Assembly: GCF_000092105.1 (NCBI RefSeq)
Contig: NC_014148.1
Span: 660,001-692,000 of the forward strand
Length of the DNA stretch: 32,000 bases
Source of the DNA: Planctopirus limnophila DSM 3776
Lineage (GTDB): Bacteria > Planctomycetota > Planctomycetia > Planctomycetales > Planctomycetaceae
Direction of reading: 5' to 3'
The notes beneath the pieces are model-generated. The model was not told where the DNA came from. It searched no databases and saw only the letters and a program-made list of their open reading frames with translations. Of the stretch, positions 1-32,000 are shown in pieces. A program made the position numbers and the translations under genes. Position 1 is the stretch's first letter. Each line of letters starts with the position of its first letter.

Positions 1-3
1 TTG

Positions 4-2922
4 TTAAAGTCCCTGGATTTGAAGTGATTTCCACCATGCCGATTCATTATCCCAGTTGTGGCCTTCATGTCGTACTTCGACAGAGAGCGGCAGTTTTTCT
101 TGAGTATAAGGTGTGAGGTCAATGTTCAGCTCGACCCACTGATCTTTGCCAGAGATGATCCGCTCTTCAATTGAGCGTCCTTGAACGAGAATCACGAGTT
201 TGAAATCGCGGTCATTTTCGGCTCGAACTTTGCCTGTCAACGTGACGGGGCGGTTTCCAGTTCGAGTGACATGGGCGAACATACGGAATGGTCGATTGGC
301 CTCCAGCGGATGTGACCGGACGACATCATTTTCGCCTGCATATTGCCTCGCCCAATGGAGACCACCTTGAGAATTCATGGCGACAAACTGGGGAGCGACC
401 AACTTGAGTAGCCTGCTGTAGTCTTCTTCCTGAGTGACAATTTCCTGAATCCCTTCCGGGAGTTTGGGAGATTCTTTGGAAGCCTGGAGCTTTTGCCGAA
501 TGCGAGTGACATCGTCGGGAGTCCGGGCCAGAGTGATGGAATCAAAATACGCGGCAGTTTCACCCGTCGTGGCGAATCCAAATCCTGTCAGTGAGATACT
601 GCCAAAATCACTGAAGAGATCGCGCGAGACCCATTGCCAGTTTCGAGGCAAAGACCAGTCGACTCGCAGTGGTGCTCCTGCTGATTGCTTGGCATCACCG
701 GCATCATAGGTGTAGCCATGTCGCATGCCGCGATCTTCCAGTGGTTTTCCCCCAGTTCGAGTGATAGCCGGTCGGCCACGTAGACGATCTAACGCCGCTT
801 CGGCGATTTCATTTCCCAGGCGACCTTCATGGGCAATCATCAGCCGGATGGTTTCGCGGGATTTTTTGTCGTCGTCGATTTTTCTCCAGGCAAACGTAAT
901 AAAACGGAATTCACCCAGTTTCGGATGTTCGCGTATGGGAATTTCCTGGTTGTAAAGAGTTGGGCCACTGCGATCTGTGGGGCGTAATTCCAGGCTGACC
1001 TGTCCCGAATAGGGAAGATCGGGACTGATCCGGGCAGTTCCTTCTCCGGACGTTAACAGCGAGGCGAACTCCGCTTGTTCGTCAAAGACAGGAAGAACTC
1101 CCGGTTGGTGGGGTGTCAAAGCGACTCCACGAAAGTCAAATTCAGCCGCCTTGTCGTCAGTGAACAGTACGATTTCACATGAGGCTGTCTGGCCTGCCAG
1201 CGCGGGTATTGGGAACATGACAGGCTGTGGATCAATGGCCCCTTCACGCTTGGGTAATGTCGCCAGGCCAACCCCTTCTCCGTTCAAGCGAACTGCACAA
1301 TAGATTTGGGCCTGTGTCTCAGCTTCTCGGGCCGCATGAATGACAATCCATCGATCGGTCGATTTGAGCTGAAGCCGACGCGTGAGGAGCAGCGTCTCAC
1401 CACCAAGCCGGGCCAGACTGCGAAAGCGAGGTTCTTTTGTATTCCAATTCTCCAGTTGATTTCGCACAGCCACAGGAGCTGCCACCCGGCCATTTTGGTT
1501 CCATCCCGTCAGACTCCATCCCGACCAGCCGGAGATGAGCTGATAGGCTGCGGCTGAAGTCATTTCGCCAGCCGTCGTGGCGTTCAGCCTCAGTTGGGGT
1601 TCCATCCAGTTCGTAAAGTCTCGTAGATCGAGTGGATCGGCTCCGGGTGTGGAAGAGTTGGCCTGCATGTCAGTTCCCAGAACTAACTGGCGGGGACCAC
1701 CGGCTGATGTGGGTATCGAGATCCAGTCGGTATGGACGGCAGACTCAGCTCCCGACTTCTCCCCACTCTCAAACAACGTAGATGTTGTTTCACCGGCACG
1801 CACACGAATTGTCGCGCTGGCACAGCCTCGCTTTTGCGCTGCAGGATCGAATCCCCACGCGGTGCGCAAGCCCTCGACAAAATCGGGAATCTGAAAAGTG
1901 ATTTGGCTGGTGCCGAAGACTCCCCACCCGTTCTGGCTGAAATTTTCACCTGTGGTCAATCGAGTCCCATTGACACTGCTGTTCCAATTCGGTGACCAGC
2001 TTTTGCCAAAGGCTGGTGAGTAGACAATCTCTGCGGGATAAAACCAGCTCAAAGGTGGTTCAGTAACGATCCATGTCTGCCAGCCGATAACTTGCGGAAA
2101 TCGAATCCATAAAGGATCCAGAGCCCATGCCGGTTGGATCAACTGATACCAGTCAGCTTGTCGATTGCGGTCGCCATAATGGCGTCCCTGTAAGCGCTGT
2201 GTCGATGTGGTTAACAGGCTGCCATCCATCGTCTCCAGACGAATCCATCGTCCTTTACCATTGGGCGTTAATGCGGCTGCGGTTTCAAAAAATCTCTGCC
2301 ATTCGTCATCCAAGGGAAGATGAATTTCCGCCAGGTCTGACAGGGGAATTTCTTTGAGACCTGTCGCCGCCAGCAGGTTCACCGCCGAGTTGCTCCAGCG
2401 GCATGTGCGAAAGCTGATGCGGCCACCATTTCTCAACCAGACTGTTCCGGGCTGGTAAGTTTCTCCCGCCATGGCCTCCCACACGATGCGTCGTACGTGA
2501 TTGGCTTGAACGCGGATGGTCTGTTGGTGCCGAGCTTCAGGGGGATAAACTGGTGCCAGCGGGCGCACCAGAAAATAGGCGGGCATCGTTTCGAAGGGAT
2601 CTTCCAGCCCGTTCGACCAGCCCAGGACTTCGCCGGCCAGTCGATCACCTCCCGACAGTTCGACGCGAATGCCTCGACGAGCCGCGGGGGGAACTGGCGA
2701 TCGCCATAGACTGACGACCGGATTCGAAGGCTCGAAGAGTCGCAGATCTCCCAGCCTGGGTTCAGCCGCTGGATCGTTCCAGTCCCGGAGTTGAGCCGGT
2801 CGAGAGGTACTGCCATCACTCCAGCGAGCCGTAAATTCGGCTTCTGCCGCCCACACAGAGGCGGCATGACTCCAGATCAGAATGCAAAACGTCAGCGGGA
2901 AAAGTCGTAGATCGAAACTCAT
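4..2922 (-). CDS. Large secreted hypothetical protein (972 aa) with a signal peptide and a central NPCBM/NEW2-like beta-sandwich segment
   Basis: Dominant ORF; every overlapping ORF is short and antisense or out of frame. The N-terminus MSFDLRLFPLTFCILIWSHAASVWA/AEAE looks like a Sec signal. The segment GTSQITFQIPDFVEGLRTAWGFDPAAQKRGCASATIRV...QLVLGTD...LRDFTNWMEPQL resembles NPCBM-type modules (recalled pattern, not searched). Confidence 0.8.
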   Translation of the reverse strand: MSFDLRLFPLTFCILIWSHAASVWAAEAEFTARWSDGSTSRPAQLRDWNDPAAEPRLGDLRLFEPSNPVVSLWRSPVPPAARRGIRVELSGGDRLAGEVLGWSNGLEDPFETMPAYFLVRPLAPVYPPEARHQQTIRVQANHVRRIVWEAMAGETYQPGTVWLRNGGRISFRTCRWSNSAVNLLAATGLKEIPLSDLAEIHLPLDDEWQRFFETAAALTPNGKGRWIRLETMDGSLLTTSTQRLQGRHYGDRNRQADWYQLIQPAWALDPLWIRFPQVIGWQTWIVTEPPLSWFYPAEIVYSPAFGKSWSPNWNSSVNGTRLTTGENFSQNGWGVFGTSQITFQIPDFVEGLRTAWGFDPAAQKRGCASATIRVRAGETTSTLFESGEKSGAESAVHTDWISIPTSAGGPRQLVLGTDMQANSSTPGADPLDLRDFTNWMEPQLRLNATTAGEMTSAAAYQLISGWSGWSLTGWNQNGRVAAPVAVRNQLENWNTKEPRFRSLARLGGETLLLTRRLQLKSTDRWIVIHAAREAETQAQIYCAVRLNGEGVGLATLPKREGAIDPQPVMFPIPALAGQTASCEIVLFTDDKAAEFDFRGVALTPHQPGVLPVFDEQAEFASLLTSGEGTARISPDLPYSGQVSLELRPTDRSGPTLYNQEIPIREHPKLGEFRFITFAWRKIDDDKKSRETIRLMIAHEGRLGNEIAEAALDRLRGRPAITRTGGKPLEDRGMRHGYTYDAGDAKQSAGAPLRVDWSLPRNWQWVSRDLFSDFGSISLTGFGFATTGETAAYFDSITLARTPDDVTRIRQKLQASKESPKLPEGIQEIVTQEEDYSRLLKLVAPQFVAMNSQGGLHWARQYAGENDVVRSHPLEANRPFRMFAHVTRTGNRPVTLTGKVRAENDRDFKLVILVQGRSIEERIISGKDQWVELNIDLTPYTQEKLPLSVEVRHEGHNWDNESAWWKSLQIQGL

Positions 2923-3252
2923 GCGTCGTTAGCTCAGGGTATCGAAGCGGACGTTTTCTGGTGAATGATCGATAAGGTGGCATCGTTAATCATTCGGAAG
3001 GCCATCGAGGGATGCAAGTCTGGTGAAGTCGTCGATTTCACTGGCTTTGATCGTCCTCAGTAATGGCCAGCAGTGCCAGTCAGAAATCGATGGTTCGCAA
3101 AAATCGAAGAAGTTCAGTGGCACACTGGGCATTCAGAAAAATCATTGACCTGTAGCGTTTGGCCTGGTTCGGCATCGCGCATGCTCTTTGGGCAGCACGC
3201 GGGTCAAGCGTTGTGAGGTTCACAAGATCTGCCGGGATCAACTCGAATCTTA

Positions 3253-4758
3253 CTACCGATAGAGTTGAGAGCGCCAGGAAACAGACGCTGCTGATTCCGA
3301 TCGCGAGCGAGGCGTGCTGTCACTCGCCAGAAGTGAAACTTCCTCGTGGGAACGGGGTGGCAAATGAGCCAGTCGTGGGCGGAACATGACGATCAGCATC
3401 ACGGGCAGATACCACAGGATGTAAACCCCTCCCTCATGGGGATACCAGAATTGCGTGGCGACAATAATCGCAGCCGAATGCGCCATCAGATGTTCGAGAT
3501 TTTTGCGTAATGGCCAGAATGTGATCACTGTCAGCATGATCATGAATGCTGCAAAGACAGGAATACGATAGGCCTGGTCATATTGACTCCAGAATCCTTT
3601 GCCAGTTCCCGAATCAAATTTCAGAACAGACCAGTCAATTGAACCGACAATCTGCCGGGTGAGAGAATGCGAATCGGCCGCAGTCATCATCAGGCAGAGC
3701 AGCATCACACAGGCCACCGCACCCAGGGCAATCGAGAATCTCCCGGCTCCGCGCTTCCAGTAAAAGGCAATCCAGACCGGCAGCAGAAAGATCGCAAAGA
3801 AGAGTGAACCACAGGCCAGCCCCAGCAGAACTCCCGCAACACTCGGCGTTTTGTAGCTGGCAAAGGCCCAGACAACGAGTGCAGCCGGTAGCAGATGGGT
3901 GACTTTATTGACGTCGAAAGCAGTCACAGGCAGAAGCAGATAGAGCGTGGCCATGGCCAGTCCCAGGCGGGTATCGGAAAAATGCCAGCGACCGACAGCG
4001 ATGAGTCCCAGGCATGTCGCCAGATGTGCCAGAATGGCCAGGACTCGAGTCGTCCAGATTGTGACGCCACCTGTCATCTGCACAATCGGAGTGGCGAGCA
4101 GCATGCTGGCCGGCCCGGATTCGACAGGTTTGTCCTCACGATCCTGTTCGGCAAGCTCGGTCTTTGCTGCCTGGTTCTGACTGTTGGACTCTGACAAGTT
4201 CTCTGGCTGTGTGCGAGTGTCTGGGTTGATATTGGAAGGCGAAATTTGATGGGAAGAATGGCCAGGAGATAAATCGTCATTCAATGAAGCGAGGCTGGTG
4301 GAGCCTGCTGCGCCTGTGCCATCCTGCCGCTTTAACAGGCCATCAGCGCGATGGGCAGTTTCAATCACCGCTGCGTGAGGCTCTAACGTCATCACCTTGG
4401 TGGCTTGAAAGGCCAGTGCCGAAACACACAGGAACGCCATGCCGGAGACGTTCAGATTCTGTTCAAGACGCGGACGGCGTGTAAAGAACCCATCCGCTAA
4501 AAGCCTAACTAACAGAATTCCCGTCACCAGAAAGAGCCAGGCGTAACCAAAGGCCACTGTTGCTTCGGAATATCTGGCCAGAAGCAGGCCAGGTGCCAAC
4601 AAAAGCAGCAGTGCGAGATCAAAATTTCTCAACGACCAGATGCGGTCGAATTTGAAGAAGACAGCAATGATGAGCAGCAGCGACAGGTAAAACCATGTCG
4701 GCTCATTGACGTCGTAGCCACGGAGAATTGCTTCCATCCCAGCTCTCCTCGTGGGCAA
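3253..4758 (-). CDS. Polytopic membrane protein (about a dozen hydrophobic segments) with a ~110-aa hydrophilic low-complexity loop; function unknown
   Basis: 501-aa ORF with repeated 18-25-residue hydrophobic stretches (e.g. WFYLSLLLIIAVFF, VAGVLLGLACGSLFFAIFLLPVWIAFYW). The central S/N/Q/E-rich loop spans residues ~140-250. The start could instead be Met8 (4737). Confidence 0.75.
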   Translation of the reverse strand: MPTRRAGMEAILRGYDVNEPTWFYLSLLLIIAVFFKFDRIWSLRNFDLALLLLLAPGLLLARYSEATVAFGYAWLFLVTGILLVRLLADGFFTRRPRLEQNLNVSGMAFLCVSALAFQATKVMTLEPHAAVIETAHRADGLLKRQDGTGAAGSTSLASLNDDLSPGHSSHQISPSNINPDTRTQPENLSESNSQNQAAKTELAEQDREDKPVESGPASMLLATPIVQMTGGVTIWTTRVLAILAHLATCLGLIAVGRWHFSDTRLGLAMATLYLLLPVTAFDVNKVTHLLPAALVVWAFASYKTPSVAGVLLGLACGSLFFAIFLLPVWIAFYWKRGAGRFSIALGAVACVMLLCLMMTAADSHSLTRQIVGSIDWSVLKFDSGTGKGFWSQYDQAYRIPVFAAFMIMLTVITFWPLRKNLEHLMAHSAAIIVATQFWYPHEGGVYILWYLPVMLIVMFRPRLAHLPPRSHEEVSLLASDSTPRSRSESAASVSWRSQLYR

Positions 4759-5221
4759 TTGTGCCCGCGTGTGAGATAAGGGTTGCCTTCGCAGAATTCA
4801 GCATATTCCTTTCCTGTACCGATAACTGCTGGAAATCGCTCTGCTGTGCCACTTGCTCAGCGACACTGACAGAATCATTTTCTTCGCGTCATCGCGACTG
4901 GATTACTGAAATCAGCAAAAGCGACAGCCATCATTGGCTGTATTCCGAACCCACTCGAAATGAATGAGGGTCAAGCTCCCCAGCCAACCTCATTCGGATC
5001 AAACCCCTAGTAGAATACGGTTCTCTGAAAGAACCGCAACACCAGACTGACGAAATTGCGACGCTAATTATGTGCCAAATGCTTCGGAATGTGTAGAATT
5101 GACAATCTTTCGGGTTGATAGGCATCAAAATCGTCAAGTGAAATGAGTTCATCATGAGATTGATGCAGGGTAAGCTGGGTACCTTATTAGATTGAGCGAA
5201 GTCAGCCGCAGGATTCACCGC

Positions 5222-6121
5222 ATGCCGCCGTCATCCCACCGCATGGTGTTGAAGTTTCCCCAGAGGTGGATTGAAGTCCTTGCTCAACTCGGAAACTGGG
5301 AAAAGTCCAGCCACGGCTATCTCGTGCCACCCGCTGCCTGGCTGGCGGTTCATCCTGCGACAGCCTTAGGCTGTTCTGAAATCTCTGCGGCGGAGATCCC
5401 ACCAGGAAGTTCTGCAAACTGGTCAAAAGGAACAGTTCTGTTGCAATCGTGGATGGCAGCCCTGATCGAGGCGAATGGCCATCAAGTGGCAGGCCGGCTA
5501 GAGACTACGCAGCCCATGGTGGAAGTTCAGGGAATCGAATGTGATGACTGGGCGTTGTCGGCGATCTGTCCGGCAGAGTACTGGCTCGCCTTAACTCATG
5601 AAATCCAGCAAAAAGAACATCCGCTCAAGCCTCAAGAACGATCTGCCTTAAGGCAATCGATTCGAGATTTCCTCAGGATTGCGATTCCGCCCGAGTCCCC
5701 TCAAGTTCAGCAGGTGGCTCTGTGTGCCGGGTGGCTGGAAGTCCTGGGATTGAGTGAAGAAAGTCACCAGGAAAGCCAGAGTATCGAAGGCTTGGGGCAA
5801 CCGCCTCATGGCGACTATTGGCATGCGATTCATCACCGCCGGGAACCCGACCCGGGCAACGCCAGTTACTGGTTCCGCCGCATTTCGAAGCACCGGCTTC
5901 TGCAGGAACTTGAACAGTTGCTTCCCGTGGCCAATGCAGCATTTCCTGAGAAGAGTTCTCACACACCAGTCAGTTCCTGGAATCAGGCGACTCTCCTGTA
6001 CCGCTGGGAGGAGTTTCCCGAGGACGATTTGCCAGAACAGCGATATGGCCGGTTGCTTCAATGGCTGGAGATGTCCGCCCTGATAGCAGCCAACGCGTCC
6101 TCAACTCACGTTCTGCGATAA
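5222..6121 (+). CDS. Hypothetical cytoplasmic protein (~299 aa) with a His/Trp/Arg-rich motif HGDYWHAIHHRREPDPGNASYWFRRI
   Basis: The long ORF begins at TTG 5192. The first ATG is at 5222 and another lies at 5243. No signal peptide and no family recognised. Confidence 0.6.
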   Translation: MPPSSHRMVLKFPQRWIEVLAQLGNWEKSSHGYLVPPAAWLAVHPATALGCSEISAAEIPPGSSANWSKGTVLLQSWMAALIEANGHQVAGRLETTQPMVEVQGIECDDWALSAICPAEYWLALTHEIQQKEHPLKPQERSALRQSIRDFLRIAIPPESPQVQQVALCAGWLEVLGLSEESHQESQSIEGLGQPPHGDYWHAIHHRREPDPGNASYWFRRISKHRLLQELEQLLPVANAAFPEKSSHTPVSSWNQATLLYRWEEFPEDDLPEQRYGRLLQWLEMSALIAANASSTHVLR

Positions 6122-6219
6122 AAACTTATTCCTGAGTCCACTCCTCAAGTGAGAAGTTTTCGAGGCCAAACAAATCGAAGGTTCAACGAAGCTTGGGGGG
6201 CAAGCTGTTCGAAAACGAA

Positions 6220-6257
6220 ACAGCTCCCGAACGATTGTTTCTCAGTTCGGGAGCTGT
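6220..6257. terminator. Perfect 13-bp stem hairpin between convergent genes; likely bidirectional intrinsic terminator
   Basis: ACAGCTCCCGAAC (6220-6232) pairs perfectly with GTTCGGGAGCTGT (6245-6257) around a 12-nt loop. On the minus strand it is followed by TTTCGTTTTCG, and on the plus strand by CATTTGTGGTTTG. It lies 99 nt after the stop at 6121 and 83 nt after the minus-strand stop at 6340. Confidence 0.65.
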
Positions 6258-6339
6258 CATTTGTGGTTTGCGACGGGTCTCGTTGAGCCCATTGTATTCG
6301 TATTGTCCGGCGATTCAGAGAGTTCTTGAAGGCGAACGA

Positions 6340-6804
6340 CTATTCATCGTCGTCCTCTTCCTCCTCCTCCTCCTCCTCTTCATCTTCCTCTTCTTCCAGT
6401 TCGAGTTCTTCTTCGTCTTCGAGTTCCAGTTCTTCCAGAGCAGCGGCCTGTTCCGGATCATCGGAAATCGCCAGTGCGCCAGAAGCCACTGGAGCACCAT
6501 CACCAATCAGTTCCTTCACTGGCTGGATGAAATAGAGCTTCTTGGATTTCTGGCGAAGTGCTTCCAGACGTTCTTCAGCCTCGGCGTACTGATCGTAAGG
6601 GAAGCGGGCTTCTTCCTTCATGCTGCCATTAAAGACCACCCACAATAATCGCTTGCGGGCCTGGACTTTTTCCTTGACCTTCCGCACCCGAGGAGTTGCG
6701 GCTGCCTTTTTGGTCGCTCGCTTCTTGGGTGCTGCGGTTTCGTCTACCCCTCGTGCTTCGGCGGCTTCCGCCATCCGACGCTGATCCAAACGACGCCCGG
6801 CCAT
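6340..6804 (-). CDS. Small protein (154 aa) with a basic Lys/Arg-rich N-terminal region and a 31-residue polyacidic C-terminal tail
   Basis: ATG at 6804. N-terminus reads ...PKKRATKKAAATPRVRKVKEKVQARKR. C-terminus reads EELELEDEEELELEEEEDEEEEEEEEEDDDE. The opposite-strand poly-Ser ORF is just its mirror image. Confidence 0.75.
   Translation of the reverse strand: MAGRRLDQRRMAEAAEARGVDETAAPKKRATKKAAATPRVRKVKEKVQARKRLLWVVFNGSMKEEARFPYDQYAEAEERLEALRQKSKKLYFIQPVKELIGDGAPVASGALAISDDPEQAAALEELELEDEEELELEEEEDEEEEEEEEEDDDE
6343..6435. repeat. GAR/GAY trinucleotide low-complexity tract (CTC/TTC/GTC on the plus strand) encoding the polyacidic tail
   Basis: A run of ctc/ttc/gtc triplets is directly visible at 6343-6435. 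Confidence 0.9.
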
Positions 6805-7110
6805 TGAGTATCACTCCCGAGTTTTCAAAACGATGAAGCCGCACCAATCACTCAACGAGTCATCGTGCAGCCAAGAATCACAGATCGTAATGATTTCCTC
6901 GGTTTGAATCCATCGTGACAGTCAATCTTCCGCGATGGTGTACAGGGGGTCACTGCTAAGTGTTCTTAACTCTGGGAGGTTTAGGTGGAATTCACGGCTG
7001 GTAACAAATACTCCCAACATTCCAGCTCTATCGAAAGCTCTTTTACCTCAACCTGTCTGCCAGTCCGGCTCGATTTCACGAAGTGAGTATTCCGGCTGAG
7101 GAGACGCGTC

Positions 7111-9063
7111 ATGTCCGAAATGAACATCAGGCGAAGTTCACCATCGTTCCCCCATTCCGAAAAAACGCGATCCATGCCTTTGCACGCAGGCTTCGTCATG
7201 CTGCTCGCAGGGTTAATGGTGGGATTCGATGGAATATCTTCGGCAGAGGCCGGGATCTGGCCCTGGTCGCGGAAAAAGGAAGAAGTCTCGAAGCCCAAAG
7301 ATCATCCCCAGGCTCCACCTCCTGACGCAGGGAGCTTGAATGCCGGCATTCGCAATCTCCTTCTGGATGCCCACGCGGCCTATCAGAAAGGAGATCTCTC
7401 GACAGCCTTGAGGCTGGCTCAAAGAGCTGAAAAGCTCGCCAAAGCCTCTCAGCAGGTCGCCGGGAAACCTAATGAACTGGAAGGAACAGCTTCCCGCTTT
7501 GTCGTGGAAATCACTCGCCAACTGGAAGAAAAACACAAGTCTCTACCTGTTCAAGAAGCCTCGAAGTCACCTCAGGTAGCAGCGACTCCCAAGACTTCTC
7601 CCGATGCAGGGAAAACACACTCAGAGAAAGCCACAACTGAACCTGCACCAACTGCAGTGTCCGTTAAAACCAGTGAGGTTCCTCGCGAAACTCAAGTCGC
7701 AACAGCGAGTAAAAGCGAGGACTCTGCAGACAAAGCCGCCGTTGTGCCAAGCGCTGAGATCGATGCCGATCAGGGCTTGCGTACAGGGAATCTGTTATTG
7801 CAATCGACCGCTCCTGTGATGGAGTCGATCTCCAGTTCTTCCGTAAGTTCGAAGACGATGGTCACTCGCTCTGGCCCAGAGAATTTCCAAGTAAAGACAG
7901 AAGAGCCAGGCACGGATTTCCCTGACTGGGCACAGGATGTTCGACCGGCACAAGGCAAAGGCGAACGACTGGCAGAGGCTTCCATGGCCGCTGAAGAGAA
8001 AACAGCACCTCTGGCAGAAAATTTGAAATCGCTGAATCAGAACTCTGGGGTGACTCACAAAAATTCCCCAAAGGATGTCCCATCGGCCAGCACATCTCGC
8101 TCGATGGATTTCCAGAGCGAACAGCCTGAGCAAGTGGCAGCCAAATTGGAGAAAGCCACCTCGAAGCCAGTTCAAAATGATTTACCGACTGCCCACGATC
8201 TTCCCGCATGGGCCTTGGCTGCCGAGCCTGACGAAGAGCAGGAGGCTCGTGTTTCCGTCGATTTTGGAACGTCAACGGTTGATCAGGAAACGCCTGCTGG
8301 TCCCAGCTCAAAAAACATCTCTCGCTCTGTTCCGGTACCGCCTCAGGTTCAAGCCGAAGTGGTGAGCTTGCGAGAAGTGGTCGGCGAAGCACAATTGCCC
8401 GGCTGGCGTGAGATCACGCCGATGGACATTCACCAGCCGGCTCGACTGGATCCCTTATTGCGTATGCAGGTCGAAATGGCTGCAGCTGCCACTCGTGATC
8501 TGCGAACAAGAATTCTTGACGCTCCCCGCTTGATCAACAGCCAAGCCAGGCAAGTTGATCACGTTGCCCAAGGCACGATTACCCTCACATCGAATTCGCG
8601 TCAGGTCACGCCGACGGCAATTCCTTCAAGCCATGAGGTCTCTGGAAGTTCAATGGCGGGTGATCAGTATGCCGCTTTGCGTCCTGAGGGAGATCAAGAA
8701 TCTCGATCACCTCTCAGCGTAATCGCTGTTGCGTCAAGTACTACAGATTCGACGAACCGCACCGTTGTCAATGCGCAGCCGTTGAGCGAGCCGGTAGTGA
8801 CTTCATCCGTAGCGAATCGGGCGTGGGCATCACAAGTGGTGGTGCATACTCACGAACAAAACCTCCGGGATAACTCGAGTCTTGTCGCTGAGTCAACAGC
8901 TCAATCAGAGTCGAGCCAGGCTCGACTGGTGGAGACTGCCATTCATTGGCTGAGAAGCCACCCCGTGAGACACCGCTGGATGATGGCAGCTGTTGCTTTG
9001 AGCGTTTTCTCACTCTTGTGGTGGTATGGCGGACGCCAGTTGCCGGGCTCTCGCTCGGTTTGA
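7111..9063 (+). CDS. Low-complexity S/P/A/E/Q-rich protein (650 aa) with an N-terminal signal or anchor and a C-terminal TM helix; function unknown
   Basis: Long ORF. A likely signal peptide MPLHAGFVMLLAGLMVGFDGISSAEA begins at the alternative ATG 7174. One TPR-like helix pair is present (AYQKGDLSTALRLAQRAEKLAK). The C-terminal hydrophobic segment is WMMAAVALSVFSLLWWY. Confidence 0.65.
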   Translation: MSEMNIRRSSPSFPHSEKTRSMPLHAGFVMLLAGLMVGFDGISSAEAGIWPWSRKKEEVSKPKDHPQAPPPDAGSLNAGIRNLLLDAHAAYQKGDLSTALRLAQRAEKLAKASQQVAGKPNELEGTASRFVVEITRQLEEKHKSLPVQEASKSPQVAATPKTSPDAGKTHSEKATTEPAPTAVSVKTSEVPRETQVATASKSEDSADKAAVVPSAEIDADQGLRTGNLLLQSTAPVMESISSSSVSSKTMVTRSGPENFQVKTEEPGTDFPDWAQDVRPAQGKGERLAEASMAAEEKTAPLAENLKSLNQNSGVTHKNSPKDVPSASTSRSMDFQSEQPEQVAAKLEKATSKPVQNDLPTAHDLPAWALAAEPDEEQEARVSVDFGTSTVDQETPAGPSSKNISRSVPVPPQVQAEVVSLREVVGEAQLPGWREITPMDIHQPARLDPLLRMQVEMAAAATRDLRTRILDAPRLINSQARQVDHVAQGTITLTSNSRQVTPTAIPSSHEVSGSSMAGDQYAALRPEGDQESRSPLSVIAVASSTTDSTNRTVVNAQPLSEPVVTSSVANRAWASQVVVHTHEQNLRDNSSLVAESTAQSESSQARLVETAIHWLRSHPVRHRWMMAAVALSVFSLLWWYGGRQLPGSRSV

Positions 9064-9636
9064 GATCTGCGCTTGTGCCCGTGCCGTGTTCTGATCGGCC
9101 CGATACGCTTCCTGCAATAATTGCCTGAAACGGTCTGCAAAAGGGACGGCGTGCAATCGAAGTGGCTCTGCAGCCGCTCGTGACCTGATGACGATATCGC
9201 TGGATCGATAAAACGATTGAAAGCTCGCTGGATCGACCTGGATTTCAGTGACTTCACTCCAGGGGATCTGCGTCACGATGTGCCGTGTGAGTATGGTTTC
9301 AATGACCACGCCCGAGGTTGTGACCACATAGCGAACTCCCCGCAATTTGAGCCATACATACGCGATGATGGCGATGGGCCAGGTCGGCGGTATCCACACC
9401 AGATACGACAGCCGGATTCTGGGTGTGATATGTGGCAGGCTCTCGTACAACTTTCCCAGGTATTTTCCAATCGTGGTGCAGGCGATGGAAGGATAGACCG
9501 CCTCCAGTCGCTCTTCGTCATCTGTGGAAAAATTGGAAGTTGGGGAGTTCATCAGACACTTGAGTGACAAAAGGTAAAGTGCATAGATCTCGTCACGAAA
9601 CTGATTCCACATTGAGTCTCCCGAAATCCTGCCCAT
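9010..9636 (-). CDS. Membrane protein with a bacterial PH (bPH_2/YdbT-like, DUF304-type) domain
   Basis: 208-aa ORF. A hydrophobic hairpin (LSYLVWIPPTWPIAIIAYVWL) is followed by RGVRYVVTTSGVVIETILTRHIVTQIPWSEVTEIQVDPASFQSFYRSSDIVIRS, which fits the recalled bPH_2 pattern. Confidence 0.6.
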   Translation of the reverse strand: MGRISGDSMWNQFRDEIYALYLLSLKCLMNSPTSNFSTDDEERLEAVYPSIACTTIGKYLGKLYESLPHITPRIRLSYLVWIPPTWPIAIIAYVWLKLRGVRYVVTTSGVVIETILTRHIVTQIPWSEVTEIQVDPASFQSFYRSSDIVIRSRAAAEPLRLHAVPFADRFRQLLQEAYRADQNTARAQAQISNRARARQLASAIPPQE

Positions 9637-9699
9637 CGGGCAAGCCTGCCGGGAGGAAACGGGATCATTGTTTCGATGGCATTCGTTTCGCAGAGAGAG

Positions 9700-10323
9700 T
9701 CAGTGACGTCCGCGAGGAGGCTCGGCAATGACCAGTTTCTGCATGCAGATCTGGCCCAGACGGGCCACCAGAGATCTGGCCGTCAAAGTTGAATGAATTG
9801 TCTCGGGTTGTTCAGCAACTTCCGGCTGAATTGAATCTATGGGGTGCACAAAAGAAGCCAGTTGAAACGTCTTGAACTCGCCAGATTCAAGGCAATCCAG
9901 CAGTGCAAAAGTCTCCGTCAACTGCTGCGAATTGCTTGCCAGAAAACTGTGAAGTTCTGCCTCGTTAAGGTCATGACGCAGCAGTGATGTCTCATGCGGA
10001 TTTCTATGACGTGTCAAGCGAGACAATGTCCCACCCTGAGCGCGATACAGACAGGGTTCAACATACGCACGGCGAAGCTGATTCATTTCATTGAACTGCA
10101 CCATCCACGATTGATCCCAATAAATCGAGAGCCAGTCGTTAGCCCGCGTTCCGATAAGAATTTCTTTGACGCTCTGAAGTCGAGCGGGTGCAGGATCATC
10201 CAGATCATCACTGTGCTGACAATTCGCCGGGTGATCCGGTCGAATGCGCTTCCATAGCGCACGTGATGTCAGTGCAATCGCTTCAGAGAAAAGATCGTCG
10301 TGATCTGCTTCCTGCCGGGCCAT
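9700..10323 (-). CDS. Hypothetical protein (207 aa)
   Basis: The ORF extends to 10536, but that extension overlaps the 3' end of the upstream dsbD-like gene (stop at 10464) in another frame. The first non-overlapping ATG is at 10323 (MARQEADHDDLF...). No family recognised. Confidence 0.55.
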   Translation of the reverse strand: MARQEADHDDLFSEAIALTSRALWKRIRPDHPANCQHSDDLDDPAPARLQSVKEILIGTRANDWLSIYWDQSWMVQFNEMNQLRRAYVEPCLYRAQGGTLSRLTRHRNPHETSLLRHDLNEAELHSFLASNSQQLTETFALLDCLESGEFKTFQLASFVHPIDSIQPEVAEQPETIHSTLTARSLVARLGQICMQKLVIAEPPRGRH

Positions 10324-10463
10324 AGATTGCTGACTCGTCACCAGTGAGACAATTTGTCCGAGGATAACCTTGCGAGAAAGTTCATTACGAACTGTAGCCG
10401 TTGTTCCAGGGAGCAAACACAGACGTTTGATTCCAGATACGACGCAGATCCTCAGCGGAAAAT

Positions 10464-13310
10464 CTATCGCCGTTCGACAGATGCAGGTTCTTTGCTCGCC
10501 ACCTGCTTCGCTTTCCACTTCTCGAAGCGATTCCACCCCTTATCAAGAAACGCAGCAAACTCACCCTCTTTACGTTCAAGACCCTTATAGACCGCCAGAA
10601 TGGTTTTTCCATCCGGCGAAACCACCGCATACGATGGCAGTGAAACATCGCCAAACCACTTCACCTGGAGATCGATATTGCGATCGCGCAGGCTCTCGGC
10701 GTAATCCGCATCGGTGATGTGTGGTACGCGATCAGCAAACAATTGCGTCGCCAGAAATCGCTCCAGTCGGGAATGATTATCCGGTAGCTTCATCTTCTGC
10801 TCCATCAGTCGGCAATTGACACAATTCACACCGGTGAAGTCAAAGAACAGCGGCTGTTGCTTCGATTTCGCCAAGGACAGCGCACGATTCACATCGAGTG
10901 CAAACGGAATTCCATCATGCACCATCACCGGGCCGAGTTCCTCAGTCTCTTTGAAGCCTTGCTTTAATTGAGGCGGTGCAAAGGCCAGGATCTGCGGCAT
11001 CAAGGCACCCCCTGATTTTTCCGGAGTCAGCACGCCCACCATTAGAAAAAGCGAAAGCCCCAGAAACGTTGTCCCGGCCAACGCCTGCAAGGGAGAAATT
11101 CGATCCTGTGGCTGATCATGCGACAGATGGAATATCCCCAGCAGATACAAGCCCGCAGTAATGGCCAGCACACTCCAGGCCACCATCACAAAGGCAAAAT
11201 CAAAGAGCATCGGCTGTGGATTCAGCGACAGATCCGCCACGCTGAAGAACTTGATTGCCGCCCCAATTTCCACAAACCCCAACACCACCTTCAACGTAAA
11301 GAGCCAGCCGCCGCTCTTAGGAAGCTTGCGCAGCATGCTCGGGAAGAGTGCCAGCAGAAAGAACGGCATCGCAAAAGCCGTCGAAAAAGCCAGCATCCCC
11401 AGGATCGGCCAGAACACGTTCCCTTGAGATGCCGCCACGAGAATTGTCCCTGCCACGGGAAAGGTGCAGGTAAACGATGTCAGCGTGAAGGTTAACGCCA
11501 TAAAGATTACACCCAGATACCCACCGGCAGCTTCCTGATTGGCGGTGTATGTGAGCAGCCACGATGGCGGCTGAATTTCAAACAATCCCAGCATGCTCAG
11601 ACCAAAAGCGACAAAGATCGCCCCGATCGCAAAATTCATCCAGGGATTATTAGCCAGTTGTGTCAGGAATGTGGCTCCAAAGATCAGCGAAAGGCCAACG
11701 CCAAGTAACGTAAAGGTGCCAATAATGGCCAGGCAGTAAACGACGGCTAAGCCAACCGATTTCCCATGCCCCTGCTTGAGGAAAAATCCGACGGTAATCG
11801 GCACCATCGGAAATGCACAAGGGGTCAGCAAAGCCAGCCATCCCGCCAGAAAGGCTGTCAACAGGTAACCCAAAGTCCCTGCCGCTGCGGATGACTCTTC
11901 CTGAGCATCGCCATCATCTTCCCAGAAGGTCACTCCACTTAAAGCACCCGCCTGACTGGCGCTGGTTTCTGCTGTCCCCGTCGTGGATTCGCGAGTGGAT
12001 TCCTCGGGTGGAACGGGTGCTTTTGTATTCCCCGTTTCAGCAGGAGAGCCGCGTTCTTGAGGCAAGGCTTCGACACCAGCGCGGGATGGTTCCTGCATTC
12101 CCAGAGCCAGTTTGAACTTGGGCATGGGCACACACGAGCCCTGAGTACAGGCCTGTGAATGCACAATGGCTTTCAAGCCATACGCTCCGGGGGTTTGCCC
12201 TGCGTTGACCACAAAAGGTTTCGTCCAGGTGACGCGATCATGATAAACCTCCAGTGGCCCACCGGCTCCCGGCTCGATTTCATGGGGATGATCTGCCACA
12301 AACGGGCCCGCTTCCGAAAGGCCATTCAATTGTTCGAAATCAACAACTGTGGCCGAGCCTCCAAATCCGTCGGGTTGCGTCATTGAGAAAGTGTGGTATT
12401 TGGGATCGATCTTCGCGGTGAGGACAAGTTCGACCTTCTCGCCCGGTTTGGCATTTTCCGGGGTCAGCTGTGCAGTGAATTCGATTGGCTGAGGCTTCAC
12501 GCCACGCTTAAGTCGCTCGGTCACACGAAAAGGAAGCATTTGTGCTGGGGCGGGCTGTTCGACTGTGGTTGTGGTGCTCGCCTTAGCCGCCATGCGCTCC
12601 GGGATGTTTCCTTCGAGCTTAGTCGAGAATTTGATGGCCGGAATAATTGGCAGGCATTGCCCACCTTCACCGGCGCTGCAGTATTGTCCTTCGAGCCCAC
12701 CGCTGATGACCAGGTTTTTGAGATCGACAGTCGGGGCGATATTCAACACCTGCGTCCATGTCGCTGAATCGTGAAGTTTGAAAAGATCGACTCCAAAGAG
12801 TGGTTCAAAGATCTTCTGTGGTGGTTTTGCAGAGACAAATGCACCAGCCGCAGTTACCCCTTCTGGAAGCTTGGTACGAATCTGGGTGCGGCCCTCAAAC
12901 TTGCCTTGCACATCGTAAATATAGTGCCCTTCCGGCAGCACGACGGTCACACTGAGTTGTGCCTGGAGGTGTTGTGCCTGGAGTCCGCTCGCCTGTTCTG
13001 GAAGCAGTATCAATTGAGCTGAGACTTCCGGTTTGGCGGCAGCTCCACCCAATAGCGAATCACCTGCCGAATCGCCAAAGAGATCATCAAACTGTGCCTG
13101 TGCCGTGATTGGGAAAACCAGCACCGCGAGAACCACGGCAGACAATTTCCAAAGGCTCTGCCAGAGCCCATGGCTGGTGTTATGGCGGCCCTTCACGACA
13201 CTTGGTCGATGGAAATCAAGGCAATCAATTTCCGAGTGATTGGAATAATCCGCGTGCTTTGAATCGCAGTGATCAGTCTGGGCAGGCTGGGATGTTGCGG
13301 CATAGGGCAT
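10464..13310 (-). CDS. dsbD: DsbD-like thiol:disulfide interchange protein / protein-disulfide reductase with an enlarged N-terminal region
   Basis: The central CcdA/DsbD membrane core carries two Cys motifs (LLTPCAFPMVPIT and TSFTCTFPVAGT). The C-terminal thioredoxin fold has a CxxC motif (FDFTGVNCVNCRLME). Two N-terminal DsbD-alpha-like modules end in Cys pairs (QYCSAGEGGQCLP and SQACTQGSCVPMP). The ORF opens with TTG at 13361; the first ATG is at 13310. Confidence 0.8.
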   Translation of the reverse strand: MPYAATSQPAQTDHCDSKHADYSNHSEIDCLDFHRPSVVKGRHNTSHGLWQSLWKLSAVVLAVLVFPITAQAQFDDLFGDSAGDSLLGGAAAKPEVSAQLILLPEQASGLQAQHLQAQLSVTVVLPEGHYIYDVQGKFEGRTQIRTKLPEGVTAAGAFVSAKPPQKIFEPLFGVDLFKLHDSATWTQVLNIAPTVDLKNLVISGGLEGQYCSAGEGGQCLPIIPAIKFSTKLEGNIPERMAAKASTTTTVEQPAPAQMLPFRVTERLKRGVKPQPIEFTAQLTPENAKPGEKVELVLTAKIDPKYHTFSMTQPDGFGGSATVVDFEQLNGLSEAGPFVADHPHEIEPGAGGPLEVYHDRVTWTKPFVVNAGQTPGAYGLKAIVHSQACTQGSCVPMPKFKLALGMQEPSRAGVEALPQERGSPAETGNTKAPVPPEESTRESTTGTAETSASQAGALSGVTFWEDDGDAQEESSAAAGTLGYLLTAFLAGWLALLTPCAFPMVPITVGFFLKQGHGKSVGLAVVYCLAIIGTFTLLGVGLSLIFGATFLTQLANNPWMNFAIGAIFVAFGLSMLGLFEIQPPSWLLTYTANQEAAGGYLGVIFMALTFTLTSFTCTFPVAGTILVAASQGNVFWPILGMLAFSTAFAMPFFLLALFPSMLRKLPKSGGWLFTLKVVLGFVEIGAAIKFFSVADLSLNPQPMLFDFAFVMVAWSVLAITAGLYLLGIFHLSHDQPQDRISPLQALAGTTFLGLSLFLMVGVLTPEKSGGALMPQILAFAPPQLKQGFKETEELGPVMVHDGIPFALDVNRALSLAKSKQQPLFFDFTGVNCVNCRLMEQKMKLPDNHSRLERFLATQLFADRVPHITDADYAESLRDRNIDLQVKWFGDVSLPSYAVVSPDGKTILAVYKGLERKEGEFAAFLDKGWNRFEKWKAKQVASKEPASVERR

Positions 13311-13838
13311 ATTCAGAATCCGCTCAGCAATGGGGGGAGGGCAGCAGCGATTATGTGTCAATTGGGGCAGGTTGAAAAATGACAGTCTGCCCCCGGTTAG
13401 ATCTCTGTTTGAAAATCCGGGAACAGACTTTTCAATATTTCCTTCAGTTTAGCGTAAACCTTACAAAAAATGGGTTCAACCCTTGGGTTTCTGACAAGTT
13501 CTCCGACAAACAATGCATGAGTTGTGCCAATTGATCCCATCCGCATCTGCAGCCGGTTCATTTGAACTCAACCAGAATCGAACTTTTGAAGAAGATCATG
13601 TTTCGCCTGTCGATAGAACTTGTCAGCACTCCTTCAGCGCGCTACCATTTTCGCAGCCTGCAAAGGTTTGTGCATCCCCTGCGGTGTGCGTGATGAGCCG
13701 AATGCGTTGACCCTACAATCATTGTTTCGGATGTCGGATCCGTCTGGCCGCGTGTATATCCGATGCTGCGAATGCAGCCTCTCGGCTCACACAACCCGGG
13801 CGTTCGGCATCCACCTGAACATTAAGGGTTCAGATAAC

Positions 13839-14130
13839 CATCAGTGCTCACACGGCTCGCGCGGAGGTTGCACTTTTTTGTTTGCGGGGCGGCCTCTGAG
13901 GCGGCGTTGATGGCAACATTGATCATCCAATCGCTCTCAACCGGCAGCCCCTGGTTCAGTTTGCAGGGCCGCCTCCGACGCAGGGTCAACGGGAGTTCCA
14001 TCAACCAATGACTCTCAACCGGCAGCCTCTGGTTTTGTTTGTGGGGCCTGCGTCTGGCAAGTCTTTGTTGGGTGGATGCTAATCCACCAATTCAGTTGCT
14101 CCTCAACACTTGTTACTCACTCCACCTCTG
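13839..14130. repeat. Degenerate tandem repeat, three units of ~75-85 bp plus a partial fourth, in the dsbD-rarA intergenic region
   Basis: Units start near 13839, 13924, 13999 and 14081. The best-conserved block is CTCTCAACCGGCAGCC(C/T)CTGGTT at 13934-13956 and 14012-14034 (22/23 identical, 78 bp apart), followed by a GTTTG(C/T)(A/G)GGGCC-like motif that also occurs around 13880-13895. Confidence 0.7.
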
Positions 14131-14210
14131 GCGTGAAGCCTCACCATAGACTCTTCCACTGACCATGCCATAATGGCGAGGGAACAAGTCTTCCACATGC
14201 CAGGTGATCC

Positions 14211-15509
14211 ATGTCTCTCTTTGCCAGTATTGAGGCGTCGCATCTTGAGGATGCCAAGCCACTCGCTGCCCGGATGCGTCCACGGAACCTCAACGAGTTC
14301 ATCGGGCAGTCACATGTCCTGGGAGAAGGGACGCTCCTCCGGCGAATGTTGATTGCCGATCGCATTCATTCTGTCGTCTTCTATGGCCCGCCCGGCGTCG
14401 GAAAGACAACTCTCGCTGAACTCATCGCCAAAAGCTCAAAGCGGCGATTCATCGCACTCAATGCCGCTGCCACCGGTGTCAAGGAACTGCGAGAAGCTCT
14501 TGATGAATCCCGCGAGCGGCTCAAATCGAGCGGCACGAAAACACTGCTCTTTGTCGACGAACTGCATCATTTCAACAAGCAGCAACAGAATGTGCTGTTG
14601 CCCGATGTCGAACAGGGAGTTGTCTCCTTAGTGGCTGCCACGACGGCCAATCCCTTCTTCGCACTGATTGCTCCGCTTCTCAGCCGTAGCCAGATCTTTG
14701 AATTGAAGCCGCTCTCTACGGAAGAAATCAAAGCCGTTCTACGTCAGGCTTTATCCGATGAGACGCGAGGTTACGGCCAGAAAAACCTGAAAGTTCCCGA
14801 AGAAGTCTTTGATTTCCTGGCAGCCAGTAGCGATGGCGACGCACGCAGGGCGCTTTTAGCTCTCGAAATCGCTGTCGAATCGTTAGATTCCCGGGTTCTG
14901 GAACTCACCCTCGAAATCGCACAGGAATCGCTGCAAAAGAAGGCCATTCGTTACGACAAAAGTGGTGATGATCACTACGACGTCATCAGTGCGTTTATCA
15001 AGAGCATGCGTGGCAGTGATGCCGATGCGACAATTTACTGGCTGGCCCGCATGTTGGAAGCTGGAGAAGAGCCCCGCTTTATTGCCCGCCGGATTGTGAT
15101 TGCCGCCAGTGAAGATGTGGGCATGGCCGATCCTCAGGCACTGGTTGTCGCGATGGCTGCCGCTCAGGCACTCGAGATGATCGGCATGCCAGAAGGCCGA
15201 ATTCCTTTAGCACAAGCGGCGATCTATGTCGCCACGGCTCCAAAATCGAACGCCTCTTACAATGCGATCAACCAGGCACTGAGCGACATTCAGAAACAAT
15301 ACATTCTGCCAGTCCCGAATCATTTGCGGGATGGCCACTATCCCGGTGCTAAACGCCTGGGCCATGGTGAAGGTTACCAGTATCCTCACGATGCCCCAGA
15401 CGGCTGGGTCAAGCAGGATTACCTGACGGAGCCTCGAAGCTATTACACACCCACGGATCGCGGCTATGAACAGGAGGTTTCTCGCCGTCGGCAACGGCAA
15501 GGCGACTAA
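14211..15509 (+). CDS. rarA: Replication-associated recombination protein A (RarA/MgsA AAA+ ATPase)
   Basis: Walker A motif GPPGVGKTTLA and Walker B motif LLFVDELHHF are present, along with the MgsA C-terminal motifs DDHYDVISAFIKSMRGSDADATIYWLARMLEAGEEPRFIARR and ...GYQYPHD.... Confidence 0.95.
   Translation: MSLFASIEASHLEDAKPLAARMRPRNLNEFIGQSHVLGEGTLLRRMLIADRIHSVVFYGPPGVGKTTLAELIAKSSKRRFIALNAAATGVKELREALDESRERLKSSGTKTLLFVDELHHFNKQQQNVLLPDVEQGVVSLVAATTANPFFALIAPLLSRSQIFELKPLSTEEIKAVLRQALSDETRGYGQKNLKVPEEVFDFLAASSDGDARRALLALEIAVESLDSRVLELTLEIAQESLQKKAIRYDKSGDDHYDVISAFIKSMRGSDADATIYWLARMLEAGEEPRFIARRIVIAASEDVGMADPQALVVAMAAAQALEMIGMPEGRIPLAQAAIYVATAPKSNASYNAINQALSDIQKQYILPVPNHLRDGHYPGAKRLGHGEGYQYPHDAPDGWVKQDYLTEPRSYYTPTDRGYEQEVSRRRQRQGD
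15406..15469 (+). repeat. Left copy of the imperfect 64-bp direct repeat (native 3' end of the current rarA reading frame)
   Basis: Hand alignment to 18700-18763 gives 59/64 identical positions. The 49-bp core 15406-15454 carries a single mismatch at 15434. Confidence 0.85.
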
Positions 15510-15538
15510 ACATCTTTGGTGCGGAGAATTACTACCGA

Positions 15539-16057
15539 TCAAGATTTCACTTTTGCCACGCACTGCGATCCGCGTTCAAATTGTTGAGTGGCGGCCGTCA
15601 CTTCGGCCTGGAAACCACGTTGCCGGAGATTTGCATGACATCGGAGAGCCTGCTGCGGATGATCATCTTTCTGAACGTAGGGAGCGTCCTGGCAGAGGCG
15701 TGTTTCGCCGATCCGCCCGCTCCGGCGGTTGTCCCTGCCGGTGAAGACTCCGTCGCGGCCTTTATCAAGATCGACATCCTCGCCCGACAGACCTGCACCG
15801 GACTGGGTGCCTGCCAGGGTGCCGCTCTGCATGATCACGGGTCGGGCAGGTTGCCCCGGAACGAGTGATGTCTTGTCGGCTCGCCGCTGTTGGACGCGGA
15901 AGCAGGTGACAACAATTTTCTGCGAATTCCAGTTTTCTCCGCAACGTGGAACGTTCCGCATGTATCCAAAGAGTAACATCCCCTGCTGGCCACCACGACG
16001 GGCAGACGTTAGCCTTCTCAGGTCGTGGCCGGGACAACAAGTGTCAGACACGATCAA
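15539..16057 (-). CDS. Doubtful hypothetical ORF (172 aa) in the cargo block
   Basis: This is the longest ORF in 15510-16104. Plus-strand ORFs 15581-15868 and 15729-16187 overlap it. A hand count of codon-position GC and purine bias over 120 nt only slightly favours the minus frame. No family recognised. Confidence 0.3.
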   Translation of the reverse strand: MIVSDTCCPGHDLRRLTSARRGGQQGMLLFGYMRNVPRCGENWNSQKIVVTCFRVQQRRADKTSLVPGQPARPVIMQSGTLAGTQSGAGLSGEDVDLDKGRDGVFTGRDNRRSGRIGETRLCQDAPYVQKDDHPQQALRCHANLRQRGFQAEVTAATQQFERGSQCVAKVKS

Positions 16058-16104
16058 GTGGTACGAGAACGATCTGATGCGACAACAGATGAGAAGGATC
16101 TGCC

Positions 16105-16803
16105 ATGCGTGCGGTTTTGGCGCTAATGATCACCTTCATATCGCTGATGGGCTACGGTTGTGGCGCGATCAAAGAGACTGCACCTGAGCGTTCCTCCACC
16201 ACGGTGACAACCCACGAGGGTGGGGCCGACGTTGATTCCTCCGTCATCACGTTCCACGACGAGGTCATCAGTCAGGACACCCCGGTTGTGGAGCTGTCAA
16301 GCCTCGAACTCACGACGCCCGACGGGAAACCCGTTCGGTTGAGTGACTTTCTTAAAACTGGCAATCTTGTGGTCGTAGTCACGAGCGGCTACGCCGGTTC
16401 GATCTGTCCGGTCTGTTCGACACAGACTTCGAGGTTCATCGCCAACCATGAGGCGATCAAGTCGCGCGGTGCCGAAGTCGTAGTGATCTATCCGCTCGGC
16501 AGTGAAAACGATCGCTCCCGCAGCGGCGAATTTCTGGCAGCCGCGAACAAACGGGTCGCGTTGGCTCCCGGCGCTCAACCTTCCTTCCCCTTGTTAGTAG
16601 ATGTGGGGCTGAAAGTGGTCGACCTTTTGGGTATTCGCCAGGATTTATCGAAACCCGCGACCTACATTCTGGATCGAACCGGCGCGATTCGCTTTGCTTA
16701 TGTGGGCGAGAGTATGGCTGACCGTCCCTCGGTCCAGGCGATCCTGCGGCAACTGGATACCCTCAACACATCGATGACGAACGCCGCCCGGGTGGGCACA
16801 TAG
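16105..16803 (+). CDS. Thioredoxin-fold redoxin (AhpC/TSA-like) lipoprotein with a CPVC active site
   Basis: The N-terminus MRAVLALMITFISLMGYG/C carries a lipobox-type signal. The redoxin core is LVVVVTSGYAGSICPVCSTQTSRFIANHEAIKSRGAEVVVIYP. Confidence 0.75.
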   Translation: MRAVLALMITFISLMGYGCGAIKETAPERSSTTVTTHEGGADVDSSVITFHDEVISQDTPVVELSSLELTTPDGKPVRLSDFLKTGNLVVVVTSGYAGSICPVCSTQTSRFIANHEAIKSRGAEVVVIYPLGSENDRSRSGEFLAAANKRVALAPGAQPSFPLLVDVGLKVVDLLGIRQDLSKPATYILDRTGAIRFAYVGESMADRPSVQAILRQLDTLNTSMTNAARVGT

Positions 16804-16866
16804 CGTTAAACCGCTTTCTCCGAACCAGACATCGCTACGATGCAAGCTCCGCGAGGTTGATGCCAG

Positions 16867-18684
16867 ATGCCACTGGATGACGAGTTCCTTGCAGTCGCGG
16901 TTCGGAACGGTTTGTTGGAGCAAGTCGTTGCTGACCAGTTGGGAGCTTTGTCGGCAAGCTCTGGCATCTCTTCGGCACAAGCAGCACTCAACGCCGGCCG
17001 ACTTTCACATGACCAGATCGATGTCATCGAAGCTCTGAGAAGTCCTTTGGATCAGATTCCGGGTTATGAGCTGCTGTCGCTCCTCGGACAGGGAGGCATG
17101 GGCGTCGTCTACAAGGCTCGGCAGTTAGCGTTCGACCGCATCGTAGCCCTGAAGCTCGTGCGGAGCGGATCTGCTTCAAGTACGGCGGTCGCCCGCTTTG
17201 AAAATGAGATCCGCACCATTGGCAGCTTTTCCCATCCGCATATCGTGACCGCCTTCGATTCGGGAAAGCATGCCGGTCGACTGTATCTTGCCATGGAGTA
17301 TCTTGATGGCCAAGACGCTGAGGTCTTCATCCCTAAGGAAAGGTTTCTCCCCGAAAGGATCGTCTGGGGGATGATCCGTCAGGTCGCGACAGGCTTGGCG
17401 TACGCCGCCGAGCGGGGAGTCACGCATCGCGACATCAAACCGGCGAACCTGTTGCTGGTGACGCCGCCGAGCGGATATCCCCTCCCTGAGGGTGTTCCGT
17501 TCGTCAAAATCGCGGACTTCGGACTCGCCCTCCTGCAGGAGGATTTTGACGCGCAAACCCGCCTGACGAGGGAAAACGCCGCCGTGGGCAGCCCACACTA
17601 CATGTCTCCCGAACAAATCATGGGTTCCCAGGTCGGCTTGAAGTCCGACATCTATGCGCTGGGAGCCACGGCCTATCATCTGCTCTGCGGCCACCCCCCC
17701 TATCATGGCTACACGTTGACGCAGATCTATTCGCGAAAAATGCTTCGGGATCCTGCGGCGTTGAGGGAACTCCGCCCCGGACTTTCCGCCGATTCGGTCT
17801 CACTCGTCGAGAGGATGATTCACCGTGAAGAGACCGAGCGGCCCAACGACTACGCGACCCTGCTCCATCGAATCGACACAATCCAACAGTCGACAGACCC
17901 TGCCGGAGTGTCGGCGTCGATCCCACAGAGGTCATCTGCCACACCAGGAACCTCCCCGGATCGATACCGCCATTCACTCGTTGCATGGTCTCGCCGCCTG
18001 ATGACCATTTCCGCGATTGTCGTCGGGCTGGCTGCCATCGCCGCCGGGTTCTGGTGGTCTCTGCCGATCAACCCCAAATTGACCGGGCCGAGGAATTGGC
18101 AAGCTACGGGCTGGGTTCGACAATGTTTCGATGGTGCGTCGCTCAATGGATGGCGTACGATTCGTGGAGCCTGGGTACCCGGCGCGAAGGATGAGGAAGG
18201 AGGATTCGTCTTATCGGGAAGAGGTGCCTTGGGATATCCCCTCGCCAAACCTGTGAACGGTGGCATGATGCGACTGGACGGCTTTCGCCTCTCCGTCCTA
18301 TGGCAGAGACAGAGCGCGCAGATCGTTGAGCTGCAATTTCCGGAGGAGCCGTCGGCCCGGCACGGCGAAACCCGGTCGATGGTCTTTCAAGCGACTCCCG
18401 ACTCGATCCGCTGGGGCCGTCGAATGCTCCCGACAGGAAGTCTGGAGACAGTTTTCGCGGAGCGGTTCATCACTCTGCCCGCCGATTCGGTTCACGAACT
18501 GCGCGTCGAATTCCAGGGTGGGGAGTGGTTGGCGTACCTCGACGGACAACTCTTCGGGAGTTCCCCTTCCGGCCCCTTGCCATCTAATGAGTTCCGTCTG
18601 GTCGCCGAAGTGGATCCGGGTGACGCCGAGGGGGCGGCGTGGTTCAGCGACATCTTGCTGGAGGAACTCGGGCCGCCAATTTGA
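16867..18684 (+). CDS. Transmembrane Ser/Thr protein kinase with an extracytoplasmic C-terminal beta-rich domain (DUF1080/LamG-like impression)
   Basis: Hanks kinase motifs are present: GQGGMGVVYKA, VALK, HRDIKPANLL, ADFGLA and SPHYMSPEQ. One TM helix is present (LMTISAIVVGLAAIAAGFWW). The ~210-aa C-terminal domain includes WRTIRGAWVP...FRLSV...ELRVEFQGGEWLAYLDG. Confidence 0.9.
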   Translation: MPLDDEFLAVAVRNGLLEQVVADQLGALSASSGISSAQAALNAGRLSHDQIDVIEALRSPLDQIPGYELLSLLGQGGMGVVYKARQLAFDRIVALKLVRSGSASSTAVARFENEIRTIGSFSHPHIVTAFDSGKHAGRLYLAMEYLDGQDAEVFIPKERFLPERIVWGMIRQVATGLAYAAERGVTHRDIKPANLLLVTPPSGYPLPEGVPFVKIADFGLALLQEDFDAQTRLTRENAAVGSPHYMSPEQIMGSQVGLKSDIYALGATAYHLLCGHPPYHGYTLTQIYSRKMLRDPAALRELRPGLSADSVSLVERMIHREETERPNDYATLLHRIDTIQQSTDPAGVSASIPQRSSATPGTSPDRYRHSLVAWSRRLMTISAIVVGLAAIAAGFWWSLPINPKLTGPRNWQATGWVRQCFDGASLNGWRTIRGAWVPGAKDEEGGFVLSGRGALGYPLAKPVNGGMMRLDGFRLSVLWQRQSAQIVELQFPEEPSARHGETRSMVFQATPDSIRWGRRMLPTGSLETVFAERFITLPADSVHELRVEFQGGEWLAYLDGQLFGSSPSGPLPSNEFRLVAEVDPGDAEGAAWFSDILLEELGPPI

Positions 18685-18695
18685 CACGCCCTGTG

Positions 18696-18820
18696 GCCGG
18701 GTCAAGCAGGATTACCTGACGGAGCCCCGAAGCTATTACACACCCACCGGACGCGGGTATGAGGCGGTCGTACTTCAGCGACTCATCGAGCGAAATGAAT
18801 CAGGTCGTTCTCGATCCTGA
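18696..18820 (+). pseudogene. rarA: Detached rarA 3'-end fragment (displaced C-terminal coding remnant)
   Basis: It translates to G-R-VKQDYLTEPRSYYTPTGRGYEAVVLQRLIERNESGRSRS* and has no start codon of its own. The ORF-track entry 18326-18820 is this remnant fused to out-of-frame kinase sequence. Confidence 0.7.
18700..18763 (+). repeat. Right copy of the imperfect 64-bp direct repeat
   Basis: It aligns to 15406-15469 at an offset of 3294 bp and encodes VKQDYLTEPRSYYTPTGRGYE in the rarA-equivalent frame. Confidence 0.85.
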
Positions 18821-18983
18821 AAAGTATGGGATGGGTTCCATTGAGATGCCCGGGTCGTTGCGGGCTTTGTGTAAAGAGTAGTCGCATATCATCAATCCAA
18901 TTTGCTAAATCTTCATGCGTCTGAAGTCTTTCGACTGGCACGGAATTCATGAACTCGGCAAGATTCCTGAAGCAGGTCTTCAC
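18783..18983 (-). CDS. Doubtful small ORF (66 aa)
   Basis: It is the only ORF of 60 aa or more in the 18821-19095 gap apart from 18915-19109(+). It overlaps the tail of the rarA remnant. No family recognised. Confidence 0.2.
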   Translation of the reverse strand: MKTCFRNLAEFMNSVPVERLQTHEDLANWIDDMRLLFTQSPQRPGHLNGTHPILFRIENDLIHFAR

Positions 18984-19095
18984 TTTTTGCTCGAATTGTG
19001 GCCTGTTTCAATTGCGGCTATAGAAGCCCACAGGTTCCCACCATCTGTAACGGCCTTGATACTTCCCACCAGATTCTCTGCCAGAGGTCTTCTCG

Positions 19096-20385
19096 ATGAA
19101 CGTTGTTGATCGTCGTCAGTTTCTTGGCTTAACGCTCAGTGCGGCAGCCTTCAGTGCTGCCTCAAATCTACTCCCATTCGACGACCGCTATGCCCACGGC
19201 AAAGTTCTCGGTGCGGACGGGATGCCTGTCTCACCGCAGGTCGAGGGGCCGGAAACGATGTTTCTCACATGGCCGGGAGATCCGACATCGACCATCTGCA
19301 TTCAATGGGTCGATCAGGATCACGGAAACGAACTTGAGATCGCCTACTCTCCACTGGAAAGTGACAACTGGCAGATCGCCAAGGTCACAACAAAGCCTTT
19401 CCCGATGACGAAAGATAAAGTCTACCGTGCCAGTATTTCGTCACTTCAACCGGGGACAGAGTATCGATTTCGTATGGGGGCCGATGCTCCCACGTTCCGC
19501 TTTCGAACCATGCCCAAAAAGCTGACTGATACCTTTCACTTTGTCTCAGGTGGTGATGCGGGAACAGGCAGCCATGCAATCGGAACTAATCAACTTGCAG
19601 CCCGGCAGGAACCTTACTTTGCTCTCCTTGCCGGCGATCTCGCTTACGACAACGGTAAATCGCCCCGAACCTTTATAAAATTCCTGAAGAACTACCGAGC
19701 TCACATGGTTGACCCCCAGGGCCGGCTCATTCCGCTGCTGGCCTGTCCAGGAAACCATGAAGTCGATGGTGCTTATAAACAGCCCCGTGAAAAGGCGGGC
19801 TCCTACCTCTCGGTCTTCGACTGTTTTTTTCCGGATACGACCTACGGTGTCTACGATATCGGTGATGACTTCAGCCTTGTATTGCTCGATACCGATCATA
19901 TTTCGCCCATCGAAGGGGAACAGACGTCATGGCTCGAAAAAACACTGGCCGCACGACAAGACAAAAAACATCTCTTTGTGGCCAATCATGTCCCCGCTTA
20001 TCCATCGTATCGAGCTGCCAATATCGACAGCGATAAGCCGGGAACGGGGGCTGCCCAGCGAAAACTCTGGTGCCCGCTCTTTGAACGCTACAACGTCGAT
20101 GTCGTTCTGGAACATCACGACCATCTCTTCAAACGGTCACATCCTTTAACCGATGGCAGAAAAGATAAATATGGCGTCCCTTACTTAGGTGATGGTTCGT
20201 GGGGGATGTTGCGGCCCCTCAAAGAACCCGAGTTGCGGCCCTACCTGGCCAAGGTCAGTTCGTCATACCATATGACGGCGCATCATCTCGAAGGAGACGA
20301 ACGGTTTCATATCGCACTTGAAGAGAATGGCCGGATTGCCGATGTCTGCATGACCAGAAATAAACGTGCTGCCCGAAGAGGATGA
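19096..20385 (+). CDS. Tat-exported metallophosphoesterase (purple-acid-phosphatase-like)
   Basis: A twin-arginine signal MNVVDRRQFLGLTLSAAAFSAAS is present. The calcineurin-like motifs are GGDAG, GDLAYDNG, GNHE and EHHDH, preceded by an N-terminal FN3/PAP-N-like segment. Confidence 0.85.
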   Translation: MNVVDRRQFLGLTLSAAAFSAASNLLPFDDRYAHGKVLGADGMPVSPQVEGPETMFLTWPGDPTSTICIQWVDQDHGNELEIAYSPLESDNWQIAKVTTKPFPMTKDKVYRASISSLQPGTEYRFRMGADAPTFRFRTMPKKLTDTFHFVSGGDAGTGSHAIGTNQLAARQEPYFALLAGDLAYDNGKSPRTFIKFLKNYRAHMVDPQGRLIPLLACPGNHEVDGAYKQPREKAGSYLSVFDCFFPDTTYGVYDIGDDFSLVLLDTDHISPIEGEQTSWLEKTLAARQDKKHLFVANHVPAYPSYRAANIDSDKPGTGAAQRKLWCPLFERYNVDVVLEHHDHLFKRSHPLTDGRKDKYGVPYLGDGSWGMLRPLKEPELRPYLAKVSSSYHMTAHHLEGDERFHIALEENGRIADVCMTRNKRAARRG

Positions 20386-20414
20386 TCTTCAACGATTGAT
20401 CATCGTGACGGGAT

Positions 20415-21005
20415 TCATAGAGTGTGGAGAGCTGACTCTGGTCGTTTGTGAATGGTCATCAGTATTGCTGAGAGGGGGCCACGTTCCGCATATTGCTGGG
20501 TCTTTACTTCGAAGTACGCAGGTAAACCTTGAGCCCATTCCCTCACAGCCTGGGTTTCCGCTGCCCCCGCCGGATGACCGGGATAGAGCATGACCGTCAG
20601 CAGGCCGGTCGCAGAAAGCAGCATCAAGGCCTGTTCCAGTGCCGCGATCGTCTCCGTCGCCGTGGTAGTGATGGACTTATCGCCTCCGGGGAGATAGCCC
20701 AGATTCAACATGACGGCGGCCAACTTCCCATGATACTTTTCGGGGATCACGGCTTTCATCTGGCTGTGCGAAACCTGTTGTAATTGCACCCAGTTCACCC
20801 CCGCTTGAGACCGCCGGTATTCACTGGCAGCGATCGCCTGCTCCTGAACATCGAAGGCCCATACCAACCCTGCCGGGCCGACCGTTCTGGCGAGAAACTC
20901 CATGTCATGGCCATTCCCGGCAGTCGCATCAATCGCAAAATCTCCCGGCTGCAGATGCTGCCTGAGCAGTTCATGGGCAAGGGTGGTTAGCGGCACTGGT
21001 CGCAT
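20415..21005 (-). CDS. mnmM: Class I SAM-dependent methyltransferase of the YtqB/MnmM (putative rRNA methylase, PF06962-type) family
   Basis: It is collinear with B. subtilis YtqB as I recall it: GDFAIDATAGNGHDMEFLA, VWAFDVQEQAI, GKLAAVMLNLGYLPGGDKSITT and YPGHPAG. Its length of 196 aa also fits. Confidence 0.75.
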   Translation of the reverse strand: MRPVPLTTLAHELLRQHLQPGDFAIDATAGNGHDMEFLARTVGPAGLVWAFDVQEQAIAASEYRRSQAGVNWVQLQQVSHSQMKAVIPEKYHGKLAAVMLNLGYLPGGDKSITTTATETIAALEQALMLLSATGLLTVMLYPGHPAGAAETQAVREWAQGLPAYFEVKTQQYAERGPLSAILMTIHKRPESALHTL

Positions 21006-21201
21006 GAAAAACTTTCGGACGGATCGCTGACTTGATGAGAAGAGAAAGATATCCGAGCTATCGACGCGATGACTCAGGAGTTCTCAGGCTGCTCGAATGA
21101 TAGACTGGCGGCATCGTCGCTTCCTTAAAGTGAAGTCAGGTCTTCCGTCATTTTCATTACGATGGCCTCTCACGATTCGCTTTCCAGAGGTTGAGCAGTA
21201 T

Positions 21202-22200
21202 ATGTCAGCACCAACAGATTCGAGCGTATCCTCACAGCCAGGCCCCATGCTGCCAGAGTTAAGAACGCTGGGTGCCACCGATATTCGGGTCACGAGCATT
21301 GCGATGGGGTGCTGGCCAATTGCGGGTATTACAACACAAGGCGTGACGAAACCTCGAAGTCTCGCCACACTTCAGGCGGCTTTTGATGCCGGGATCAACT
21401 TCTTCGATACCGCGTACTGCTACGGTTACGAGGGAGAGTCGGATCGATTGATTACGGAAGCCTTAGGCCATGTGCGAGACAAAATTGTGATCGCATCGAA
21501 AGGTGGCATTCAATGGAGTGCAGATCGAGTTCAAGTGAAAGATGGGCGACCCGAAACCATCGTCCGGCAATGTGAAGAGAGTCTTCAGCGACTCGGTACC
21601 GATGTCATCGACTTGTACTATCTCCACGGCCCGGATCCACAGGTTCCCGTCGAGATTTCTGCCGAGGCATTTGTACGACTGTTCGAGCAGGGGAAGATTC
21701 GCAGTGCCGGTCTTTCGAATGCGACTTTGGAACAGTTGTCGGCGTTTCATCGGGTGTGCCCCCTGTCGGCATATCAGCCGCGCTACAACATGGTGCAACG
21801 GGAAATCGAACAGTCTCAGTTGCCGTGGTGCCGGGAAAACCACGTTTCGTGCATTGTCTACTGGCCGCTGATGAAAGGCTTGCTGGCGGGTCATTATCCG
21901 CGAGAGCATCTTTTCCCTCCGACAGACAGCCGCCATAAGTATGCCGTCTTTCAGGGGCAAGAGTGGCAACGGAACCAGGATTTGCTGGATGAATTGAAGG
22001 CGATTGCCAGGCGGTGTGAGCTTTCGGTCGCCCGGCTGGTGCTCCAGTGGACGATTCAGCAGGCGGGGATTACCTCGGCCCTGTGCGGAGCCCACCGGCC
22101 CGAACAGATTCAGGAAAACGCGTTCGCGATGGCGGGAAAACTCAACCATGAAACGTTAATGGAGATTGAGTCCGCGATTGCCCGTCGCGATTTGCCATAA
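21202..22200 (+). CDS. Aldo/keto reductase family oxidoreductase
   Basis: AKR hallmarks are present: LGATDIRVTSIAMGCW, FFDTAYCYG, IASKGG, VIDLYYLHGPD, IRSAGLSN and the YQPRYNM pattern. The start is either ATG 21202 or ATG 21247. Confidence 0.9.
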   Translation: MSAPTDSSVSSQPGPMLPELRTLGATDIRVTSIAMGCWPIAGITTQGVTKPRSLATLQAAFDAGINFFDTAYCYGYEGESDRLITEALGHVRDKIVIASKGGIQWSADRVQVKDGRPETIVRQCEESLQRLGTDVIDLYYLHGPDPQVPVEISAEAFVRLFEQGKIRSAGLSNATLEQLSAFHRVCPLSAYQPRYNMVQREIEQSQLPWCRENHVSCIVYWPLMKGLLAGHYPREHLFPPTDSRHKYAVFQGQEWQRNQDLLDELKAIARRCELSVARLVLQWTIQQAGITSALCGAHRPEQIQENAFAMAGKLNHETLMEIESAIARRDLP

Positions 22201-22341
22201 ACATTTCGAAAAAAATCAAATTCCTGTCGAAATGGCCATCCGCCAATCGTCATCTTGCTGAGTGAGGTCGTGGATCTCGCCAGAGAATTGACTGAAGGCG
22301 ATGGCGTTCGAACGCCTCGCCAAGAGATCAGGGAACTGAAA

Positions 22342-22698
22342 ATGCTTTATGCCGTCTTGGTTTATGAAACAGCTCATGAAACAGAAGCTCGCAATCATCC
22401 AGAGCGGGCAGGTGCTTATTGGGGAGCCTACAAAGCCTATTCGGATGCACTAGTTCAAGCGGGTGTCATGGCGGGCGGTAATGCTTTACAGCCCATCAGC
22501 ACTGCGACAACGGTGCGAATTCGTGACGGAAAGCGCGATGTGCAGGATGGTCCCTTCGCAGATACCAAGGAGCAGTTAGGTGGGATGTTCGTGATCGATG
22601 TGCCTCATCTCGAAGCGGCACTCGAATGGGCAGCACGTTGTCCTGCGGCTCTAACGGGTTCAGCAGAAGTGCGACCGATCCTGCCGATGAACGGATAA
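22342..22698 (+). CDS. YciI-like (DGPF domain) protein
   Basis: It reads MLYAVLVYE...VQDGPFADTKEQLGGMFVIDVPHLEAALEWAARCP and is 118 aa long. Pairing with the downstream long ECF-type sigma factor is typical. The upstream TTG extension to 22255 is unlikely to be translated. Confidence 0.85.
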   Translation: MLYAVLVYETAHETEARNHPERAGAYWGAYKAYSDALVQAGVMAGGNALQPISTATTVRIRDGKRDVQDGPFADTKEQLGGMFVIDVPHLEAALEWAARCPAALTGSAEVRPILPMNG

Positions 22699-22756
22699 TG
22701 AGTTTTTGTGTACGCAATTGAGGTCGAATCGCAAAAGTTCGAGGCCGGAAGACGCG

Positions 22757-24046
22757 ATGAGTGGTTCACAAAATGCTGCTGATTATCGCGTGACTTCCGG
22801 GGAATGGCATCTGGCGGTCGAACGCGTGGCCCGCGAGAGCTATGGCCGGCTGATTGCCATCATCTGTCGGAAGACGAATGACCTGGCCGCTGCAGAAGAT
22901 GCCCTGGCGAGCGCTCTGCTGACCGCACTGGAAACGTGGCCACACAGCGGGTTACCAGTCGATCCTGAAGCATGGCTGATTCGAGTCGCGCAGCGGAAAT
23001 GGCTCGATGAGACCAGGCATACGCAACTGCGAGATCGTGTGCTCCGCGAAGTCATCAGCCCGGTCATGGCTCTCCTGCAGGAGAAATCGGCAATGCACTC
23101 GACCGAAGTTCCTCTGCAGGATGATCGGCTGGCCATGATGTTTGCCTGCGCTCATCCCGCGATCGAACCTTCGATGAGAACGCCACTCATTTTGCAGGCC
23201 GTTCTGGGAATCGATGCGAGCCGAATTGCTTCGGCGTTTCTGATCAATCCGCAGACGATGAGTCAGCGTCTCGTCCGGGTAAAAAACAAACTGAAAGTGG
23301 CAAAAATTCCCTTTGAATTGCCACCTGAGCACGAATGGCGGGATCGACTGGATGATGTTCTCAGTGCCATCTATGCGGCCTACGGAACGGCCTTCGATGA
23401 AACGATGTCTGGTCAGTCTGGTACCCGAGCTCTCGCCAGAGAAGCCATCTGGCTGGCACAAGTGGTTCAAAAAATATTACCTCAATCTGCCGAAGCGGCA
23501 GGGCTGTATGCACTCCTGCTCTTCTGTGAGGCGCGGCGTGACGCCAGGCGTGGAAGCGAAGACCAGTATGTTCCGCTGCTCGAACAATCGCCGGAACTCT
23601 GGGACGGGGCAATGCTCGATGAAGCCGAAGCCACTCTAAGTGCCGCTTTTCAACAACAAGCCCCGGGTCGATTTCAATGGGAAGCGGCGATTCAATCGGC
23701 CCATTGTGCCCGGCGGCACTTTACTTCGGGGCAGGCGGTTGTGGACTGGCCAGCGATTGCCGTGCTCTATGAGGGATTGCTGAGCTTTGCACCCTCTCTG
23801 GGTGCGAGAGTGGCTCAAGTCGGGGCTTTACTGCAAGCGAACCAGATGGAACAGGCGAAGGAACGATTCGCTCTGATTCCGCGCGAGGCATGCAGAACTT
23901 ATCAGCCCTGGTGGGTGGTTTCAGCGGAACTCGCTCGACGGCAAGGCCAAAACAGTCAGGCCCACAGTGATCTCATGATCGCCATGGGCCTGACGGAAGA
24001 TGCCGCAGTGAAAGATTTTCTGGCCAGGAAGGCCGCCAATCTCTAA
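22757..24046 (+). CDS. ECF-type sigma-70 family factor with a long C-terminal (TPR/DUF6596-like) extension
   Basis: The region-2-like segment is AEDALASALLTALETWPHSGLPVDPEAWLIRVAQRKWLDETR. The region-4-like segment is ASAFLINPQTMSQRLVRVKNKLK. A ~200-aa helical C-terminal extension follows. Confidence 0.8.
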   Translation: MSGSQNAADYRVTSGEWHLAVERVARESYGRLIAIICRKTNDLAAAEDALASALLTALETWPHSGLPVDPEAWLIRVAQRKWLDETRHTQLRDRVLREVISPVMALLQEKSAMHSTEVPLQDDRLAMMFACAHPAIEPSMRTPLILQAVLGIDASRIASAFLINPQTMSQRLVRVKNKLKVAKIPFELPPEHEWRDRLDDVLSAIYAAYGTAFDETMSGQSGTRALAREAIWLAQVVQKILPQSAEAAGLYALLLFCEARRDARRGSEDQYVPLLEQSPELWDGAMLDEAEATLSAAFQQQAPGRFQWEAAIQSAHCARRHFTSGQAVVDWPAIAVLYEGLLSFAPSLGARVAQVGALLQANQMEQAKERFALIPREACRTYQPWWVVSAELARRQGQNSQAHSDLMIAMGLTEDAAVKDFLARKAANL

Positions 24047-24099
24047 TTGTGAGACTGACTTGAGTGTCACGTTAGAAATCGGCGATTAGAAGTCGCTAA

Positions 24100-25176
24100 T
24101 TAGAAATCACCAGTGACTTCGCCACCAGCACGAGTTCCCAGTGCACCCCAGACGCCATGTGGGCTGGGCCCGCCGAGTGTATTGGCGTTGGCCCCGAGGC
24201 CACCAGCATCGATGTTATCGGAGATGAATCGGACAGCACCGTCAGCCATCAAAGCATGAACACCACCTGTGTGATAGCTGCTGGCAGAGAGAACGCTGCT
24301 GGCTGCATCAGACGTGGTGTTGGTGTCATTTGTACAAGAAGGGGAGTTCGGAGAGAGAATCGGGGTGAAGCCCACATTCTCAGCCTGAGCATCAGCCCAG
24401 AATGAGCTGAACTTCCCTTTGACGTTGGTCGACGTTGTAAAACGACGATTCGCACTGACAGCAGCAACCGAAGTCACACACGAGCCAGGATTTGTGGTAA
24501 TCGTCGCTACCCCACCCAAAGTACCACGCCGAACATCGACACTATTCTGAGACTGCCAGTCAATGTTTCCAATGCAACGCTCGGCGAATGCCAGAGTATT
24601 GCTCGTACCATCTGTAACATCGCGAACACCGTACGTTGCATTGCAGGCAAACAAACCATTCGTGCGGGTTTCGTCTCGGTTGTTGGTGATAAAGTCACCC
24701 ATGTTGAAGGCATAGCTCACTGTGCCACGGGGACGAACTTCGAATGGATCTGATGGGCACTTGAGTGCCGCGATATTCATGTTGTAACCACTCCAGCCTG
24801 CCCAGGGTGCAGCACCTCCAGGTGCTACCGGAACAGGGGTGGCAGCTGGATTGCCTGCTTCGATGCTATTGTAAAATGGAGTTTGGTCGAGGTATGGAAG
24901 TAAGGAAATCATGCCCGTACGACGGTTGTAGTTTCCGTCGTTTCGAGAAGCATCGCCGTTTCCGCGTGTGCCACCTTTGCGGTAAACGAAAGAGCCAAAA
25001 ACATCGTGGTAGTTGTGCAGTGCCAGGCCCAGTTGCTTCAAATTGTTACGGCACTGTGTACGGCGAGCTGCTTCTCGGGCTTGCTGGACAGCGGGAAGCA
25101 GCAGGGCAATCAAAATGGCGATAATTGCAATCACCACCAGGAGTTCAATGAGCGTAAATCCAGAACGTCTTGACAT
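24100..25176 (-). CDS. DUF1559 family protein with a prepilin-type N-terminal cleavage/methylation motif
   Basis: The N-terminus reads [58 protein letters not shown], and the C-terminal segment reads [24 protein letters not shown]. The ORF extension to 25269 is unlikely to be translated. Confidence 0.9.
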
Positions 25177-25560
25177 GAAACTAGCCTTTGTCGATGGGAT
25201 TAAAAGAGAAGTCGGCAAGAAGAGCCGTAGAACCACTAACCTATTGTATCGGAAACCACGACAATTCAACAGGCGAAAACATCAAAATGTGTCGGTGTGT
25301 TTGCTGGCATTTTGAGAGTTTTCCCTGATGGGAGGTCGCAGATTGCAGGAACTTCGACCTTCATCAATGTTGATTGAATTGCTAAAATGCGTGAGAGTTA
25401 TTGGCGAAAGATTCTTTCGGGAAATGACTTACGGCGAATTGTCACCACAGAATTCCGTGTTTTCATATTGACTCAGCGCTGCATTTGATTCCCGTGCTGA
25501 TCAAAATCCTTAGACTCTGCCAACGACCTGAACTGATAGATCTGCTCGGAGAATCCCTGC

Positions 25561-27126
25561 ATGAGCAACGAATCACCGAGTCCACAAGATTCCTCTCCGG
25601 TTACCCAGTTTTCCCAATCGTCGATGTTGACGAAGGTTCTTGTTGTTTGTGCATCCACAATTGGGGTGCATATTGCGTTGCTGAATCTATGGCCTCATGC
25701 CGAGAGCTTTCCCCCAAGGCATCGACCAGCCGAGGACGCGCGTGCCGCAGCGTTTGCTGAAAGCCGTCAGGCGGCAAAGCTCTCGGAGAAGGAGGCGGCA
25801 CTTTCTGGCAGCAGACTGCTCGCCAGTACGGGATCGCGGACGAATCATTCCTCTGGCGGAACCGAACCACGCATTTCCGAACCTGCGCCGTTCCAACCTC
25901 ACGCATCGCCATTGCCTCTGTCTCAGGCAGACAGTGGCCCTCCCAATGAATTACCGCTGAAAGAACCCGCGACCTTGCCGGATCTTCCTCTGGAGACCCC
26001 GGTGCAAGTGCCGAATTCACCTTCCCAAGCTCCTAAAGCTCCATTGGATCACAGCGCTCCTCGTTCACCACGTGAAATGGCGGCTCGCCAACAACGTCTC
26101 GACGTCATCAAAAAGGAGTTGCCGAACGCCAGCGAAGACGAACTCAATATCTGGGTGGAGCAGTTCCAGGACGTCCCTGTGGAATCGCTGAGAGATCTCA
26201 TTCGGCTGAGGCAGCAATTCCCTGTGGGATTGCCAAAATCTTCCCTGGAAATCGGCTCTCAGAATCCTGGGATTCCCGGAAACTCGGATCAACCGTCGGG
26301 CCGGGACTCGAATGCGATCCCATCGCAGCCCGATGAAACATTTCCCGGAGAATTTGGCAGCCACCAGATTCCTGCTCCTTCCAGCGGTGAGGTCTTGCGC
26401 ACAGCCGATGTGATCGAAGCGGTGGCTCCAGAAATTCGAGTCCTTCGCGCAGCACAGCACATTCACCGCCAGAACATGGCTCAGGCGAAGACAATTGGTT
26501 ATCGCCGCCGGGTGGTCCAACTCCAAAGCCATGGCACTCCACTGGCAGATCAAGTGCCGACTTTGAGTACGACCATCGACCCAACACCCGGCGAATGGAT
26601 CATTACCGAAAGACCCCTGGACCTCGCGATTCAAGGCTACGGTTGGTTTGTTGTGCGACATGATCAACAACAACTGCTGACACGGGTGGGCCATCTCGTC
26701 TGGAATGAAAACAGGCAGCTCGCTATCGAGATTGGCACAAGGTCTTATCCGTTGGACCCGCCCATCGTCGCGCCTGAAGGCTGCACACAACTGCTGATTG
26801 AAGAGACTGGCAACGTTCAAGCCGCCACAGCGGGGAGTGAGCTTTCATCGCTGGGTGTCATCACGATGGCCACAGTCCCCGATGCGACTCAGCTTCTGGA
26901 AAAACTTCCCGGCTTGTTTGCAACAACTGGCAAATCGGGAAACTTGACCTTCCATACCGCTGAGACGGCTCGATCTGGTAAACTGATTGCTGGCCGGTTG
27001 GAACAATCTAACGTGAACTCCGAATTGGAATTGCAGTTTCATCGGGATCTGGATGATCAGATCAGTTTGCTGCGAACTGCCTGGGAAGAATCGTTGTCGA
27101 GATTGAACTGGTCAAGAAATGAATGA
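25561..27126 (+). CDS. Membrane-anchored protein with a C-terminal flagellar basal-body rod (FlgF/FlgG-like) domain
   Basis: Residues ~300-521 carry rod-protein motifs: LRAAQHIHRQNMAQAKTIGYRR (compare ANNLAN..T.GFK), LDLAIQGYGWFVV...LTRVGHL and GRLEQSNVNSELE. The N-terminal 300 aa hold a TM helix (LTKVLVVCASTIGVHIALLNLW) and a Pro-rich linker. Confidence 0.7.
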   Translation: MSNESPSPQDSSPVTQFSQSSMLTKVLVVCASTIGVHIALLNLWPHAESFPPRHRPAEDARAAAFAESRQAAKLSEKEAALSGSRLLASTGSRTNHSSGGTEPRISEPAPFQPHASPLPLSQADSGPPNELPLKEPATLPDLPLETPVQVPNSPSQAPKAPLDHSAPRSPREMAARQQRLDVIKKELPNASEDELNIWVEQFQDVPVESLRDLIRLRQQFPVGLPKSSLEIGSQNPGIPGNSDQPSGRDSNAIPSQPDETFPGEFGSHQIPAPSSGEVLRTADVIEAVAPEIRVLRAAQHIHRQNMAQAKTIGYRRRVVQLQSHGTPLADQVPTLSTTIDPTPGEWIITERPLDLAIQGYGWFVVRHDQQQLLTRVGHLVWNENRQLAIEIGTRSYPLDPPIVAPEGCTQLLIEETGNVQAATAGSELSSLGVITMATVPDATQLLEKLPGLFATTGKSGNLTFHTAETARSGKLIAGRLEQSNVNSELELQFHRDLDDQISLLRTAWEESLSRLNWSRNE

Positions 27127-27192
27127 ATCTACCCCTGTGTTCCTCTGTGGAGTGAATTCATAGAGATCGGTTTTTTGCGGGATCTGCCACTT

Positions 27193-28320
27193 ATGGCCAA
27201 AAAGCCGAAACCTCAACTGCGGGCCAACCTGCTGAAGAATCGCAGCACGCGGCAACGCAAGAATGATTTCACCAGAGATGTGGAAGTCGATGCGGACCGC
27301 GTTTTTGAATTGAAATCGAGCGAGCGTGTTCGCGGCCGCAATGAAATGAGCCGCAAACGCACCATCAGCGGTGCCACGCTGGATGGCAACCGGATTGTGC
27401 TCGAGATTGATCCCGAGAAGGCACTTTATGGTCGAGTCCTCTCTTCTGTGGGATCGACTCAATGCACTGTCCAGGTTGAAGATGGCCGCCGATTCATGTG
27501 CAGTGTCCGGCGCATTGTCAGAACAGTCGCCCGCGAAACCCGGAATGCCGTCGTGGCGGGCGATAAGGTCTGGATCACAGCCTCTGATGAGACAACGGGT
27601 GTGATCGAGCGAGTCGAGCCCCGCGAAGGAGTCCTCTCCCGTGGGCACCAGAATCGCGAACACATTCTGGTGGCGAACGTGAGCCAGATGCTCATTGTGG
27701 GCTCGGCAGCGCAGCCGAATCTGAAGCCAGCGCTCATCGATCGTTTTCTTGTCAGTGCCGGTAAGGGAGGCGTACACCCGATTGTCTGCGTCAATAAAAT
27801 CGACCTGGTTGATCCCGTCGAGTTGGTCTCACTTTTGGGTTGGTATTCCCAGATTGGCTGCGACGTCGTGATGACGAGCGTGACCACTGGCTACGGTGTG
27901 GATCGATTGCGGCAACTGCTCAAAAATGAACAGACGGTCTTCGCCGGGCAAAGCGGTGTCGGGAAATCGAGCCTGCTCAATGCTGTTCAGCCCGGATTGT
28001 CTCTCCAGACCGGCCAGGTGAGTGAAGTCACGCAGAAAGGCAAACACACAACGCGGTACACACAACTCTTGCCACTGATTGAAGGTGGCTGGGTTGTCGA
28101 TACGCCCGGCATCCGGCAGATGGAACTCTGGGATGTTCGACCGGAAGAAATCGAAGGCTATTTTGTCGAGTTTCGCCCCTTTGTGGCGCTGTGCCGCTTC
28201 CCCAGTTGCCGCCATTATCGGGAAGAAGATTGTGCCGTGATCCGGGCTGTGCAGATGGATCTGATCCCACGAGTACGCTACGAGAGCTATCTGCGAATGA
28301 TGCTCGGCGACGACGCCTGA
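27193..28320 (+). CDS. rsgA: Ribosome small-subunit biogenesis GTPase RsgA (YjeQ)
   Basis: The circularly permuted GTPase motifs are CVNKIDL, GQSGVGKSSLLNA and KGKHTTR. The C-terminal zinc knuckle is CRFPSCRHYREEDCAV. Confidence 0.95.
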   Translation: MAKKPKPQLRANLLKNRSTRQRKNDFTRDVEVDADRVFELKSSERVRGRNEMSRKRTISGATLDGNRIVLEIDPEKALYGRVLSSVGSTQCTVQVEDGRRFMCSVRRIVRTVARETRNAVVAGDKVWITASDETTGVIERVEPREGVLSRGHQNREHILVANVSQMLIVGSAAQPNLKPALIDRFLVSAGKGGVHPIVCVNKIDLVDPVELVSLLGWYSQIGCDVVMTSVTTGYGVDRLRQLLKNEQTVFAGQSGVGKSSLLNAVQPGLSLQTGQVSEVTQKGKHTTRYTQLLPLIEGGWVVDTPGIRQMELWDVRPEEIEGYFVEFRPFVALCRFPSCRHYREEDCAVIRAVQMDLIPRVRYESYLRMMLGDDA

Positions 28321-28358
28321 AATACTTGATTGCAGAAGTGAGCCGTTGCAAACCTTCA

Positions 28359-28976
28359 TTAACTCGTCGCTGTCATATTCGACTTGGAAGAGTATTTCTG
28401 AAACTGCCCGCCAATGAAATTGGAGAGGCCTTCCCAGTCCTCTGGATGATCCACTTGGGAGCGTGTCAGGATTACAAATGTAGGTCCACCGCGAATTCTT
28501 AGTGCAATAGCATCCCGGTTCGATTGAAAAAGATCAAATCGCTGCCATGCAAATCGTGAAGTAGAGTCCGGATAGATGAGCCAGACAGCTTCATCAGCAA
28601 TAACAGTGGTTCCAACCTCAAATATGCCTAGCCCCTTTTCTGCCATCATCGTGAAATATTTTTTGTTTCTACGGTTTGGCAGAAAGATCCATATCACCAT
28701 GATACCTGTTAAAACAAAAAACAGAATCCGGCTTTCGAAATGAGCAATTGAGCTGAACTGAATGGCGATGAATGAAATCGCAGCTGCCAGAACAATGCAC
28801 CAAAAAAGAAGATTCAAAGACTGACTCTTCCCTCCGGCTGCCAATTGGTAGCCAGAACAGGCATCATTCACGCTCGGCGGCTTCTGGATGACAAAACGAG
28901 GCAGATCTTGTTTCAGTGTGAAACTATCGATCAGTAGATCATCGATGTTAAGAGATGAGTGGTTAGGATTTGGCAT
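28359..28976 (-). CDS. Low-GC orphan membrane protein with a YcxB-like/PH-like C-terminal domain
   Basis: Two TM helices are present (LNLLFWCIVLAAAISFIAIQF and ILFFVLTGIMVIWIFL). They are followed by VIADEAVWLIYPDSTSRFAWQRFDLFQSNRDAIALRIRGGPTFVILTRSQV. The ORF could instead start at 29054 (MKVW...). The region is visibly AT-richer than its neighbours. Confidence 0.6.
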   Translation of the reverse strand: MPNPNHSSLNIDDLLIDSFTLKQDLPRFVIQKPPSVNDACSGYQLAAGGKSQSLNLLFWCIVLAAAISFIAIQFSSIAHFESRILFFVLTGIMVIWIFLPNRRNKKYFTMMAEKGLGIFEVGTTVIADEAVWLIYPDSTSRFAWQRFDLFQSNRDAIALRIRGGPTFVILTRSQVDHPEDWEGLSNFIGGQFQKYSSKSNMTATS

Positions 28977-29056
28977 TTCAATGCTCAGGAAGATACGTCG
29001 CAAAAGCCCAGTACAAATCCATCCAAAACCTAGTAGTGTGCCCCATACCTTCACAT

Positions 29057-30025
29057 CTAGGCATCCAGCAGTTTTCGGAGTGTCTCCACGTAGCGGGGGA
29101 TGGCCTCGTCGGGGCTTTCGGCGGCTTCGTATTCGAGGATGAGATAGCCCTGATAGCCGGCATTCTTCAGTATGGAAAGAATGCGTGGGATATCGGCCAG
29201 TTCCTTCTTGCCGTCGGTCTTGAACATCTCCACCTTGAGCTGCGCATTGATGGCGAAGGGGGCAATTTTTTCGAGATCGGCATAAGGATCCGCCGTCCGA
29301 AAGTTCCCGCTGTCAAAATTGATTCCAAAGAAAGGAGAAGCGGGAACAGCGTGGTAGATTTTGAGGAGTTGTTCGGGTGTGGCAGTGATCCCGCCATGAT
29401 TCTCCAGTGCCAGGCAAACCCCTTTGCTGGCAGCATATTCGACCGCTTTGGTGATCCCCTTCACGCAGCGTTCGAAGGCAATTTCCTCGGTGTCTCCTTT
29501 AGCAACTTTCCCGGCGAAGATACGAATCACCGGTGCCCCCAGCAGAACGGAGTTGTCGATCCACTGCTTTGTCATCGCCATCTGGGCGTCGAGAGCCGGG
29601 CCTTCGGGAAGGCAGAAATCGTTCCCAATGGCTGTCCCCGTGATATCAAGGCCTTTACGGAATGCCTGGTTTTTGCAGGCGTAGAGGTACTCAGGCGAGA
29701 CATCCTTGGGGAAGTAGTAGCTTGTCAATTCGCAGCCATCGAGGCCGAGCGAAGCGCAGTAGTCGATGAACGTCGGGATCGTCGCTCCCTTGGGAGGAGT
29801 CTTTTCATCCCAGGCTTTCGCGAGACGGGCATTCCAGGAGTATGCCGCCAGCGACAAGCGGGTCTTCTTCTTGAGCAGCTCATTGGCGGGAACCGCAGGT
29901 TCGCTGGCCAGGAGTGAACCTGATGATGCAGACAAGCCAGCCGCGGTAGCCGCAGCGACTGTCAAACCATGTGTGAAATCGCCAAAAAACTGCCGGCGGG
30001 AAGAAATGGGGAGGTTTTCTGGCAT
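29057..30025 (-). CDS. Tat-exported sugar phosphate isomerase/epimerase (xylose-isomerase-like TIM barrel)
   Basis: A twin-arginine signal ISSRRQFFGDFTHGLTVAAATAAGLSA is present. TIM-barrel motifs include LDGCELTSYYF, APVIRIFAG, ALENHGG and EYEA. The ATG at 30025 is preferred over the ORF start at 30121. Confidence 0.85.
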   Translation of the reverse strand: MPENLPISSRRQFFGDFTHGLTVAAATAAGLSASSGSLLASEPAVPANELLKKKTRLSLAAYSWNARLAKAWDEKTPPKGATIPTFIDYCASLGLDGCELTSYYFPKDVSPEYLYACKNQAFRKGLDITGTAIGNDFCLPEGPALDAQMAMTKQWIDNSVLLGAPVIRIFAGKVAKGDTEEIAFERCVKGITKAVEYAASKGVCLALENHGGITATPEQLLKIYHAVPASPFFGINFDSGNFRTADPYADLEKIAPFAINAQLKVEMFKTDGKKELADIPRILSILKNAGYQGYLILEYEAAESPDEAIPRYVETLRKLLDA

Positions 30026-30142
30026 GCGGGTATTCCCTGGTGATGTTTCAGTGTGAGCGAACCTGCAGATTTCCATCGTACAAACGGCAAAGAACGCATT
30101 TGACCAGTCAAAGTATGACAACCAGCGGGTCGCGAATCCAAA

Positions 30143-31192
30143 TTATTTGAACGAAAGTGAGCCGTGTTGCTCCTGCCATTGACGAAATGCTGCGAGAACC
30201 TGTGCAGGAGTCGCAGTTCCCGTTGCTCCCAATTGCTGGACAGTCACCCCCGCCACCAGATTGGCCACAATGGCGGCATCGATTACAGAACCACCAGAAG
30301 CCAGAGTCAGCACCGCACCCGCTGTGGCCCCATCGCCTGCACCTGTGGGATCAACCGGACCTGTGACCTTCAACCCCGGGATGAGCTGCTGTTTGGGATC
30401 ACTCACGATGATCCCTTTTTCGCCCAAAGTCACAAAAACGGTCGCACCGGTTTCGGCCCGCAAGCGAGGGACGACCGGAATCAAATCTTTCTCATCAAGC
30501 TCGTCGCCAGGGAGTGGCTTGAATCGTCCGACCGCTTCGAACTGATTGGGCTTGATGATGATATTGCGGAAGTGGCGCACATTCCGTCGGCTATCGGCCC
30601 AGAAAGTCACTTTGGGAAACCGTAGTGCCAACTCAGCAAGGACATCTCGCATCGACGATGTGATGACGCCTGTGTTCTGAATTTCCACTTGATCCATAAT
30701 GATCAACGCATCGACTCGCGGCAAAATGTGTGTGAGTGCCGCCGTAAGTTGGGCGATGACCGATTGCGGTGTCGGATGACGATTTCGCACATCGTAACGG
30801 TGCATTTCTCCCTGCAGGCCCGGGATATGAATTTCTGTCGGCTTGATGCTGGTGGGAGTGCGGATTTCAGGGCAACGCAGCAGGCCATCTGTCGAACAAC
30901 CCAGCTTCCTCAACCCTTGATGGAGATCGTACCCTTCGCCATCATCACCAATGGCTCCCAGGGCATAAAGTTCCCCGGCACCTAGAGCGGCCAGGTTGTT
31001 GATCACTGTCCCCGCAGCACTGGGGCTACGGCGGACTCCCACCACCTGATGGGCTTTGCGACCTGTTTCCTGACTTGTTTCTAACAGGCCGGAATCAATC
31101 TCAAGGTACTTATCGAGAAAGAAATCTCCCAGAACTGCAATACGCCGCAAGGGGAACTCGCAAAAGAGCTTTTGGAGATCCTCGATGTTCAT
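30143..31192 (-). CDS. PfkB-family carbohydrate kinase (RfaE domain-I / heptose-7-phosphate-kinase-like)
   Basis: The N-terminus reads IAVLGDFFLDKYLEID...AGTVINNLAALGA, and the PfkB signature DPTGAGDGATAG lies near the C-terminus. Confidence 0.8.
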   Translation of the reverse strand: MNIEDLQKLFCEFPLRRIAVLGDFFLDKYLEIDSGLLETSQETGRKAHQVVGVRRSPSAAGTVINNLAALGAGELYALGAIGDDGEGYDLHQGLRKLGCSTDGLLRCPEIRTPTSIKPTEIHIPGLQGEMHRYDVRNRHPTPQSVIAQLTAALTHILPRVDALIIMDQVEIQNTGVITSSMRDVLAELALRFPKVTFWADSRRNVRHFRNIIIKPNQFEAVGRFKPLPGDELDEKDLIPVVPRLRAETGATVFVTLGEKGIIVSDPKQQLIPGLKVTGPVDPTGAGDGATAGAVLTLASGGSVIDAAIVANLVAGVTVQQLGATGTATPAQVLAAFRQWQEQHGSLSFK

Positions 31193-31286
31193 ATTTCAAT
31201 TCCGAATGAAGGCGACTGTCGATGGATGACGGATCCACATCAAATAGCGCAAGATATGCGTGAAGATTAACGGATTGCTCTCGATT

Positions 31287-31550
31287 ATGGTAATCGGAGC
31301 AGCAGAATCCCGGAAAGGTGACCGCGTGATTTCTCAAGAACTGGCGATGGGTCTGGCACTGATCGGGATGAGCCTCTTCTTCCTGCAGCGCGCTGTGTGG
31401 ATTGTGGCTGAAACCCGAAAGGGTCAATGGCTGAAGAGTCGTCTGGGTGAGGATCGAGCCGTGATGACTGTCCGCTTGATTGCCATGAGCTTTGCACTGA
31501 TCGGTGGGCTGCTGGCTGCCGGTGTGATCGAACCATGGCGCTGGGAGTGA
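31287..31550 (+). CDS. Small two-TM membrane protein (87 aa; 96 aa if started at GTG 31260)
   Basis: Two hydrophobic helices are present (LAMGLALIGMSLFFL and LIAMSFALIGGLLAAGVI). Codon usage looks reasonable, and the overlapping minus-strand ORFs are R/S/P-rich and look spurious. Confidence 0.45.
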   Translation: MVIGAAESRKGDRVISQELAMGLALIGMSLFFLQRAVWIVAETRKGQWLKSRLGEDRAVMTVRLIAMSFALIGGLLAAGVIEPWRWE

Positions 31551-31750
31551 ACTGCCATTTTGAGAGCTCAAGAAACTTTATGGCAGGATCGGCCCAAGGA
31601 CTTTCGTTGAGCGACACTCTGCTGAGCGAAGTGATGGATGCTGCATGTTTTTTGCCCATAGATCTTTAACCTGTAGGCGGGTCTGGTTGATAGTTCACGC
31701 ATGGAAGAACCCACGGCCACTTAAAAGACTCTTTGCCTCCCGGGAATGCT

Positions 31751-31796
31751 AGAAACGAAAAACTCCCGGCAGCCTCGCAAAGTTGGGTGCCGGGAG
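31751..31796 (-). terminator. Intrinsic terminator for the minus-strand gene ending at 31883
   Basis: CTCCCGGCA (31763-31771) pairs perfectly with TGCCGGGAG (31788-31796) around a 16-nt loop. On the minus strand the hairpin is followed by TTTTTCGTTTCT. Confidence 0.6.
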
Positions 31797-31882
31797 ATGG
31801 ATTACTCGGATCAAAAATTCAATAAGCCGTCAGTGGGTGAGCGTTCTCAAGGGCTGGCCTGACGCTCGATATGATCGGCCGC

Positions 31883-32000
31883 TTAGTTTCCATTTCCCGG
31901 ATTGTTGGAATTGGCTGCTGCACTTTGCGGTTGAGGCAAACTGACGAGCACCCAGCGTTCGGTCTTGCCACGTCGATGAATGAGAACGGGAGCATCACCA
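31883..32000 (-). CDS. 3' end of a CDS running off the window (38 codons visible)
   Basis: An open frame on the minus strand reads ...GDAPVLIHRRGKTERWVLVSLPQPQSAAANSNNPGNGN* with stop TAA at 31883-31885, and the terminator above follows it. It is too short to identify. Confidence 0.3.
   Translation of the reverse strand, partial: GDAPVLIHRRGKTERWVLVSLPQPQSAAANSNNPGNGN

Follow-up and report, generated by a model that had tools for sequence, protein, structure and literature searches.

A passive genomic islet with no integrase of its own, carrying a surrogate RarA C-terminus, in the 3′ end of rarA of Planctopirus limnophila

How did a block of three genes come to lie between two copies of the 3′ end of rarA in Planctopirus limnophila DSM 3776, and which of the two RarA tails found at this locus is the ancestral one? 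We analysed a 32-kb window (the whole stretch of DNA, 32,000 nt), in which a repeat search returned a 68-nt direct repeat at 15402-15469 and 18695-18762 with 62 of 68 positions (91%) identical. A sequence-only reading had described it as a 64-bp imperfect repeat with the right copy at 18700-18763 and an offset of 3294 bp (3 x 1098). The repeat is real, as the left copy matches the rest of the window with E=2.8e-23 (blastn) and elsewhere in the entire window an ungapped alignment of the 68-mer reaches at most 35/68. However, only 19 of 64 positions match at 18700-18763; the true position of the right copy is 18699-18762, where 59 of 64 match, and the offset is corrected to 3293 bp, despite which the two copies share the same codon register. 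The 49-nt core with one mismatch was recovered (48/49), and the weak similarity read further upstream (HDAPDGW versus FDTPCGR) is a genuine, decayed continuation of the repeat at 18683-18700, which shares 2 nt with the stop codon of the kinase gene. The repeat that brackets the islet comprises 63-81 nt of rarA sequence. An assembly artefact or a chance repeat was considered solely because the metagenomic assembly of a second host, described below, breaks at the repeat, and we give it practically no credence: the same structure, with the site occupied, is present in all three independent read-set assemblies of P. limnophila DSM 3776 and in the 5.42-Mb record, and the E value and the distance to the next-best match speak against chance.

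The features of the locus are collected in Table 1. S coordinates refer to the rarA 3′ segment, with 0 at the G of GTCAAG (position 15408). The W lineage is the host lineage of the window, and the M lineage is that of MAG DS3.3.33, which includes the native rarA of L168 and L169.

Table 1. Features of the rarA locus (window positions; S, coordinate on the rarA 3′ segment)
Feature	Position	Strand	Remarks
Chimeric rarA, 432 aa	14211..15509	+	Pfam MgsA_C, AAA_assoc_2, AAA
Left (attL-like) copy of rarA 3′ segment	15402..15470	+	S -6..+62
Patch GGATCGCGGCTATGAA (TDRGYE), M-lineage rarA type	15455..15470	+	abuts islet directly
Islet proper, 3214 bp	15471..18684	+	carries a surrogate RarA tail plus three cargo genes in the same orientation
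Islet-borne surrogate RarA C-terminus QEVSRRRQRQGD and stop	15471..15509	+	fits family tail consensus
77-aa remnant of 329-aa secreted protein gene (X329)	15635..15868	+	in-frame deletion of ~757 bp
AhpC/TSA-Redoxin family protein, 232 aa	16105..16803	+	Pfam AhpC-TSA 8.6e-16, Redoxin 7.6e-12
Hanks-type Ser/Thr protein kinase, 605 aa	16867..18684	+	Pfam Pkinase 4.5e-47
Decayed inner start of right rarA fragment GACACGCCCTGTGGCCGG	18683..18700	+	S -18..-1
Right (attR-like) copy of rarA 3′ segment	18695..18763	+	W-lineage (host) type from ~+11 on
Stranded native RarA tail AVVLQRLIERNESGRSRS and stop	18764..18820	+	now non-coding
Native rarA terminator-like hairpin and T run	18848..18875	+	now 3′ of islet
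Purple-acid-phosphatase-like phosphoesterase gene	19096..20385	+	Pfam; conserved right neighbour, outside islet

RarA of the window has exactly the sequence of ADG66385.1 / WP_013108816.1 from P. limnophila DSM 3776, and its gene consists of a native body, the 16-nt patch of the other lineage and the islet-borne tail. The earlier reading had placed an insertion in the 3′ end of rarA and suggested a search for empty sites in relatives; such sites were found in five close relatives. In L001, L002, L170 and L174 the sequence is contiguous over the junction with a single copy of the segment, and in the empty sites the phosphoesterase gene directly follows rarA. The right copy is open in the rarA frame to a stop at 18818-18820, as had been read, and the expected intact RarA of ~438 aa is indeed rebuilt in silico, when 3293 bp are removed: the product has 438 aa, ends in ...GYEAVVLQRLIERNESGRSRS and is identical to RarA of relatives at 429-432 of 438 positions. 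Because this removal restores the RarA of the relatives, the right-hand tail is native, and by this comparison it is the ancestral one, which answers a question that the earlier reading had left undecided. In P. ephydatiae, P. hydrillae and three other relatives the native tail is the functional end of a 438-aa RarA, and the stranded copy is still intact and nearly identical to it; the hairpin stretch downstream is also conserved in relatives with empty sites. The left tail EQEVSRRRQRQGD is closer than the native Planctopirus tail to the Planctomycetaceae RarA consensus G[FY]E[AQK]E[LIV]x[RK]R, which bears out the proposal that the incoming DNA brought its own copy of the target 3′ end, and the surrogate tail (EQE[VI]SRR...) does not vary in length among the four islet copies. 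Judged by its fit to the family, the islet-borne tail is a genuine but foreign RarA C-terminal surrogate.

The islet measures 3.2 kb here compared with ~4.0 kb in the intact form, as a result of an internal deletion in its first cargo gene, X329, of which the intact version lies at 158-1147 of L085. The remnant had no match in Pfam, NCBIfam or PADLOC. A 172-aa ORF at 15539-16057, which had been put forward as a recombinase candidate, is spurious, and the real plus-strand gene there is this internally deleted secreted-protein gene. The kinase C-terminus LEELGPPI is natural, since homologues stop at the same position. The nearest homologues of X329 (64-69% identity) and of the AhpC-kinase pair (60% identity) have unrelated gene surroundings that do not include rarA, and from these relationships the cargo is composite and not a donor's rarA neighbourhood. 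The islet is richer in GC than the rest of the window (58.9 versus 53.7%), as had been noted; however, the contrast had been overstated, because rarA and the phosphoesterase gene have 54.7 and 52.6% rather than 45-50%. GC3 discriminates better than GC between islet and neighbours, being 0.67-0.68 in the islet genes and 0.52-0.63 in the neighbours; in the comparison of lineages it is 0.67-0.72 in the islet, 0.52-0.63 in W-lineage core genes and 0.76-0.80 in M-lineage core genes.

The observation that no integrase, transposase or excisionase lies in or near the block was confirmed for ORFs of at least 150 aa across the 32-kb window. Pfam searches detected no recombinase, transposase or excisionase domain in these ORFs, in the islet ORFs or in the MAG copy, the annotations recorded for genes called at the related loci list no recombinase domain, and neither an integrase or excisionase nor a remnant of one was found in or beside any of the four islet copies. 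The plasmid, phage and viral contig collections gave no match to the islet, no helper ICE or IME stands in tandem at the rarA site, either in the window or at any of 12 related loci, and a second rarA 3′ fragment or partial 3′ duplication occurs in 0 of 80 other rarA loci. Terminal inverted repeats are absent at 15471 and 18684. An insertion sequence, transposon or MITE was rejected on the lack of such repeats, a duplication of 63-81 nt and no transposase; a prophage, satellite or plasmid-borne module on the lack of phage, plasmid or viral similarity in the collections searched. Moreover, an integrase-encoding island, IME or ICE would share the repeats, the empty attB and the surrogate 3′ end, but no recombinase is encoded.

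The same islet is present at the same site and with the same right boundary in MAG DS3.3.33 (L003 and L085), which belongs to a distant Planctopirus lineage, although its left repeat copy falls in an assembly gap and the structure in the second lineage is thus half seen. The site is empty in L169, a relative of this MAG. Between window and MAG the islets are 92-93% identical and the flanks 79%; the flanking genes rarA and phosphoesterase have dS values of 1.63 and 1.90, compared with 0.11 for AhpC and 0.22 for the kinase. Within the W lineage, dS between the window and L171 is 0.138 for rarA and 0.017 and 0.043 for islet genes. Since flanking genes differ by a dS of 1.6-1.9 between the two hosts and islet genes by 0.11-0.22, the islet moved horizontally; this sequence comparison demonstrates transfer, which took the islet from one Planctopirus lineage to another and also between strains of the same lineage. 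If instead the arrangement were ancestral in Planctopirus and the empty relatives had lost the block through repeat recombination, with no horizontal movement, the same site and boundaries in two deep lineages would be explained, direct repeats of 63-81 nt could support precise deletion, and the 98.4% identity of rarA between L170 (empty) and L173 (occupied) would fit a recent loss as well as a gain. As the sole explanation, this is contradicted by an islet-gene dS about one-tenth that of the flanking genes, and a GC3 unlike that of both hosts, a stranded native tail that has kept its integrity, and M-type patches at the islet borders within a W-type genome also stand against it. We consider it highly improbable, although some of the empty sites may be secondary losses.

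The borders carry a record of the other lineage. The patch at 15455..15470 matches native M-lineage rarA (L168, L169) at 15 of 16 positions and native W-lineage rarA at 11 of 16, and the M state is found at 4/4 lineage-diagnostic sites of the patch versus 4/192 other left-flank sites, which are scattered further upstream in rarA. On the right, the inner rarA start (18683..18700) agrees with the M lineage at diagnostic sites -16, -10 and -8. Other-lineage remnants of rarA therefore lie at both borders (16 nt left, ~11 nt right), with M-type states around the islet at S +47..+62 and -16..-8 and W-type states in the remainder. This places the left junction of the window mosaic at ~+42..+46 and the right one at ~-8..+11, inside the 16-nt block GGCTGGGTCAAGCAGG, the longest stretch of W/M identity close to the islet. 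Both repeat copies are host-type in both host lineages. The window and L171 have islet and patch in common, yet their W alleles differ at S +20, +26 and +29, and the left copy of L173 is host-type right up to the islet. Host-type repeat arms together with short other-lineage remnants exclude a single fixed crossover alone; one crossover followed by allelic conversion can explain the mosaic seen in these alignments. Hence the 'site-specific' integration deduced earlier from an attL/attR pattern is not demonstrated, as both copies are host-type and other-lineage DNA is limited to these remnants beside the islet, and the previously undescribed capture mechanism that had been entertained is not needed, since a single crossover and ordinary allelic recombination account for the data.

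We think that the islet is probably a non-autonomous, att-flanked, composite cargo that entered by a Campbell-type crossover and whose flanks were later overwritten by allelic recombination. The genes for the secreted protein, the AhpC-like redoxin and the Ser/Thr kinase are joined to the foreign last codons of a rarA, and a reciprocal crossover would have recombined the 3′ end of the chromosomal rarA with the rarA-like segment carried by circular incoming DNA. The circular intermediate and the single crossover are steps that we infer; the crossover most likely fell within the 16-nt GGCTGGGTCAAGCAGG, which is identical in both lineages. As a consequence rarA ends in the islet-borne tail, the native tail and terminator lie stranded 3.3 kb downstream, and the direct repeat of 63-81 nt of rarA brackets the cargo; ordinary homologous recombination would then have replaced flanking rarA with local alleles up to the islet borders. 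With no recombinase encoded in the islet, its movement depends on enzymes supplied in trans. Recombination by the host alone, whether homologous or by short homology, is a serious candidate, if somewhat short of an even chance; a tyrosine integrase acting in trans or since lost, as in a CIME-like element, is possible at lower confidence; and something else, for example replication template switching, is unlikely. For a decayed integrative element, three clean cargo genes and no trace of an integrase would be unusual; conversely, an internal rarA fragment of 81 nt with a foreign tail on unrelated genes is hard to obtain without a site-specialised element, and at 79% identity a segment of 63-81 nt would be a very poor substrate for RecA-type recombination. 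These points count against the explanation that we prefer.

The preferred crossover has to be weighed against a site-specific tyrosine integrase, encoded by a helper elsewhere or since lost, that placed and still moves the islet, with the repeats as true attL and attR. The class of CIMEs is an accepted one (PMC6323972, PMC5704250), islands driven by an integrase classically betray themselves by a surrogate 3′ end of the target gene, and three islet variants that are ~8% apart have identical outer boundaries in two host lineages. The cargo is a composite and not the rarA neighbourhood of a donor, and the two lineages do not differ in the 16-nt block that holds the right junction, a property that an overlap region must have. 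Yet the four copies hold no trace of integrase or excisionase, no tandem helper occupies the site in the 12 related loci, none of the 80 other rarA loci has the partial 3′ duplication, and the arms of both repeat copies track the host lineage rather than the islet, so that a fixed crossover point is insufficient without later conversion. We regard such an integrase as a tenable minority explanation. One-step replication-based insertion through microhomology-mediated template switching would need neither crossover nor circle: a nascent strand would leave recipient rarA at CCCAC, copy the donor patch, islet and inner remnant, and return to the recipient at GGGTCAAGCAGG, ~54 nt behind the exit, thereby duplicating the host segment. 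This would produce the exact window mosaic in a single event, host-type outside and donor-type on the inner edges, with both junctions in short identity blocks. It leaves the origin of the surrogate tail and of the first duplication unexplained, however, and the host-type left copy of L173 needs a different switch point. Moreover, because the alleles of the window and L171 differ inside the duplicated segment, later allelic conversion is needed even under template switching, which we judge quite improbable.

Most descriptions of CIMEs and other att-flanked islands without an integrase concern neighbours of ICEs in Streptococcus, and ICEberg 2.0 catalogues such elements (PMC6323972, PMC5704250). 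Like these, the islet is att-flanked, lacks recombination, transfer and conjugation modules, is bounded by direct repeats that stem from a conserved gene's 3′ end and varies in presence among close strains; unlike them, it has no helper ICE or IME at its site (12 related loci, 80 other rarA loci) and no remnant of an integration module, and its repeat arms follow the host lineage. Tyrosine-integrase islands that occupy the 3′ ends of protein genes and supply a surrogate end include SGI1 at trmE and the dusA-targeting islands (PMC8409611). The islet resembles these in its position in the last codons of a housekeeping gene, in the long identity segment duplicated at both ends and in the element-supplied replacement tail, through which the target gene stays intact. 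It differs in lacking the integrase and excisionase that define the class, and in having only 3-4 kb with three ordinary cargo genes.

Campbell-type integration brings non-replicating circular DNA into a chromosome by homologous recombination, and homology-facilitated illegitimate recombination reportedly occurs in natural transformation. With both, the islet has in common that the shared segment is duplicated to either side of the insert, that no dedicated recombinase is needed and that the junctions fall in short identity blocks; in contrast to those laboratory or one-off events, the islet has identical boundaries across several hosts and carries a functional surrogate gene end. IMEX elements exploit the host XerCD recombinases at dif, and like them the islet is a mobile block that has no recombinase and would rely on host enzymes, but its site is inside rarA and not dif.

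The islet clearly exemplifies a type of passive genomic islet that is already known, and not a new mechanism. The literature search found no published CIME-type case with a Planctomycetota host or a rarA target. A further, rather doubtful idea is that it is a recombinase-independent mobile unit, which excises via its flanking repeats and re-inserts by short-homology recombination into similar rarA genes. If this were true, the islet would cross a species barrier of ~21-24% nucleotide divergence with host recombination enzymes only, and a short, highly conserved piece of rarA, a gene of an essential process, together with a working replacement tail would be its means of movement.

We located the direct repeat that brackets the islet, the foreign three-gene block in the 3′ end of rarA, by a repeat search of the window, which returned two copies of 68 nt with 62 matches. 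A chance repeat is ruled out, because the left copy matches the remaining window with E=2.8e-23 in blastn and the runner-up ungapped match of the 68-mer within the window reaches only 35/68. The 59/64 match and the 48/49 core described in the sequence-only reading were both reproduced, with the right copy at 18699-18762, one nucleotide away from where it had been set; the offset is 3293 bp rather than the 3294 bp claimed, and the two copies do share the same codon register. Removing 3293 bp in silico rebuilt, as had been predicted, an intact RarA of 438 aa with the end ...GYEAVVLQRLIERNESGRSRS. Exact protein matches to RarA and the islet kinase were found only in P. limnophila DSM 3776 (ADG66385.1), which is a cultured strain, and in three read-set assemblies of the same strain, and therefore the structure is not an assembly artefact.

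Related loci were gathered by a scan with the RarA protein, taking one genome per species. The proposed empty sites exist: D1_MAG_00040 (L001) and P. hydrillae (L002) join window 9076-15469 directly to 18699 onward with one copy of the repeated segment, and two further relatives, L170 and L174, are also empty. RarA of P. ephydatiae likewise has 438 aa, and there and in the empty-site relatives the protein ends ...TGRGYEAVVLQRLIERNESGRS.., therefore the right-hand tail of the window is the native one, which answers a question that had been left undecided. The left-hand tail arrived with the insert. In L170 (10001-11299; GCA_006365015.1, VFQR01000603) a premature stop lies in the native tail, directly after ...AVVQQRLIQRNE, and the equal length of this 432-aa RarA and the islet-bearing form is a coincidence.

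After ...GYE, the islet-borne tail reads QEVSRRRQRQGD in the window, HEISRRRQRQGD and QEISRRKQQRDG in L171 and L173, two occupied sites of the same Planctopirus lineage (W), and ..SRRKQQRDG in MAG DS3.3.33 of a second lineage (M). RarA C-termini across the Planctomycetaceae (n>100) follow the consensus G[FY]E[AQK]E[LIV]x[RK]R[LM]..., for example EKEISRRL and EQEIRARM. The islet tail comes closer to this pattern than the native Planctopirus tails do (EAVVLQRL, EARIIERL); to these it is unrelated at the nucleotide level. The insert therefore brought a genuine foreign surrogate of the RarA C-terminus, as had been suspected. Such a surrogate end, together with duplication of the target segment, is the hallmark of insertion by the Campbell route.

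Features of the islet and its surroundings (window coordinates)
Feature	Position	Strand	Remark
Repeat in DsbD-rarA spacer, partial third copy	13876-13890		
Repeat in DsbD-rarA spacer, two copies	13922-13970 / 14000-14048		49-nt repeat
Direct repeat, left copy	15402-15469		GTCAAG at 15408
M-type rarA remnant, left inner edge	15455-15470		
172-aa ORF	15539-16057	-	spurious; overlies plus-strand X329 remnant
77-aa ORF	15635-15868	+	remnant of 329-aa secreted-protein gene X329
AhpC/TSA-Redoxin gene	16105-16803	+	between repeat copies
Hanks-type Ser/Thr kinase gene	16867-18684	+	between repeat copies
164-aa ORF	18326-18820		stranded rarA frame read back through kinase 3′ end
M-type rarA remnant, right inner edge	~18683-18693		
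Direct repeat, right copy	18695-18762		GTCAAG at 18701
Terminator-like hairpin of original rarA	18848-18875		GCCCGGGTCGTTGCGGGC then T run

The islet carries no recombination gene of its own, in line with the earlier claim: no recombinase, transposase or excisionase domain was found in ORFs of at least 150 aa across the 32 kb. The 172-aa ORF that had been offered as a recombinase candidate has no Pfam hit and was rejected, and the 164-aa ORF, also without a Pfam hit, was set aside. The intact form of X329, a 329-aa secreted protein without family assignment, is found at 158-1147 of L085, a contig of MAG DS3.3.33; the window and L171 have an in-frame deletion of ~757 bp, and the 77-aa ORF consists of the signal peptide and N-terminus fused to the final 10 residues. 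One X329 homologue bears the UniRef label glutamine cyclotransferase. The closest X329 homologues, at 64-69% identity, have unrelated surroundings, and the closest AhpC-kinase pairs, at 60% identity in other Planctomycetaceae, adjoin a vWA-domain gene (locus L086), in neither case with rarA nearby. Because the homologues are placed elsewhere and neither AhpC nor the kinase adjoins rarA in any of 80 rarA loci outside Planctopirus, the idea that the cargo is the natural rarA neighbourhood of a donor finds no support, and judged from these gene contexts the cargo looks composite. With the PADLOC kinase models PD-T4-6 and mad6 the kinase reaches 1e-67 to 1e-69, and PADLOC gave no hits for its two partner proteins; a role in defence was rejected, the scores reflecting generic Hanks-kinase similarity. 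Its C-terminal ~200 aa, after a transmembrane-like stretch, have no Pfam hit, and a metagenome scan with the kinase returned generic kinases only (31-42% identity), one search pattern being a common kinase motif.

The GC contrast that had been noted is real, and smaller than claimed (58.9% in the islet against 53.7% in the rest of the window). In the window GC3 is 0.67-0.68 for islet genes and 0.52-0.63 for neighbouring genes; over the islet copies it is 0.67-0.72, between the core genes of W (0.52-0.63) and those of M (0.76-0.80), which suggests an origin foreign to both lineages. Overall GC is ~54% in W and ~60% in M. M as a simple donor was rejected: the total GC agrees (59% versus 60%), GC3 differs, and the surrogate tail corresponds to the type of neither lineage.

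In MAG DS3.3.33, contig L003 stops within rarA where the repeat begins, and L085 begins in the surrogate tail; after it come X329 in its intact form, the AhpC and kinase genes, another rarA 3′ fragment, which has the native tail of M, and the same phosphoesterase gene as in the window. The assembly breaks to either side of the left repeat copy, which leaves ~60 nt missing between PNLE01000034 and PNLE01000003 and hints at a repeat or at a mixed occupied and empty population in the sample. In L169, a relative of this MAG, the phosphoesterase gene directly follows rarA, and therefore M has an empty site as well. Between window and MAG DS3.3.33, flanking genes are 79% identical at the nucleotide level and islet genes 92-93%, with dS of 1.63 for rarA and 1.90 for phosphoesterase against 0.11 for AhpC and 0.22 for the kinase. 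Two further occupied sites in W were found through cluster members: the L171/L172 islet is 98.6% identical to that of the window (dS between window and L171 0.138 for rarA, 0.017 for AhpC and 0.043 for the kinase), and that of L173 is a third variant, with ~92% identity to the copies of the window and of the MAG. L170, the closest relative of L173 by rarA (98.4%), is empty. Vertical inheritance with loss in relatives is rejected by this tenfold dS contrast between flanks and islet genes, even if part of the empty sites may be secondary losses. On these comparisons the islet either moves between and within lineages or is lost again and again.

To resolve the borders, we numbered the rarA 3′ segment from the G of GTCAAG and took as diagnostic the sites with one base fixed in the four empty W genomes and another fixed in the M genomes. 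The last rarA-derived position is +62, and in all copies the islet begins at +63 (15471). Over 196 diagnostic sites of the left flank (rarA through +62, plus the next 6 nt) the M state appears at 4 scattered sites and at 4/4 sites +47, +49, +50 and +62; over 243 sites of the right flank (-24 onward) it appears at -16, -10 and -8, and from +11 onward the sequence is W-type except for 4 scattered sites. Thus M-type rarA remnants sit on both inner edges of the islet, and the segment between them is W-type in both copies. The right copy of MAG DS3.3.33 is M-type from -9, and the left copy of L173 is W-type all the way to +62. As read from these sites, one reciprocal exchange at a single fixed point cannot account for the window mosaic, because the left junction falls at ~+42 to +46 and the right at ~-8 to +11.

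We propose that a circle with a rarA-like segment would have recombined once with chromosomal rarA, in a Campbell-type insertion, the exchange falling within -7 to +8, a 16-nt block that is the longest stretch identical between W and M near the islet. Afterwards, ordinary allelic recombination would have replaced the left copy with local W alleles, as far as homology with an empty allele extends. Such conversion does occur, since the window and L171 have islet and patch in common and differ at +20, +26 and +29, where they carry different polymorphic W alleles. Exchange followed by conversion would be served equally well by RecA-type recombination and by an integrase acting in trans, with its overlap region in the conserved block. 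For spread within W, recombination in the flanking genes, at 93-96% identity, is enough; only the step between lineages, with flanks 76-79% identical, is hard to explain by that alone. We put insertion by host recombination alone a little short of an even chance. A serious possibility, though a less probable one, is an integrase that acts in trans or has since disappeared: the specialised surrogate tail, composite cargo and invariant boundaries speak for a site-specific enzyme, but neither an integrase nor a remnant is present in four copies, no helper element was found at the site, and the islet has no match in plasmid, phage and viral collections. Such a helper would be expected to lie next to a rarA 3′ fragment or to contain GGCTGGGTCAAGCAGG; a second (partial) rarA 3′ fragment was found in none of the 80 rarA loci outside Planctopirus. 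The remaining probability goes to other routes, for example template switching. Readings as a transposon, a prophage or a plasmid module were rejected, as the islet lacks their defining features.

The islet genes point the same way as rarA, whose old terminator-like hairpin, conserved in empty-site relatives, now lies after the kinase gene; from this arrangement, the cargo may be transcribed from the rarA promoter, rarA and cargo forming one transcription unit. Other variation occurs nearby. In L168, an M-lineage locus (Logan SRR25993461), a different insertion of ~3.26 kb at 11293-14549, between the intact rarA stop and the phosphoesterase gene, contains a DUF1559/N-methyl pseudopilin-like gene and two hypothetical genes, with no direct repeats found flanking it. 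The rarA-phosphoesterase spacer seems to be a site of variation within Planctopirus. On the other side of rarA, the two full repeat copies of the DsbD-rarA spacer are 78 nt apart and 84% identical, and this stretch has secondary, offset blastn matches in L001.

In function the islet resembles CIMEs, the integrase-less, att-flanked islands (PMC6323972, PMC5704250), but no helper occupies the same site among the available loci. It also resembles integrase islands that carry a surrogate end at gene 3′ ends (PMC8409611), but lacks the recombinase that defines that class. It is best filed as a non-autonomous genomic islet, of a kind already known. In the literature we found neither a description of rarA as an attachment site nor any mention of islands in Planctopirus or of the present islet.

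Knowledge of mobile elements in Planctomycetota is sparse, and the islet offers a clean case from nature: two lineages each have occupied as well as empty sites, and there are three diverged variants. It illustrates how a handful of ordinary genes can travel across species while the interrupted housekeeping gene is kept functional, and how population-level recombination removes donor traces to within a few nucleotides of the insert. If no integrase was involved, it would be a useful test case for the extent to which short conserved segments of genes can by themselves act as landing pads for horizontal transfer.
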